A DNA stretch of 64,000 nt, taken from an uncultured Planctomycetota bacterium (GTDB lineage: Bacteria; Planctomycetota; Planctomycetia; Isosphaerales; Isosphaeraceae). This document shows, piece after piece, positions 1 through 64,000 of the stretch (positions are counted from its first letter, which is position 1; each line of letters begins with the position of its first letter). Made by a program: the position numbers and the translations under genes. Under the pieces are notes generated by a model. That model did no database searches. It had not been told where the DNA came from and was given only the letters and a program-made list of their open reading frames with translations. The DNA lies in assembly GCA_963737655.1 (NCBI GenBank), contig CAVTTN010000002.1, positions 3,392,001 through 3,456,000 of the forward strand. The letters are read 5' to 3'.

Positions 1-612
1 CGGGGCCAGGCCGAGCCGGGTCAGGCGTCGCCGGAGCCGTTCGCGGCCTCGGGCCTGGCGACTCTTGACCGTCCCGATCGGCAGGCCGAGCCGGTCGGCG
101 GCTTCTCGGTGACCCAGGCCTTCCACGTCGCACAACCAGACCGCGTCGCGGAACCGTCGGGGGAGGCCGGCGATCTCGCGATGAAGGGCCGGGCCGAGCT
201 CGTCTTCCGGGTTCGAGGTGAGGAAGGGCCTCCCGCGACGCTCGCCGGCCGTCCGTTCGTGACGCCTCCGCCGCTCCTCGGCCAGACGCGCCGACGAGGC
301 GACCCGAAGGGCCACCCCATGGAGCCACGGGCCGAGCGCCTCGCCGACCCGGATCGTCCGGGCCCGCCGGGCCAGGACCAGGAACGTCGCCTGGAAGGCG
401 TCCTCGGCCGAATGGACGTCATGCGTGACCGACCGGCAAACCCGGAAGACCCGGCCCCCGTGACGATCCACCAGGGCCGCGAACGCGGACTCCGCCCCCT
501 CGCTCGGGCCCGCCACGAACCGTTCCAGGAGCTCGCCGTCGGTCCGACCGGCCTGAGTCCCCGTCCGATACAGGGCACCGATCGCCGCCCGCGAGACACT
601 GCGTCCATCCAT
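1..612 (-). CDS. ECF RNA polymerase sigma factor (planctomycete type), 3' end runs off the window
   Basis: Not in the ORF track (no stop in window). Hand translation from ATG 612: TDGELLERF..AFAALVDRHGGRVFRVCRS..AEDAFQATFLVLARRA..WLHGVALRVA (region 2) and LPRRFRDAVWLCDVEGLGHREAADRLGLPIGTVKSRQARGRERLR (region 4); GGGGAG RBS upstream. Confidence 0.92.
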   Translation of the reverse strand, partial: MDGRSVSRAAIGALYRTGTQAGRTDGELLERFVAGPSEGAESAFAALVDRHGGRVFRVCRSVTHDVHSAEDAFQATFLVLARRARTIRVGEALGPWLHGVALRVASSARLAEERRRRHERTAGERRGRPFLTSNPEDELGPALHREIAGLPRRFRDAVWLCDVEGLGHREAADRLGLPIGTVKSRQARGRERLRRRLTRLGLAP

Positions 613-791
613 CCACACGGTTCTCCCCCCTCGCTCCGATCGGCGTCTCACCGCGGATCGTACTGTCCTCGCCGGGTCCGGCGGTTCCGAAAACTTGACC
701 GAATCGCCGAGATCTCGTTCCAGAAAGGTTGGGTAGAGTCGAGGCCAGGCCGAAAAACTGCATCCAACCGTGCATGGCGGCATGAATTTTT

Positions 792-819
792 TTGACAATA
801 GCCCGGGCGCGGTTATACT
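792..819 (+). promoter_or_regulatory. sigma70-type promoter for the surface-protein gene
   Basis: TTGACA-16 nt-TATACT, ~120 nt before ATG 939. Confidence 0.75.
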
Positions 820-938
820 CGGCGACGGTCATCCCTGTTTTCTCAGGGCTGCGCACCTTACCTCGACCGATCTGAATCACGGACGACCGACCCGCCCGGC
901 GAACCGAGGAGCGGGATCGCACTCCGGAGGCGAAAGCC

Positions 939-3900
939 ATGCGACGACGCCCGTTCGGCCTCGACCACTCCGGCCCCCGCAATCGCCGGAAGTCCTCGTT
1001 CCGCCTGGGGATGGAAAGTCTGGAGGACCGTCAACTCCTGACCACGTTGTTCGTCACGAACACGGCGGATGCCGGAGCCGGCTCGCTCCGCCAGGCGATC
1101 CTGGATTCCAACAGCATCTCCGGCGCGAACGTGATCCAGTTCAACATCGCGGGCGCCACGGGTGTCCAGACGATCAGCCCGTTGACCCCTCTGCCCACGA
1201 TCACCAACAGCACCACGATCGACGGCACGACGGAACCCAACACCGGCACCACGCCGTTGATCCAGCTCGACGGGTCGAACCTGCCGGCCGGGTCGAACAA
1301 CGGCTTGACGATCAATTTGACGACGGGGACGACCACCCCCGTGACCATCCGCGGGCTGGCCATCGGCCACTTCAGCGGGGCGGGCGTGGCGATCACCGGC
1401 AGCATCGGCGGCAATGCGGTCCAGGGCAGCCTGATCGGCACCGACGCGACCGGGACGCTCGCCGCGCCCAACGGCATCGGCGTGCTGATCACCGGATCGC
1501 CCAACAACACCGTCGGCGGCCTGACCTCGTCGTTCCAGAACCTGATCTCCGGCAACAGCGGGCCGGGCGTCTCGATCACCGGATCGGCGTCCACGAGCAA
1601 CATCGTCCAGAATGACACCATCGGCCTGAACCTCACCGGGACGGCGGCCCTGCCGAACGCTACCGGGGTCATCATCCAGGCCGCCTCGCAGAATTCGATC
1701 GGAGGGGCGATCACCCAGGCCCGAGTGGTCGTCTCGGGCAACACCGGCCCGGGCATCCTTTTGACCGATTCCGGGGCGTCGAACAACGTGGTCCAGGGGG
1801 ACTATATCGGCCTGAATGCCTCGGGGACGGCCGCGATCCCCAACAACGTCGGCGTCCAGCTCGGCATCGGCTCGACCTCCAACAGCGTCGGCGGGACGAT
1901 CGCGGGCGACCGTAACGTGATCTCGGGCAACACCACGTCGAACGTCTACCTCGTGGGCGCCTCGAACAACCTGATCGTGGGCAACACGATCGGGCTGAAC
2001 TCCGACGGGTCGGCGGGACTGGCCGGCACCCAGGCGTCGACGGCCAACGTCGAGATCGAGAACGGCTCGGTCGGCAACACCGTGGGCGGGACATCCACCA
2101 CCGCGACCAACGTGATCTCGGGCGCGGCCGGTTCGGGCATCCAGATCGTCGGCCTGACGCCCCGATCCGTCGGAACGCTCGCCTCGGGCAACCTGATCCA
2201 GGGCAACCAGATCGGGACAAATCTCGCCGGGACCACGGCGATCCCCAACTCCAATAGCGGCGTGGTCTTGACCGGAAACACCACGGGCAACACCGTGGGA
2301 GGAACGGCCTCGCTGGCGCGCAACGTGATCTCCGGCAACGGCGGATCGGGCGTGGTCCTCGCCGGAGGGGTCACCACGAACACGGTCCAGGCCAACCTGA
2401 TCGGCCTCCAACTGGACGGCGTTTCGGCCCTGGGCAACGTCGGCGACGGCGTCCTGTTCAGCGGGGCCGGGGCGAATTCGATCGGGGGGACCGTCACCGG
2501 GGCCGGGAACGTCATCGCCTTCAACGGCGGGGCCGGCGTGGACGTGGCCTCGGGCACCGGCGCCAACATCCGCGAGAATTCGATCTACTCCAACACCGGC
2601 CTGGGGATCGACCTCGCCCCGAAGGGCGTGAACCCCAACGCCGCCACCAACCCCGGCACCGGCGCCAACAACCTCCAGAATTACCCGGTGATCACCGGGG
2701 TGACCACCACCAACGGCACCACGACCGTCACCGGGACGTTGCACAGCACTCCCTCGACGACCTTCGCCGTCGAATTCTTCGCCAACACCACGGCGGACCC
2801 CTCGGGCTTCGGCCAGGGCCGCTCGTTCGTCGGCACGACGACCGTGACCACGGACAGCAGCGGCAACGCCACGTTCTCCGCCGCCACCACCACCGCGGTC
2901 ACGACCGGACAGGTCGTCTCCGCCACGGCGACCGACGGAGGGGGCAACACCTCCGAGTTCTCGGCCAACGTGGGCAACGTCCCGCCGACGGCCGACCTCG
3001 CCCTGATCCTTCAGAGGACGCCCGAGCCGGTCGCCGTCAACGGCCTGTTGACCTACACGATCGGGGTGGCCAACGGCGGCCCGAATTCCGCCTCGAACGT
3101 CGTGGTGACCGACACCCTGCCCGCGGGCGTGACGTTCCAGTCCGCGAAGGCGAGCACCGGTAGCCTCGCCCAGAGCGGGACGACCGTGACGTTCACCGTC
3201 GGGACCCTCCTCTCGGGGGCCACCGCGTCGTTCACGATCAACGTCGTGCCGACGACCTCCGGGACGATCGCCAACACGGCCACGGCCACCCTGACCGAGA
3301 CCGATCCGACCCCCGCGAATGACACCGCCACGGTCAATTCGACGGTCCAGCAAGGGGTGGATCTCGTCGTGGCCTCGACGGTCAGCCCCAACCCGGCGAT
3401 CGTCGGGACCCCCTCGGCGTTCACCTTCACGGTCACGAACTCCTCGACGACCACCACCGCCACCAACGTGATCCTGACGGCCCCCCTGCCCTCGTTCGGC
3501 GTGACCTACGTGTCGTCGTCGAGCAGCCAGGGATCGACGGCCACCAACGCCGGAGGCACCGGCGTGGGCGCGGCGATCGGCTCGCTCGCCCCGGGCGCCT
3601 CGGCCACCGTGACGATCAACCTCACGCCCCTGGGCACCGGGACGATGGGGCTCGTGGCCACCGCCGCCTCGGATCAGGTCGATTCCAACCCGGCGAACAA
3701 CATCGCGTCGCCGATCATCACGGTCAACGCCGCGACGTCCACCCCCTCCACGCCCACCGGCTCGACCGGCCCGAAGGTCATCAGCCTGAACCGGACCGGC
3801 ATCCACGGCCAGGCCACCGAGATCAACGTCGGCTTCGACACCGTCCTGACGATCGCCCCCGCTCAGACCCTGAGCAATTACACGCTCGTCTCGGCCGGGG

Positions 3901-4229
3901 CGGACGGCAAGTTCAACACCAAGGACGACCAGAAGATCAAGCTGAGCACCGCGGACTTCACCACGGCCGGGAACATCGTGACCCTGACCACCAAGAAGTT
4001 CGTGCCCCTGAAGCAGAAGCTGCAATTGACGATCAACGGGATGCCCGCGGCCGGCCTGACCAACACCGCCGGAGCGTTCCTCGCTGGCAACGGCACGACC
4101 TCGGGGACGAACTTCGTCGAGGTCTTCACCCGGACCGGACCGGGCAACCTCGCCCAGGCCGCGGCGGTCGACGAGGCCCTGGCCAGCGGGGTGAAGGTCA
4201 AGAAGGCGTCCGCCCACAAGGCTGGCTGA
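939..4229 (+). CDS. Large secreted/surface protein: LEPR-xLL (Planc_extracel) N-terminus, beta-helix repeats, two DUF11-like Ig domains
   Basis: MESLEDRQLL motif; VTNTADAGAGSLRQAI; many GNxIG / NVISGN repeats; ADLAL..LTYTIGVANGGP..NVVVTDTLP and DxxPANN DUF11 signatures; T/G/N/S-rich. Confidence 0.88.
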   Translation: MRRRPFGLDHSGPRNRRKSSFRLGMESLEDRQLLTTLFVTNTADAGAGSLRQAILDSNSISGANVIQFNIAGATGVQTISPLTPLPTITNSTTIDGTTEPNTGTTPLIQLDGSNLPAGSNNGLTINLTTGTTTPVTIRGLAIGHFSGAGVAITGSIGGNAVQGSLIGTDATGTLAAPNGIGVLITGSPNNTVGGLTSSFQNLISGNSGPGVSITGSASTSNIVQNDTIGLNLTGTAALPNATGVIIQAASQNSIGGAITQARVVVSGNTGPGILLTDSGASNNVVQGDYIGLNASGTAAIPNNVGVQLGIGSTSNSVGGTIAGDRNVISGNTTSNVYLVGASNNLIVGNTIGLNSDGSAGLAGTQASTANVEIENGSVGNTVGGTSTTATNVISGAAGSGIQIVGLTPRSVGTLASGNLIQGNQIGTNLAGTTAIPNSNSGVVLTGNTTGNTVGGTASLARNVISGNGGSGVVLAGGVTTNTVQANLIGLQLDGVSALGNVGDGVLFSGAGANSIGGTVTGAGNVIAFNGGAGVDVASGTGANIRENSIYSNTGLGIDLAPKGVNPNAATNPGTGANNLQNYPVITGVTTTNGTTTVTGTLHSTPSTTFAVEFFANTTADPSGFGQGRSFVGTTTVTTDSSGNATFSAATTTAVTTGQVVSATATDGGGNTSEFSANVGNVPPTADLALILQRTPEPVAVNGLLTYTIGVANGGPNSASNVVVTDTLPAGVTFQSAKASTGSLAQSGTTVTFTVGTLLSGATASFTINVVPTTSGTIANTATATLTETDPTPANDTATVNSTVQQGVDLVVASTVSPNPAIVGTPSAFTFTVTNSSTTTTATNVILTAPLPSFGVTYVSSSSSQGSTATNAGGTGVGAAIGSLAPGASATVTINLTPLGTGTMGLVATAASDQVDSNPANNIASPIITVNAATSTPSTPTGSTGPKVISLNRTGIHGQATEINVGFDTVLTIAPAQTLSNYTLVSAGADGKFNTKDDQKIKLSTADFTTAGNIVTLTTKKFVPLKQKLQLTINGMPAAGLTNTAGAFLAGNGTTSGTNFVEVFTRTGPGNLAQAAAVDEALASGVKVKKASAHKAG

Positions 4230-4320
4230 GGACAGACCCCAAGGATCGGCGAGGCCGTGGCCAGGCGAAACCCATCCGGGACGCCTGGAAACGGCCTCGC
4301 CCGTTCCTCCCGACGACCGA

Positions 4321-5472
4321 TCAGGACGAAGCCTGGCCGTCGAGCAGCCACAACGCATGGGGCAGCGCGTGGCGATACGGCGGGTCGTCCCGGGCCGATT
4401 CGAGGGCCGCGGAGACCCGGTCGGCCGGGCCGAATTCCGGGGCTTGCACCATCCTCGGCAGCCTCCGGCTGTTCGGGCACTCGACCTCCGTGCTGATCTC
4501 GTCGGCCATCCTCACCAGGTGATACGTCGCGGCCCCGCTGCCGCCCTTCGTGGTCACGGAAACGGCCGAGATCCGGGCGGGCGAGGCGTCGTCGTCGAGC
4601 TCGGAAATCAAGGTCACGGCGATGTCGCCCGACGGGCCGGTGAAGACCGCCTCAACCCGGTTCGGAGCGGCCTGGACGCGTGATTTCGGCGACCAATTCA
4701 GTTGGCCCGCGAGCCATCCTCCCAGCCAGGCGGCCACGCGGGGCGGAGTTCCGGCGGAGGTCGTGACCGATTCGATCCGAACCGACGCGATCCGCCCGAG
4801 TTCCTCTTCCCGGCCGGGGGGATCGAAGAACGTGGCGAGCACCTCCCGCCATTTCGTGATCCCGAACCACGCCAGATCGCGGCCGAATTTGTGCCGTTCC
4901 AGGTCCAAGGCCTCGCGGACGACCTCGGGCGACGTGCCGGGATCGGGCAGCTCGAACAAAACGCGGTTCGAATCGCGGGCGAGCTCGCAGAACGTCGGCA
5001 AGGCCGATCGCGGGTCGCCGGCCCACCACAGGAACGTGGGCAAATCGGATTCGAGCAAGGGCCGGACGGCCCCCGGCAGCAAATCAAACCCTTCGGGACC
5101 GGCCGAAAGGCCGATTCGCTCGCTGCAAACCTGCGGCATCCCCGGCGCGGGCAGATGGCAGAGCGCCGAGACCTCTGCGACGACCGACCGGCCGGCCTTG
5201 GGGTCAACTCGCAAGGCAATCGCCCGGCACGGATAGCGAGCCACGACGGTATCGAGGACGCCCTCATCGGCCGGGACATCCCCGCCGAGATGGGCGACGA
5301 CGAGGTTCGCCAAGGCCACCCGGGTGACGTTGGGATTCTCCAGGTCGGGCCCGCCCTCGCGCTCGGCGGCCGGCCCCCAGAGGTCGGCCAGGGCGGATTC
5401 CACCTTGGACAGATCAATCGGGACGCCCTGGCCGCTGAGGAAGGCGTCGGAAGACGGGGCGGCGTCGGTCAT
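4321..5472 (-). CDS. opcA: Glucose-6-phosphate dehydrogenase assembly protein OpcA
   Basis: ARYPCRAI, CSERI, DLPTFLWW, DLAW..ITKWRE.LA..FD motifs; downstream of zwf. Confidence 0.85.
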   Translation of the reverse strand: MTDAAPSSDAFLSGQGVPIDLSKVESALADLWGPAAEREGGPDLENPNVTRVALANLVVAHLGGDVPADEGVLDTVVARYPCRAIALRVDPKAGRSVVAEVSALCHLPAPGMPQVCSERIGLSAGPEGFDLLPGAVRPLLESDLPTFLWWAGDPRSALPTFCELARDSNRVLFELPDPGTSPEVVREALDLERHKFGRDLAWFGITKWREVLATFFDPPGREEELGRIASVRIESVTTSAGTPPRVAAWLGGWLAGQLNWSPKSRVQAAPNRVEAVFTGPSGDIAVTLISELDDDASPARISAVSVTTKGGSGAATYHLVRMADEISTEVECPNSRRLPRMVQAPEFGPADRVSAALESARDDPPYRHALPHALWLLDGQASS

Positions 5473-5511
5473 GGTCGGGCCTCTCTCTCGGGCGGTGCGG
5501 CCGGGTCGAGA

Positions 5512-6537
5512 TCATTTCGAGGCGATCGCCGGACGTTTCCACTGGGCGCGGCGGTCGAGCTCATGGAACACGTTGCGTGCCTCTTCGGCCAGGCGTGGAT
5601 AGCGAGTCGGCCAGTTCTCCGGGCCATGCTCGTCGGCGACCTTGCGGATCGCGGCGAGGACGTCCGCGGGCAGGACGTCGGGCGTCTCGGTGTTCGGCCC
5701 GATGAAGAGGGCGACGCGACATAAGGTGTCGAGTGCAGCGTGGCGGACCATTGGCGCCTCGCGACGATCGAGGAGTCGCTCCTGGATGTCCGGGATGGCC
5801 TCCGCGGCGTCCGATCTCATCATCGCGAGGGTCCGCAGGATGGATAGCCTCCGGCCCGCCACCTCGAAAGAATCGCCACGATGTGCATTCAGAGAGCCGA
5901 GGAGGGCCGGGACGGCCCCCTTCGCCCGTCCCTGGAGCATCTGCAACTGCTGGAGGACCGAATCCCAGAGCCATTTCTCGAAAGCGGGATCGCTCTCGAA
6001 CGCGACCAGCGCGATCAGTTCGTCTCGGGCGTCCGCTTCGGTCAAGGCAAGCCGGCCCAGGAGTTGGACCGAGGCGAGCCGGACGTCGAGCGGCCCTGGG
6101 GTCCGGGCGATCCGTGTCGCGACCACGTGGGCGCCTCGGGCGTCCCGGCCGAGCAGGGTGAGGATGCTCAGAGCGTTGTGGGCGAGGACGGAGTCGCCGG
6201 CCCGATACGCCCGGTCGGCCAGGGCCGAGAGCTGAGACGCCGCCATCGCCGAGGCCCCGACCTTCTGGGCGCGCCACAGCGCCGTCTTGAGCTCCACCGT
6301 TTGGCTGAACAGTTGATAGTCTAGTTGCCCCGGCTGACCCGAGGCGATGACCGTCGTGGCCCTTCGCTGGGTGACGGCCTCGATCAGCCGATGCGTCGCC
6401 TCCTTGCGGATCAGGTAGAGTCGAACCGCCAGGACGACTGCGACGAGCGCGACGGCGGCCATCAGCGTCCGCACCCGGAGAGCGGGCCGCCACCAGGCGC
6501 GTTTCTTGGTCGCGATCTCCTCGCCCTCGGCCTTCAC
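5512..6537 (-). CDS. Membrane-anchored HEAT-repeat-like hypothetical protein
   Basis: GTG overlaps zwf TGA (GTGA); N-terminal LRVRTLMAAVALVA TM segment; AVPALL..L, AIPDIQERL, VRHAALDTL helical repeats. Confidence 0.65.
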   Translation of the reverse strand: MKAEGEEIATKKRAWWRPALRVRTLMAAVALVAVVLAVRLYLIRKEATHRLIEAVTQRRATTVIASGQPGQLDYQLFSQTVELKTALWRAQKVGASAMAASQLSALADRAYRAGDSVLAHNALSILTLLGRDARGAHVVATRIARTPGPLDVRLASVQLLGRLALTEADARDELIALVAFESDPAFEKWLWDSVLQQLQMLQGRAKGAVPALLGSLNAHRGDSFEVAGRRLSILRTLAMMRSDAAEAIPDIQERLLDRREAPMVRHAALDTLCRVALFIGPNTETPDVLPADVLAAIRKVADEHGPENWPTRYPRLAEEARNVFHELDRRAQWKRPAIASK

Positions 6538-8078
6538 AGCCGCCTCCACTTCGCCCCGTCCCGGGCGAGGAGGGCGTCGGCCTCCTCGGGGCCCCAGGTT
6601 CCGGCGGGGTAGGCCTTCGGCTTTTCGGGCGATTCCTTCCAGGCGTCGAGGATCGGCGTGATGAACCTCCAGGCGTTGTCCACCTCGTCCTCGCGGGTGA
6701 ACAGGCTGGGGTCGCCGAGCATGGCGTCGAGGAGGAGCCGTTCATACGCCTCGGGCGGCGGGGCGGCGAAGGAGGTCCCGTAGCGGAAATCCATCCGGAC
6801 CTGCTGGAGCCTCCGCCTCGACCCGGGGATCTTGGCCTGGAACGCCAGGCTCGCCCCTTCGTTCGGCTGGATTCGCAGGACCAGGACGTTCGCCTGCTCG
6901 GCGTCGGCCTCGAACAGGGCCGTCGGCGGCTTCTTGAACTGGATGGCGATCTCGGTGGCCCGCTTCGGCAGGCACTTGCCCGTGCGGAGGTAGATCGGCA
7001 CCCCCGCCCATCGCCAGTTGTTCAGGGTCAGGCGGATGGCCACATACGTGCCGGTCTTGGAGTTCGGATCGACGCCTTTCTCCTGCAAATATCCCGGCAC
7101 TTCCTTGCCGTTGATCGATCCGGCGGTGTACTGGGCGTAAACGGTGTTTTTGGCCACGTCCTCGGGCGACCACTCGGGGAGGGCCTGCAAGACCTTGACC
7201 TTCTCGTTGCGGACGGCGTCGGCCGAGAGGTTCACCGGGGGTTCCATCGCCACGAGGCAGAGGAGCTGCATCATGTGGTTCTGGACCATGTCGCGGATCG
7301 CGCCGGCGGTGTCGTAATAGGCCCCTCGGCCCCCCGGCATGCCGACTTCCTCGCTCACCGTGATCTGGATGTTCTCGACGTGGTCGCGGTTCCACGTCGG
7401 CTCGTAGATCGCGTTGGCGAACCGCAGGGCCAGGATGTTCTGGACGGTTTCCTTGCCGAGATAATGGTCGATTCGATAGATCTGCGATTCGTCCAGGGTC
7501 TTGGAAAGCTCTCGGTTCAAGGCCCGGGCGCTGGGGAGGTCGTGGCCGAACGGCTTCTCGACCACCACGCGGCTCCACGGGCCATCCTCCTGATGAGGAG
7601 GGCGGATCAGCCCGGCGGCGCCGAGGTTATCGACGATCGTGCCGAAATATTCGGGCGAGACGGCGAGGTAGAACAGGACGTTGCCCCCGGTCCCGTGGGA
7701 CTTTTCCAGCTCATCGAGCTTCGCCTTGAGGGCCTGGAAGTCCTCGGGCTTGTGGAATTCCCCCTTGCTGAAGGCGAGGTGGGCGGCGAACTGGGGCCAG
7801 GTCTTCTCGAACTCGGGGCCGCCGTCTTTTGCCAGGGTCTTCTTGAGCTCGTCTCGGAAGGTGTCGTCGGACCAGTCCCGGCGGGCGAACCCGAGGATCG
7901 CGTAATCCGAGGGCAACTGGCCTTCCATCGCCAGGCGATGCAGGGCCGGGGCGAGCTTGCGATGGGTCAGGTCGCCGGTGGCGCCGAAGAGGACGACCGC
8001 GCACGGCTCGGGGGCCCGGGTCCGGGGCAGGTAGGCCCGGAGGGGGTTCTTGTCGGCGAACTCCGGCGTGACGGGCAT
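6534..8078 (-). CDS. zwf: Glucose-6-phosphate 1-dehydrogenase
   Basis: FGATGDLTHRKL, EKPFGHDL, RIDHYLGKETVQN, RDMVQNH, RWAGVP. Confidence 0.98.
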   Translation of the reverse strand: MPVTPEFADKNPLRAYLPRTRAPEPCAVVLFGATGDLTHRKLAPALHRLAMEGQLPSDYAILGFARRDWSDDTFRDELKKTLAKDGGPEFEKTWPQFAAHLAFSKGEFHKPEDFQALKAKLDELEKSHGTGGNVLFYLAVSPEYFGTIVDNLGAAGLIRPPHQEDGPWSRVVVEKPFGHDLPSARALNRELSKTLDESQIYRIDHYLGKETVQNILALRFANAIYEPTWNRDHVENIQITVSEEVGMPGGRGAYYDTAGAIRDMVQNHMMQLLCLVAMEPPVNLSADAVRNEKVKVLQALPEWSPEDVAKNTVYAQYTAGSINGKEVPGYLQEKGVDPNSKTGTYVAIRLTLNNWRWAGVPIYLRTGKCLPKRATEIAIQFKKPPTALFEADAEQANVLVLRIQPNEGASLAFQAKIPGSRRRLQQVRMDFRYGTSFAAPPPEAYERLLLDAMLGDPSLFTREDEVDNAWRFITPILDAWKESPEKPKAYPAGTWGPEEADALLARDGAKWRRL

Positions 8079-8347
8079 CCGAGGCGCTCCCGGGCGATGG
8101 GGCCGACGACGTTCCCGAAGTCGCCGCGCCGATTGGCGAGTCTACGGGCCGAGCCGGCGCCGATCAAGGGAGCCGGCCGCCGAAACCCGCCCGCCCCCCT
8201 ATCCGGCGGCTTACAATGCGGACGTCCCGGGGTCGATCCCCTCTCATCACCCGTTCGGTCCGGCCTACCATGTCGAGCACTCGCGTGCCGCCCTCGCGAA
8301 TCCCGTCGTCCGGAGGGCCCCCGCCGGTGCCCGAGGCCCCGACGCGC

Positions 8348-9436
8348 ATGACCCTCCCGACCGACCGCCTCTCCCCCCCGGGCGATCGCGAGCGGATCGA
8401 CCTGTACCTGGGCGCGTTCCTCGCCGGATCTCGCAAGCGATTCGCCACGAACCCGCACGTCCGCCCCCTGTTCGACCGCGCCTCGGCCTTCGTCCTCCGG
8501 GGCGGAAAGAGGCTCCGCCCCCGGCTCGCCCTGGCCTCGTACCGGATCCTCACCGGCTCGGTCGAGAAGCCGCCTCGGCCGGCCTGGCTGGCGGCGGCCA
8601 GCCTGGAACTCTTTCATGCCTTCATGCTGGTGCATGACGATTTGATCGACGCCAGCCTGGTCCGTCGCGACGAGCCCACGCTCCACGAGGCCCTCCGCCT
8701 GGACGCCGACTGGCCCGACGACGCCGAAGGCCGGAAGCGCTCGGCCGACCTCGGACTCCTCGCCGGAGACCTCCTGTTCGCCCTGGGGATGCGGCTGCTC
8801 GGCCGCTCCGGGCTGGACGACGCCAGCTTCGGCCGCGTCCATCGCCAGGTCGCCGACGTCCTGCTCGACACGGGCCTCGGGGAGGCCCTGGACGTCCTGT
8901 ACGAGACCTGCCCGTTCGACGACCTGGACGAGGCCCATCTGATCGACGCCTACCTGCGCAAGACCGCCCGATACAGCGTCTCCGGCCCGATGGTCCTGGG
9001 CGCGACGCTCGCCGGCGCCGAGCTCTCGGTGATGCGGTCGCTCCGCCGATTCGGCGACTTGCTGGGCCTGGCGTTCCAGATCGCCAACGACCTGGAAGCC
9101 ATCGTGGCCGCCGACCCGAATGGCGAGATCTCCGACCTCGACGGCGGCAAGAGGACGTGGGTCCTGGCCACGGCCCACCGCCGTCTCGGCCAGGAAGGCC
9201 GGGTTGCGATGGCCGAGGCCCTGGCGATGCCCGTCGGCCCGAGGCGTCGCGAGCAGCTCCTCGGCCTGATCGACGCCAGCGGGGCGGCGAGCGTGTGCGA
9301 GGCGCGGGTCAAGGCGATCCGTCGGGAGGCGATGGCCGTCCTCCGTTCGTCGGCGCTCGACGAACCCCAGAAGGACGCCTTCCAGGCCCTGATTGCCCTC
9401 TTCGGCGCCTCGGCCTCGATGCCGGCGGCCGTGTAG
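8348..9436 (+). CDS. Polyprenyl diphosphate synthase (GGPP synthase, CrtE/IdsA-like); start may be 8270
   Basis: GGKRLRP, ELFHAFMLVHDDLID (FARM), KTARYS, AFQIANDL; heads the carotenoid cluster. Confidence 0.88.
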   Translation: MTLPTDRLSPPGDRERIDLYLGAFLAGSRKRFATNPHVRPLFDRASAFVLRGGKRLRPRLALASYRILTGSVEKPPRPAWLAAASLELFHAFMLVHDDLIDASLVRRDEPTLHEALRLDADWPDDAEGRKRSADLGLLAGDLLFALGMRLLGRSGLDDASFGRVHRQVADVLLDTGLGEALDVLYETCPFDDLDEAHLIDAYLRKTARYSVSGPMVLGATLAGAELSVMRSLRRFGDLLGLAFQIANDLEAIVAADPNGEISDLDGGKRTWVLATAHRRLGQEGRVAMAEALAMPVGPRRREQLLGLIDASGAASVCEARVKAIRREAMAVLRSSALDEPQKDAFQALIALFGASASMPAAV

Positions 9437-9496
9437 GGCCGGTTCGGATCGGTCTGCCAGATCGGCACGGACCCGGCAGGCCGGGGCCTGCCCTTC
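9433..9496. repeat. Decayed REP doublet, family B (GTAGGGCAGGCCTCGGCCTGCC)
   Basis: GTAGGGCCGG..TCTGCC left arm, GGCAGGCCGGGGCCTGCCCTTC right arm. Confidence 0.55.
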
Positions 9497-9537
9497 GAAG
9501 ATCGAGCACTGCAATTCCAGGCGGCCCGTTTCCTCTC

Positions 9538-11001
9538 ATGAAAAAAGTCGTGGTGATCGGTAGCGGTTTCGGCGGTCTGGCGGCGGCGATTCGCCTCCGG
9601 GCGAAGGGGTATGACGTCGTCGTCCTGGAGATGCGCGACAAGCCCGGCGGCCGGGCCTATGTCTACGAGGACCAGGGCTTCGTCTACGACGCCGGGCCCA
9701 CGATCATCACCGTCCCGTTCGTCCTCCGCGAGCTGGCCGAGCTGACCGGCCGGAGGCTTGACGATTACGTCACGATCGTCCCGTGCGACCCGTATTACCG
9801 GATCTTCTTCGACGACGGCCGGACGTTCGACTATTCGGGCGACCCGCGGAAGCTCGAGGCCGAGATCGCGAAGTTCTCGCCCGAGGACGTGCCGGGCTAT
9901 CGCCGATTCCTGGCCTACACCGCCGAGGTGTTCGACAAGGCGTTCACCGAGCTGGCCGACCACTCGTTCCACTCGGTCTGGGAGATGGTCAAGGTCGCGC
10001 CCGACCTGATCCGCCTCCGGGCCGAGCAATCGGTCTATCGCCGGGTGTCGTCGTTCATCAAGGACCCGGCGCTCCGCCAGGTCTTTTCGTTCGAACCCTT
10101 GCTGATCGGCGGCAATCCCCTGCGTTCGTCGTCGATTTACGCGATGATCCACTACCTCGAAAAAACCTGGGGCGTCCACTTCGCGATGGGAGGCACGGGG
10201 GCCCTTGTGAAGGGCCTCGTGAAGCTGTTCGAGGACATGGGCGGCCGGCTCGTCCTGAACTCGCGGGCCGAGGAGATCGAGATCGTCGATGGCCGGGTCT
10301 CGGCGGTGCGGACCGCCTCCGGCGAGCGGTTCCCGGCCGACGTGGTCGTGTCCAACGGCGACGTGGCGAATACCTATCGCAAGCTCGTCCGACCCGAGCA
10401 TCGGCGCAAGTGGACCGACCGGAAGCTCGAACGGATGAAGTACGCCATGAGCCTGTTCGTCGTCTATTTCGGCACCGACCGCACGTATCCCCACCTGCCC
10501 CATCATTCGATCGTCCTGGGTCCGAGGTATGAGGGGCTGCTCGGCGACATTTTTGACCGCAAGGTCGTGGCCGAGGATTTTTCGCTCTATCTCCACGCGC
10601 CAACGAGGACCGACCCCAGCCTCGCCCCTCCCGACTGCGAGGCGTTTTACGTGCTGAGCCCGGTCCCTCACCTCGGCGGGGGCCAGGACTGGGATGCGAT
10701 CAAGGAGGACTACGCCGACCGCATCCTCGCCTCCCTGGAGAAGGAGCATCTCGTGCCGGATTTGCGGAAGCACATGGTTTCCAGGCTCATTTTCACGCCC
10801 AAGGACTTCGAGACGCACCTGGATGCCTACCTCGGATCGGCGTTCCAGTTCGAGCCGGTCCTCACGCAGAGCGCCTGGTTCCGCCCCCACAACAAGAGCG
10901 AGGACGTCGAGGGCCTGTTCTTCGTCGGCGCGGGGACGCATCCCGGCGCCGGCCTCCCGGGCGTGATTTCCAGCGCGAAAGTGCTCGACAAGTTCCTGTA
11001 G
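9538..11001 (+). CDS. crtI: Phytoene desaturase (CrtI family)
   Basis: VIGSGFGGLAAAIRL, DAGPTIIT, GSAFQFEP.LTQSAWFRPHN, VGAGTHPGAGLPGV. Confidence 0.95.
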   Translation: MKKVVVIGSGFGGLAAAIRLRAKGYDVVVLEMRDKPGGRAYVYEDQGFVYDAGPTIITVPFVLRELAELTGRRLDDYVTIVPCDPYYRIFFDDGRTFDYSGDPRKLEAEIAKFSPEDVPGYRRFLAYTAEVFDKAFTELADHSFHSVWEMVKVAPDLIRLRAEQSVYRRVSSFIKDPALRQVFSFEPLLIGGNPLRSSSIYAMIHYLEKTWGVHFAMGGTGALVKGLVKLFEDMGGRLVLNSRAEEIEIVDGRVSAVRTASGERFPADVVVSNGDVANTYRKLVRPEHRRKWTDRKLERMKYAMSLFVVYFGTDRTYPHLPHHSIVLGPRYEGLLGDIFDRKVVAEDFSLYLHAPTRTDPSLAPPDCEAFYVLSPVPHLGGGQDWDAIKEDYADRILASLEKEHLVPDLRKHMVSRLIFTPKDFETHLDAYLGSAFQFEPVLTQSAWFRPHNKSEDVEGLFFVGAGTHPGAGLPGVISSAKVLDKFL

Positions 11002-11155
11002 GGTGCATGAAATGCACCAACCAACACGCGGCGGCCAAGGGCCGCCTCCCATCGTCCTCGGTCGTCATCCTCGAATCGAAGAGTCTTCAGGCAAACGAGA
11101 TCGGTGGGCGGCCCTTGGCCGCCTCGTGGTGGTTGGTGCATTTCATGCACCCTAC
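10998..11155. repeat. REP doublet (REPIN-like), family A (GTAGGGTGCATGAAATGCACC)
   Basis: Inverted 21-mers at 10998-11018 and 11135-11155 with extended inner arms; related copies at 13439, 18987, 56806. Confidence 0.9.
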
Positions 11156-11166
11156 GGGATGCGTTC

Positions 11167-12165
11167 ATGATTTCCTCGGTCGAGACCGGCCTGTCCCAGG
11201 GGCTTCGCACTTGCCGGGCGATCACCCGGCGTCATGCGAAGACGTTTTTCTTCGCGTCTCATGGCTTGCCGAGAGAGGTGAGGGCGCACGCCTATGCCGT
11301 GTACGGGTTCTGTCGATGGGCCGACGATGGCGTGGACCTGGCCGGGACCGCCGACGAGGCCCGAGCCCGGCTGGACGTGGCTCGCGAGGCACTCGATCGG
11401 GCGTATGGGACCGGCCCGGCGGCTCCCGGCTTGATCGCCCTCCGCCGGACCGTCCGCGATCGGGCGATCCCTCGGGTCCTCTTTGACGAACTCCTGCTCG
11501 GCATGGAGATGGACCTCTCGATCCGCCGTTATGCCGACTTCGCCGCCCTGGATCGCTACTGCTACCGGGTGGCCGGCGTGGTCGGGCTGATGATGGCCCA
11601 CGTCTTCGGGTTCCGCCACGAGCGATGCCTGCCTCGGGCCGAGGCGCTGGGCACCGCCATGCAGCTCACGAACATCCTCAGGGACGTTCGCGAGGATTTC
11701 GATCGCGGGCGGATTTACTTGCCTCTGGAGGAGATGGCCCGATTCGGCGTGACCGAACAGACGCTCGCCTCGGGCACGGCCGATCCCCCCTTCCAGGCCC
11801 TGATGGGATTCCAGATCGAGCGGGCGAGACGCTATTATGCCGAGGCCGAGGCCGGCATCCCGGACCTCCTCGGCGCCTCCAGCCGATTGACCGTCCGCCT
11901 GATGGGCCGGCTCTACGGCGGCATCCTCGACGAGATCGAACGCCTCGATCGCGACGTCTTCCGCACCCGCGCCCACGTCCCCACGTCGCGAAAACTGGCC
12001 GTGCTGGCGGCGTGCCAGGCCGAGACGTGGGGCGAGTCGTTCCTCAGGCTGCTCGGGCGCAGTCTGCCGCTCGTCTTCTCCTCCGACCGAGGGCCGTTTC
12101 GTGGTCGATCCCGATCGCTTCTTCCAGCTCCCCGGGGCCGGATCTCAGGAATGGTGGTATTTTGA
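11167..12165 (+). CDS. crtB: Phytoene/squalene synthase family protein (CrtB); 3' end uncertain
   Basis: AKTFFFAS, VYGFCRWADD, YCYRVAGVVGLMM, AMQLTNILRDVREDFDRGRIYLP. Confidence 0.9.
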   Translation: MISSVETGLSQGLRTCRAITRRHAKTFFFASHGLPREVRAHAYAVYGFCRWADDGVDLAGTADEARARLDVAREALDRAYGTGPAAPGLIALRRTVRDRAIPRVLFDELLLGMEMDLSIRRYADFAALDRYCYRVAGVVGLMMAHVFGFRHERCLPRAEALGTAMQLTNILRDVREDFDRGRIYLPLEEMARFGVTEQTLASGTADPPFQALMGFQIERARRYYAEAEAGIPDLLGASSRLTVRLMGRLYGGILDEIERLDRDVFRTRAHVPTSRKLAVLAACQAETWGESFLRLLGRSLPLVFSSDRGPFRGRSRSLLPAPRGRISGMVVF

Positions 12166-13153
12166 TGCGATCTCGGACGACGGCCGGCTGGCCGTGGTGC
12201 TCGTCTGGTATGCGGGCCTGCCGTTCGATCCCGAGTATGGCGTCGCGGCGCTGAAGCACCTCAAGGCCCCGTCCCGATGGCCCCGGCCCGATCCGCTCGA
12301 CCACTGCGCCGTGAGCGTGAGCGTCTATCGCGACGGTAAACCGGCGGCCTATGCCCTGAATGCCTTCCGCGCGGCCGATTTCTCGACCGAGGCCGAGCCG
12401 TTCGCCGTGACGGTCGCCGGGAACCGGCTTCGGCGCGACGATCGGGGCTATGCTTTGGAGGTCAGGACCCCGGCCGTCGACGGCCGGACGCCGATCGTCG
12501 CGTTTTTCCGGTTCGATCCGACGTCGGGATCGGTCCCGTTCGAGCGGGATCTCGGCCGACCGGGCTCGCCCCATCACTGGATCCTCGCCGCCGCCGATTG
12601 CCGGGTCGAAGGTCTCGTCAAGATCGGCGAAACGACCCTGGAATTCCGGGGCCGCGGGTATCACGACCACAACGCGGGGGACGAGGAGATCTCCCGGGCG
12701 ATCCGCCGATGGGAATGGGGCCGGTTCCATCACGGCCCGCTCGCCGAGGTCTTCTATCTGGCCGAGCCGCACCTGGGCCCATCGCAGTCGCTGTGGATCA
12801 CCTGTCGGGACGGCCGACCGGAGACGGTCCGCGAAGGGGTCGAGGCGACCGGCGAGGCGCCTTCGCGGAACGTCTTCGGCGTGAAGTCGAGCCATCGTCT
12901 GCTCGTCTCGTCGGAAGGAGCGTCGCTCGCGAGGGAAAACGCGCGCTGCGTCGATGACGGGCCGTTCTATCGCCGATGGCTCGCTCGGTTCGAGGTCGGC
13001 CGCGAGTCGGGCGAGGGGATCTCGGAGCTGCTGGACACGCGGCACCTGAATCGAGCGATGTTCAACTGGATGATCCCTTACCGACTCAAGAGGCCGAGGT
13101 CCGACCGGGATTCGGTGTCGCGTGACCAGCCGAATTCACGAGAGGAAGGGTGA
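12101..13153 (+). CDS. crtC: Carotenoid 1,2-hydratase (CrtC-like)
   Basis: EWWYFDAISDDG, HHWILAA, GRGYHDHNAG, WEWGRFH, DDGPFYRR; crt context. Confidence 0.78.
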   Translation: MVDPDRFFQLPGAGSQEWWYFDAISDDGRLAVVLVWYAGLPFDPEYGVAALKHLKAPSRWPRPDPLDHCAVSVSVYRDGKPAAYALNAFRAADFSTEAEPFAVTVAGNRLRRDDRGYALEVRTPAVDGRTPIVAFFRFDPTSGSVPFERDLGRPGSPHHWILAAADCRVEGLVKIGETTLEFRGRGYHDHNAGDEEISRAIRRWEWGRFHHGPLAEVFYLAEPHLGPSQSLWITCRDGRPETVREGVEATGEAPSRNVFGVKSSHRLLVSSEGASLARENARCVDDGPFYRRWLARFEVGRESGEGISELLDTRHLNRAMFNWMIPYRLKRPRSDRDSVSRDQPNSREEG

Positions 13154-13207
13154 GGGGCAAGGGACGCCCCGTCGGAGGATTCGACGACCACCAGGGAGGG
13201 ACGTACC

Positions 13208-13405
13208 ATGCTGGTCCTGAGCCGCAAGCGCGAAGATGCCATCCTGATCGGGGCCGACGTGAGGATCACGATCCTCAAGATCGACTGCAACCAGGTCCGA
13301 CTGGGGATCGAGGCCCCGAGCTCCACCGGGATCGTCCGCGAGGAGCTCCTGTTCGACGTCGAGCACCGAGCCGCCCGATCCGCCTGGCTTGCCTCGGACG
13401 TCTGA
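13208..13405 (+). CDS. csrA: Carbon storage regulator CsrA
   Basis: MLVLSRK..AILIG..VRITIL....QVRLGIEAP....IVREEL. Confidence 0.92.
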   Translation: MLVLSRKREDAILIGADVRITILKIDCNQVRLGIEAPSSTGIVREELLFDVEHRAARSAWLASDV

Positions 13406-13438
13406 GAGACCCGGCGCACATTCCCTGCGCACTCATCC

Positions 13439-13513
13439 GTAGGGTGCATGAGATGCACCATCTTCGCATCACCCGTGAATCGGGGCGAAGATCGTGCATT
13501 TCATGCACCCTAC
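13439..13513. repeat. REP doublet, family A
   Basis: GTAGGGTGCATGAGATGCACC ... GTGCATTTCATGCACCCTAC between convergent genes. Confidence 0.88.
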
Positions 13514-13518
13514 GATCG

Positions 13519-13857
13519 TCAGGCCGAGGGGATGCGGGGCGGCTTCTCGCGGGTGCCCTTCCAGTCGGCCAGGAGCGTCTTGAGCTCCTCGACGGTCACT
13601 CCGCCGTGGTCCTCGCCGGAATTCCAGCGGTCCATGATCCCCTTGAGGCGTTCGCGGAGGACGCCCTTGGGCAGGAATCGGCCCTGGAACTTCTTCAGGA
13701 CCTTCAGCCGGGGGTCGGCCGGGGGCCGGGGCGCGGCCGGAGGAGGCGGCGTCGCCGCGGCGACGGGGGCCGGAGCGGCCTCGGCGGGGGCCGCCTTCTT
13801 CTCCTTCTTCGGCTTCGATTCTTTCTGTTCCGTCTTCTTGGCTTCGGCGGCGGACAT
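13519..13857 (-). CDS. Hypothetical protein (K/A/P-rich N-terminus)
   Basis: GAGAGG RBS, GC3-rich codons, globular C-terminal half. Confidence 0.7.
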   Translation of the reverse strand: MSAAEAKKTEQKESKPKKEKKAAPAEAAPAPVAAATPPPPAAPRPPADPRLKVLKKFQGRFLPKGVLRERLKGIMDRWNSGEDHGGVTVEELKTLLADWKGTREKPPRIPSA

Positions 13858-14066
13858 CGCGGACCTCTCTGTCTGGCCGATCCGATTCCGACGGTCGGCG
13901 CAACGCGGCGGGCGAGGACTCGGCGGCCCGGAAAGGATGATCTCCCGGCGCGCAAGGCAATACCTTACTCCATCGACGCCCCGGCGATCAATCCAGGTTG
14001 GCTGAAGACGGGGAAATGGTGGGAGTGGGAAATTGGTGTCAGATCTGCGCTGTAGAAATCCCCGGT

Positions 14067-14272
14067 AATGGAGAGGAATCGAGTTGGTCCGACTTCAGTC
14101 GGGCCTACAAAAAGGTCGGCTCATGAGTCCGATTGGTGGTGACGTCGGATTTCCCTCGTTCCCACGCTCGGCGTGGGATGGAGTTGTTGAGCAAGCACCA
14201 ATCCGGAATCATGAGCCAAAAGGTCTTGTTTTTTAGGCCCGACTGAAGTCGGACCTACTCGTTTCCTCATTC
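14067..14272. repeat. Nested palindromic element, family D (GTAGGTCCGACTTCAGTCGGG), enclosing a TCGTTCCCACGCTCGGCGTGGG unit
   Basis: ~40-nt terminal inverted arms, inner arms GGCTCATGA..GATTGGTG / CACCAATC..TCATGAGCC; second copy at 35706. Confidence 0.8.
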
Positions 14273-14352
14273 TCAATGGGTTTTTCTGCAAAGCCGATCT
14301 GACACAGACCTCCCCCGCCCAGCATTTCCCGATTTCTCCGTCTTCAGCCGGC

Positions 14353-15483
14353 TCAGGAGACCCCGTCGGCCGGGACCTTCGTCCCGTGGTAGCGGAAGAG
14401 CTTGGGCTCGGGGAGGCCGGCGATCGGCGGGGCGGTCGGTTCGGGGAGGTGGAGCGGGCCGGTCGGGCCTTGCGGGTCGCCTTCCCACGCGTGGGATCGA
14501 AGGCTCTGGAGCACCCGATGGGCCACGCGGATGGCCCTCAGGGCGTCGTCGCCGGTCACCCGGGGCCGGGTCCCGGTCTTGACGGCCCGGATGAAGTCTT
14601 CGAGCTCCAGGGCCAGCGGCTCCCGGCCTTCGTTCTGCGCCCGATCCACCCGCAAGACCTTGCCGAAGAGGTGGTCGCGGACCTCCGCCGGTTTCGACAG
14701 GTCCACGCCGGAGACGTCCACCTCGCCTCGTCTCAACCGTTCGGAGGGCCGGATGATCGTGCTGGATTTGGCCGCGAAGTCGATCGCCAGATACCCCTCC
14801 GCCGCCCAGATCCGCATTTTTCGGGACGCCGAGACGCTCGCCCGGCTCGCCGTGAGGTCGGCGATCGCGCCATCGGCGAACTTGATCCGGGCGTTGGCGA
14901 CGTCCTCGTGACGGCCGAAGACCGACACGCCGACGGCCTCCACCGAGGTGACCTCCGACGGGTTCAGGCTCAGGACCAGGTCGATGTCGTGGATCATGAG
15001 GTCCAGGACCACGCCGATATCCGTCGAGCGGAAGGTGTAGGTGCCGAGCCTCTCGGCGGAGAGGAACTTGGGGCGGAGCCTCAGCCCCTCGAAGGCCGCC
15101 ATCGCCGGGTTGAACCGCTCGATGTGGCCGACCTGGAGCAAGGCGCCGCGGGCATGGGCCAGGTCCACCAGCGCCTGGGCGTCCTCCGGCGAGCCGGCCA
15201 GGGGCTTCTCCACCATCGTGGGGATGCCGCGGTCGAGGAACGCGGAGGCGACCTCGCGATGGAGGAACGTGGGCACGGCCACGGAGACCGCATCGACCCG
15301 GTCGACCAGCTCCCGATAGTCGTCCACGGCCTCGGCGCCGAGGGGCCCGGCGACGGCCCTCGCCTGCTCGATCCGCGAGTCGGCCACCGCGACGAGCTCG
15401 ACGCCCTCGATCCCCGAGAGCACCCGGGCGTGATGCCGGCCCAGGTGCCCGACGCCGACCACCGCGACTTTCAGACGGCTCAT
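14353..15483 (-). CDS. Gfo/Idh/MocA oxidoreductase, GnnA-like
   Basis: VVGVGHLGRHHAR, VEKPLA, QVGHIERFNPA, DLMIHDID; directly downstream of lpxA. Confidence 0.85.
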   Translation of the reverse strand: MSRLKVAVVGVGHLGRHHARVLSGIEGVELVAVADSRIEQARAVAGPLGAEAVDDYRELVDRVDAVSVAVPTFLHREVASAFLDRGIPTMVEKPLAGSPEDAQALVDLAHARGALLQVGHIERFNPAMAAFEGLRLRPKFLSAERLGTYTFRSTDIGVVLDLMIHDIDLVLSLNPSEVTSVEAVGVSVFGRHEDVANARIKFADGAIADLTASRASVSASRKMRIWAAEGYLAIDFAAKSSTIIRPSERLRRGEVDVSGVDLSKPAEVRDHLFGKVLRVDRAQNEGREPLALELEDFIRAVKTGTRPRVTGDDALRAIRVAHRVLQSLRSHAWEGDPQGPTGPLHLPEPTAPPIAGLPEPKLFRYHGTKVPADGVS

Positions 15484-15502
15484 CGCGAGACTCCCCGGCG
15501 GT

Positions 15503-16336
15503 TCATTCTTCGTCCGTGCTCATCGGCCGGCTGCCCCGGCGGAACTTCTCGCGGGCCCGGCCGTGCTTGCCTTCGTGCTGGGCCTGGATGTAGGCGAGGA
15601 GGCGATCGACCTCCGGCGCCATGTGCCCGTGCGATTCGAGGATCTCCGTCGCGTGCCGGACGCTCATCTTCGCCCGGTAGATCAGGCGATGGGCCTCGTG
15701 GAGCGCGTCGATCCCCTCCGAGGTGATCCCGTTGCGCTTCAGGCCGACGACGTTGATGCACCGGACCTTCGACGGGTTGCCATCGACGAGCATGAACGGG
15801 GGCACGTCATGATAGATCCGCGACTGGCCGCCGACGAAGCTGTAGCCGCCGATCGTGACGTAATGGTGGACGGCCACCCCTCCGGAGAGGCTGGCGTGGT
15901 CCTCGACGTGGACGTGGCCGCCGAGCATCGTGCCGTTGGCGATCGTCACGCGGTCGCCGACCTTGCAGTCGTGGGCGACGTGCGAGGTGGCCATCAGGAA
16001 GTTGTGCGAGCCCAGGCGGGTCACGCCGTCTTCCTTTTCCGTGGCCCGGTGGATCGTCACGCCTTCCCGCAGGATGTTGTGATCGCCGATCTCGACCCGC
16101 GTCGGCGTGCCCTGGTACGACACGTCCTGGGGGTCGCCGCCGATCACGACGAACGGGCTGATCGTGTTGCCCTCGCCGATCGAGGTCACGCCGAGCACGC
16201 AGACATGAGCGATCAATCGGGTGCCTCGTCCGATGCGGACGTCCGGCCCGATCACGCAATACGGCCCGACCTCCACGTCGTCGGCGAGCTCGGCCCGGGG
16301 GTCGATGCTGGCCGTCTCGGCAATGGATGTCGCCAT
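15503..16336 (-). CDS. lpxA: Acyl-ACP--UDP-GlcNAc acyltransferase
   Basis: Hexapeptide repeats, GGDPQD, EGVTIHRAT, SHVAHDC, DVPPF, NVVGLKR. Confidence 0.96.
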   Translation of the reverse strand: MATSIAETASIDPRAELADDVEVGPYCVIGPDVRIGRGTRLIAHVCVLGVTSIGEGNTISPFVVIGGDPQDVSYQGTPTRVEIGDHNILREGVTIHRATEKEDGVTRLGSHNFLMATSHVAHDCKVGDRVTIANGTMLGGHVHVEDHASLSGGVAVHHYVTIGGYSFVGGQSRIYHDVPPFMLVDGNPSKVRCINVVGLKRNGITSEGIDALHEAHRLIYRAKMSVRHATEILESHGHMAPEVDRLLAYIQAQHEGKHGRAREKFRRGSRPMSTDEE

Positions 16337-16395
16337 TCGGGGGATCTCCTCATTCCTTGAGGACCGGGAAGGACGCCATCCTTGGCGCCGGGTTG

Positions 16396-16537
16396 GTTCG
16401 GTGGGCGAGACCCACCGTTGTGGAGGGCGGGCGTAACCCGCCGAGCACGCGACATTGAAGGATGGGCGGCCCGGGGGCCGCCGCACGGTCGGCGGGTTTC
16501 AACCGCCCTGCACGACGGTGGGCCGCGCCCACCCTAG
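16396..16537. repeat. REP doublet, family E ((G/C)TAGGGTGGGC..CCCACC)
   Basis: GGTGGGCGAGACCCACC and GGTGGGCCGCGCCCACCCTAG arms with inner inverted repeat CCGTTGTGGAGGGCGG / CCGCCCTGCACGACGG. Confidence 0.7.
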
Positions 16538-17865
16538 GTATTCGATTCCACCAGCACGAACCGGATTCGCGCCTCGGCCGCGAGGACCTCGCCGACCTTC
16601 GCCGTCCCCTGGATCTCGCAGGTCCGGGACTTCATCCGGATCGCCTCGACGTCCAGGACGAGCTGGTCTCCCGGGACGACCGGGCGGCGGAGCTTCACGT
16701 CGTCGATCGAGGCGATCAGGGCGTTGTGACGGCTCGGGTCGATGTGCTGGCCGATCAGGACACCGCCGGCCTGCGCCAGGGCCTCCACGATCAGGACGCC
16801 CGGCATGATCGGCCGTCCCGGCCAGTGGCCCTGGAAGAACGGCTCGTTGCACGTGACGTTCTTCAGGGCGCGGACCCGGTCGGGGCCGAGCCCGAGGACG
16901 CGATCGACGAGCAGGAACGGATAGCGATGGGGCAGGATCTTCATGATCGCCCCGACGTCGAGAGTGGTCGGCGGGGGGGCCGGCGGCTCGCCGCCCTTCT
17001 CGCGAGGCCGGACCGCCTCGGCCAGGAGCCGGCGGACCAGGGCCGCGTTCAGCGAGTGCCCGGAGCGATGGGCCACCACGTGCCCGGCCAGGTCGCACCC
17101 GGCCAGGGCCAGGTCGCCCACCATGTCCAGAATCTTGTGGCGGACGCATTCGTCCGGGAACCGCAGAGGGTTGCCGATCGGCCCGTCGGGCCCGAATACG
17201 AGCAAGTCGGACTCGGTGATCCGGTTGCCCAGGCCGCTCCGCCGCAGCCCCTCGGCCTCCTCGGCGAGGATGAACGTCCGGCTCGTCGCGAGCTCGTCGC
17301 GGAAGCTTTCGGGGGTGACCGGCAGGAAGAAGCTCTGCCGGCCGATCGCGGTATTCGGGCCGTAATCGAGCTGGTAGCCGAGGACCAGGTCCTCGGACCG
17401 GCCCGGATGGGCGGTGATCGTCGCCCCGTGGTCGTGGACGGTGATCGGCTCGTCGATGATCAGGCGGGTGCGGAGGCGGTCCTGGGGGATGGTCCCGGCC
17501 TCGCCGAGCGCCTCGACGAACGCCCGGCTGGAGCCGTCGCACCCGGGCGTCTCGCCCGAATCGACGTCCACCAGGCAGTTATCCACCCGGAGGCCGGCGA
17601 GGGCGGCGAGGACGTGCTCGACCATCTCGATGGTCGCCTCGCCCTTCTGGAGGGCCGTCCGCCGTTGGCGAGGGACGACCTGCTCGATCCTCGCGGGGAT
17701 CGTCGGGCGGCCGGCCAGGTCGGTCCGGCGGAAGACGACGCCGGAGCCGGGCTCGGCGGGCTGGAACCGGACCGTGACATCGGCTCCGGTGAGGAAGCCG
17801 ACACCCCGGACGGTCGCCTCTCTCGCGATCGTCCGCTCCGGGCGGGACGCGGTGGCCGTGCTCAT
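16534..17865 (-). CDS. lpxC-fabZ: Bifunctional LpxC (UDP-3-O-acyl-GlcNAc deacetylase)-FabZ (hydroxyacyl-ACP dehydratase) fusion
   Basis: [23 protein letters not shown] (LpxC); [26 protein letters not shown] (FabZ). Confidence 0.95.
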
Positions 17866-17966
17866 TCCTGTTCCGTTGGGTTTGAGCCGCGGATGGGAGA
17901 GAAGGGACGGGGCGCCGCCCGCCGGGGGATTCGGGACGGCGCCGTTCGCAAATCAAATTCAGGCGA

Positions 17967-18770
17967 TCACTTGTTCACGCGACCCGAATTGCCGGCCGGG
18001 GCCGGGCGGGCGGCGGACTTCGCGGCGGGTCGGGCGGCCGGGGCGTCGGCGGCGGGGTCTTCGACGGCCGGGTTGACCTCGGCCGCCCCGGCCGGGGCCT
18101 TCACGACCTGGCCGCCGGCCTTCTGGTATTCCAGGTTCATGTTGTACAGGACGGTCTTGGTGATGTCGGTCTTCGGGTCGGCGTAGAGCACCTGGCGGCC
18201 CATCGCGGCGATCACGCCGTCGGGGTCCTGGGTGTTGATCGGCGCGTTGGTGACCTGCAAGACGTGGGTGATCCCCTTGCTGTAGGCGACCCGGGCGATC
18301 ATCTCCTGGGCTTCCTTCTGGAAGATGGCGATGATCTCGGCCTGCTTGAGCTGGGTCTCGCGCTCGGCGGTCTGCTTCTCGGCCTCGAGCTTCACGCGGA
18401 GCTGGGTGAGCTTGGCGTCGCGGTCCTTGAAGTCCTTGGTGCCGGGCTGGTAGTTCTCCATCTCCTTGCCGATCTGCTTGCCCTCGGCGGCGATGCCCTT
18501 GAGCTGCCCTTCCTTGGCGAGGACCTCGGTCTTGAGCCCCTCGGTCAGGAACTTGGCTTTCTCGTAGCCCTGGAAGACGGTCATCATGTCGATGGTGCCG
18601 ATGACCGAGGGGGTCGGCGCCGCGGCGGCGCGGGTCGGGGCGGCCGAGGCGCCGGCCTTGCGGACCTCGCCGTCTCCCTGGCCGTGAGAGGTGCTCACGC
18701 CGACCGCCACCACCAGGGACGCCACGCCCAGGGCCCCGACCGCCAGGCCCGCGCGAGTGCTCATCGCCAT
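17967..18770 (-). CDS. skp: OmpH/Skp periplasmic chaperone
   Basis: Signal peptide, IGTIDM..VF..Y, long coiled coil, VLYADPKTDITKTV; upstream of lpx genes. Confidence 0.85.
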   Translation of the reverse strand: MAMSTRAGLAVGALGVASLVVAVGVSTSHGQGDGEVRKAGASAAPTRAAAAPTPSVIGTIDMMTVFQGYEKAKFLTEGLKTEVLAKEGQLKGIAAEGKQIGKEMENYQPGTKDFKDRDAKLTQLRVKLEAEKQTAERETQLKQAEIIAIFQKEAQEMIARVAYSKGITHVLQVTNAPINTQDPDGVIAAMGRQVLYADPKTDITKTVLYNMNLEYQKAGGQVVKAPAGAAEVNPAVEDPAADAPAARPAAKSAARPAPAGNSGRVNK

Positions 18771-18986
18771 GTCTCCAGACTCCTTTCCAGACCGGCCGAC
18801 CCGGGCCTTTGGGGCCGCGAAGGTCGGGCGGCGGACTCCCACGAAGCCCGGCGCGTTTTCTCGACGCGAGGGCGATCCACTCCACCGATCCGTCGGCGAG
18901 TCGAGACCCGTCCCAAAGGACGGTTCCCACCGGGCGGACATTCTGCCGACCCGGCCCCAAAGGGTCAAGTCGAACCGGAGATCGCC

Positions 18987-19140
18987 GTGGGGTGCATGAA
19001 ATGCACCGTCCCGTAGGGTGCATGAAATGCACCAACCACGCGGCGGCCGTCGGCCGCCTTCCACTTGCTCTGAGAAGGGGATGTGAACAAGGAAGGCGGC
19101 CGTGGGCCGCCGCGTGGTTGGTGCATTTCATGCACCCTAC
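18987..19140. repeat. REP cluster, family A (two tandem left units plus one inverted unit)
   Basis: Units at 18987, 19013 and inverted 19120-19140. Confidence 0.9.
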
Positions 19141-19679
19141 AGGACGTTCTTCGCGAACCGCCTCAATTTCTCGGCGAACGCGTCGGCCAGGGCTTCGGGC
19201 TCGGGGAAGAGGCCGGCGGGGCCGGGCCTCAGCGCGAAGGCGCAGGCTTCCTGGCCGAGATTGACCCGTAAGAGCCCCAGGGGCACCGCTCGCATCCGTC
19301 CCGGGGCTTCCAGGACGACCTTCAAGAGGTCGTCATCCTCGGGAGTGATCGGCTCGGGGGTCGCCACCACCACGGTCAGCCCGAGAGAGAGGCCCGCCCC
19401 GCGCTTCACCGGGGGAAATCGGCCGTGCGCGGCCATCGCCACCCTCCGGACCAGCTCGCGATAGCCTCCGCCCGCAATCGTCACGTCCACCGGCTGCCGG
19501 ACCACCGCGACGATCCCCAGGGCCCGCCCCACGATCGGCAGGACGCCCACCTTCACCGGCCTCCGGTAGTATTTCAGGACGTCCAGAGGAGGCGACCGGA
19601 ACTCCTCGCCGTCCTCTTCCGAGGCGCCGAGCGGCCCCATCACCGAATCGATCAGCTCCAGGAGGTCCGAATCGATCAT
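19137..19679 (-). CDS. Hypothetical protein
   Basis: MIDSDLLELIDSV.. with GAGG RBS and typical codon usage. Confidence 0.7.
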   Translation of the reverse strand: MIDSDLLELIDSVMGPLGASEEDGEEFRSPPLDVLKYYRRPVKVGVLPIVGRALGIVAVVRQPVDVTIAGGGYRELVRRVAMAAHGRFPPVKRGAGLSLGLTVVVATPEPITPEDDDLLKVVLEAPGRMRAVPLGLLRVNLGQEACAFALRPGPAGLFPEPEALADAFAEKLRRFAKNVL

Positions 19680-19815
19680 GGACGCCTCGGACGAACAGGG
19701 GACCCATGAAATCCGAACGACTCGGGCGGCCCCTGGCGGCCCTGGATCGGCCTTCGTAGGATAATCGCCGGACGGACCGCTCGGCCATGACCCTCGACCC
19801 TCGAATCGTCCCCGG

Positions 19816-20325
19816 ATGAGCAGAGAGGCCCTCGCCTTGCCCGAACCCGCCAAGCCCGCCTCCGAATCCCGCGTCTCGCTGGCGATCATCACCGATCCCG
19901 GCCAGGCCAACGCGTTCGGGACGATCCACGGAGGCGTGGTCCTCCGCCTGGCCGACGAATGCGGGGCCACGGCCGCCCTGCGCCACTCGGGAGGACGGGT
20001 CATCACCACCGCCGCGATTGATTCGTTCACGTTCCTCGGACCCGTCCACGTCGGCGACCGCCTGGAATTGACCGCCGAGGTCACCCACGTCGGGCGAACT
20101 TCTCTGGAGGCGAAAATCGAGGTCTTCGCCGAGACGATGGCCCATCCGGCGAGGCGAAAAGTCGGGATGGGGTACGGCCTTTACGTGGCCCTGGACGACC
20201 AGGGCAAGCCCTGCCCAGTCCCGCCCTTGCTCTCCTCGACCGACGCCGACCGCCTCCGCGACGCCGAGGCCGAAGCCAGGCAGGCCGTCCGCCTGGCCCA
20301 CCGCGCCCGGGCCCGCCAGGGCTGA
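19816..20325 (+). CDS. Acyl-CoA thioesterase (hotdog fold)
   Basis: ANAFGTIHGG.VL..ADE, FLGPVHVGD, VGRTSLE, YVALDDQGKP. Confidence 0.9.
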   Translation: MSREALALPEPAKPASESRVSLAIITDPGQANAFGTIHGGVVLRLADECGATAALRHSGGRVITTAAIDSFTFLGPVHVGDRLELTAEVTHVGRTSLEAKIEVFAETMAHPARRKVGMGYGLYVALDDQGKPCPVPPLLSSTDADRLRDAEAEARQAVRLAHRARARQG

Positions 20326-20355
20326 TTCCCCTCCTTTCGAGTCGAGGCCATTCCC

Positions 20356-21543
20356 ATGACGCGTCCCATCGTCGCCGGATTGATCGCATGTTGCGCCGCG
20401 ATCGCCGCGGGCCCGGCCCCCGCCCTGAAGGTCGTGGTCCGCAACCCGGGGCCCGCCCTCGGTGAGACCCCGGTCCTCGCCGCCCTGGGTCGCGAGGTCG
20501 AACCCGGGATCTACGGCCTGACCGCCAAGGACGGCTCGCATACGCGGGCGGAAGTCTTCGTGGACGGAAAGACCCTCCACCTTTCCGCCGTATTCGCCGC
20601 CCTGCCGCCCGGCGAGAGCGAATACGACGCGGCGGGGCCCATCCGAATCAAGGGGTTCCCGTCGGTCCAGCTCGAGCGAAAGGGCGTGAGTGTAGACGTG
20701 AACCTGCACCGGGAGCCGTTCACGACCCTCGTCCAGGACCAGGGCGCCAAGCCGTTCCTGTTCCCCATGATCGGCCCGACCGGCAAGCCCATCACTCGCG
20801 CGTTCCCGATGAAAGACGTCCCCGGGGAGGACCGCGACCACCCCCACCAGAGGTCGTTCTGGTTCACCCACGGTAAGGTCAACGGCGTGGACTTCTGGAC
20901 CGAGCAGGGCCCTCACGGGACCATCGTCCCCACCGGCGAGCCTTACTTGCGGTCGGGCTTCACCATGGGCTTCGTCCGAACCCGCGACGACTGGAAGGGG
21001 CCGACCGGGGCGAAGATCCTCGAGGATCAGAGGACGATCCGGGTCTTTGCGACGAAGGCCACGCGCGTCCTCGACTGCGAGTTCACCCTGACGGCCAGCG
21101 AGGGCCCGGTCGAGTTCGGCGAGACGAAGGAGGGGATGTTCGGGCTGCGGGTGGCCTCGTCGATGGACGCCAACCGCAAGCCCGGTGGCAAGATCACCAA
21201 CGCCGAGGGGATCACGGATAAGGACACCTGGGGCAAGCGGTCCGCCTGGGTCGATTACGTCGGGCCGGTCGAGGGGGAGACGGTCGGGATCACGATCCTT
21301 GATCACCCGGAAAACCTCCGCCACCCGACGGCCTGGCACGTCCGCGATTACGGGCTTTTCGCCGCCAACCCGTTCGGAAACAAGGATTTCGGGCTCGAAG
21401 GCCCCGGCGAATTCACCCTCCCCGCCGGCCAATCGCTGACGTTCCGCTACCGGGTGATCCTCCACAGGGGGGACACCGCCTCCGCGAAGCCCGACGAGGC
21501 GTTCCGGCTCTATGCCGATCCGCCGAAGGTGGAGGTCCGCTGA
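20356..21543 (+). CDS. Secreted PmoA-like/DUF6807-type hypothetical protein
   Basis: Signal peptide; DHPHQRSFWFTHG, FGETKEG.FG.RV, DHPEN..HPT.WHVRDYGLFAANPFG. Confidence 0.75.
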   Translation: MTRPIVAGLIACCAAIAAGPAPALKVVVRNPGPALGETPVLAALGREVEPGIYGLTAKDGSHTRAEVFVDGKTLHLSAVFAALPPGESEYDAAGPIRIKGFPSVQLERKGVSVDVNLHREPFTTLVQDQGAKPFLFPMIGPTGKPITRAFPMKDVPGEDRDHPHQRSFWFTHGKVNGVDFWTEQGPHGTIVPTGEPYLRSGFTMGFVRTRDDWKGPTGAKILEDQRTIRVFATKATRVLDCEFTLTASEGPVEFGETKEGMFGLRVASSMDANRKPGGKITNAEGITDKDTWGKRSAWVDYVGPVEGETVGITILDHPENLRHPTAWHVRDYGLFAANPFGNKDFGLEGPGEFTLPAGQSLTFRYRVILHRGDTASAKPDEAFRLYADPPKVEVR

Positions 21544-22127
21544 TCGGCCAGCCCGAGGGGCCGCCCGGGGCTAACCACCCCATCCAGAGGCACGTCATGG
21601 GGCTCGGCGGGCAGCTCGTCCACCCATTGCTCATCGAACGCCAGGGCGATCCTCAAGACGTCGTGCCTCAATCGGGGCAAGAGCCGGTCATAATGCCCGG
21701 CCCCTCGGCCAATCCGGTTCCGGTGGACGTCATAGGCCACCCCGGGGACCAGGACCCAGTCGATCGAATCGACCGGAATGCTTGCTCGTGAGGACGCTGG
21801 TTCGGGGATTCCCAGGGTCCCGGGCCGGAGGTCGCGGTCGGGGTCGTCGATCCGATGGAGTCGAAGCGAATTCGAGCCGCGATCGACCGTCGGGCAGGCC
21901 ACGATTTTCCCCGCCTCCCGGGCGATCTTCAGCATCGGCCTCGTGTCGAACTCCTCGGGGAACGCCGAGGCGTACAGGAGCACGGTCCGGGCCGTCTCGA
22001 ATCCGGGAAGGCCGGGAAACGCCGCGACGAGGGCCAATTCCTGCCGGGTCCGCTCCTCGCTCGCCATCGCGAGGATTCGGGCGATCACGGCCCGGCGAAT
22101 CCGGCGCTTTTCCTGGCGGAGATCCAT
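21510..22127 (-). CDS. 5-formyltetrahydrofolate cyclo-ligase
   Basis: KRRIR, GIPEP, LVPGVAYD..NRIGRGAGHYDRLL, EPHDVPLD. Confidence 0.92.
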   Translation of the reverse strand: MDLRQEKRRIRRAVIARILAMASEERTRQELALVAAFPGLPGFETARTVLLYASAFPEEFDTRPMLKIAREAGKIVACPTVDRGSNSLRLHRIDDPDRDLRPGTLGIPEPASSRASIPVDSIDWVLVPGVAYDVHRNRIGRGAGHYDRLLPRLRHDVLRIALAFDEQWVDELPAEPHDVPLDGVVSPGRPLGLADQRTSTFGGSA

Positions 22128-22149
22128 CGCGACCGGTTCCCGGAAGTGC

Positions 22150-22193
22150 TTTCGGCCCGCCCTCGCCCGGTCAGGGGTGGGAGCGGGCCGAAA
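22150..22193 (-). terminator. Stem-loop between 6S RNA and the cyclo-ligase gene
   Basis: TTTCGGCCCGC ... GCGGGCCGAAA inverted repeat. Confidence 0.55.
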
Positions 22194-22196
22194 ACA

Positions 22197-22358
22197 GAGA
22201 CCTCCACCGCAATGCCGTCCGGGGCGAATTTGGGAACCCGCAGTTCAAGTGGGTACCTAAGGCCGTCTGGCTAGGCCGAGCGGCCGAGATTCGGTCCCCT
22301 ACGGGTTATACGTTGGTTCGCCAAAATGATCACCCTTGCGCGAGCATGGCAGAGGCCG
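22197..22358 (-). ncRNA. ssrS: 6S RNA
   Basis: Directly upstream of the 5-FTHF cyclo-ligase (classic ssrS-ygfA synteny); 5' CCUCUGCC-AUGC pairs with 3' GCAU-GCGGUGGAGG; contains GGUACCCACUUGAAC..GGGUUC and an AU-rich central bubble (GAACCAACGUAUAACCC). Confidence 0.8.
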
Positions 22359-22382
22359 CCCGACCGAGGCCGGACGTCGATT

Positions 22383-22411
22383 AAGATAGCCCCAATCGCC
22401 CTTCAAATCAA
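22383..22411 (-). promoter_or_regulatory. sigma70-type promoter for 6S RNA
   Basis: TTGATT-17 nt-TATCTT on the minus strand. Confidence 0.55.
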
Positions 22412-23193
22412 GCGAAACCGCCCGATTCCGGGACGATCGGCGACTCGCTGCCCTCGCGGAGCAGCCGGATCTGGTCGCGGAGCCTCGCGGCCTCCTCGAA
22501 GTCCTCGCGGGCCACGGCCAGGTCGAGCTGCTGCTCCAGGCGCTCGACCGGCCCCATCGGCCGCTCGCGCTCGACCTGCCGCTTCCAGTTCAGGAGGAAC
22601 GTGAGCTCCTGGCAGTCCCCCTCGCTCTCCTCCTGCTCATAATCGCGGAGGAAGGCGCGGATGCCGGCGACCCCCTCATCGATCCGCTCCAACGCCTTGC
22701 GATGCTCGCCCCGCTCCAGGCTTTCCAGGGCCCGGGCCCGGGCGTTCATCATCGTGACGTAGGGCCGATACTGGTCGAACTGGATGCGGTCGCGAGGCCG
22801 GGCGGCATGCCTCACCACGAACGCGAACAGCCGGAGGTTCCGCGACGTGTCGCGTGCCACCAGGTCATAGCGTTCGAGGTGGAACAGGGCGATGTAGCGG
22901 TGGTAAAACTGGACCCCCTCGCGCATCAGGGCCGAGAGGGCGTCGGAGTCGAGGGTGAAGTCGTCCCCCTCGGAGGCCATCTTGCGGCTCTGGGCTTCCA
23001 GGGAGTCCAGCAGGCTGTCGGCGCCGTCGGGCCTCTGGCCGTCGGGCCGGCCGGACATCTCCATCTGGAGGACCCCGAGATCGATCCTCATCTGGAGCTT
23101 CTCCCGGCCGTCATCCCCCGGGATGATCCGCACCTGGATCTCCTCGGGGTCATGGTCCCAGCCGGCGAGGATCGGTCCGATGTCCTTGCTCAA
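22408..23193 (-). CDS. UvrB/UvrC-motif (UVR domain) protein
   Basis: KLQMRIDLGVLQME..GRPDG; C-terminal LDLAVAREDFEEAARLRDQI; TTG start. Confidence 0.85.
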   Translation of the reverse strand: MSKDIGPILAGWDHDPEEIQVRIIPGDDGREKLQMRIDLGVLQMEMSGRPDGQRPDGADSLLDSLEAQSRKMASEGDDFTLDSDALSALMREGVQFYHRYIALFHLERYDLVARDTSRNLRLFAFVVRHAARPRDRIQFDQYRPYVTMMNARARALESLERGEHRKALERIDEGVAGIRAFLRDYEQEESEGDCQELTFLLNWKRQVERERPMGPVERLEQQLDLAVAREDFEEAARLRDQIRLLREGSESPIVPESGGFA

Positions 23194-23296
23194 GCGTGAA
23201 TCTCCACGAGAGGCGCGTCGTTCGCACCTCCCATGATAGGCTCGCGAGAACGTGACGGCAACGTGAAGGCCGCCTCGCTCGATCGTGAAACCGGCG

Positions 23297-23755
23297 TCAT
23301 CCGCCGAGATCCGGCAGCTCGACCGTCAGGAGGTGCTCGATCGAATACGGGCAACTCGCCGGGAAGGCGGCCTGGTCGAGCCCGGTCTCCGAGGCCGCGA
23401 GCTCGACGGCCCTCGCATACGCCTCCGCCAGGACCGCTTCGGCGTGGGCCCGGAGCACCCCGCTCCCGGCGAGGTCGGCGAGCTCCTGGCGCTGGAGGAG
23501 GATCGTGGTCCGCCAACTTCGCGACCGCTTATCTTCCTGAGATTCCCACTTGAGCAAGTGGGCAAGCAGAATGACCAGGCGGCTCGTGACTTCTCGGCGG
23601 TCGCGACGGGCCATGTCCGTGAGGTACTTGCCCAGGTGGTCCAGGTCCAGGGCCCCGACCTCCTGGCGACGGACCAGGTCGGCCATCGCCTCCAGCCAGG
23701 CCGTCTCGTCCTCCAGGAAAAGGGCGGCCAGGGATTCCGCTGTCTCGACCGCCAT
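23297..23755 (-). CDS. DUF29 family protein
   Basis: DETAWLE, LDLDHL, LLAHLLKW, RSWRTTI..QR, ETGL...FP..CPY. Confidence 0.85.
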   Translation of the reverse strand: MAVETAESLAALFLEDETAWLEAMADLVRRQEVGALDLDHLGKYLTDMARRDRREVTSRLVILLAHLLKWESQEDKRSRSWRTTILLQRQELADLAGSGVLRAHAEAVLAEAYARAVELAASETGLDQAAFPASCPYSIEHLLTVELPDLGG

Positions 23756-23792
23756 CCACGCCTCCTCGCTCCTCGCGGACTCGGTTCGCAAC

Positions 23793-24350
23793 CTATTCAT
23801 ACCAAGAGGCGGGAATCCCGGGAATTCGTGGGCTGGGCTTCGCGTCGGGGATCTCGATCTCCCACAGCGCCCGCTCGATCCGCTCGGCCTGGGGGATGGT
23901 GTCGTACCCGGCGAGGTAAAGCCAGGTCCGCCGACCGCCCCGGGTCCGGATCGTGAGGTCGGCATAGTTGGCATCCGGAGCAAGAGGCCGGTCCGGGTCC
24001 ACGGAGAGGATGCCGCTCCGTTCGATCGTGCCGACCAATTCGTCGAGTTGCTCGGGCTTGAGGATGCCCTCGACGTAATCCTTCCCGGGATTCTCGGGCG
24101 AAAGCACTCGAACGATCCGACCGTCCTGCCAGACGGCGACCCGGACATTGGACCGGGGCTTCCCGCCGAAGTGAGCGTAGCCACGAAATTGAGTGAGGAA
24201 AAGAAAAGGTCGGTCCGGCCCCTGCTCTTCGAAAATGAGAGGGTCGCCCGCCGGTTCGTCCCTCGGCGAAAAACCGAGGCTGCTCCTCCATGCCACATAG
24301 AGAAGGATGACTACGACGCCGATCATCGCGTACGCTTTCTTCTCCGACAT
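23793..24350 (-). CDS. Hypothetical protein with N-terminal TM helix
   Basis: GGAGG RBS, ATG, hydrophobic AMIGVVVILLYVAW. Confidence 0.6.
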   Translation of the reverse strand: MSEKKAYAMIGVVVILLYVAWRSSLGFSPRDEPAGDPLIFEEQGPDRPFLFLTQFRGYAHFGGKPRSNVRVAVWQDGRIVRVLSPENPGKDYVEGILKPEQLDELVGTIERSGILSVDPDRPLAPDANYADLTIRTRGGRRTWLYLAGYDTIPQAERIERALWEIEIPDAKPSPRIPGIPASWYE

Positions 24351-24455
24351 GGCGGCCTCCCGGGCTGTCCAGGAATGACTCGACCCTCCGCCGAGACGGT
24401 GTATAAAACCGCCGCGAGGGAGGGTCGAGTTGGACTCACGGTCGCCGGAGCGATC

Positions 24456-25532
24456 TCAGAGCTCGTTGCCGTCGTGGATCATCGGCTCCAGCTCTTTCGT
24501 GTTCCGCTCGACGGCCAGGACGATCGTCCGTTCCTCGACGCCGTCGGGGCTGGCGGCGACGGCCGGGATGATCTGGCGGGAGTCGGGCAGGCTGAACCGG
24601 ACCGTGAACGTGCCGTCGGGCCGGAGCTGCACGGGCTCTCCCTGGAGAGAGACCTTGGCGTTCGGCTCGGTCGCCCCGTAGACGATCAGCTCGGCGTCGA
24701 TCTCGAAGTGGAACCCCCGGCCCAGGAGGGGCAGGGCGCCGGTGCCGAGGCTCTGCATGGAGAGGCTGTGCATCGGGCGGCGGAGGACCTCCTCAAAAAT
24801 CTCCTTGAGGTCGGTCGAGCCGTTGCCGCCGGACTGGTGGTAGATCTTCTGGTAGTGGTCCTGGACGCTGGACCAGTTCTGGTCGAGGACGTCCGAGGCG
24901 CCGGCCCGGGGGGTGCTCACGACATTGGATCGGGCCAGGACGTAGAACTTGCCTCGGCGGGAGAGGTAGCCGACATCGACGCGGAACGATCTCGGGGGGT
25001 TGACGACGTCGATATACCAGTTGTTGACGCCGCCGTGGATCTCGATGTCGCGGATGTGGCGCTCGCTGGCGGAGGTGGTGTCCTCGCTGGAGACGTCCAT
25101 CAGCCGCAGGATGGGCTTGGCGGCGTGCCAGTCCTGGCCGAGGGCGGCCTGGGCGCGGCCGAGGGTGGCGCGGCTGAGTTCCCAGTAGACGTGGAGCCAG
25201 TAGGGGTCGCGGACCATGCAGATGATCCGGTCCTTGGTGCAGGCGTGGTCGAGCGACTGGGAGGCCCTGGGCAGGGGGGCCAGGGCCCGGGGCGGCGGGC
25301 TCACCGCCGGGCGGGCCTTGCGGTCCGCCTGGGCCTCGGCCGCCTTGCTCACGGCCTTCTCGGGCTCGGCGTCCCGGGCCTTGCTCTTATCCTTCTTCGC
25401 GCCCGGGGGCGGCGGCGTCAGGGCGCGGATGAGTTGATCTTTCCTCATGGCGTGCCAGCCGACGATACCCTGGTCCTTGGCCATCCGCGCCAGAACCTTC
25501 TTATTGCAGTCCTTGAGCGTTTCGACGGTCAT
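24456..25532 (-). CDS. DUF4912 domain protein with Rho-N-like N-terminus
   Basis: AMRKDQLI; VRDPYWLHVYWE, NNWYI, ARSNVVSTP; DAELIVYGATEP. Confidence 0.85.
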   Translation of the reverse strand: MTVETLKDCNKKVLARMAKDQGIVGWHAMRKDQLIRALTPPPPGAKKDKSKARDAEPEKAVSKAAEAQADRKARPAVSPPPRALAPLPRASQSLDHACTKDRIICMVRDPYWLHVYWELSRATLGRAQAALGQDWHAAKPILRLMDVSSEDTTSASERHIRDIEIHGGVNNWYIDVVNPPRSFRVDVGYLSRRGKFYVLARSNVVSTPRAGASDVLDQNWSSVQDHYQKIYHQSGGNGSTDLKEIFEEVLRRPMHSLSMQSLGTGALPLLGRGFHFEIDAELIVYGATEPNAKVSLQGEPVQLRPDGTFTVRFSLPDSRQIIPAVAASPDGVEERTIVLAVERNTKELEPMIHDGNEL

Positions 25533-26034
25533 GCGGGGCCACTCCGTCTCGGCCCGCCAGGCGGCGCGGGCCGGTCGTGCAAGGAACGCGAAGTTCATCC
25601 GTGAGTGGGCCGATCCGAAAGACTCCGTGCCTGACGGACTGCATCGACAATCAGAGCGGAGACCGCGCGTCGGCGACGGTCGCGAGGGGGCTTTCCGGGC
25701 GCAGCCCGGGCGTCGCGGACGGGTCTCGGACGGGGAAACGTCGAGGGCGGCCGTCCCCCCTTCACCTCATGAAGAGAGGGCGCCGCCCCTGCAGACCCCG
25801 TCGCCTGTCCGTCGCCATCCGGCCATCGCCATGTCCCGTCCCCACGCGGTTCGTCCGGGAGACGCAATCACCAGCGTCTTGAGATTTACCAAACCCCGGG
25901 GCCCCTGTCAACCCTCAATCCGCCTTCGGTGTCCGGCTTCGGACAGAATCCCGCCTTCGTGGCGCCTCGGGGCCGGCGGGAGGGCGGGCCGCGGCCGACT
26001 TCGTGAAAAATTTCCCGAGCCGGTGGGTGGGGAG

Positions 26035-26064
26035 TTGACAAGCCGCTCCGGCGCCCGTTACAAC
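26035..26064 (+). promoter_or_regulatory. sigma70-type promoter of the atp operon
   Basis: TTGACA-18 nt-TACAAC; a divergent TTGACA-17-TAAATC lies at 25883-25911 (-). Confidence 0.6.
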
Positions 26065-26145
26065 CTGTTCCTCTCGCGGGGGTGTGCGACGCCCCGCGGC
26101 TCCTCGACCAACGGCCCCAACCCCTCGGACGAAGCGATCCGCACC

Positions 26146-26433
26146 GTGGACCGACCCCCTCCCGGCGACGACCTGTCGCAGGGGATGTACTGGGCCTCCC
26201 GGATCACCACCATCGCCCTGGAGTTCGCCCTGCCGGCGCTCCTGGGGCTGGCGGTCGATCGGTTCGTCTGGAGGTTCTCCCCGGCCGGAGTCCTGCTCGG
26301 GGCGGTCCTGGGGTTCGCCGTCGGGATGATGCACCTGCTGAAGATCGCCCAGGAAAGCCAGGGCCCGGGCCGAGGCCCCCGCCCCCCGAAATCCAGCCCC
26401 CCCGGACCGACCGATCATGGCCGAGCACGATAA
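26146..26433 (+). CDS. AtpZ/AtpI family small membrane protein
   Basis: Two TM helices, LGLAVDRF..SP.GVLLG..LGF; first gene of atp operon. Confidence 0.8.
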   Translation: MDRPPPGDDLSQGMYWASRITTIALEFALPALLGLAVDRFVWRFSPAGVLLGAVLGFAVGMMHLLKIAQESQGPGRGPRPPKSSPPGPTDHGRAR

Positions 26434-27352
26434 CAACCCCCTCAGCCACGTCGTCGATCACTCGACCCTGGAGATCCCATTCACCGGAGGGGAGATCGAC
26501 CTGCCGTTCGGGATCACCCGGTTCATGGTCATGGAGGTGGTCGCGGCGGTCCTGGTGATCCTCGTGGTCGTCCCCCTGGCCCGCCACGTGGCGAAGCACC
26601 GCGTGACCCGCGGCAAGTTCTGGAACATGTTCGAGGCCATCCTCCTGTTCATCCGCGACGGCATCGCCCGACCCGCGATCGACGGCAAGGACCACGGCGA
26701 GCATGGCCACGACGAACACGGCCACGGCCACGACGATCATGGCCACGGCCACGCCCCGAAGGGGGACGAAGGCGGGATGTTCGGCTTTGGCCCCGGCACC
26801 AGCCCCCCGCCGAAGGTGACCCACGGCCGGCTGTCCGACCGCTTCATGCCGTTCCTCTGGACGCTGTTCTTCTTCATCCTGTTCTGCAACCTCCTGGGGA
26901 TGATCCCGGGCGGGGCCTCGGCCACCGGCAACATCGCCGTGACGGGCGTCCTGGCGTTCCTCACGCTCGCGGCGGTGATCACCGCGGGCGTCCAGGCGAT
27001 GGGATTCGCCGGGTTCTGGCTGGGGATCGTCCCGAAAATGGACGTCCCGATCTGGCTCAAGCCCATGCTCTGGGGCATGATGTTCGTCATCGAGATTGCC
27101 GGCCTGTTCATCCGTCACATCGTGCTGTCGGTCCGGTTGTTCGCGAACATGCTGGCCGGTCACATCGTTTTGGCGGTGATCCTCGGGTTCATCGTCCAGG
27201 CGAGCGGGGCGATCACCCTGCTCGTCACCCCGGCGAGCATCATCGGCAGCGTGGCGATCAGCTTGCTGGAGCTGTTCGTGGCATTCTTGCAGGCGTACAT
27301 TTTCACGTTCCTGGCGGCGCTGTTCATCGGCTCGGCGGCCCACCCGCACTGA
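26417..27352 (+). CDS. atpB: ATP synthase Fo subunit a
   Basis: NLLGMIP, ATGNI, LSVRLFANMLAGH, LELFVAFLQAYIF. Confidence 0.97.
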   Translation: MAEHDNNPLSHVVDHSTLEIPFTGGEIDLPFGITRFMVMEVVAAVLVILVVVPLARHVAKHRVTRGKFWNMFEAILLFIRDGIARPAIDGKDHGEHGHDEHGHGHDDHGHGHAPKGDEGGMFGFGPGTSPPPKVTHGRLSDRFMPFLWTLFFFILFCNLLGMIPGGASATGNIAVTGVLAFLTLAAVITAGVQAMGFAGFWLGIVPKMDVPIWLKPMLWGMMFVIEIAGLFIRHIVLSVRLFANMLAGHIVLAVILGFIVQASGAITLLVTPASIIGSVAISLLELFVAFLQAYIFTFLAALFIGSAAHPH

Positions 27353-27494
27353 GCCGAGGTCCGTTCGAGACTGCCGGCGGCCGGGCGATGGGCCCGGCCG
27401 GGGCCACCCTCTCCCCTGGGCGAGACGCAGTTCGTCCCGCCACCCCCCAAGCCCCCGATAGCGATCGAGGGCGAGTTCAGGAGTCGATCGTCCG

Positions 27495-27842
27495 ATGAAA
27501 TTCGTCAAGAGTGCCGCCCTCCTGCTCGGGCTGATCTTCGCCGTCGCCGCCCCGGCGGTCGCCGCCCCGTTCGAGCCCGCGAACGCCGCCGACCAGGCCC
27601 GCGTCGATTACGCCAAGTCGGTCAAGTACCCGTTCTCCGACACCCGGGGGATCGCCGCCGGGCTGGTCATCATCGGCGCGGCGATGGGCATCGGCATGCT
27701 GGCCAAGGCGGCCGTCGAGAGCATGGCCCGCCAGCCCGAGGTCGCCGGGCAGATCAACACCTCGATGATCATCGCCGCGGCCCTGATCGAGGGCGTCACG
27801 TTCTTCGCCCTGATCATCATCATCCTCCAGGGCGCGTTTTGA
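27495..27842 (+). CDS. atpE: ATP synthase Fo subunit c with N-terminal signal-like extension
   Basis: ARQPE loop, ALIEGVTFFAL (carboxylate Glu without the ES/T Na+ motif). Confidence 0.95.
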   Translation: MKFVKSAALLLGLIFAVAAPAVAAPFEPANAADQARVDYAKSVKYPFSDTRGIAAGLVIIGAAMGIGMLAKAAVESMARQPEVAGQINTSMIIAAALIEGVTFFALIIIILQGAF

Positions 27843-27866
27843 CCTCGGCCCTCGACTTCTGCTCCC

Positions 27867-27935
27867 GTCGGGTCCGCTCTCGCGGACCTCTTCGATTCGA
27901 AGAGGATCGAAGAGGTCCGCGAGAGCGGACCCTCC
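27867..27935. repeat. REP doublet, family C (GTAGGGTCCGCTCTTGCGGACC)
   Basis: GTCGGGTCCGCTCTCGCGGACC ... GGTCCGCGAGAGCGGACCCTCC inside the atp operon. Confidence 0.8.
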
Positions 27936-27976
27936 GGGAGACTTCCCCTCCCTGCCCGACTCGAAGGATCAGACCC

Positions 27977-28735
27977 ATGATCCGGACCCTCCAGACGGCG
28001 GTCGGCCTCCTGGCCCTGGCCTTCGCCGTCCTGTCCGCGAACACGACCCCCGCCGCCGAGCCCCAGGCCCAGCCCGGGCCCGGTGCGCCCAAGGCCAAGG
28101 CCGTCTCCCCGGCCGAGACGCCCCAGGAGCTCCTGGCCGACGCCGGAGAGGCCGCCGCCGAGGAGGCCCACGGCCGGGAGGCCCACGATTCCCGGGGCCA
28201 CGCCGAGCCGAACATCCTGGAATTCAAGCCCTCGTTGATGGTCTCGACCCTGATCGTCTTCACCCTCCTCCTCCTGATCCTCTGGCGGTTCGCCTGGGGT
28301 CCGCTGTCGGTGGCCCTGGCCGAGCGCGAGAGGCAGCAGGAAGAGACGATCCGCCAGGCCGAGCTTGCCCGGTCCGAGAGCGAACGGCTGCTGGCCGAGC
28401 ACAGGAAGCAGATGGACGAGACGGCCGAGCAGGTCCGCAAGCTCCTGGAAGAGGCCCGCCGCCAGTCCGACGCCAATGCCCAGACCATCCTCCAGAAAGC
28501 CCAGGCCGAGGCCGAGGCCACCCGCGAACGGGCCGACCGCGAGATCGGATCCGCCCGCGACCAGGCCCTCGCCGAGATCTGGCAGAAGGCCGCCGACCTG
28601 GCGGTTTCCGTCGCCGGCAAGGTGCTCTCCCGAGAGCTTTCGCACGACGATCAGAGGCGGCTGGTCGAGGTCGCCACCCACGAATTGCCCGCCTCTCCGG
28701 CCGGGACCAACGGTCACGGGGGCCACATCGGATGA
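27977..28735 (+). CDS. atpF: ATP synthase Fo subunit b with N-terminal extension
   Basis: TM TLIVFTLLLLILWRFAWGPL followed by coiled coil; ATGA overlap with atpH. Confidence 0.92.
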   Translation: MIRTLQTAVGLLALAFAVLSANTTPAAEPQAQPGPGAPKAKAVSPAETPQELLADAGEAAAEEAHGREAHDSRGHAEPNILEFKPSLMVSTLIVFTLLLLILWRFAWGPLSVALAERERQQEETIRQAELARSESERLLAEHRKQMDETAEQVRKLLEEARRQSDANAQTILQKAQAEAEATRERADREIGSARDQALAEIWQKAADLAVSVAGKVLSRELSHDDQRRLVEVATHELPASPAGTNGHGGHIG

Positions 28736-29346
28736 GCGCCTCCGCTTCGCCGGATGTCTCCGGGACGGTGTTCGATGACGAGGTCGCGCAGGTCGCGCGG
28801 TCCTATGCCGAAGCCCTGCTGAACGCCGCCTCGAAGGGCGGCGAGGCCGAGGCGGTCCTCGGCGAGCTCGAGGAGATCGAGGACGACCTGATCCGGGACC
28901 AGCCCCGGATCGCCGAGCTCTTCGCCTCGCCCTCGATCCCCGCTCATGAAAAAGAGCGAGTGCTCTCCGAAGCGTTCGAGGGCCGGGCCTTGCCGACGGT
29001 CGTCCGGTTCCTGAAGGTCCTGAACCACCACGGCCGGCTCGGCCTGATCGCGCCGATCGCCCGGGAGGCCCGGGCCCTGTGGGACCGCAAGCAGAACCGC
29101 CGGCCGGTGACCGTGACCTCGGCGAGCCCCCTGGACGACGGCCAGAAGGCCGCTCTTCAAGACAAGCTGGCGAAGCTCGTCGCCGGCACACCGGTCGTGT
29201 CGTTCCGGGTCGATCCCGACCTGATCGGCGGCCTGGTCGTCCAGGTCGGCGACATCGTGTACGACGCCTCCGTCAAGACCAAACTCGACCGGATGAGGAC
29301 GCTCCTGGCCCAGGGCCGGGGGCGAGACTCGTCCATGATCCAGTAA
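28732..29346 (+). CDS. atpH: ATP synthase F1 subunit delta
   Basis: ARSYAEAL, VTSASPL, VDPDLIGGLVVQVGD..YDASV. Confidence 0.95.
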   Translation: MSASASPDVSGTVFDDEVAQVARSYAEALLNAASKGGEAEAVLGELEEIEDDLIRDQPRIAELFASPSIPAHEKERVLSEAFEGRALPTVVRFLKVLNHHGRLGLIAPIAREARALWDRKQNRRPVTVTSASPLDDGQKAALQDKLAKLVAGTPVVSFRVDPDLIGGLVVQVGDIVYDASVKTKLDRMRTLLAQGRGRDSSMIQ

Positions 29347-29376
29347 TCGACGCGGCCCTCCCCTCCGAGGACGATC

Positions 29377-31094
29377 ATGAAATTCCGAGCCGATGAGATC
29401 ACGTCCGTCCTCCAGCGAGAGATCGAGCAGTTCCAGTCCGAAGTCACGAAGTCGGAGGTCGGCCGGGTCCTGGAGGTCGGCGACGGGATCGCGAGGGTCC
29501 ACGGCCTCTCCGGCGTGATGAGCGGCGAGATGGTCCGGTTCGAGAACGGCGTCCGGGGCCTGGCCTTCAACCTCGAAGAGTCGTCGGTCGGCGTGATCAT
29601 CCTCGGCGAGTTCACCGAGCTCCACGAGGGGGAGACCGTCACCGCCACCGGCGAGCTGCTCCGCGTCCCGGTGGGCGAGGCGATGGTCGGGCGGGTGGTG
29701 AACCCCCTGGGCGAGCCGATCGACAACAAGGGCCCGATCGTCACCACGCACTCCCGCCTGGTCGAATCGCCCGCGCCGGGATCGCCGACCGTCAGCCCGT
29801 CGACGAGCCGATGCAGACCGGCGTGAAGGCCATCGACTCCATGACCCCGATCGGCCGAGGCCAGCGAGAGCTGATCATCGGCGACCGCAAGACGGGCAAG
29901 ACGGCCATCGCGATCGACGCCATCCTGAACCAGAAGGGCCAGGGGGTCATCTGCGTCTACGTGGCGATCGCCCAGAAGGAATCGACCACGGCCGCGCTGG
30001 TGGACGTCCTCCGCCGCAACGGCGCGATGGATTACACCATCGTCGTGGCCGCCGGGGCCAGCGACCCGGCCCCGTTGCAGTACCTGGCCCCGTACGCCGG
30101 GACGGCGATGGCCGAGTACTTCATGTACGAGAAGGGCGGCGCGACGCTCTGCGTCTACGACGACCTTTCCAAGCAGGCCGTCGCCTATCGCGAGCTGTCC
30201 CTCCTCCTCCGGCGTCCCCCGGGCCGCGAGGCGTACCCCGGCGACGTGTTCTACGCCCACTCGCGGCTCCTGGAACGTTCGGCGAAGCTCGCCAACCGCT
30301 ACGTGATCGTCCCCGAGGGCGCGCCGACCGACGACCCGAACAACCCGGTGGACGCCCATTGGGGCGTCAACGGCAAGAGCTACCTGGGCGTCCCCGGCGA
30401 GGAAGAGGCCAAGCACGACCTGAAGGCGAATTACCCGACCGGCCACAAGATCGTCAAGACGGCGAAGTCCGGCGGATCGCTCACGGCCTTGCCGATCATC
30501 GAGACCCTCGAAGGCGAGGTCTCGGCCTACATCCCGACCAACGTGATCTCGATCACCGACGGGCAGATCTACCTCCAGCCCGACCTGTTCTTCGCCGGGG
30601 TCCGGCCGGCGGTGGACGTGGGGATCAGCGTGTCTCGCGTGGGCGGCAAGGCCCAGACGCCCGCCATGAAGAAGGTGGCCGGCGGCCTCCGCCTGGACCT
30701 CGCCGCGTTCCGCGAGCTGGAGGCGTTCGCCCAGCTCGGCACCGAGCTCGACAAGGCGACTCAGGGCCAGCTCGACCGGGGATACCGGATGATCGAGATC
30801 CTCAAGCAGCCGCAATATCACCCGCTGAACTTCGCCGACCAGGTCATGAGCCTGTACTCCGGGACCGAGGGGTTCCTGGACGACGTGCCGGTCAAGGAGG
30901 TCCGCCGGTTCGAGACCGAGTTCCTCCGGTTCATGAGCGTGGAGAAATCGGCCGTTCGCGACCAGCTCCTCCGCGAGAAGAAGCTGTCGGACGCCGTGCT
31001 GACCGGCCTCCGGGCCGCCCTCGAAGAGTTCAAGACGCGGTTCCGCTCGGCCTCCAAGGTTGAAACGCCCGCGCTGGCCGGGGCCGGGGCCTAG
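29377..31094 (+). CDS. atpA: ATP synthase F1 subunit alpha (one-base frameshift at 29778-29780)
   Basis: [38 protein letters not shown]; adding one G to CCGGGATC restores [20 protein letters not shown]. Confidence 0.95.
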
Positions 31095-33630
<2,536 letters not shown>

Positions 33631-33665
33631 TTCCCGGACATCAACCGCCAGTCCGCCGGGGATTC

Positions 33666-33722
33666 GTAGGGCAGGCCTCGGCCTGCCGTCCCCACCGATC
33701 GGCAGGCCGAGGCCTGCCCTAC
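33666..33722. repeat. REP doublet, family B
   Basis: GTAGGGCAGGCCTCGGCCTGCC ... GGCAGGCCGAGGCCTGCCCTAC. Confidence 0.9.
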
Positions 33723-33760
33723 GAGGTTGGTGCTGAGTCTTCTTGCGGAGAAAGGCCCCC

Positions 33761-34183
33761 ATGGCCAGCGTGGACAAGAAGGGCGGAGACCGGCTGAACT
33801 GCGTGGTCGTCACGCCCGAGAGGACCCTCCTCGATGACGCCGTGGACTTCGTGGCCCTGCCCCTGTTCGACGGCGAGCTCGGCGTCTTGCCCGGCCGTTC
33901 GCCCCTGATCGGCCGGCTCGGCTTCGGCGAGTTGAGGACCGAGGCCGGCGGGACGACTCGTCGCTTCTTCCTCGACGGCGGGTTCGCCCAGGTCCGGGAC
34001 AACGTCGTCACGATCCTCACCAACCGCGCCCTGCCGGCCGAGCAGATCGACCCGCAAGCCGCCGCCGCCGACCTCGAACGGGCCCGCTCGAAGAAGGCCT
34101 CCACCGAGGCCGAGCAGGACGAGAAGACCCGGGCCGTCGACCGCGCCCGGGCCCGCCTCCGGCTCGCCTCCATGCGAGGCTGA
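33761..34183 (+). CDS. atpC: ATP synthase F1 subunit epsilon
   Basis: VVTPER, GELGVLPG, GGFAQV, RARARL. Confidence 0.95.
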   Translation: MASVDKKGGDRLNCVVVTPERTLLDDAVDFVALPLFDGELGVLPGRSPLIGRLGFGELRTEAGGTTRRFFLDGGFAQVRDNVVTILTNRALPAEQIDPQAAAADLERARSKKASTEAEQDEKTRAVDRARARLRLASMRG

Positions 34184-34426
34184 GCGACAATCGTCGTTGC
34201 GTCGTCCGCACGATCCGAGGCCCGATCCCGGCCAGAATCCCCGGAATAGGCCCGTCCGACCTCCGTAAATGGAGCGTGGAAGGGACGGGAATCAGCCGAG
34301 GCGGATCGGGCCCGCCGCTCGGCCTCGGGCCCTCGCGGACCCGATCGCGGATGCGATCCGGCGAGGGTCGGACCGGGCGACGTCCGTCGTCCCGGAATCG
34401 GAGGGCCCCGAGAGGGAGCGTCCGCC

Positions 34427-34918
34427 ATGAGCCTGAATCTCGGCGTCATCGAGCAGCATCGGGACGTCAACCAGTCCACCTCCGACGACATCGTCGTGGA
34501 CTGGATCGACCAGCATTGCAACGTCACCCTGGAAAGCACCGCCGGCCAGGTTACCATCAATCAGAAGATCGACCAGCACTGCTCCGTCTTCATCAAGGCC
34601 AAGACGGGGATCTCGATCGGCCAGAAGATCGACCAGCACTGCGGAGTGACCCTCTGGACCGACGGCCCCGTGAGCATCGGCCAGAAGATCGACCAGCACA
34701 GCAACGTCGACGTCGAGGCCGGCGGGCCGATCGACATCGGCCAGAAGATCGACGGCAACAGCTCGGCCAAGCTGGTCTCGGACGTGAGCATCTTCGTCGG
34801 CCAGAAGATCGACGGCAACTCCGACGTCCGCTACAGCGCGCCGAGCGTCTTCTGGGGCGAGGAAGGGATTCAGAACGGGTCCACGGTCCTCGGCATTTCC
34901 GCCGTCCGGGACCGATAG
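34427..34918 (+). CDS. 20-aa tandem-repeat (putative beta-solenoid) protein
   Basis: GAGGGAG RBS; IxQKIDQH[CS]xV / IGQKIDGNS repeats with exact 60-nt period. Confidence 0.8.
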   Translation: MSLNLGVIEQHRDVNQSTSDDIVVDWIDQHCNVTLESTAGQVTINQKIDQHCSVFIKAKTGISIGQKIDQHCGVTLWTDGPVSIGQKIDQHSNVDVEAGGPIDIGQKIDGNSSAKLVSDVSIFVGQKIDGNSDVRYSAPSVFWGEEGIQNGSTVLGISAVRDR

Positions 34919-35078
34919 GCCCACGGTCCGCCCGCAACCGGTTCGCCAATCGCGGCCAGAGGCCCGGAAGAGGGGGCACGCCGAGGGCTGCCCCCTCCCC
35001 GCCGTCCCGCGATGCCGGCGGGCGTCGGCCGGCTCGGAGCACGCACATCGATCCAAAATGGATCGCGTGTGTTAATGT

Positions 35079-35381
35079 TCAATATTGCCAGGGCTTGTAC
35101 AGAGGCAAGCCGCGGCGGGTCGCCCAGTTCGGGTCGCGGCCCGAGCGGAGCGCACCCCGATAGCGACTAAACGCGTCGTTCCGGGTCGAGACCACCGCGC
35201 GACGCCCCGCGAACGTCCTCGGCACGACCCGATACGTCGGAGACGGCGTCACGTACCGGTAGCCCGTCTGCGGGACGGTCCGGTAATACCCCGGCGCCTG
35301 GGCCGCCGCCGATCCGCCTCCGAAGAGGAGGACCAACAACGCGCCGAAGGCCGCCAACACGAGAACCCGGATTCGAACCAT
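35079..35381 (-). CDS. Small secreted Tyr/Arg-rich hypothetical protein
   Basis: Signal peptide ending AAA-Q; C-terminal DPNWATRRGLPLYKPW. Confidence 0.65.
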   Translation of the reverse strand: MVRIRVLVLAAFGALLVLLFGGGSAAAQAPGYYRTVPQTGYRYVTPSPTYRVVPRTFAGRRAVVSTRNDAFSRYRGALRSGRDPNWATRRGLPLYKPWQY

Positions 35382-35481
35382 CAGCCACCCCCCCGGCGGC
35401 CTGGCCCTTCCCCGCCAGGAAGATTTCGCGGCAAATGGCGTGCCCTCAGCGGATCGCCCTCGGATTGCACGACGATTCCTC

Positions 35482-35538
35482 GTAGGGCAGGCCTTGGCCT
35501 GCCGTCTTCGTGGATCGGCAGGCCAAGGCCTGCCCTCC
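35482..35538. repeat. REP doublet, family B
   Basis: GTAGGGCAGGCCTTGGCCTGCC ... GGCAGGCCAAGGCCTGCCCTCC. Confidence 0.88.
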
Positions 35539-35705
35539 TTGTGCGCGGTCCGGGAGTGATCCGCTGTAGGGGCTTCCTGGCGGGAAGGCTCTGGTTTGGC
35601 ACGGGTTCCGACTTTCGAATCCGTGCCACCGGGGACGCTTCCGCAGAACGTTCTTCCGAGAAGAAGGAGGCGGCCCTGCTCTCCGGAAAACCCCGGCGAG
35701 GCTCG

Positions 35706-35931
35706 GGAATCGAGTAGGTCCGACTTCAGTCGGGTACGTGTTTGGCGTGTGAGAAGGCGGTTTTAGTAGGGTCCGCTCTTGCGGACCTCTTCGATTTCCC
35801 TTCGTCGCGAAGAGGTCCGCAAGAGCGGACCCTACAAGAACCGCGATCCGAGGAGCTCAACACGAACTCAGTCGGGCCGACAAAACAAGACAGTTTTGTC
35901 GGCCCGACTGAAGTCGGACCGACTCGATTCC
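35706..35931. repeat. Family D element with a family C doublet (35766-35835) nested inside
   Basis: GGAATCGAGTAGGTCCGACTTCAGTCGGG ... CCCGACTGAAGTCGGACCGACTCGATTCC flanking GTAGGGTCCGCTCTTGCGGACC ... GGTCCGCAAGAGCGGACCCTAC. Confidence 0.85.
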
Positions 35932-36010
35932 TTTCCATCACCGGGGTCTTATCCAGAGCAAGACGGCCCTGATTGCGGGGCGAGGCGCGAGGGTCCCTCG
36001 TCCCGCGATC

Positions 36011-37362
36011 TCAGAACGGCCAGGGCCGGGGAATCGTCTTGATCGGGCAGTCGACGTTCCAGAGGCGGTACTTCATCTCCTCTCGGGCCTCGCGGATCGT
36101 GACCAGGAGGAACGGCACCAGGGCCTCGGGATAGCCCCGAGGGGCCAGCCGCTTCACGCAGAGGACGACCAGGCAATCCACTTCATACAGCCTGTGTTTG
36201 GATCGAAACTCGTCCGGTCGGATGCTCCGATAGAGGTGAAGGATCGCCTCGTCGATCGGCTTCGACTCGATCGGCGCGAGCGCCCGGACCAGCTCGGCCT
36301 GCTGGTCGGGTCCGGCGACGTCGAGGAACGGGGGATGGTCCGGATCGAAGTCGCGGAACTCGCTCGCGAGGATCTTCGCCGCGATCGGCATCTGCGCCCG
36401 GAGCGTGGCCGAATCCATGCCCGATCGCGTCCAATAGATCGCGACGAGAGTCGGCGGGATCGATGCCCGGGCACGAGGCCCGTGCTGCCGCTCGAACTCC
36501 TCGATGAGCGGGTGCCAGCGGGCGGGGTCCTTCTCCGTCAGCAATCGGTCGAGGACGAACGCAAACACCGGAGTACTGTCGAGCAGCGGCCGGTTCAGGA
36601 GCTTCCGCGCGATCTCCAGGCCCCTGTCGGGGAAATACCACATGAGCCGGGTGACGGCCAGCTCATGACCCCTGCCCGGCGCGAGCGCGTTGCGCGTCAG
36701 GGATTCCCGATGCGCCTCGGCGGTCAAGCCGCCCCAGTCCTCGCGGACCCTCCGCGCCAAAATCGGCGTCTCCACGGGGGAATTGATGACCAGGCATGCC
36801 GTCGGCCGATAGCGGAGCGCGACGAGGTTCCGGCCCACGATCTGGCCGATCGCGACGAAGCAGAGGTCGCCCACCTTCAGCGTGTACTCGCGCACATACC
36901 GTGGGGCTTTCTCCGGTGCGTTGCGTCCGGCACCCTGGGGCCGGGCTCGTGCTGGAGCCGGGAGCTCGGGAGTTCTCGCGGGTCGTACTCGTCGGAGTGC
37001 CACATCCCGTCGTACCCGCGGACCCGGACCCGGGTCGGGCGGGCATCCGAGAGGTGGGCGATCAGGTCGGGCAGGGCGACGACCCCGAGGCGGACGAGGT
37101 CTCGGAGGGCCGGAGGCGTGGTCGGCCTCGTCGAGCCGATCACCCCGCCGAGGAATTCCGGCTCCATGTCCACGCCGAGGAACTCCGAGCTCGCGTCCGT
37201 CCCGTGGAACCCGGTGCCCTCCTCGTTAACCTCCGTCAACTGGTCGATCAGTCGCACAACGTGCGGATTCGCCGCCGGTTCCTGTCCCCAGCCGGCTGGC
37301 GGAAGGACGAGAAGGAGCCCGAAGACGCCCCAACCGATCGCCCGATGGTCACAAGTCATCAT
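36011..37362 (-). CDS. Secreted hypothetical protein (frameshift around 36925-36980)
   Basis: Signal peptide plus LIDQL..LVRLG..ALPDLIAHLSDARPT..DEYDPR in one frame, continued by YTLKVGDLCFVAIGQIVGR..RYRPTACLVINSPV in the next. Confidence 0.65.
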
Positions 37363-37501
37363 GCCTTCTCCCCGTCCCGTCCCAGGGCCGCGGCTCGACC
37401 GGTTTGGCACGAGCTCGTCACGAAAATCTTCGCAGAACCCCCCGGGACGCGTTAGGCTGCCTCCCAGGATTCAAGATCGGCCCCGGATCGAAAGGATTTT
37501 C

Positions 37502-37957
37502 ATGCGATTCTCGATCCGAGGTCTGATGGCGGTCGTCCTGCTCGTCGCGATCGACTGCGCGGTGAGCCGGGGCCTGAATTCCTTCCCGTTGGTCTCGCGT
37601 CCTCTGGGCGAAATCCTCGACCTGGCCCTCTGCGGCCTCCTGCCGATGGCCAACGTCCTGGCGATCGTCGCCCTCCTCCGAACGGCGGCAAGATCGGCGA
37701 GGCGGCGAGCGTTCCTGACCGGATTCCTGAAGGCCGGCGCGATGGCCTGGTCGGTCGCCCTGATCCTCGCGTGCGTCGCCCACGCCCCGATCCACGAGGC
37801 CGTGGACATGGCCCTGACGCCGCTGAAGGGCGTCCCGCTCGCCTTCCTCCCCGCCGCCGCGGCGGTCCTCTGGGCACCCCAGGCGCTATGGGCGAACCTG
37901 GGAGGTTGGGTCGCGGCGAGGCGGAGTTCTCAAGAGAAGGATATCATATGTTTTTAG
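37502..37957 (+). CDS. Small integral membrane protein (~4 TM)
   Basis: MRFSIRGLMAVVLLVAID N-terminus; alternating hydrophobic segments. Confidence 0.7.
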   Translation: MRFSIRGLMAVVLLVAIDCAVSRGLNSFPLVSRPLGEILDLALCGLLPMANVLAIVALLRTAARSARRRAFLTGFLKAGAMAWSVALILACVAHAPIHEAVDMALTPLKGVPLAFLPAAAAVLWAPQALWANLGGWVAARRSSQEKDIICF

Positions 37958-38526
37958 GAAAGATTGTAACAAATCAACACATTTAATTTATATAATCGAC
38001 ACCAACACGATCGGACGGTCGTCTGGAGCGAAATTGTCGCGACGTCGACCGGGAATCGTGCCAGAGATTGCCATGCTTGAATTACCTCATAATTTTTAAA
38101 TATAACACATGGTGGATCATGGATTACGCAGAAGTTGACTACACTCGGAGGGCCAAATCGCGTTCAGACGGCCTGAAACAAGGGGTTTTCGCGCGCGCAG
38201 TCGGTCGAGCGCGCGTACCTTTCCTTGAACGTGAATTCGTGGATTGATACGTCACAAGTCCCATTTGACAAATGGGTTGTGCAAACGTCCCAAAATCGAG
38301 CGTGGCCCGAAAAAGGCGCGCCGGGTGCGCACAATCCGGTGCCTCGGCGCGGCCGATTTTGCCATCGGGGTGTCACTCGCCCCGGGCGTCCGAAAAAAAA
38401 GTGATCGCGAGGGGCGATCGGCCGCGATGGTGTCCCCCGGATGGACGTGGCGAACCATGAACGGGGGGCGGTGCCGTGGGCGGGACGGTCGGAGGGATCG
38501 GGATGAGGTCGGGACGTCGTTCGCGC

Positions 38527-39431
38527 TCAGGCCCCGGGCGAGACGGCGGCGGGCTCGTCGGCGAAGAATCGGGGGTTCTCGATCATCGGCACCGCGAGCC
38601 ATTCCGTGCCGGCCCAGGCGTGGTGGGTGGCCTTCACCCCGGCCCCGTCGAGCTCGATTTCCAGGAACCCCGGCAGGTGGAAGCCGGTCGGGTCGCGGAG
38701 CAACGGCGCCCGGAATTCAGGCACATCGCGTTGGGCATCCCCGGCGGCGTGAACGCCCAGGCCGCGTGAACATGTCCGCAGCAGTAGACGTGAGGGCCGA
38801 TGCCCCTCAGCCATTCCGCCACCGAGTCGGCGTTCTTCATCCGCTTCTGGGCAAGCTGCCCCTCGTAGGGCGGAGGGGCGGCCAGCGGGTAGTGACAGGC
38901 GATGATCTTCCGCCGGTACTGGCTCAGCGAATCGGCCGCAATCCGTTTGGCCTCGGTCAGTTGGGGCTCGGGAATCCGGCCCGTCGCGGAGATGTGCGAG
39001 CGAGTCGGGTCGAGGCCGAGGATGGCGGTCTCGTCGTCCAGGGGGCGGAGCCAGGGGAACTGGAGGCGGGGCATGAACTCGCCGAACGTCTCCTCGAACT
39101 TCCTCGACCGGACCGAACCCGGGGTGTAGCGATCGTGATTGCCGGGGATTACCGTCGCCCTCGACGGGTCTTTCAGCAACGGTTCCAGGGCGAGCCGGGC
39201 GGCGCGGAACTCGGAGCCGAGCGCGGTGGTCGTCAGGTCCCCGGTGATCAGCACGTGGTCGGGCCCGAGCGACTCGGCATAGCTCACGACGGCGTCGAGC
39301 CGCTCCAATCGGAACTTTTTCGCCCGGCCCGTGAGCAGTTCGAGCATCCCGACCGATCGTTTCCCGACCAATCGGAACGGATTGAATTCGAATCGCCAGA
39401 CGTGAATGTCCGACAGGTGGAGGATTCGCAC
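38527..39431 (-). CDS. Calcineurin-like metallophosphoesterase (frameshift at 38709-38711)
   Basis: HLSDIH, ITGDL, PGNHD, CHYP, GHVH; one extra base restores LNSGAPLLRDP. Confidence 0.88.
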
Positions 39432-39460
39432 CGAGGCCCCTCGACATCGGGCGGCCCGGG

Positions 39461-40282
39461 TCAGAAATGGACCCCGGCCCAGCCGACGAGGATATCGTAA
39501 GCAGCATGCGTGCCGACGGCCACGCCGAACCCCCGAACCACGAAGACCCAGGCGAAATAGATCCCCGCCAACCAGCGGAAGAGGAACGCGAAGAGGGTGA
39601 ACGGCTCGCCCGGGGCACCGGCATGATGGGCCAGAGAGAACAGGAGGGCCGAGCCGGTCACCGCCAACGTCGTGCTGGCGAGCTTCGGCGCCGCGATCGC
39701 CCGGGCGGCGAAGTAGAGGCCGGGAATCAGGACCAGGCGGAAGATCGCCTCTTCATAAACACCGGCGCCGACAAACCCCAGGATCGCGGAATTCGCCGGG
39801 CCCCCACTCCGAAGCAAGTCATGGCCTTCGAGGCGGTCGAACCCGAGATCGACCAATCGGCTGAGGCCGATCAGCGCCACGGCCAAGGCCAGGCTCTCGG
39901 CGGCCATCCCCAGGAGGCATCGCGGACGGAACTTCCAGGGGTCGCCCCGGAACGCCTGCCAGCCCAGGAGGGCCAGGACCAGGGCCATCGGCGGGAGCCA
40001 GCGGTCGGTCAGATGGAGCCGGGCCAGTGCCTGGCGGACCCACGCATCGGCGCCGGTCCGCAACGCCTCGGCCGACGACCCTCCGATCCAGGAGACGCCG
40101 ATCTCATAGGCGGCCAGGAGCGGTAAGACGAACAGGAGACAGGGGATCGGTCGGCGGGTGACCCGCCAGTATGAGGCTTCGACGGGCGGAGCGGCGGCCT
40201 TGCCCCAGAATCGGGGATCGAAGCCGCGACGAGGCCGGGGGCGGCGGAGCCGGCCCTCGGGTGGGGGAGTGGTGGTGCTCAC
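39461..40282 (-). CDS. CPBP (CAAX/Abi) intramembrane glutamic endopeptidase
   Basis: YEEAIFR, FSLAHH, THAAYD; multiple TM helices. Confidence 0.85.
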   Translation of the reverse strand: MSTTTPPPEGRLRRPRPRRGFDPRFWGKAAAPPVEASYWRVTRRPIPCLLFVLPLLAAYEIGVSWIGGSSAEALRTGADAWVRQALARLHLTDRWLPPMALVLALLGWQAFRGDPWKFRPRCLLGMAAESLALAVALIGLSRLVDLGFDRLEGHDLLRSGGPANSAILGFVGAGVYEEAIFRLVLIPGLYFAARAIAAPKLASTTLAVTGSALLFSLAHHAGAPGEPFTLFAFLFRWLAGIYFAWVFVVRGFGVAVGTHAAYDILVGWAGVHF

Positions 40283-40457
40283 ACCCCCAGACGATCGGCC
40301 GATTAGAGGGGCGATCTCCACCGGTCGGGGCCGAGATTTCGCGGAATTCGAAATCTCCGAAATCAACGAAATCCGCGAAGGGGATGAAATCGCGCCGTCC
40401 CTTGTGGGTCGGGGTCCGGATCGCTACGATACCCACGTCGGGCGGCCCTCCAGCGTC

Positions 40458-40486
40458 TTGACGAGGGCGGGGTCGCTCCCCAGAAT
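40458..40486 (+). promoter_or_regulatory. Candidate sigma70 promoter of the oxidase operon
   Basis: TTGACG-17 nt-CAGAAT. Confidence 0.45.
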
Positions 40487-40635
40487 GGACGCCTCTCATC
40501 CGCTGCCCAGACTTCTGCCCGAGACAGCGGGACGCCGACCCTCCGGCGGCCCTCGGTCGATCCGGTCGAACCCGACCGGGTCCGAGGGCCATTGGCCAGG
40601 GCGGCGGACCATCCGATGTTGGGGAGGATTGGCGC

Positions 40636-42087
40636 GTGACTCCGCGGTATCGCCTCGCCCTGGCCGCCGGCCTGATGGCCCTCTCCGGCTGCTCCGACGC
40701 CTTCAACTCCGGCCCGATCGGCTACTCCCACAGCCCCGAGCTGGCCAAGCTGAGGGACCCCGACACCAAGAAGCCCAAGACCGAGCTTCAACGGCGGGTC
40801 GTGCAGTCGCTTGACGCCGTCTTCGGCGACGCCCCCCAGAAGATCCTCGTGCCCAGGGGCGCGGGACTTCCGGACGGAGGCATCCACCTGGCCGATCGGG
40901 CGATCCTCGTCGGCCAGACGGGCAACGAGGCGAGGCAGGTTCAACTCACGAAGGCCAGTGGCGAGAAAGTCGCAAGCGAAGGCGGTTACTCGCTTTATCG
41001 CAAGCACTGCCTCCACTGCCACGGCGTGAGCGGCGACGGGGAAGGCCCGACGGCGGCCTTCCTCTGGCCCCGACCTCGCGACTATCGCCGGGGGATCTTC
41101 AAGTTCACCTCGACCAATCCCGGCGAGAAGCCGACGCGGGCCGACCTCCGCAAGACGCTCTATCAGGGGATCGCCAATAGCTCGATGCCGGCCTTCGAGG
41201 CCCTCATGACCGAGTCGGAGATCGAGCAGGTCATCGATTACGTGATCTTCCTGAGTGCCCGGGGCGAGACCGAGTTCCGCCTGATCGGCGAGGCCGGCGG
41301 CGAGGAGGAGCCGAAGGACTCCAAGGTCGAGTCGCCGATCAACGCCGAGAAGGCCCAGGAGATCGCCCAGGGGGTCTTCGACTCCTGGAAATCGGCCGAT
41401 TCCGCGGTCCTGAACCCCCCGATCCCCCGGACCGCCAACACCCGCGAGAGCATCGCCAGGGGCCGGACGCTCTTCCTCGGGCTGACGACCGAGAAACTCG
41501 CCTGCGCCGGCTGCCACGGCAACCAGGCCCACGGCGACGGACCGAGCTTCGTGCCCAGGGACATGTTCCACGAGGTCGTCTTCGGCGGAGACCCGGCGAC
41601 GCAGAACCAGAGACTCGTCGAGTTCATCGCCAACAAGGCCGACGCCGACAGCGCGAAAGTCGTTGCGGAATATAAGGAAGCGATCGCCAAGGAACCCGGC
41701 GGCGACGACCCGGCGAATTCGGGGTCGGCCGTCGGCGCGATGATCGAGAAGGCCGGCGGGTCCAGGCAGAAGGCCGAAGAGATCCACAAGCTCTGGACGG
41801 ACGGCTCGCTCGACGACTGGAAGAATCCCCTGCGACCCGCGAACATCAACGACGGTCCGGCCACGATGTATAAAGGAGGGCGCCGCCCCCTGGACATTTA
41901 CTGGCGGATCGCCAAGGGGATCAACGGCGCGAAGATGCCGGCGCATGCCACCACGCTGAAGCCGGAGCAGATCTGGGACCTCGTGAACTTCGTCCTGGCC
42001 CTGCCTTATGACCCGGAGATCCTCCGGGATGCCCCGACCTCGGTCGCCACGGCGGCCGGGGCGTCGGCCCCGTCATCGTCTCACTGA
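40636..42087 (+). CDS. Diheme c-type cytochrome lipoprotein
   Basis: Lipobox LSGC; CLHCH and CAGCH; PRPRDY..G.FKFTST; distal SSMPAF and AKMPA. Confidence 0.9.
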   Translation: MTPRYRLALAAGLMALSGCSDAFNSGPIGYSHSPELAKLRDPDTKKPKTELQRRVVQSLDAVFGDAPQKILVPRGAGLPDGGIHLADRAILVGQTGNEARQVQLTKASGEKVASEGGYSLYRKHCLHCHGVSGDGEGPTAAFLWPRPRDYRRGIFKFTSTNPGEKPTRADLRKTLYQGIANSSMPAFEALMTESEIEQVIDYVIFLSARGETEFRLIGEAGGEEEPKDSKVESPINAEKAQEIAQGVFDSWKSADSAVLNPPIPRTANTRESIARGRTLFLGLTTEKLACAGCHGNQAHGDGPSFVPRDMFHEVVFGGDPATQNQRLVEFIANKADADSAKVVAEYKEAIAKEPGGDDPANSGSAVGAMIEKAGGSRQKAEEIHKLWTDGSLDDWKNPLRPANINDGPATMYKGGRRPLDIYWRIAKGINGAKMPAHATTLKPEQIWDLVNFVLALPYDPEILRDAPTSVATAAGASAPSSSH

Positions 42088-42199
42088 GATTGGATCGAAA
42101 TCCGGCCCCGGGCCGGTTTCCGGCAGGGCCCGGGCGACCGGCCGCCGGCTGAAGCCGTCCGCCCCCTTCGCCGCGACGCCCAGAGCCCCGGAGCCTCCC

Positions 42200-43003
42200 G
42201 TGCGATATTGGAGCCTTTTGTTCATCGCTGCCGCCGTGGCCGTCGTCGGCGTCTTCCTGTACGCCCCGTTCGACCCCGAATGGTGGCTCCCCCGGAACGT
42301 CTCGCTCAAGGGGCCTCTGGCCTTCGGCGCCGACATCGACCACCTCTTCGTGATGATCCTCTGGATCACCGGGATCGTCTTCATCGGCACCCAGATCGCC
42401 CTGGGCTACGCGATGTGGAGATACGCGGCGAAGCCGGGCCGTCCTGCGGTGTATTTCCACGGCAGCCAACGACTTGAGGTGATCTGGACCATCATCCCCT
42501 CGGCGATCCTCGTCTTCATCGCCCTGTACCAGATGGGGACCTGGACGAGCATCAAGTTCCGATCGGCCCAGCCCAAGGTCAAGCCGGTGGCCGAGGTCAC
42601 GGCCCGGCAGTTCCAGTGGTTGATGCGCTACGCCGGTCCTGATGGGAAGATGTATACCGAGGACGACCTGCACACCATCAATGACCTCCACTTCGTCAAG
42701 GGCACGCCCGTCGTGATCCACCTGAAGAGCAAGGACGTCCTCCACTCGTTCTTCCTCCCCCAGTTCCGGATCAAGCAGGACGCCGTGCCCGGCCTGACGA
42801 TCCCCGTGTGGTTCGACGCCGACGAGGCCGGGACGTACGACCTCGTCTGCGCCGAACTCTGTGGCTGGGGCCACTATAAGATGCGGGGGAAGGTCACCGT
42901 CCACGATACCCAGATGGAATTCGACGACTGGATGAAGAACGCCGTCCGCCTCCAGTCGGCCAGCCAGGTCGCCGTCGCCGCCGCGGCCCCGGGGAGCCAT
43001 TGA
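42200..43003 (+). CDS. coxB: Cytochrome c oxidase subunit II
   Basis: LEVIWTIIP, DVLHSF, KQDAVPG, CAELCGWGHYKM (CuA). Confidence 0.96.
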   Translation: MRYWSLLFIAAAVAVVGVFLYAPFDPEWWLPRNVSLKGPLAFGADIDHLFVMILWITGIVFIGTQIALGYAMWRYAAKPGRPAVYFHGSQRLEVIWTIIPSAILVFIALYQMGTWTSIKFRSAQPKVKPVAEVTARQFQWLMRYAGPDGKMYTEDDLHTINDLHFVKGTPVVIHLKSKDVLHSFFLPQFRIKQDAVPGLTIPVWFDADEAGTYDLVCAELCGWGHYKMRGKVTVHDTQMEFDDWMKNAVRLQSASQVAVAAAAPGSH

Positions 43004-43008
43004 CGCCC

Positions 43009-44871
43009 ATGAACGCCCATCCCGAGAACGGTCACGGCACGGGGAACGGCCACGGCCACGCGGTCGCCGGCCACGACGCGGCCCACGGTCACGACGACCA
43101 CGACCACATCCACGCCGAGCCCACCAATCCGCTGTTCAAGTACGTCTTCTCCACCGATCATAAGATCATCGGGATCCAGTTCCTGGTCTCGGGGCTGCTG
43201 TTCTTCGCCCTGGGCGGCGTCCTGGCCCTGGCCGTCCGCTGGCAGCTCGCCTGGCCGTGGTCGCCGATGCCGATCCTTTCGAACCTTTTGTGGTCGGAAT
43301 ACGGCTACCGCATCCCGCCCGAGTCGTACAACAAGCTGTTCACCATGCACGCGACCGTGATGATCTTCTTCGTGATCATCCCGCTGTTGACCGGGGCGTT
43401 CGGCAACTTCCTGATCCCTTTGATGATCGGGGCGCGCGACATGGCGTTCCCCAAGCTGAACATGTACAGCTACTGGTTCATGTGGCCGGCCTTCATCTGC
43501 CTGAGCATGTCGTTCCTCGCCCCCGGAGGCTCCGCGGAGGCGGGCTGGACGAGTTATCCCCTGCTCGCCACGGCCAAGGCGTCCACGCCCGGCTCGCTGA
43601 TCGGCCAGACCTGGTGGCTGGGGGCCCTGCTGTTCGCGGGGATCTCGTCGTTGATGGGGTCGATCAATTACATCACCACCATCATCATGCTCCGGGCACC
43701 CGGCATGAAGATGTTCCGCCTGCCGATGACGGTCTGGGCCATGTTCATCACGGCCCTCCTCCAGGCGTTCGCCCTGCCCGTCCTGACCTCGGCCCTGGTG
43801 ATGCAGCTTCTCGACCGGACGATCGGCACGAACTTCTTCACCCCGGCCAACTGGGTCGTGGCGAACGCCGAGATGGGGGTCGGCGGCGGCCAGACGCTGC
43901 TCTGGCAGCACATGTTCTGGTTCTATTCCCACCCGGCCGTCTACATCATGATCCTGCCGGCGATGGGGATGGTCTCGGACGTGATCTCCACCTTCAGCCG
44001 CAAGCCGCTCTTCGGCTACAAGCCGATGGTCTTCGCCACGGCGGGGATCGCGGGCCTGGGCTTCATCGTCTGGGGCCACCACATGTTCCAGTCGGGAATG
44101 AACCCGGCCCTCGGGGCCACGTTCATGCTCTCGACGATGATGATCGCCCTGCCCTCGGCCATCAAGGTCTTCAACTGGACCGGGACGATGTGGGGCGGCT
44201 CGCTCCACTACACGGCGAGCATGCTCAACGCGATCGCCTTCGTCGCCATGTTCATCATCGGCGGCCTGTCGGGGATCTTCATGGCGGCCACCCCGGTCGA
44301 CATGCACATCCACGACACCTACTTCATCGTGGCCCACATCCACTACGTCCTGTTCGGCGGCAGCACGTTCGGCATCTTCGCGGCGATCTACTTCTGGTTC
44401 CCCAAGATGTTCGGCAAGATGATGAACGAGCCGCTCGGGAAGCTCCACTTCTTCCTGACGTTCCTGTTCTTCAACGGGACGTTCTTCATGATGCACATCA
44501 TCGGGATGCACGGGCACCCGAGGCGGATCGCCGACCCGACGATCTATCCGTTCCTCGCCACGCCGGGGATCGTTGGCATGAACCGATTCATGACGGTGAA
44601 TGCCATCCTGCTGGGATTCACCCAGATCATCTTCGCGTTCAACCTGGTGTACAGCCTGATCTTCGGGCCGAAGGCCGGCGACAACCCCTGGCATTCCAAC
44701 ACCCTGGAATGGCAGACGACCTCGCCTCCTCCCTACTACAACTTCCAGACGATCCCCAAGGTCTACCACGCCGCCTACGAGTACAGCGTCCCGGGCGTGG
44801 TGGCCGATTTCCTCCCGCAGACGGAGCCCCGTCCCGTGGAGGCCGGGCCGCTCGACCCGGTCATGGCCTAG
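43009..44871 (+). CDS. coxA: Cytochrome c oxidase subunit I (A2 type)
   Basis: TDHK, FTMH, WFYSHPAVY, VWGHHM, IVAHIHYV, PRR; TTG 43000 is an alternative start. Confidence 0.97.
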   Translation: MNAHPENGHGTGNGHGHAVAGHDAAHGHDDHDHIHAEPTNPLFKYVFSTDHKIIGIQFLVSGLLFFALGGVLALAVRWQLAWPWSPMPILSNLLWSEYGYRIPPESYNKLFTMHATVMIFFVIIPLLTGAFGNFLIPLMIGARDMAFPKLNMYSYWFMWPAFICLSMSFLAPGGSAEAGWTSYPLLATAKASTPGSLIGQTWWLGALLFAGISSLMGSINYITTIIMLRAPGMKMFRLPMTVWAMFITALLQAFALPVLTSALVMQLLDRTIGTNFFTPANWVVANAEMGVGGGQTLLWQHMFWFYSHPAVYIMILPAMGMVSDVISTFSRKPLFGYKPMVFATAGIAGLGFIVWGHHMFQSGMNPALGATFMLSTMMIALPSAIKVFNWTGTMWGGSLHYTASMLNAIAFVAMFIIGGLSGIFMAATPVDMHIHDTYFIVAHIHYVLFGGSTFGIFAAIYFWFPKMFGKMMNEPLGKLHFFLTFLFFNGTFFMMHIIGMHGHPRRIADPTIYPFLATPGIVGMNRFMTVNAILLGFTQIIFAFNLVYSLIFGPKAGDNPWHSNTLEWQTTSPPPYYNFQTIPKVYHAAYEYSVPGVVADFLPQTEPRPVEAGPLDPVMA

Positions 44872-45036
44872 CCCAGTCGGAAAGTGCGGAGTGCCGAGTG
44901 GGGAGTCGGACATCCCCCGATCCCTCGCTCGGCACTTGGCCGGTCTCCTAAACGGTCAGGACAAACACCATCCGGCAGGCCGCGGCCTGCCCCACGGAGA
45001 GAGACCGAACGTTCCGCCCGGTCGGCCATCCACCCC

Positions 45037-45999
45037 ATGACCCAGCACTCCTCGCTCAGCAACCGGCACCCGGCACCCTATCGGCGGACGGTCCACGCCG
45101 TCGCCCTGTTCGCCGCCGCCGTGACGTTGCCCTTGCTGATGACCGGCGCCCAGGTGACGACCAACCGCTTCGGGATGGCCGTGCCGGACTGGCCCACGAC
45201 GTTCGGCATCAACATGTTCCTGTATAACATGGCGGAGGCGTCTTACGCGGTGTTCGTCGAGCACCGCCACCGCCTGTTCGGTTCGTCCCTGGGGATCGCC
45301 ACCATCATCCTGGCGGCCTGGTTCGTCCTGGCCGACCGCCGCCGGTGGATGAAACTCCTGGGCGTGGGCGCCTTGCTCGCCGTGATCGGCCAGGGTTCGC
45401 TGGGCGGGATTCGCGTCCTGAGGAATTCGACCACGTTTGCCGCGATCCACGGATGCACCGGCCAACTCGTTTTCGCCCTGCTCGTGGCCCTGTGTGTCCT
45501 GACCAGTCGCGACTGGCTCCAGCCCGACGCCGAGGCCGACGATCCCGGCTCGCTCCGGCGCCGATCGGCCGTGAATCTCGGCCTGATTTATGGGCAGATC
45601 GTGATTGGCGCGACCCTCCGGCATTTCGGGGCGAATCTGCTCTTCCATGCGGTCCTGGCCGTGGCGGTCCTGGCCCATGCGGTGGCCTTGTGGATCCGGG
45701 TCGAGCGATCGGCGGCCTCGGTTCCCTGGCTGGTGAAACCGGCCCGTTGGATGGCGATGGCCGTGGCCGTCCAGGTCCTCCTGGGAATCGCCGCGTGGTG
45801 GCTGCTCCGGCCATTCGACGGCATCCCTCGACTCGTGACCACCCCCCAGTCGCTGGCCCGCACCGGCCACGTCGTCAACGGGGCGTTGTTCCTGGCCTCG
45901 GCGGTCGTCCTGACGCTCCGGGCATTCCGCCACCTGCGGTCTCCCGAGGTTCCCAACCGAGAACTCGTCCGGCAGGGAGCCGTGGAGGTGGTGGCATGA
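45037..45999 (+). CDS. ctaA: COX15/CtaA heme A synthase
   Basis: GMAVPDWP, EHRHR, QG.LGG.RV, AIHG, RTGHV. Confidence 0.88.
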   Translation: MTQHSSLSNRHPAPYRRTVHAVALFAAAVTLPLLMTGAQVTTNRFGMAVPDWPTTFGINMFLYNMAEASYAVFVEHRHRLFGSSLGIATIILAAWFVLADRRRWMKLLGVGALLAVIGQGSLGGIRVLRNSTTFAAIHGCTGQLVFALLVALCVLTSRDWLQPDAEADDPGSLRRRSAVNLGLIYGQIVIGATLRHFGANLLFHAVLAVAVLAHAVALWIRVERSAASVPWLVKPARWMAMAVAVQVLLGIAAWWLLRPFDGIPRLVTTPQSLARTGHVVNGALFLASAVVLTLRAFRHLRSPEVPNRELVRQGAVEVVA

Positions 46000-46924
46000 G
46001 CCTCAAGACCGCGATCCCCATCCCGCCACCCTCGCTCGCAACGGCCGAGGCGTCCCCGTCCTCGGCCGAGCGGCTCGCCGGCTTCGTGGCCTTGACGAAA
46101 CCTCGGATCGCGGTGATGGTCCTGCTGACCGTGGCCGTCGGCTACGTCCTGGGGCCGGGGCTCGGCCCTGCCGACGACCCTCTTGCTGACCCTGGCCGGG
46201 ACCGGCCTGGTCGCGGCCGGGGCGAGCGTCTGGAACCAGGTGATCGAGCGCGACCGGGACTCCCGGATGAGGCGGACGGCCGGTCGGCCGATCCCGTCGG
46301 GGCTGATCGGCTCGGTCGAGGCCGGGCTGTTCGGCACGGTCCTGGCGGTCTCGGGAGTCCTGATCCTGGCCATCGGCACCACGGGAACGGCGGCGGCCGT
46401 CGCGCTCGCCACCTTCACCCTTTACGTCGCGGCCTACACCCCGCTGAAGCCGATCACGACCCTGAACACGGCCGTGGGGGCCATCCCGGCGCGCGCTGCC
46501 TCCGGTCATCGGCTGGGCGGCGGCCACGGGGAAGCTCGGGGTCGAGCCCCTGGCCCTGTTCCTGATCGTCTTTCTCTGGCAATTCCCGCACTTCCTGGCG
46601 ATCGCCTGGCTCCATCGGGACGACTATGCCCGGGGGGGGCACCGGATGCTGCCGTCGGTGGACCCGACGGGGGCCTTGACGGCCGGGCAGTCGCTGGCGT
46701 ATGCGTTGGTCCTGGTCCCGGCGGGCCTCCTGCCGACGGTCGTTGGCGTGGCCGGGACGTTCTACTTCGCCGGGTCGCTCGCGGCCGGGCTGTTCTATCT
46801 GGCGGCGGCGGTTCGGTTCCGCCACGAGGTCGGGGACGCCTCGGCCCGGGGCCTGCTCCGGGCGTCGTTCCTGTACCTGCCCGCCGTCTTGTGCCTCTTG
46901 CTGCTCAACCCGATGCCGGCTTGA
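45996..46924 (+). CDS. ctaB: Heme O synthase (protoheme IX farnesyltransferase); frameshifts near 46150-46160 and 46487-46495
   Basis: LTKPRI (frame 1), NQVIERDRD..MRRTAGRPIPSG, YTPLK, VGAIP (frame 2), ALPPVIGW, WQFPHFLAIAW, DYARGG..MLP (frame 3). Confidence 0.9.
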
Positions 46925-46954
46925 CCGCGGACAACCCACGAAGGTGGACGACCG

Positions 46955-47932
46955 ATGGCCCACGCTCCTTCCGCCCCCCACTCCGCCGAGATGAGCACGC
47001 CCCACCCGCCCCTGGGGCAGCCGACGGTCCAGGCCATGCCCGTGACCCCCGGCAAGGTGGCCATGTGGCTGTTCCTGGCCACCGAGATCATGTTCTTCAC
47101 CGGGCTGATCGGGTCGTATGTCGTTTTGCGGGCCGGGTCTCCGCCAACGGCATACTCCAACCTTTTCCAGCCGAACACCCCGCTCGCGGGCCTGGAGAAC
47201 TCCAAGGGCGTCCGGATCCTCTCGACCGGGGCCGACGCCCACCGGGTCGCCGAGCTGTTCGTCGAGACGTGCGGCTATCCCGTCGCGCCGAGCGAGTCCG
47301 ACGCCGCCTTCAAGAAGAGGATGGAGGAGCTCGTCGAGGAAGGGTCCGCGATCACCCGGGGGAGGAACCCGGCCGACGCCGAGGCCCTCGCCTCCCGGTT
47401 CCGCTCCCTCGGCGCGACCATCGAGGTCGTGGGCCTGAAGACCGACAACTGGCCCCAGCCGTATGACCACCTGACGAACCCCCTGTCCATCGACCTCACG
47501 GCGATGAACACGTTCTTCCTGATCTGTTCGTCGGTCACGATGGTCCTGGCACTCTCGGGGGTCCAGCAGGGGAACCAGAGGAAGCTGATCTTCTACCTCG
47601 CGGCCACGGTCCTGATCGGCTCGGTCTTCGTGGGCATCCAGTTCATCGAGTACCGCAAGCTGATGTTCGCCGACGCCCACCCGATCGGGATCGGCAAGGA
47701 CGGCCACTTCCGCCCGGCGTCCAGCCTCTTCGGCTCGTGCTTCTTCACGATGACCGGGTTCCACGGGGCCCACGTCACCGGGGGCGTGATCCTGCTGGCC
47801 TGCATCCTCGTCGGGGCGATCCGGGGGAAGTTCACGGCGACCAACCATAGCGCCGTCGAGCTTGCCGGCCTGTACTGGCACTTCGTGGACCTCGTCTGGA
47901 TCATCCTGTTCACGGTCGTTTACCTGATCTGA
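46955..47932 (+). CDS. coxC: Cytochrome c oxidase subunit III with inserted soluble domain
   Basis: MWLFLATEIMFF, NTFFLICSS, FFTMTGFHGAHV, LYWHFVDLVW. Confidence 0.93.
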   Translation: MAHAPSAPHSAEMSTPHPPLGQPTVQAMPVTPGKVAMWLFLATEIMFFTGLIGSYVVLRAGSPPTAYSNLFQPNTPLAGLENSKGVRILSTGADAHRVAELFVETCGYPVAPSESDAAFKKRMEELVEEGSAITRGRNPADAEALASRFRSLGATIEVVGLKTDNWPQPYDHLTNPLSIDLTAMNTFFLICSSVTMVLALSGVQQGNQRKLIFYLAATVLIGSVFVGIQFIEYRKLMFADAHPIGIGKDGHFRPASSLFGSCFFTMTGFHGAHVTGGVILLACILVGAIRGKFTATNHSAVELAGLYWHFVDLVWIILFTVVYLI

Positions 47933-47977
47933 CCCGGACCGCGGACCTCCGCTCACCGAAGACGGGAACCCCGCCCC

Positions 47978-48511
47978 ATGACCGACCATAACCGGACGTT
48001 CGACGAGCAGCAGGACGTCGAGTCCCACGCGCCCTACATCACCCTGTTCTTCGTCCTGCTGAACTACACGGCGATGGAGTACGTGTACGCCAAGTTCCAC
48101 AAGTCCCACACGCTGGTGCTCTACATGGTCGGGGTGGCGGTGCTGCTGACCATCGTCACGGCCATCTTCGCCGCGTTCTTCCACTTCCGGTTCAACCGGA
48201 AATGGGTGTACCTGACGATGATCCCGGCGGTCGGCCTCTCGGTGATGCCGTTCCCCCTGCTGCTGGGCCTGCTGATCCTGGCGGTGACCAAGGCCACGCT
48301 CGTCGGCCTGTACTTCATGCACCTGAAGTACGAGGGGAACTGGGTCTATTACATGCTGATCCCGGCGGGCATCCTGGCCTGCGTGTTCACCACCGCTCTT
48401 TATCCGGACATCGGCATGCAGCCGACCGACGAGGACCAGGCGATCCAGGAACAGCCGCTGAGCCGGGCTCCGTCGCCCTCGTGGTCGCAACCCGTCCGCC
48501 TGCTTTCTTGA
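47978..48511 (+). CDS. Cytochrome c oxidase subunit IV family protein
   Basis: KATLVGLYFMHLKYE motif; operon position. Confidence 0.85.
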   Translation: MTDHNRTFDEQQDVESHAPYITLFFVLLNYTAMEYVYAKFHKSHTLVLYMVGVAVLLTIVTAIFAAFFHFRFNRKWVYLTMIPAVGLSVMPFPLLLGLLILAVTKATLVGLYFMHLKYEGNWVYYMLIPAGILACVFTTALYPDIGMQPTDEDQAIQEQPLSRAPSPSWSQPVRLLS

Positions 48512-48533
48512 ACTTGAACCGTTTCGAGGCGTT

Positions 48534-49610
48534 GTGAATCGTTCCTATCGGCGAGGGCTGGCGAACGTTTGCGGGGTGGTCGCCGCGTCGGCCCTCCTGT
48601 GCTTCGGCCTGGCGGGCCCTCGGGCGGAAACCGGCCCGGCCGGCGAATTGTTCGGCGGCCGGGAGCTTGGCGCGTTTCGCTTCGTCGAGCGGTCCGGCCG
48701 CACGGTGACCGAGGCCGACCTCGCCGATCGTCCCTGGATCGCCGGGTTCGTTTTCACCCGATGCCCCGGTTCCTGCCTGAAGATCTCGGCCGTGATGGCC
48801 GACATCCAGGAGAAGTTGAAGGGGACCGACGCCCGACTGGTCAGCATCTCGGTGGACCCGGAGCATGACTCTCCGGCCGTCCTCTCCGATTACGCGAAGA
48901 AATTCGGGGCCGACCCCGGCCGCTGGTGGTTCCTGACCGGCCCGAAGGCGGACACCTATGCCTTGATCTTTAACCGCTTCGAGCTGCCGGTGGCCGAGGT
49001 GCCCGAATCGGCCCGGGACGAGCGGCTGGAGGCCGTCTCGCACAGCGATCGCCTGGTCCTCGTCGATCGCGGCAACCGGGTCGCCGGGGTCTTCAACTCG
49101 ACCGACCCGAAGGCCGTGACAAGGCTTGTCGAGGCCGTGAAAACTCGCCAGAAGTGGAACCGGGCCAAAGCATTGGGCTGGCCCTTGCGGCTCCCGACGG
49201 TCAACGCAACGCTCAACGGATCGTGTGCGATCCTGCTCGTGGTCGGCTGGTCCCTGATCCGCCTGGGCCGGGTCAAGCTCCACGCGGCGACGATGATCGC
49301 GGCCATCGCGGTCTCGGCGGTGTTCCTTTCGTGCTATCTCGTCTATCATTACCTCGTGGGAAGCGTCCCATTCCGGGGCGAGGGGCCGATCCGCCAGGTC
49401 TACCTGACGATCCTGCTCTCGCACACGGTCCTGGCGATCGAAGTGGTCCCTCTGATTGCCCTGACGGTCTATCGAGCGGCCCGGGGGCGTTTCGCCGAGC
49501 ATGCCTCGATGGCCCGAATCGCGTTCCCGGTCTGGCTTTACGTCTCGATCACCGGCGTCGTGGTGTACTGGATGCTCTACCGGCTCGAACTCCCCACCTA
49601 CCCGGGTTGA
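48534..49610 (+). CDS. SCO (CuA chaperone)-DUF420 fusion
   Basis: FTRCPGSC, ISVDPEHD, HSDRLVLVD; then LPTVNATLNG, FLSCYLVYH, ILLSH..LA, WLYVSITGVVVY. Confidence 0.88.
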   Translation: MNRSYRRGLANVCGVVAASALLCFGLAGPRAETGPAGELFGGRELGAFRFVERSGRTVTEADLADRPWIAGFVFTRCPGSCLKISAVMADIQEKLKGTDARLVSISVDPEHDSPAVLSDYAKKFGADPGRWWFLTGPKADTYALIFNRFELPVAEVPESARDERLEAVSHSDRLVLVDRGNRVAGVFNSTDPKAVTRLVEAVKTRQKWNRAKALGWPLRLPTVNATLNGSCAILLVVGWSLIRLGRVKLHAATMIAAIAVSAVFLSCYLVYHYLVGSVPFRGEGPIRQVYLTILLSHTVLAIEVVPLIALTVYRAARGRFAEHASMARIAFPVWLYVSITGVVVYWMLYRLELPTYPG

Positions 49611-49635
49611 TCGGGCCGTCCGAAGAGGATCGACG

Positions 49636-49881
49636 ATGCGAAAACCGCTCCAAATCGCCGGCACCGCAGCCCTGATCGCCGCAATCTCCTGGACGGCTCC
49701 CGCGCACGCCTGCCCGAACTGCAAGGAGGCCCTGGCCTCGCAGACGGGCGAGGAATCGCACTTGAAGGACGGCTATTACTACAGCATCCTGCTGATGATG
49801 GGGATGCCCTTCGCCCTCCTCGGAACCGGCGCATTCTTCGTGGTCCGAACCGTCCGCCGAGGCGGCCTGCCCGAGCTTTAG
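49636..49881 (+). CDS. Small exported CxxC membrane protein
   Basis: Signal peptide ending AHA-CPNCK; C-terminal TM YYSILLMMGMPF. Confidence 0.75.
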   Translation: MRKPLQIAGTAALIAAISWTAPAHACPNCKEALASQTGEESHLKDGYYYSILLMMGMPFALLGTGAFFVVRTVRRGGLPEL

Positions 49882-49908
49882 GGCGGCTGTCGGTCGGGTG
49901 GAGCAGCG

Positions 49909-50031
49909 GTAGGGCAGGCCTCGGCCTGCCGAGACCCGCGAAGACGGCAGGCCAAGGCCTGCCCTACGAAATTGTCGTGCGCAATCCGATCGTGGACTGC
50001 TCTGGGCCGGATCCGCAAGAGCCGACTCTAC
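49909..50031. repeat. Family B REP doublet (49909-49967) plus decayed family C unit (50011-50031)
   Basis: GTAGGGCAGGCCTCGGCCTGCC ... GGCAGGCCAAGGCCTGCCCTAC; ATCCGCAAGAGCCGACTCTAC. Confidence 0.85.
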
Positions 50032-50957
50032 AAGGAGTTCGACCGTTCCCGGAGCCGACCGGCCGGGGTCTGATCCGCCAGCGCCTCGATCATTTCCCGA
50101 GCGGCCTCGGCCACGGCCGATTGCCAATCCGTTCCGAACCGGGACTTGAGATCGGGCCGGAGGTAGGCGAACGCCAGGTTCCGGGAATTGTTGATCAGGG
50201 CGCCCTGCCCGGTCTCGTCGAAGGCCGAGGCCGTATCGGCGGCCGTCCCGCCTTGAGACCCGTAGCCCGGCACCAGAAACGGCACGCCCGGCAGACATTG
50301 GCGAAGCTCGGCAAGCTGAGCAGGGTACGTGGCCCCTACGACGGCCCCCACCGCGCTGTAGCCCGAGGCGTCGCGATGGGGGGCGGCCCATCGGGCGACG
50401 AGCTCGGCCATGTGCCGGTAGATCGGCCGGCCGTCGGCGATCAGGTCCTGGATCTCCCCGGCGGAAGGGTTGCTGGTGCGAACCAGGACGTAGAGGCCGC
50501 GATCTCGTTTCGCGGCGACCTCGACGAACGGCGCGATCCCATCGCGTCCGAGGTAGCCGTTGACGGTCAGGGCGTCGGCCTCCCACGGGGCATCGGGGCC
50601 GAGGTAGGCGTCGGCGTAGGCTTCGGCCGTCGAGCCGATGTCGTTCCTCTTGCCGTCCACGATCGCGATCAGGCCGAGCTCCCGGCTCCGGGCGACCGAA
50701 TCTTGCAAGGCGCAAAGCCCGTCGGGGCCGAGCTTTTCATAAAAGGCGGCCTGGAACTTCACCGCCGGGACGATCGGCGAGAGGACGTCCAGGAGCTCCC
50801 GGGCGAACGCCCGGAACGCCTCGGCCGTGCCCGCCATCCCCGAAGGGAATCGGTCGAGAAATCCGGGAGGGAGGCTCTCGGCCCGAGGGTCGATCCCGAG
50901 GAGGACCGGGTTGCCCTTGCGGCGGACCGCCGTCGTCAATCGCTCGCCAAATCCCAT
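50028..50957 (-). CDS. pyrF: Orotidine-5'-phosphate decarboxylase
   Basis: LGIDP, VKFQAAFYE, DGKRNDIGST, RTSNP, VVGATYP, LVPGYGSQGG, NNSR. Confidence 0.96.
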   Translation of the reverse strand: MGFGERLTTAVRRKGNPVLLGIDPRAESLPPGFLDRFPSGMAGTAEAFRAFARELLDVLSPIVPAVKFQAAFYEKLGPDGLCALQDSVARSRELGLIAIVDGKRNDIGSTAEAYADAYLGPDAPWEADALTVNGYLGRDGIAPFVEVAAKRDRGLYVLVRTSNPSAGEIQDLIADGRPIYRHMAELVARWAAPHRDASGYSAVGAVVGATYPAQLAELRQCLPGVPFLVPGYGSQGGTAADTASAFDETGQGALINNSRNLAFAYLRPDLKSRFGTDWQSAVAEAAREMIEALADQTPAGRLRERSNSL

Positions 50958-50985
50958 GAACGGCCCTCCCCGGTTCGATCACGCG

Positions 50986-51013
50986 TTGACAGGACGCCAG
51001 AAAACTCTACAAT
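50986..51013 (+). promoter_or_regulatory. sigma70 promoter of tRNA-Pro
   Basis: TTGACA-16 nt-TACAAT. Confidence 0.75.
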
Positions 51014-51046
51014 ACGCAGACCGACGGCGAAAGCCGAAGTCGGTTG

Positions 51047-51121
51047 CGGGGCGTAGCGCAGTTTGGCTAGCGCGCCTGAATGGGGTTCAGGAGGTCGTGG
51101 GTTCAAATCCCGCCGCCCCGA
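51047..51121 (+). tRNA. tRNA-Pro(GGG), CCA not encoded
   Basis: Acceptor CGGGGCG/CGCCCCG, D arm GCGC, anticodon stem CCTGA/TCAGG with loop ATGGGGT, T loop GGTTCAAATCC. Confidence 0.97.
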
Positions 51122-51134
51122 TTCGAGATCCACC

Positions 51135-51178
51135 CGAATCCCGTCAACAGTTGCCAACGCGGCTGTTGACGGGATTCG
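51135..51178. terminator. 16-bp stem-loop between tRNA-Pro and the convergent DUF1801 gene
   Basis: CGAATCCCGTCAACAG ... CTGTTGACGGGATTCG. Confidence 0.7.
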
Positions 51179-51227
51179 ACCGTTAGAAAACTCCTCACGA
51201 TTTCGGAGGCCGGCACGATCTCGGTCC

Positions 51228-51638
51228 TCAGCTTAACGCTTGATTGAGGAGCGAGGCGATCCTGGCCTCTTCGGCGACGGTCAGGTCTTTCAGGGCGAAG
51301 GCCGTCGGCCACATGACGCCGTCGTCGAGGTTCGCCTCGTGCATGAAGCCGAGCGTCGCGTACCTCGTCTTGAACTTCGTCGCGCCCTGGAAGAAGCAGA
51401 TGATCTTGCCGTTCCGGGAATATGCCGGCATCCCGTACCAGAGTCTCGGCGAGAGGGTCGGCGCAGTGGCCTTCACGATGGCATGGAGCCGCTCGCCGAG
51501 GATGCGATCCGATTCCGGCATCTCGGCAATCTTGGCGAGCACGGCGCTCTCGCCGTCCGCGTCGTCCTTGACACGGGCAGGGCGCGGGGCCGCCTGCCTC
51601 GCGGCGGACTTCTTGCCGCTTCGGGTATTTTCGGCCAC
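51228..51638 (-). CDS. DUF1801 (YdhG-like) protein
   Basis: [29 protein letters not shown]...[23 protein letters not shown]. Confidence 0.85.
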
Positions 51639-51706
51639 GGTTTGTCCCCCTATGTTCAAGATATCGGAAGCGGCGCGCCCGGGTCTCTGGGTTGAGTTCT
51701 GGGGAT

Positions 51707-51735
51707 GCGACAGGTCTCGCCGCCGATGATACACT
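51707..51735 (+). promoter_or_regulatory. Extended -10 sigma70 promoter for the ATPase leader
   Basis: GCGACA-17 nt-TACACT with TG at the extended -10 position. Confidence 0.55.
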
Positions 51736-51742
51736 ACCATCC

Positions 51743-51837
51743 CTGTCGAAACGTGGGGGGCCGGCCCCTGGGAACGGGCCGGACCGGCGAGGTGAGCGTT
51801 CCCGGCCTGGAACCTCTCGCGACACGTAGCTTGATGG
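51743..51837 (+). ncRNA. Candidate structured cis-regulatory RNA (unassigned)
   Basis: Nested stems CUGUCGA/UUGAUGG, ACGUG/CACGU, CCGGCCC/GGGCCGG, GCGAG/CUCGC; begins at the predicted transcription start. Confidence 0.45.
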
Positions 51838-51955
51838 CTGTCTTGCTGATCCCTCAGGCCCCCGGGGCGGCCAAACTCACCGAGTTTACCGAGATCACTT
51901 CTCTTCGCGCCGCCATCCTGATGATGGAGGCCGGGACGCCGACGACCGAGGCCGC

Positions 51956-53911
51956 ATGACCGACTCTCTGACGATCGATTCTTCGGCGGTCCCCTCCGGC
52001 GACGCCCTGTTCTTCGGCCGACTCTGGGAACGCAGGCACTCGTCGATCGCGATCGTGACCGTGCTCTGCCTCTCGGCCGACCTGACGATGCAATTCGGCC
52101 TCCGACTGCCGGAAACCACGGCGAGATGGGCACTGTGGGTGGCCCTGGTCGTCGGTGGAGGCCCTCTGGTCGTCGAACTGACGATCCGTCTCCTGCGTCG
52201 TCAGTTCGGCTCGGACCTGCTGGCGGGGATCTCGATCGTCACGGCCGTCGTGCTCGGGGAATACCTGGCCGGGACCCTGGTGGTCCTGATGCTTTCGGGA
52301 GGCGAGGCCCTGGAATCGTTCGCGGTCCGGCGGGCGTCGTCGGTCCTCGATGCCCTGGCCCGGCGGATGCCCTCGGTCGCCCATCGCAAGACCGAATCGG
52401 GGCTGGTCGAGATCCCCCTGGGCGCGATCCGGATCGGCGACGTCCTGGAAGTCCTGCCCCACGAGGTCTGCCCCGTCGATGGCACGGTGATCCAGGGCCG
52501 CGGCCGGATGGACGAGGCGTACTTGACCGGCGAGCCGTACCGGGTGTCCAAATCGGTCGGCTCGGAGGTGCTCTCCGGCGCGATCAATGGCGAGGCGGCC
52601 CTGAGCGTCCGCGCCGAGCGTCTGCCGGTCGATTCCCGGTACGCCCGGATCATGCAGGTCATGCAGCAATCGCAGCAGACCCGCCCTCGGCTCAGACGGC
52701 TGGGCGACCAGCTCGGCGCGTTCTACACGCCCCTGGCCGTGGGGATCGCCCTGGCGTCCTGGGTGGCGAGCGGCCAGCCGGTCCGGTTCCTGGCCGTCCT
52801 GGTGATCGCCACCCCCTGCCCCCTCCTGATCGCCATCCCGGTGGCGATCATCGGCTCGATCTCGCTGGCGGCGAGGCGGAGCATCATCATCCGGGACCCG
52901 ACCGTCCTGGAACGGATCGGCGGCTGCCGGACGATGATTTTTGACAAGACCGGGACGCTCACCTACGGCGAGCCCCGGCTCGTCGAGCAGCATCAGGCGC
53001 CGGGTTTCGAGGGCCGAGACGTCCTCCGCCTGGCCGCCAGCCTGGAGCAGTATTCGAAACATCCGCTGGCCACGGCCGTCCTCCACGCGGCGAAGGAGGC
53101 GAAGCTGGAGCTCCTGCCGGCCGATCGCGTCCAGGAGCTTCCGGGCCAGGGCCTGCTGGGGACGGTCCAGGGGCGATCGGTCCGCGTGACCAGCGGGCCG
53201 AAGCTCGTCGCCGAGCAGCCGGAGGCGGCGGCCTGGTTGCCCCCTCAAACCGGCGGGCTCGAATGCGTGATCCTGATCGACGGCCGGTACGCGGCCACCT
53301 ACCGATTCCGGGACGAGCCCCGGGCGGAAGGGCAGGAGTTCGTCGGCCACCTGGCGCCGGCCCACGGCTTTCGCAAGGTCATGCTCGTCTCGGGCGACCG
53401 CGCCTCGGAGGTCGAGTACCTCGCCCGAAGGGTCGGGATCACCGAGGTTTACGCCGGCAAGAGCCCCGAGGAAAAGCTGGCGATCGTCCGCGAGGAGACC
53501 GCGAAGAATCCGACGGTCTACGTGGGCGACGGCATCAACGACGCCCCGGCGATGGTCGCCGCCACCGTCGGACTGGCGATGGGTCAGAAATCCGAGGTCA
53601 CGACCGAGGCCGCCGGCGCGGTCGTGATCGACAACATGCTCGGCCGAGTGGATGAACTTTTGCACATCGGCCAGCGGATGAGGCGGATCGCGCTCCAGAG
53701 CGCCATCGGAGGGATGGCGCTGAGCGTCGTCGGCATGCTTCTGGCCGCGTTCGGCTACCTCCCGCCGGTGGCCGGGGCGATCTCGCAGGAGGTCATCGAC
53801 ATCGCGGCCGTCCTGAACGCCCTGAGGGCCGCGTGGCCCCAGGGGGAGCTCAGCGACTATCGCAATCACGACGCGGAGGCCCCGGCCTCGGCCCCGAGCC
53901 CGCCCTCGTGA
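51956..53911 (+). CDS. Heavy-metal P1B-type ATPase (P1B-5-like)
   Basis: [36 protein letters not shown]; no N-terminal metal-binding domain. Confidence 0.93.
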
Positions 53912-54315
53912 ATCCCGCGACCGGCCGAGGGCGACGTCCCGAAGCACTCGAACCGATATTCCCGGAGCGATTCGGGCAGGGGCAGCAGGGTCCCTTCGGA
54001 ATGGCACCGCTCGGCCCAGCCGAGCAGGGCGTCATACGCCGAATCGGTGGTGATCCCGCCGAGCCAGGTCATCCCGTCGGCCGAGGCGATGGCCGCGACG
54101 TTGGCCACGTCGCAGGGCCCGAGGCAGCCGGAGATGGTCAGTTGCACCGTCTTGTTCAGCTTCGCGGCCTTCCATGCCGCCTTGATCCGATCCACGGGCA
54201 CCGGCGGATACCCGCGATCGTCCCTCCCGCAGCAGCAGCCCCGGCACAGCAGGACCTGGCCCAGGGCCGTTTTCTTCGTCGTCACCGCCGCGTCCACCCG
54301 ATCTCGACCGTCCAT
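53866..54315 (-). CDS. Thioredoxin-like (2Fe-2S) ferredoxin domain protein
   Basis: CRGCCCG and [11 protein letters not shown]. Confidence 0.75.
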
Positions 54316-54465
54316 CCCGCCTCCGATTCCATGCCTTGCCCTCCGGTCCTTGACGCCCGGAGGGACCATGAATGATCATGATCGACGCCGGTTCGTCAAG
54401 TGGGCAGGGATCTTCCAGCACCGACGACGACCCGATCCTCGAGACCGATAACCGAAGGCCCCCCG

Positions 54466-55817
54466 ATGCCCGCATCGACCGATTCGCGAGTCCCCGTCAC
54501 CGTCCTGACCGGCTTCCTAGGCGCGGGCAAGACGACCTTGCTCAACCACATCCTCACGGCCGAACACGGCAAGAAAATCGCCGTGATCGAGAACGAGTTC
54601 GGCGAGGTCGGCATCGACCAGGATCTGGTGATCCACGCCGACGAAGAAATCTTCGAGATGAACAATGGTTGCATCTGCTGCACCGTCCGGGGCGACCTGA
54701 TCCGCATCCTCGGCAACCTCATGAAGAGGCGAGACCGGTTCGACGCGATCCTGATCGAGACGACCGGGATGGCCGACCCGGGACCGGTGGCGCAGACGTT
54801 CTTCGTCGACGAGGAAATGCAGGGGAAATTGCGGCTGGACGGCATCGTGACGCTGGTGGACGCCAAGCACGTCTGGGGCCACATCGACGATTCCGACGAG
54901 GTCCGGGAACAGATCGCCTTCGCCGACGTGATCCTGTTGAACAAGACCGACCTCGTCTCGCCCGAGGAGCTGGATCGACTGGAGGCCCGGATTCGCTCGA
55001 TGAACGCGGCGGCGAAGGTGCATCGGACCCGCGATTCGGTCGTGGAGATGGACCGCATCCTCAACGTGGGCGGCTTCAACCTCGACCGCGCCCTCGAAGT
55101 CGATCCGAAGTTCATGGAGCCGGAATACCCGTTCGAGTGGTCGGGCGTGTTCGACCTCTCGCCCGGGACGTATGAATGGGTGATGGCGCCCGGCCCGATC
55201 CCTCGATGGCCGTCGCCCTGATCCCGATCGCCGCGCCCACCGCCGACGGGCGGGATGCCGTCGAGATGGCGGCCGTCCTGGCGTTTTCGGACGAATCGCC
55301 GAGCGAGATCGGCCCCGGGGAAGCCATCCCCGCCGGCGATCGGCTGGCCGAATTGTCGCTGGGCGATGGCGAATCGCGGTTCCGGGTCGTGGTCGAACGC
55401 CCCGGGGCCTTCGCCCTGTTTACCGAGCACTTGCCGGAGGAGTTCTCGGCGTTCCTGACCGGTCCCGACGGCCCCATCGACCCGGTGTTTCCCCGGGAGT
55501 ACAAGCCCGACCACGAGCACGACGAGGAAGTTTCGTCGGTCGGGATCGAGATCCCCGGCGACCTCGATTCGAGGAAGCTGAATCGGTGGATGGGCACGCT
55601 CCTCCAGGAAAAAGGCGTCGATCTGTTCCGCACCAAGGGGGTCCTGAGCATCGCCGGAGACGCGAATCGGTACGTGTTCCAGGGCGTACACATGCTCCTG
55701 GACGGCAGGCCCGATCGGCCGTGGGATGCGGAGCCGAGGAAGAACAAGATGATCTTCATCGGTCGAAACCTCGATCGCGAGGCGCTCGTCGAGGGGTTCC
55801 GCTCGTGCCTGGCCTGA
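54466..55817 (+). CDS. CobW/COG0523 metal-chaperone GTPase (frameshift near 55194-55197)
   Basis: [30 protein letters not shown]-terminal [20 protein letters not shown] in the next frame. Confidence 0.92.
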
Positions 55818-56809
55818 GCGATCCCGGGTGGAAAACGGGCCTCGGCGGCCACGTCGTCGCCCTGGAATGGTCGCCCGACGGCCGATGGCTGGCGGCGGCG
55901 TCGATCGAGGGGCCGATCGTCGCGATCGACGCCTCGGACGGGTCGATCCGCTTCCAGGTTGAGGCCCACGGCTTCGGCACCTCGGGCGGGGCGATCTCGC
56001 CCGACGGCCGGCTCCTCGCCTCGGGCGGCCAGGATGGCACGGTGGCGCTCTGGGACGCCCAATCGGGCGCCGAGATCGCGCGGATGGAGGCGGGGGCGGA
56101 TTGGGTCGAAACGGTGGCGTGGTGCCCGCGATCGGCGGTGCTCGCCTCGGCGGCGGGGCGGGTCTTGAGGCTCTGGGACGATCGCGGCGGCCTGGTCCGG
56201 GAATTCCCGAGACATCCGGGGACGATCATGGACCTCGCCTGGCGGCCGGGACGCCCGGAGATCGCCTCGGCGTCGCTCGGGGTGGTCTCGGTCTGGTCGG
56301 TTCACGCCCTGGAGCCGGTTTCCCGATTCGAAGGATCGGGCGCGGCCCTCGCCCTCGCGTGGAGATCGGACGGCGAAGCCCTGGTCAGCGGACACCAGGA
56401 CGCTTCGGTCACGTTCCGGGACTTGCGGACGGGCCGATCCTCGGTCATGACCGGGTTCGCCCGGAAGGTCCGCGAGCTGTCGTTCTCGGGACGATGGCTC
56501 GCGACCGGAGGAGGGCCGGTGGTGTCCGTCTGGGACGGCTCGGGAGACGGCCCCGAGGGGACCGAGCCGGCCTTGCTGGACGCCTCGTCCGAATCCCCCG
56601 TCTCGGCCCTCGCCTTCCGTCCGGGGACCGCGATCCTGGCCGTGGGGACCGAATCGGGGCGATTGCGATTGTGGAAGGCCGAGCTCCCTCTGGAACGTCT
56701 CGCGACGTTCGACCTCCCCTCCGAGGTCAGCCGGCTCGCCTGGGACCGATCGGGCGATCGCCTGGCCGCGGGGACGGCAAGCGGTGAGGTTTGTTTGATG
56801 AACCCGTAG
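55805..56809 (+). CDS. WD40-repeat protein
   Basis: WSPDGRWLAA, SPDGRLLASGGQDGTVALWD, LRLWD, VSVWD repeats; GTG overlaps cobW end. Confidence 0.88.
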   Translation: MPGLSDPGWKTGLGGHVVALEWSPDGRWLAAASIEGPIVAIDASDGSIRFQVEAHGFGTSGGAISPDGRLLASGGQDGTVALWDAQSGAEIARMEAGADWVETVAWCPRSAVLASAAGRVLRLWDDRGGLVREFPRHPGTIMDLAWRPGRPEIASASLGVVSVWSVHALEPVSRFEGSGAALALAWRSDGEALVSGHQDASVTFRDLRTGRSSVMTGFARKVRELSFSGRWLATGGGPVVSVWDGSGDGPEGTEPALLDASSESPVSALAFRPGTAILAVGTESGRLRLWKAELPLERLATFDLPSEVSRLAWDRSGDRLAAGTASGEVCLMNP

Positions 56810-56905
56810 GGTGCATGAAATGCACCATCTTCGGCGTCGCTCCTGCATCGTCTCGGAGGAAACGGCAGAGGCCGAGGTGGAGATGGCACATTTTATGCCC
56901 CGTAC
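56806..56905. repeat. REP family A unit with decayed partner
   Basis: GTAGGGTGCATGAAATGCACC ... GGCACATTTTATGCCCCGTAC. Confidence 0.8.
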
Positions 56906-56908
56906 AGC

Positions 56909-57769
56909 TCAGGGCCTGGTCTCAACCGGCGTTTCCCCGGCGTTGCCCCATTCGGACCAACCGAGGTAATAATTCCGGGTCGGGTGGCCGAGACGCTCGA
57001 ACACGAAGGCATCGACGGAGGCCCGGCCGCCTCCCTGGCAGTGGGTCACGACCGGGTCGCCGGGCTGGATTCCCGCCTTGCGGACCTTCTCCTTCAGGAG
57101 ATCCTCCGGCAGGAACCGGCCGTCGGCATCGACGAGGTCCTTCCATTCCAGGGGGCAGGCGGCCGGGATGTGGCCGGCCTTCTTGTTGGACATCCTGGCC
57201 TTGCCCGAGTGCTCGTCGGGCGAGCGGGCATCGACGATCTTCGTCGAGCCGGGGGCCTTCACCAACCCCAGGACGTCGTCCTTCGTCGCGAGCCGATCGG
57301 GCCGGAAGTGGACCTCGCGGGCGACCTCCGGGACCTTGGGCACCTCGATCGAGACGGGATGGCCTTCCTTCGCCCAGAGCGGGAACCCGCCATCGACCAG
57401 GCCGACGCGATCGACGCCCAGGTATCCCAGGAGCCAGAAGACCCGGGCGGCGTCGAGCTGGCGGCTGGCGTCGTAGACGAAGACCTCGCCGCCGTCGGGG
57501 AGGCCGAGCCCGGCGAGCCAGGAGGTCCAGGCGTCGCGATCCTTCAGGCCGCCGGGCTTGCCGGCGATCGCCGAGGCGGCCTTGACGTCGACCCAGACCG
57601 CCCCCGGCACGTGCCCCTTCTGGTAATCGGCCTTCGAGCGGGCGTCGAGGATGCGCACCCGGAGATCGGTCGTCTTCTTCTCCAGGCCCGAGAACTCGAT
57701 CAGGGCCGGGCGGGCCGGGGGAGGATCGGCGGCGACCGTCGAGAGGGTCAGCAGCAAGGTGGCGAGCAT
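56909..57769 (-). CDS. Exported two-domain rhodanese/sulfurtransferase
   Basis: Signal peptide; GHVPGAV, ARVFWLL, DGGFPLW, VDARS, GHIPAA, HCQGGGRAS, YYLGWSEW. Confidence 0.9.
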   Translation of the reverse strand: MLATLLLTLSTVAADPPPARPALIEFSGLEKKTTDLRVRILDARSKADYQKGHVPGAVWVDVKAASAIAGKPGGLKDRDAWTSWLAGLGLPDGGEVFVYDASRQLDAARVFWLLGYLGVDRVGLVDGGFPLWAKEGHPVSIEVPKVPEVAREVHFRPDRLATKDDVLGLVKAPGSTKIVDARSPDEHSGKARMSNKKAGHIPAACPLEWKDLVDADGRFLPEDLLKEKVRKAGIQPGDPVVTHCQGGGRASVDAFVFERLGHPTRNYYLGWSEWGNAGETPVETRP

Positions 57770-57789
57770 GGTGGAAAGCCTCCGGGCGA

Positions 57790-58643
57790 TCAGAGCAGGA
57801 CCCGGCCCGAGTCGGGCCGCGCGAACCGACGGAGAGCGGCAGCTTGATCCGGGCGATCGGTTCGTGGGCGATCCCGAACGGCGACGGGGGGGCGATGGTG
57901 TCGAGCCAGTCGGGCGGGTCGTCGATGTCCTCGTCCCTCTGCCCGAGGGGCACGGGGGCCTGGAACACGGTGTCCCCCATCCCGAGGAAGAACAGGAGAT
58001 AGGGCAGCGGTTCCTCGTCGCCAAGCCTCCGGGCGAGCGAGGCCCACGCGGAAGGGAACTCGTCGCCGGCCCGGTGGACCAGGCAGGAGAGGTTGGCGAA
58101 GGCCCGGCCGTCGAAGTCGTGGTCGGGGTTGCTCACCCACTCGATCGCGTCTTCATACGATTCGAGGTCCGCCGCCGGGGCGATCGCCAGGGCCAGGCGG
58201 ATCAGGCCCTTGAAGGCGGCGATCGGCATCGATTCGGGCGGCGAATCCCAGGGGGATTGGCCCGAGCGGAACGGCTCGGAGAAGGTTTCGAACGCCGGGT
58301 CGATCCCGTCGCCGAACAGGGTCAGGCACTCGTCGCACTGGTCCAGGGCCCGGAGGCTCGTCGGCCCCAGGTACGGCGGAAAGGCCGGGATCGGCTCGGA
58401 GAACTCGGTCCGGGGCTCGCTCTGGCCGCAGAACCGGCAGCGTCGTTTCGAGGACGCGCCGAGATCCACCCGGCCTCGCCCGGGGGCCGAAAGTCGGTCG
58501 CCGGCCACGACCTCGTAATTCTGGGAGAACAGCAGCCCCCCGACGGCCGAGAACCAGTCGGACTGGTCCGAGCCGTGGAGCCGTCCTCGGCGCTCCCACC
58601 GCCCGTAGGCGGCCCTGCGAATCTGTTCGTCGGTCGGTCTCAT
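57790..58643 (-). CDS. DUF2934 plus HNH-like zinc-finger protein; 3' end uncertain (stop probably lost by frameshift)
   Basis: EQIRRAAY.RWERRG..HG.D..DW..A; CRFC ... QCDEC; printed ORF runs implausibly through the rhodanese gene, nearby TGA at 57790. Confidence 0.7.
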
Positions 58644-58740
58644 CCCGGGCGTTTCTCGTCCGGCCCAGCCTTTTCGTGATCCCTCACGCGACGACGATTC
58701 TAGCCGAGCCCGCCGTTTCGCCATAGAGCGGTCGGGCCGT

Positions 58741-60255
58741 TCATTCCGGCGGCAGCTCGACCGAATAGAGCGTCTTGCCCGATCGGTCGTGGAGCGAGAC
58801 ACTCATCACGGCCGTTTTCCCGGCGATGGCGACGTTTCCGAAGAACTGGAGGCCGTCGGACGGGGGCCGATTGGGCTTCGTGCCCGGCGGGATCGCCGAG
58901 AATTTGAGTTCGGGGCCGAACGTCGGGTCGAGCTCCCCGGGACCGAACGTGCCGGCGTGCAGCGGGCCGGCGACGAACTCCCAGAACGGGCGGAAATCCG
59001 GGGTCCGGGCGCGAGACGGGTCGTAATGGTGGGCCGCCGCGTAGTGGACGTCCGCCGTGATCCAGACCACGTTGCGGATGTCCGCCGCCTTCACGAACGC
59101 GAGCAATTCGGCGATCTCCAGCTCTCGGCCCGAGGGCGGCCCGGGATCGCCGTTGGCCACGGCCTCGAACGCCGAGGCGCCGTCCCGGACCACCAGGCCG
59201 ATCGGCATGTCGCTGGCGATCACCTTCCACCTCGCCCGCGACCCCTTCAGCGCCGATTTCAACCAGTCCAGTTGCGCGCGACCCAGGAATGCCGACGCCG
59301 GGCCGGGCTCGGTTTGTCGATTGGCCGAATTGGCGCCCCGGTACGTCCTCTCGTCGAGGAGGAACACGTCGAGAAGCGGGCCTTGCGGGCAGACTCGATA
59401 GATCGGCTCGTCCCGACGGATCATCGGCAGGTAATCGAGGAACGCCCGGCGGGCCCGCTTCGCCAGCGTGTTCACGTCCTTCTCGGCGTACCGAGGATCG
59501 TCGAGGATCTCGCCGGGATACCAGTTGTTCAGCGTCTCATGGTCGTCCCACTGGGCGAGCATGGGCACCTCGGCGAGGAACCGGCGGAACGGGGCGTCCA
59601 GGAGGTTGTAGCGGTATCGCCCGCGGAACTCTTCCAAAGTCTCGGCGACCTTGGCGACCTCGGGCGTGACGAGGTTCCTCCACAGGGAGCCGTCGTCGAG
59701 CCGGACCTCCTCGGCGATCGGGTTGTCGGCATAAATATGATCGCCCGAGTGGACGAAAAAGTGGGGGTCGGCCTTGCGGATCGCGTCGAAAATGGCCATC
59801 CCGCCGCGGCTTGGGTCGATCCCCCAGCCCTGGCCGGCGACGTCGCCTCCCCAGGCGAATCGGATGTCTCTCGGGGCGTCCGAGGGGGTTGCGAACCGTC
59901 CGGTCACGGGCTCGCCTGCGACCTTGGCGGAGTCGGCGTCGCGGAACCGGACCCGGTAGAAGATCGTCTGGCCCGGCGGGAGCTTCTCCAGGGCGACCCG
60001 GGCCGTCAGGTCGGTTTCGGGGGTCGCGAGCGGGCCGACGACGGTGGAGGCGTCGCGGAACGCCTCCGTGGTGGAGAACTCGACGACCATCCGGCCGGGC
60101 CGATCGGCGCGGGCCCAGATCACCGCCCCGGTCGGCGAGACGTCTCCCGAGGCGATCCCGAGGCTGACCTCCGGACCCGGGACTCGGACCGAGGGTGACC
60201 TGAAGAAGGGAGCCGCGGCCATCGAGGCGAGGAACTGGCGACGGTTCGCGGCCAT
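58741..60255 (-). CDS. phoD: PhoD-family alkaline phosphatase (Tat substrate)
   Basis: NRRQFL, GIASGDV, HSGDHIYAD, QWDDHE..NNW, LDERTYR, TADVHY. Confidence 0.93.
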   Translation of the reverse strand: MAANRRQFLASMAAAPFFRSPSVRVPGPEVSLGIASGDVSPTGAVIWARADRPGRMVVEFSTTEAFRDASTVVGPLATPETDLTARVALEKLPPGQTIFYRVRFRDADSAKVAGEPVTGRFATPSDAPRDIRFAWGGDVAGQGWGIDPSRGGMAIFDAIRKADPHFFVHSGDHIYADNPIAEEVRLDDGSLWRNLVTPEVAKVAETLEEFRGRYRYNLLDAPFRRFLAEVPMLAQWDDHETLNNWYPGEILDDPRYAEKDVNTLAKRARRAFLDYLPMIRRDEPIYRVCPQGPLLDVFLLDERTYRGANSANRQTEPGPASAFLGRAQLDWLKSALKGSRARWKVIASDMPIGLVVRDGASAFEAVANGDPGPPSGRELEIAELLAFVKAADIRNVVWITADVHYAAAHHYDPSRARTPDFRPFWEFVAGPLHAGTFGPGELDPTFGPELKFSAIPPGTKPNRPPSDGLQFFGNVAIAGKTAVMSVSLHDRSGKTLYSVELPPE

Positions 60256-60279
60256 GGCGGCTCCCTCGGGACCCTCGAA

Positions 60280-61374
60280 TCAAGCCTCCTGCAAGGCCGG
60301 GTAGTCAATATACCCGCGCTGGTCGCCCCCGTAGAAGGTGGCAGGGTCCGCCGGGTTCAGGGGGGCGCCGACCCGGAAGCGTTCGGGGAGGTCGGGGTTG
60401 GCGATGAACAGCTTGCCGAAGGCGACGAGATCGGCCAGGCCCGATTCCAGGATGGACTCGGCCGATTCCCGGGTCAACCCGCCGTTGGCGATCAGGGTTC
60501 CGCGATATTTCGCGCGGAGCTCGGCCGTCGGGACGACGTCCGCCCCGTGGCGGACGTCCGCCTCCTGGGGCTCGATCAGGTGAAGATACGCCAGGCCGTG
60601 CGCGGACAGCTTCTCGACGAGGTAGCCGAACGTGGCCGAGGGGTCGGAATCGCTCATGTCGTTGAACGTCCCGCTCGGCGACAGCCGGATACCCACGCGA
60701 TCGGCGCCCCAGACCTCGGCGGCGGCGGACGTGACTTCGAGATGGAGCCGGGCCCGGTTCTCGACGGGGCCTCCGTAGGCGTCGGTCCGCTGGTTCGTGC
60801 CGTCCCGGAGGAACTGATCGAGCAGGTAGCCGTTGGCCCCGTGGACCTCCACGCCGTCGAACCCCGCCTCCTTCGCCCGGATCGCGCCCTGGCGGAACTC
60901 CTCGACGATCCCGGGGATCTCGTGAGTTTCCAGGGCCCGAGGGACCTCGAACGGCTTCGGGCCCTCCAGGGTCGCGGCCATCCCCGCGTTCGGACGGATC
61001 GCCGAGGGCGCGACGGGCGAGGCGCCTCCGGGGAGGAGCGACGGGTGCGAGATCCGGCCGACGTGCCAGAGTTGGAGGAAGATCCGGCCGCCCCGGTCGT
61101 GGACGGCCTCCGTGACCGCTCGCCAGCCGGCGACCTGTTCGGGAGAATAAATCCCCGGGGTCATCGGGTAACCCTGGCCCATCGGCGAGACCTGGGTGGC
61201 CTCCGACACGATCAGGCCGGCCGAGGCCCTCTGGGCGTAATAGGTGACGTTCATGGGACCGGGGACGTTCCCCGAGCCCGCACGGTTGCGGGTCAACGGC
61301 GCCATGACGATCCGGTTGCGGAGCTCGTACGGACCCAGCCGGACGGGCGAGAGCAGCTTCAGCGTCGAGCTCAT
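60280..61374 (-). CDS. Old Yellow Enzyme alkene reductase (NemA-like)
   Basis: MAPLTRNRA, LQLWHVGR, EVHGANGYLLDQFL, FIANPDL, FYGG..GYIDYP. Confidence 0.95.
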   Translation of the reverse strand: MSSTLKLLSPVRLGPYELRNRIVMAPLTRNRAGSGNVPGPMNVTYYAQRASAGLIVSEATQVSPMGQGYPMTPGIYSPEQVAGWRAVTEAVHDRGGRIFLQLWHVGRISHPSLLPGGASPVAPSAIRPNAGMAATLEGPKPFEVPRALETHEIPGIVEEFRQGAIRAKEAGFDGVEVHGANGYLLDQFLRDGTNQRTDAYGGPVENRARLHLEVTSAAAEVWGADRVGIRLSPSGTFNDMSDSDPSATFGYLVEKLSAHGLAYLHLIEPQEADVRHGADVVPTAELRAKYRGTLIANGGLTRESAESILESGLADLVAFGKLFIANPDLPERFRVGAPLNPADPATFYGGDQRGYIDYPALQEA

Positions 61375-61420
61375 CGGACGAACCCTCCTGGGCCTCGCGG
61401 ACTTGGGTGACTCGGTCAGG

Positions 61421-61465
61421 GCGGGGACGTGGCCTCCGACGACTCCGGCAGGGCCACGTCCCCGC
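61421..61465. other. 14-bp intercistronic stem-loop
   Basis: GCGGGGACGTGGCC ... GGCCACGTCCCCGC. Confidence 0.6.
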
Positions 61466-61478
61466 ATCCCCTGGGCCG

Positions 61479-62279
61479 TTAGTTGCCGGATTTCACGTGG
61501 CCGCCATCAACCCGGAAATTCGCCCCGGTGATGAACGACGACAGCGGGCTGGCGAGATAGGCGACGACGTGGGCGATATCCTCCGGCTCGCCGAGCCGGC
61601 CGACGGGCAGGGGCATGTACTCCAGGGCCATCTTGGAGACCTCCGCCCAGTCGGTCCCCTTGCCCATCGAGGCGGCGATCTTGGTGAACGCCTCGCGGAA
61701 CCCGGCCGTGACGATCGGCCCGGGGCTCACGGTGTTGGCCGTCACGCCCGTCCCGGTGAGCTCCTTGGCCAGCCCCACGGTCAGGTTGATGTTCGCCGCC
61801 TTCGTGGCCGAGTAGGCCGGCGCCTGGGGGGTCGGCTCGGGCCCGACGGCGCTGGCGATCTGGATCACCCGGCCCCAGCCCGTCTCCTTCATCGCCGGGA
61901 CGAGCCTCTGGATCATCCGGACCATCGAGGTGACGTTCTGGTTGTAGATGTCCGTCCAGACGTCGGCCGAACCCTCGAACCAGCCCACGAACGGGAAGGC
62001 GCCGGCGTTGTTCACCAGGATGTCGATCCCGCCGAACGCCCCGAGGGCCGCCTTGGCGACGGCCTCGGCCTGGTCGTCGGCGGCGAGGTCGCCGATCGCC
62101 ACCTTCGCCTTGCCTCCGGCCTGGACGATCGCCTCGGCCACCCTCCGGGCTTCCGCCTCCCTCCGGCCGTGGACCACGACCGAGGCCCCCTCGGCCGCCA
62201 GCTCCTTGGCGATCGCCTCGCCGATCCCGCTGCTGCTGCCGGTGACCAGCGCCCTCTTGCCCTTCAGTTGCAAGTCCAT
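61479..62279 (-). CDS. SDR family oxidoreductase
   Basis: TGSSSGIG, NNAG, YSATK, VSPG, VDGG. Confidence 0.95.
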   Translation of the reverse strand: MDLQLKGKRALVTGSSSGIGEAIAKELAAEGASVVVHGRREAEARRVAEAIVQAGGKAKVAIGDLAADDQAEAVAKAALGAFGGIDILVNNAGAFPFVGWFEGSADVWTDIYNQNVTSMVRMIQRLVPAMKETGWGRVIQIASAVGPEPTPQAPAYSATKAANINLTVGLAKELTGTGVTANTVSPGPIVTAGFREAFTKIAASMGKGTDWAEVSKMALEYMPLPVGRLGEPEDIAHVVAYLASPLSSFITGANFRVDGGHVKSGN

Positions 62280-62302
62280 CGCCCGTCTCCCGTAAGGTTG
62301 AG

Positions 62303-62318
62303 AATAGACCGGTCTATT
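62303..62318. promoter_or_regulatory. NemR-like TetR operator palindrome
   Basis: AATAGACCGGTCTATT upstream of the SDR gene. Confidence 0.65.
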
Positions 62319-62367
62319 TGAAGGATGGAAGCGCGAACGGTCCGACCCGATCGCGGGGTTTCGGACC

Positions 62368-62966
62368 TCACCGAGTGGCGGGTTCGGCGGCCAGGACGAC
62401 GCCGAACATGGTGTCCAGGAACGTTTTCAGGGCGCCGAGGAGCGGGCCGTCTTGGCCCGGAGGACGGCCCCTTGCCAGGCGTTCAGCCAGAAGTCGGCCA
62501 GGGCACGGACGTCCAGGCTTGCCGGGAGGTCCCCGGCCTTCTGGGCCTCGCCCAGGCACTCGGCATAGCGATCGACCCAGGTCTCGAAGACCTCTTCCAG
62601 GCGGACTCGGAGCGCCTCGCTCTGGGCGGCCATCTCCTGGCTGAGCGTGCCGACGAGGCATCCGTGGCGGCAGCCCTGCCCGTCGAGCCGGGCGATGATC
62701 GATTCGAAGTACGCGCGGAGCCGATCGAGAGGCCGGAGCGATGCGTCGTGGAAGCACCGATCCATCTGCTCGTCGTAGAACCGGGCGAACCGGTCGATGA
62801 CCTGGAGGCCGAAGTCCTCCTTGCTCTTGAAATAGTTATAAAACGAGCCTTTCGGAACGTCGGCCGCCTGGAGGATCGCCTCGATGCCCGAGTTGGTGTA
62901 GCCCGTCTCGGAGAAGATCCGCGTGCCGACCTCCAAGAGGAGGTTCTTCGTCTCACCCCTGGCCAT
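62368..62966 (-). CDS. TetR family regulator, NemR-like (frameshift at 62430-62432)
   Basis: VPKGSFYNYFKSKEDFG, GCLVGTLSQE, WQGAVLRAK; one extra base restores SAPLKTFLD. Confidence 0.9.
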
Positions 62967-63037
62967 GAATGGACCCCGGACTTCGTCGTCTCGTTGCGTC
63001 GCCCGACCAATCCGCCGCAATCCCGTTGCCCTCAAGA

Positions 63038-63053
63038 TTAGACCGGTCGTCTC
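63038..63053. promoter_or_regulatory. Second NemR-like operator (autoregulation)
   Basis: TTAGACCGGTCGTCTC upstream of the TetR gene. Confidence 0.55.
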
Positions 63054-63247
63054 GGGGGATCAAGGGGGAACATTTGTCGAGATCCGGAGGCCCGGGGCGT
63101 CCGAACGGCGGGGCGCCGAGGTCCGGATGCCCCCTTGCCGGATCCGGCCCCAACCGCCAGAGTAGGGGCGAAATCCGAGCCGGCGCGGGCCCTCGGCGTG
63201 AGAGCGGACCCGGAAACCGGCGTTTTCGTCCCGGTCGAGGAGGTCGG

Positions 63248-63841
63248 ATGAAGATCGCGGTCGGATCGATGTCTCTGGCGGCGGTCGTGCTGTCGCTGGT
63301 CGTGGCGACAACGCCGGCGCAGGAACCGAAAACGGAGAAGGGCAAGCCCGCGCCCGAGGAGCAGACCGGGCTGAAGGTCGGCGAGAAGGCCCCGGCCTTC
63401 ACGCTGAAGGACCCGGACGGCAAGGAACGCCGGCTCGACGAGTTCCTCAAGAAGGGCAAGGTCGCCCTGGTCTTCTATCGATCCGCCGACTGGTGACCCT
63501 TCTGCAAGACGCAGCTGGTCCAGCTGCAACGCGACCTCAAGGCGATCGAAGATGCGGGATTGCAGGTCGTCGGCATCAGCTACGATGACCCCAAGATCCT
63601 CAAGACCTTCACCGATCGCAACAAGATCACGTTCCCCCTGCTCTCCGACCCGGAGAGCCGGGTGATCGAGGCGTACAACATCCGCAACCCGGCCGCCCGG
63701 GGCAAGGCGGAGGGCGTTCCCTATCCCGGGACGTTCCTCATCGACGCGAAGGGGACGATCCGCGCGAAGCTCTTCCTGGAAGGGTATCGCGACCGCCACT
63801 CCTCCGAGGCCCTGATCCGGGCCGCCAGGGCGATGGATTGA
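63248..63841 (+). CDS. Exported AhpC/TSA-redoxin family protein with in-frame UGA (probable selenocysteine, U-x-x-C)
   Basis: GAGGAGG RBS; signal peptide; VGEKAPAFTLKD..VALVFYRSADW-TGA-PFCKTQL..VVGISYD..FPLLSD..PGTFLID all in one frame. Confidence 0.85.
63511..63527 (+). promoter_or_regulatory. Candidate bacterial SECIS hairpin
   Basis: GCAGCUG-GUC-CAGCUGC, 14 nt after the UGA, GGUC at the apex. Confidence 0.6.
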
Positions 63842-63846
63842 CGCGA

Positions 63847-63878
63847 AATCGTGGCGAAACGGCCGTTTCGCCACGATT
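63847..63878. terminator. Perfect 32-nt palindrome between convergent genes
   Basis: AATCGTGGCGAAACGG / CCGTTTCGCCACGATT. Confidence 0.65.
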
Positions 63879-63883
63879 CCCCA

Positions 63884-64000
63884 TCAATACCGGACCCAGA
63901 GCAGCCAGGCCACGCCGACGAAGGTCGTCAGGATCGTCACCGGGACGCCGACCTTGAGATACTCGAAGAACCCGAGCTCGGTGCCCGACCGGCGGGCGTT
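63884..64000 (-). CDS. C-terminus of an ArsB/NhaD/SLC13-type anion transporter (partial)
   Basis: NARRSGTELGFFEYLKVGVPVTILTTFVGVAWLLWVRY-stop. Confidence 0.65.
   Translation of the reverse strand, partial: NARRSGTELGFFEYLKVGVPVTILTTFVGVAWLLWVRY

Follow-up and report, generated by a model that had tools for sequence, protein, structure and literature searches.

A selenoprotein with a PF00578 domain and a UxxC motif was listed in Solibacter usitatus under the name 'Prx-like thiol:disulfide oxidoreductase' (Zhang et al. 2006, PMC1794560, supplementary file 4). In the GOS selenoproteome, Dataset S1 contains the motif RSADW 13 times, and entries under '#Prx-like 1' read RSADWUPYC (Zhang & Gladyshev 2008, PMC2398784). 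'Prx-like 1' also appears in Table 1 of a 2026 review, where the family is described as predicted with high confidence and not experimentally verified (PMC13188914). The use of selenocysteine (Sec) in planctomycetes is known (PMC4807772), and background on periplasmic reductive pathways has been published (PMC3322552).

The redoxin gene analysed here (63248..63841, + strand) lies in a window of 64,000 nucleotides, the whole stretch of DNA that was analysed. Its product belongs to this selenoprotein subfamily, predicted since 2006, and represents no new mechanism or family; the first-pass annotation had overrated its novelty, since the subfamily was already listed as a predicted selenoprotein in supplementary file 4 of PMC1794560. 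Compared by eye, LVFYRSADWUPYCKTQLVELE of the Solibacter protein corresponds to LVFYRSADWUPFCKTQLVQLQ of the redoxin, and both have a P-Y-P-G-T loop, a signal-like segment at the N-terminus and an identically placed Sec; both are predicted selenoproteins (PMC1794560). The Solibacter protein differs by a C-terminal DsbD_N-like domain, whereas the redoxin is a stand-alone 197-aa domain (PMC1794560). Fused loci found in this analysis were 33–47% identical to the 197-aa redoxin. Short RSVDWUPFC proteins without a fused domain are present in the same GOS dataset as well, but these are marine reads, and neither a clade of the class sampled here (43/401 genomes) nor a covarying SECIS is described in the passages of PMC2398784 that were covered. 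The kinship with the Solibacter entry and the GOS reads is based on the shared RSADW-U-P(F/Y)C motif, compared by eye only. A literature search, with most subscription journals outside it, returned no paper on the unfused clade or its SECIS, and a motif search of the main texts of papers gave only unrelated papers among the matches listed. An earlier report of the redoxin from this lineage may nevertheless exist, as a table in PMC4807772 (12 of 14 supplements covered) lists a 'peroxiredoxin' with SECIS for strain P1, with no sequence given. What this analysis adds is the unfused clade in this lineage, often accompanied by a second selenoprotein as neighbour.

Two open reading frames (62969-63496 and 63560-63841, + strand) share a single frame. 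Counted from the ATG at 63248, the sole internal stop is the TGA at 63494-63496 (codon 83), in agreement with the first-pass annotation, which had described one frame split by TGA alone. A Shine-Dalgarno-like GAGGAGG was read directly at 63237..63243 (+), 4 nt 5' of the ATG, and the frame ends at a second, true TGA stop (63839-63841, +). Read-through gives a 197-aa UxxC redoxin (Prx-like thiol:disulfide oxidoreductase); assignment as a single gene was based on the frame, the PF00578 match and orthologues of equal length and frame. The thioredoxin-fold domain (residues 44-173; 63377..63766, +) was assigned by profile matches to PF00578 (AhpC/TSA; 124.6 bits, cut-off 26) and PF08534 (Redoxin; 75.4 bits) and by an AlphaFold model. 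Within the context FYRSADW-U-PFC, the TGA (63494..63496, +) occupies the first Cys position of a CxxC motif. This position, already proposed for a thioredoxin-fold CxxC, agrees with the translation and with homologues that have TGC or TGT at the site, and conservation in family and class marks it as the putative Sec83 of U-P-F-C. Cys86 (63503..63505, +), the presumed resolving cysteine of UxxC, is invariant in a 59-row alignment. Taken as a whole, the locus is best explained as one gene with Sec83 that encodes an exported thioredoxin-fold redoxin (probability roughly 85%).

Conservation of the TGA was determined in several overlapping samples, and kinship inflates all cross-genome counts given here. 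Of 61 related genomes (this one included), 13 had a match; each of the 13 contains one TGA, i.e. 12/12 other matching relatives, and the gene was absent from the 3/3 same-genus genomes within this set. With the 59-row alignment as query, 41/121 same-family genomes matched and 42/43 matches contain the TGA; the sole match without it begins 3' of the site. In the class sample, 43/401 genomes matched, with TGA in 43/45 matches and no stop in 2/45; the one of these two that was inspected (L260) is a Cys form. The phylum sample, in which only 9 candidates were scored per genome, gave matches in 2/401 genomes. A TGA-specific pattern retrieved at least 120 metagenome stretches, 80 of which were examined. 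A Cys-containing search pattern gave TGC or TGT at the site in 80/80 loci from Opitutaceae, Acidobacteriaceae, alphaproteobacteria and others; because the pattern contained Cys, this result shows the existence and not the frequency of Cys forms. The comparison of TGA with TGC homologues, suggested earlier as a check, came out in favour of TGA in family and class, with Cys forms elsewhere.

The hairpin GCAGCUG-GUC-CAGCUGC (63511-63527, +) encodes QLVQLQ and follows the TGA after a 14-nt spacer. It has 7 bp and a 3-nt loop, GUC (63518-63520), which starts 21 nt after the UGA; folded alone, it has -9.8 kcal/mol. These values lie within every bSECIS constraint given in section 5 of PMC13188914 (loop of 3–9 nt, G in the first two loop positions, stem of 4–16 bp, 16–37 nt from the UGA, at most -7.5 kcal/mol). 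In the single sequence, the folding energy was within chance (z of -0.28 to -0.55 versus shuffled sequence), and the status of the hairpin was therefore judged by cross-species pair counts. All 7 stem pairs are intact in 13/13 family loci. Pairing at all 5 core positions is preserved in 69/71 distinct other TGA forms (from 81 loci, with 1 dropped as truncated and duplicates merged) versus 2/68 distinct Cys forms, and the loop begins with GU in 84/84 TGA rows versus 32/68 Cys rows. Two stem pairs link silent codon positions and change together in TGA forms. In 83 distinct pooled TGA forms, pair +18/+28 is G-C (64), A-U (18) or A-C (1), while A-C occurs in 21/60 Cys forms with the same Gln..Leu; pair +19/+27 is C-G (73) or U-A (10) in TGA forms and never unpaired. 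For 32 sequences, picked from TGA sequences on the plus strand of their loci, the covariation score was 0.314 versus 0.132±0.022 after shuffling; 0/500 shuffles reached this score, and 96% of cells pair. Two of the five measures of this analysis were not beyond the shuffles (74/500 and 335/500; same 32 sequences). Pair counts and covariation figures are inflated by kinship; the contrast of TGA and Cys forms is independent of protein constraint. Judged by these comparisons, the hairpin is a bacterial SECIS. The SECIS-like hairpin of the first-pass annotation is confirmed in its position 14 nt 3' of the TGA, and its pairs are kept in TGA forms and decayed in Cys forms.

A search of the genome for the Sec machinery, also suggested at first reading, gave selA (506 bits), selB (302 bits) and selD (341 bits), all above cut-offs. 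The selD gene has its own in-frame TGA and a 6-bp GUC-loop hairpin. Searches of this assembly with Rfam, ARAGORN, blastn and nhmmer, the latter two with tRNAs of relatives, gave no tRNA-Sec. One Rfam match over the tRNA-Sec cut-off was rejected as tRNA-Leu(UAA), 52 'SeC' calls of relaxed ARAGORN were rejected for their resemblance to coding DNA, and the single call of the intron mode was implausible. Searches by blastn and nhmmer with the tRNA-Sec of 30 relatives returned Ser, Leu and other ordinary tRNAs only. selC was likewise not found at places syntenic to same-genus selC, where nothing is left; since the position of selC varies among relatives, these empty sites say little. The assembly is 87.7% complete and consists mostly of one 7.6-Mb contig, the ends of which do not overlap. 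It has three rRNA operons. With default ARAGORN on the whole assembly, tRNAs for Sec, Lys(UUU), Val(GAC) and Ser(CGA) were missing, and a single clear CAU tRNA was detected; AAA is used 2575 times in long ORFs, although tRNA-Lys(UUU) was not found. tRNA-Sec is present in 3/3 same-genus genomes. Of 56 other carrier genomes (54 with TGA, 2 without stop), 52/56 have tRNA-Sec and 52/56 selA; in high-quality carrier genomes these numbers are 27/28 and 28/28, respectively. Relatives in general have tRNA-Sec in 37/61 and selA in 40/61 cases, and selA was found in 1/5 Cys-form genomes (5 drawn from the 80 Cys loci). The missing tRNA-Sec is best explained by the incomplete assembly. An alternative UGA read-through route, considered at first reading for the case that selABCD were absent, is not needed because selA, selB and selD are present and the tRNA-Sec gap fits the incomplete assembly. 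Given the TGA, the hairpin and these genes, there is little doubt that Sec would be inserted at residue 83 via the standard bacterial route.

Other explanations of the TGA were weighed against Sec insertion. A substitution error for TGC or TGT had been allowed for in the first-pass annotation, and indel-type errors do occur nearby in the assembly (TetR gene, about 62430). The same TGA is present in 12/12 other matching relatives and 42/43 family matches and comes with a co-varying hairpin; the chance of an error is negligible, and we regard this reading as already refuted by sequence conservation. Alternatively, tRNA-Sec may truly have been lost, leaving the remaining Sec genes as recent relics and a gene that is dead or yields an 82-residue fragment only. 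This would fit the failure to find selC in an assembly of mostly one 7.6-Mb contig and the fact that nothing is left where same-genus genomes have it, but selA, selB and selD are intact and five UGA-plus-hairpin genes are undamaged. Furthermore, the 87.7% complete assembly with its non-overlapping ends also lacks tRNA-Lys(UUU) and has one clear CAU tRNA, and selC changes its place among relatives; a true loss is improbable. Still less probable is decoding of UGA as Cys or Trp, be it through a non-canonical tRNA or through an altered genetic code. None of 120 listed database homologues shows U at the site; Trp is given in 16/120, all of them JGI gene calls (including P0010, P0012 and P0021), and Ser in one (P0029). 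These Trp entries and the missing canonical tRNA-Sec would speak for recoding. However, the Trp calls are most likely misreadings of the gene caller, Trp would destroy the CxxC motif, the redoxin gene and many homologues end in TGA, and no tRNA with a UCA anticodon, of whatever type, could credibly be identified in this assembly. Moreover, across genomes the TGA goes together with a SelB-type hairpin and with selA/selC. That the genome is more complete than apparent and decodes UGA by a tRNA form missed by Rfam, ARAGORN and relatives' sequences, without a canonical tRNA-Sec, is very improbable, too.

In thioredoxin-type disulfide oxidoreductases, the first residue of the motif attacks and the second Cys resolves. 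The AlphaFold model of the redoxin (pLDDT 89.7) is closest to the folds of BCP, AhpE and ResA. Among solved structures, BCP/PrxQ and AhpE peroxiredoxins come closest in sequence and fold (TM-score of 0.88 by target length), but their PxxxT/SxxC(U) motif (Sec form TxxU) is not shared by the redoxin. In the comparison with BCP 2cx3, Ser79 stands at the motif Pro, Sec83 at Thr/Ser and Pro160 at the catalytic Arg. Pro160 (GVPY-P-GTF; 63725..63727, +) is at the thioredoxin-type cis-Pro position, with cis geometry presumed from the fold family. The best NCBIfam peroxiredoxin score was 73 (cut-off 140), the model for SelL-related redox protein (NF040769) scored 65 (cut-off 120 bits), and no NCBIfam model was above cut-off for the redoxin or 5 homologues. 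With ResA, TlpA and CcmG, which are fed by DsbD or CcdA, the redoxin shares the predicted export, the thioredoxin fold, a CxxC-type motif and Pro at the cis-Pro site, and the model matched ResA structurally (E of about 5e-12). It differs from them by Sec in place of the first Cys, by a predicted cleavable signal rather than a membrane anchor, by recurring gene neighbours among which no cytochrome c maturation genes were seen, and by low scores with the ResA/TlpA/DsbE models NF002854 (66 vs 170), TIGR00385 (34 vs 123) and NF047696 (34 vs 230). The active site thus appears to have the thioredoxin-type disulfide oxidoreductase layout, with Sec attacking and Cys86 resolving.

A predicted Sec-type signal peptide comprises residues 1-24 (63248..63319, +) with Lys2, a hydrophobic core and TPA|Q as the putative cleavage site. 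Hydropathy of the N-terminus reaches 2.75 per 11 residues, no twin-arginine or lipobox Cys is present, and 81/89 full-length homologues have a hydrophobic N-terminus. These data agree with the signal peptide noted earlier, by which the redoxin is very probably exported. DsbD_N is a domain that passes electrons to periplasmic thioredoxin-fold proteins. Many homologues extend about 280 residues further, and DsbD_N (PF11412) was found in 5/5 such fusions tested. This genome has a DsbD-type gene (C2:5019461-5021143, +) with two tandem DsbD_N domains and a membrane domain. From the fusions and this gene, a periplasmic reductase fed by DsbD is proposed; by analogy to the fusions, which come from other lineages, re-reduction of the selenenyl-sulfide by the DsbD N-terminal domain has somewhat better than even odds. 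In the DsbD-type gene itself, the frame seems broken before the C-terminal thioredoxin domain, perhaps by an assembly indel. An 810-aa frame that starts with a CxxC thioredoxin-like domain ends in another DsbD_N-like domain (C2:1843995-1844336, -).

In the proposed mechanism, SelB.GTP.Sec-tRNA would bind the hairpin, whose GUC loop starts 21 nt after the UGA, and selenocysteine would be inserted at residue 83. The protein would be exported by its signal peptide and fold as a thioredoxin-fold redoxin. The Sec83 selenolate would then attack a disulfide or other oxidised thiol of an envelope protein, Cys86 would resolve the mixed bond, and the resulting selenenyl-sulfide may be re-reduced by the DsbD N-terminal domain. 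The redoxin would act like ResA/TlpA/CcmG and not like a peroxiredoxin. An exported Sec-dependent thiol oxidoreductase had also been put forward in the first-pass annotation; it gains support from the conserved TGA, the covarying SECIS, selA/selB/selD and the predicted signal peptide.

Selenolates are good nucleophiles for peroxides. The redoxin could thus be a periplasmic peroxide scavenger whose selenolate reduces hydroperoxides directly, in a GPx-like manner, with Cys86 resolving. The top sequence and fold matches (BCP/PrxQ/AhpE) point in this direction, as does the reduction of peroxides in the Caulobacter periplasm, which is fed by a DsbD-class protein (PMC3322552). On the other hand, the redoxin lacks Pro, Thr and Arg of peroxiredoxins, and Cys versions with the same active site are common. 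The peroxiredoxin-like PrxL of the same Caulobacter work is without detectable peroxidase activity; it represents a different subfamily (cd02969) in which the two cysteines are far apart in sequence (PMC3322552), whereas U and C of the redoxin UxxC are three residues apart. Because the peroxiredoxin catalytic residues are missing, a periplasmic disulfide reductase is the probable function, and a peroxide scavenger, the main rival, is unlikely.

The neighbours of the redoxin gene in this genome give no functional hint: TetR, SDR and flavin oxidoreductase genes lie upstream on the other strand and a transporter gene downstream. The row divergent from the redoxin gene (60280-63035, -) presumably consists of a TetR regulator, a short-chain dehydrogenase and an old-yellow-enzyme-like gene; a frameshift seems to be present in the TetR gene near 62430. 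Redox genes recur as neighbours in relatives; the chief one encodes a second exported UxxC redoxin, which has TPR repeats and a hairpin of the same type and is located within about 1.5 kb of the redoxin gene in at least 14 related genomes. Its 20 matches correspond, after merging of three duplicate pairs, to 14 genomes (loci L092, L093, L096, L097, L258, L259, L263, L264, L271, L277-L279, L284 and L292) and 3 metagenome contigs (L159, L189 and L191). In L097, the protein is about 475 aa long and has TPR repeats, and L159 has a U-G-C variant; no NCBIfam model was above cut-off for it, and it was not found in this genome. Based on this gene arrangement, it is tentatively proposed that the two UxxC redoxins might form an all-selenium periplasmic relay, a DsbD-fed selenoenzyme pair.

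For phylogeny, a FastTree tree of 187 domains was midpoint-rooted, with no clade test; 'solo' labels include genes cut by contig ends. Cys forms appear at several positions of this tree, either within Sec clades or next to them, which suggests repeated Sec-to-Cys changes in the redoxin family. The Cys form L260 (genome G595) keeps a perfect SECIS hairpin, and its genome still has selA and tRNA-Sec; it is probably a recent Sec-to-Cys change.

The gene is cut in two by annotation tools, and its description as one frame corrects a routine mis-annotation; 15 of the 120 listed homologues are C-terminal fragments of 108–113 aa. As a single-domain, presumably exported selenoprotein with a clean covarying SECIS, the redoxin is a convenient test case for the export and reduction of Sec enzymes in an oxidising periplasm.

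Three further CxxU genes with a G-U or G-G loop hairpin were found in this genome: a SelW-like gene, a gene for an AhpD-like protein and a fusion of deiodinase-like and AhpD-like parts. Scanning the whole genome for TGA gave much noise (233 coding-like TGAs, 81 of them with a hairpin) and missed SelD and SelW, which were given by other searches; the selenoproteome list of this genome may be incomplete. Two candidates (C2:2810790 and C2:2047361) were rejected, as their TGAs are stops between adjacent ABC-permease genes. The SelW-like CxxU gene (C2:3221679, -) lies directly upstream of the Sec-type selD (C2:3221374, -), and both have G-U triloop hairpins like that of the redoxin. The AhpD-like CxxU gene (C2:629163, -; TIGR01926 above cut-off) likely encodes a selenoprotein. 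The same applies to the gene at C2:4888034 (+), a fusion of about 800 aa with a deiodinase-related domain (NF038285) and an AhpD-like CxxU domain.
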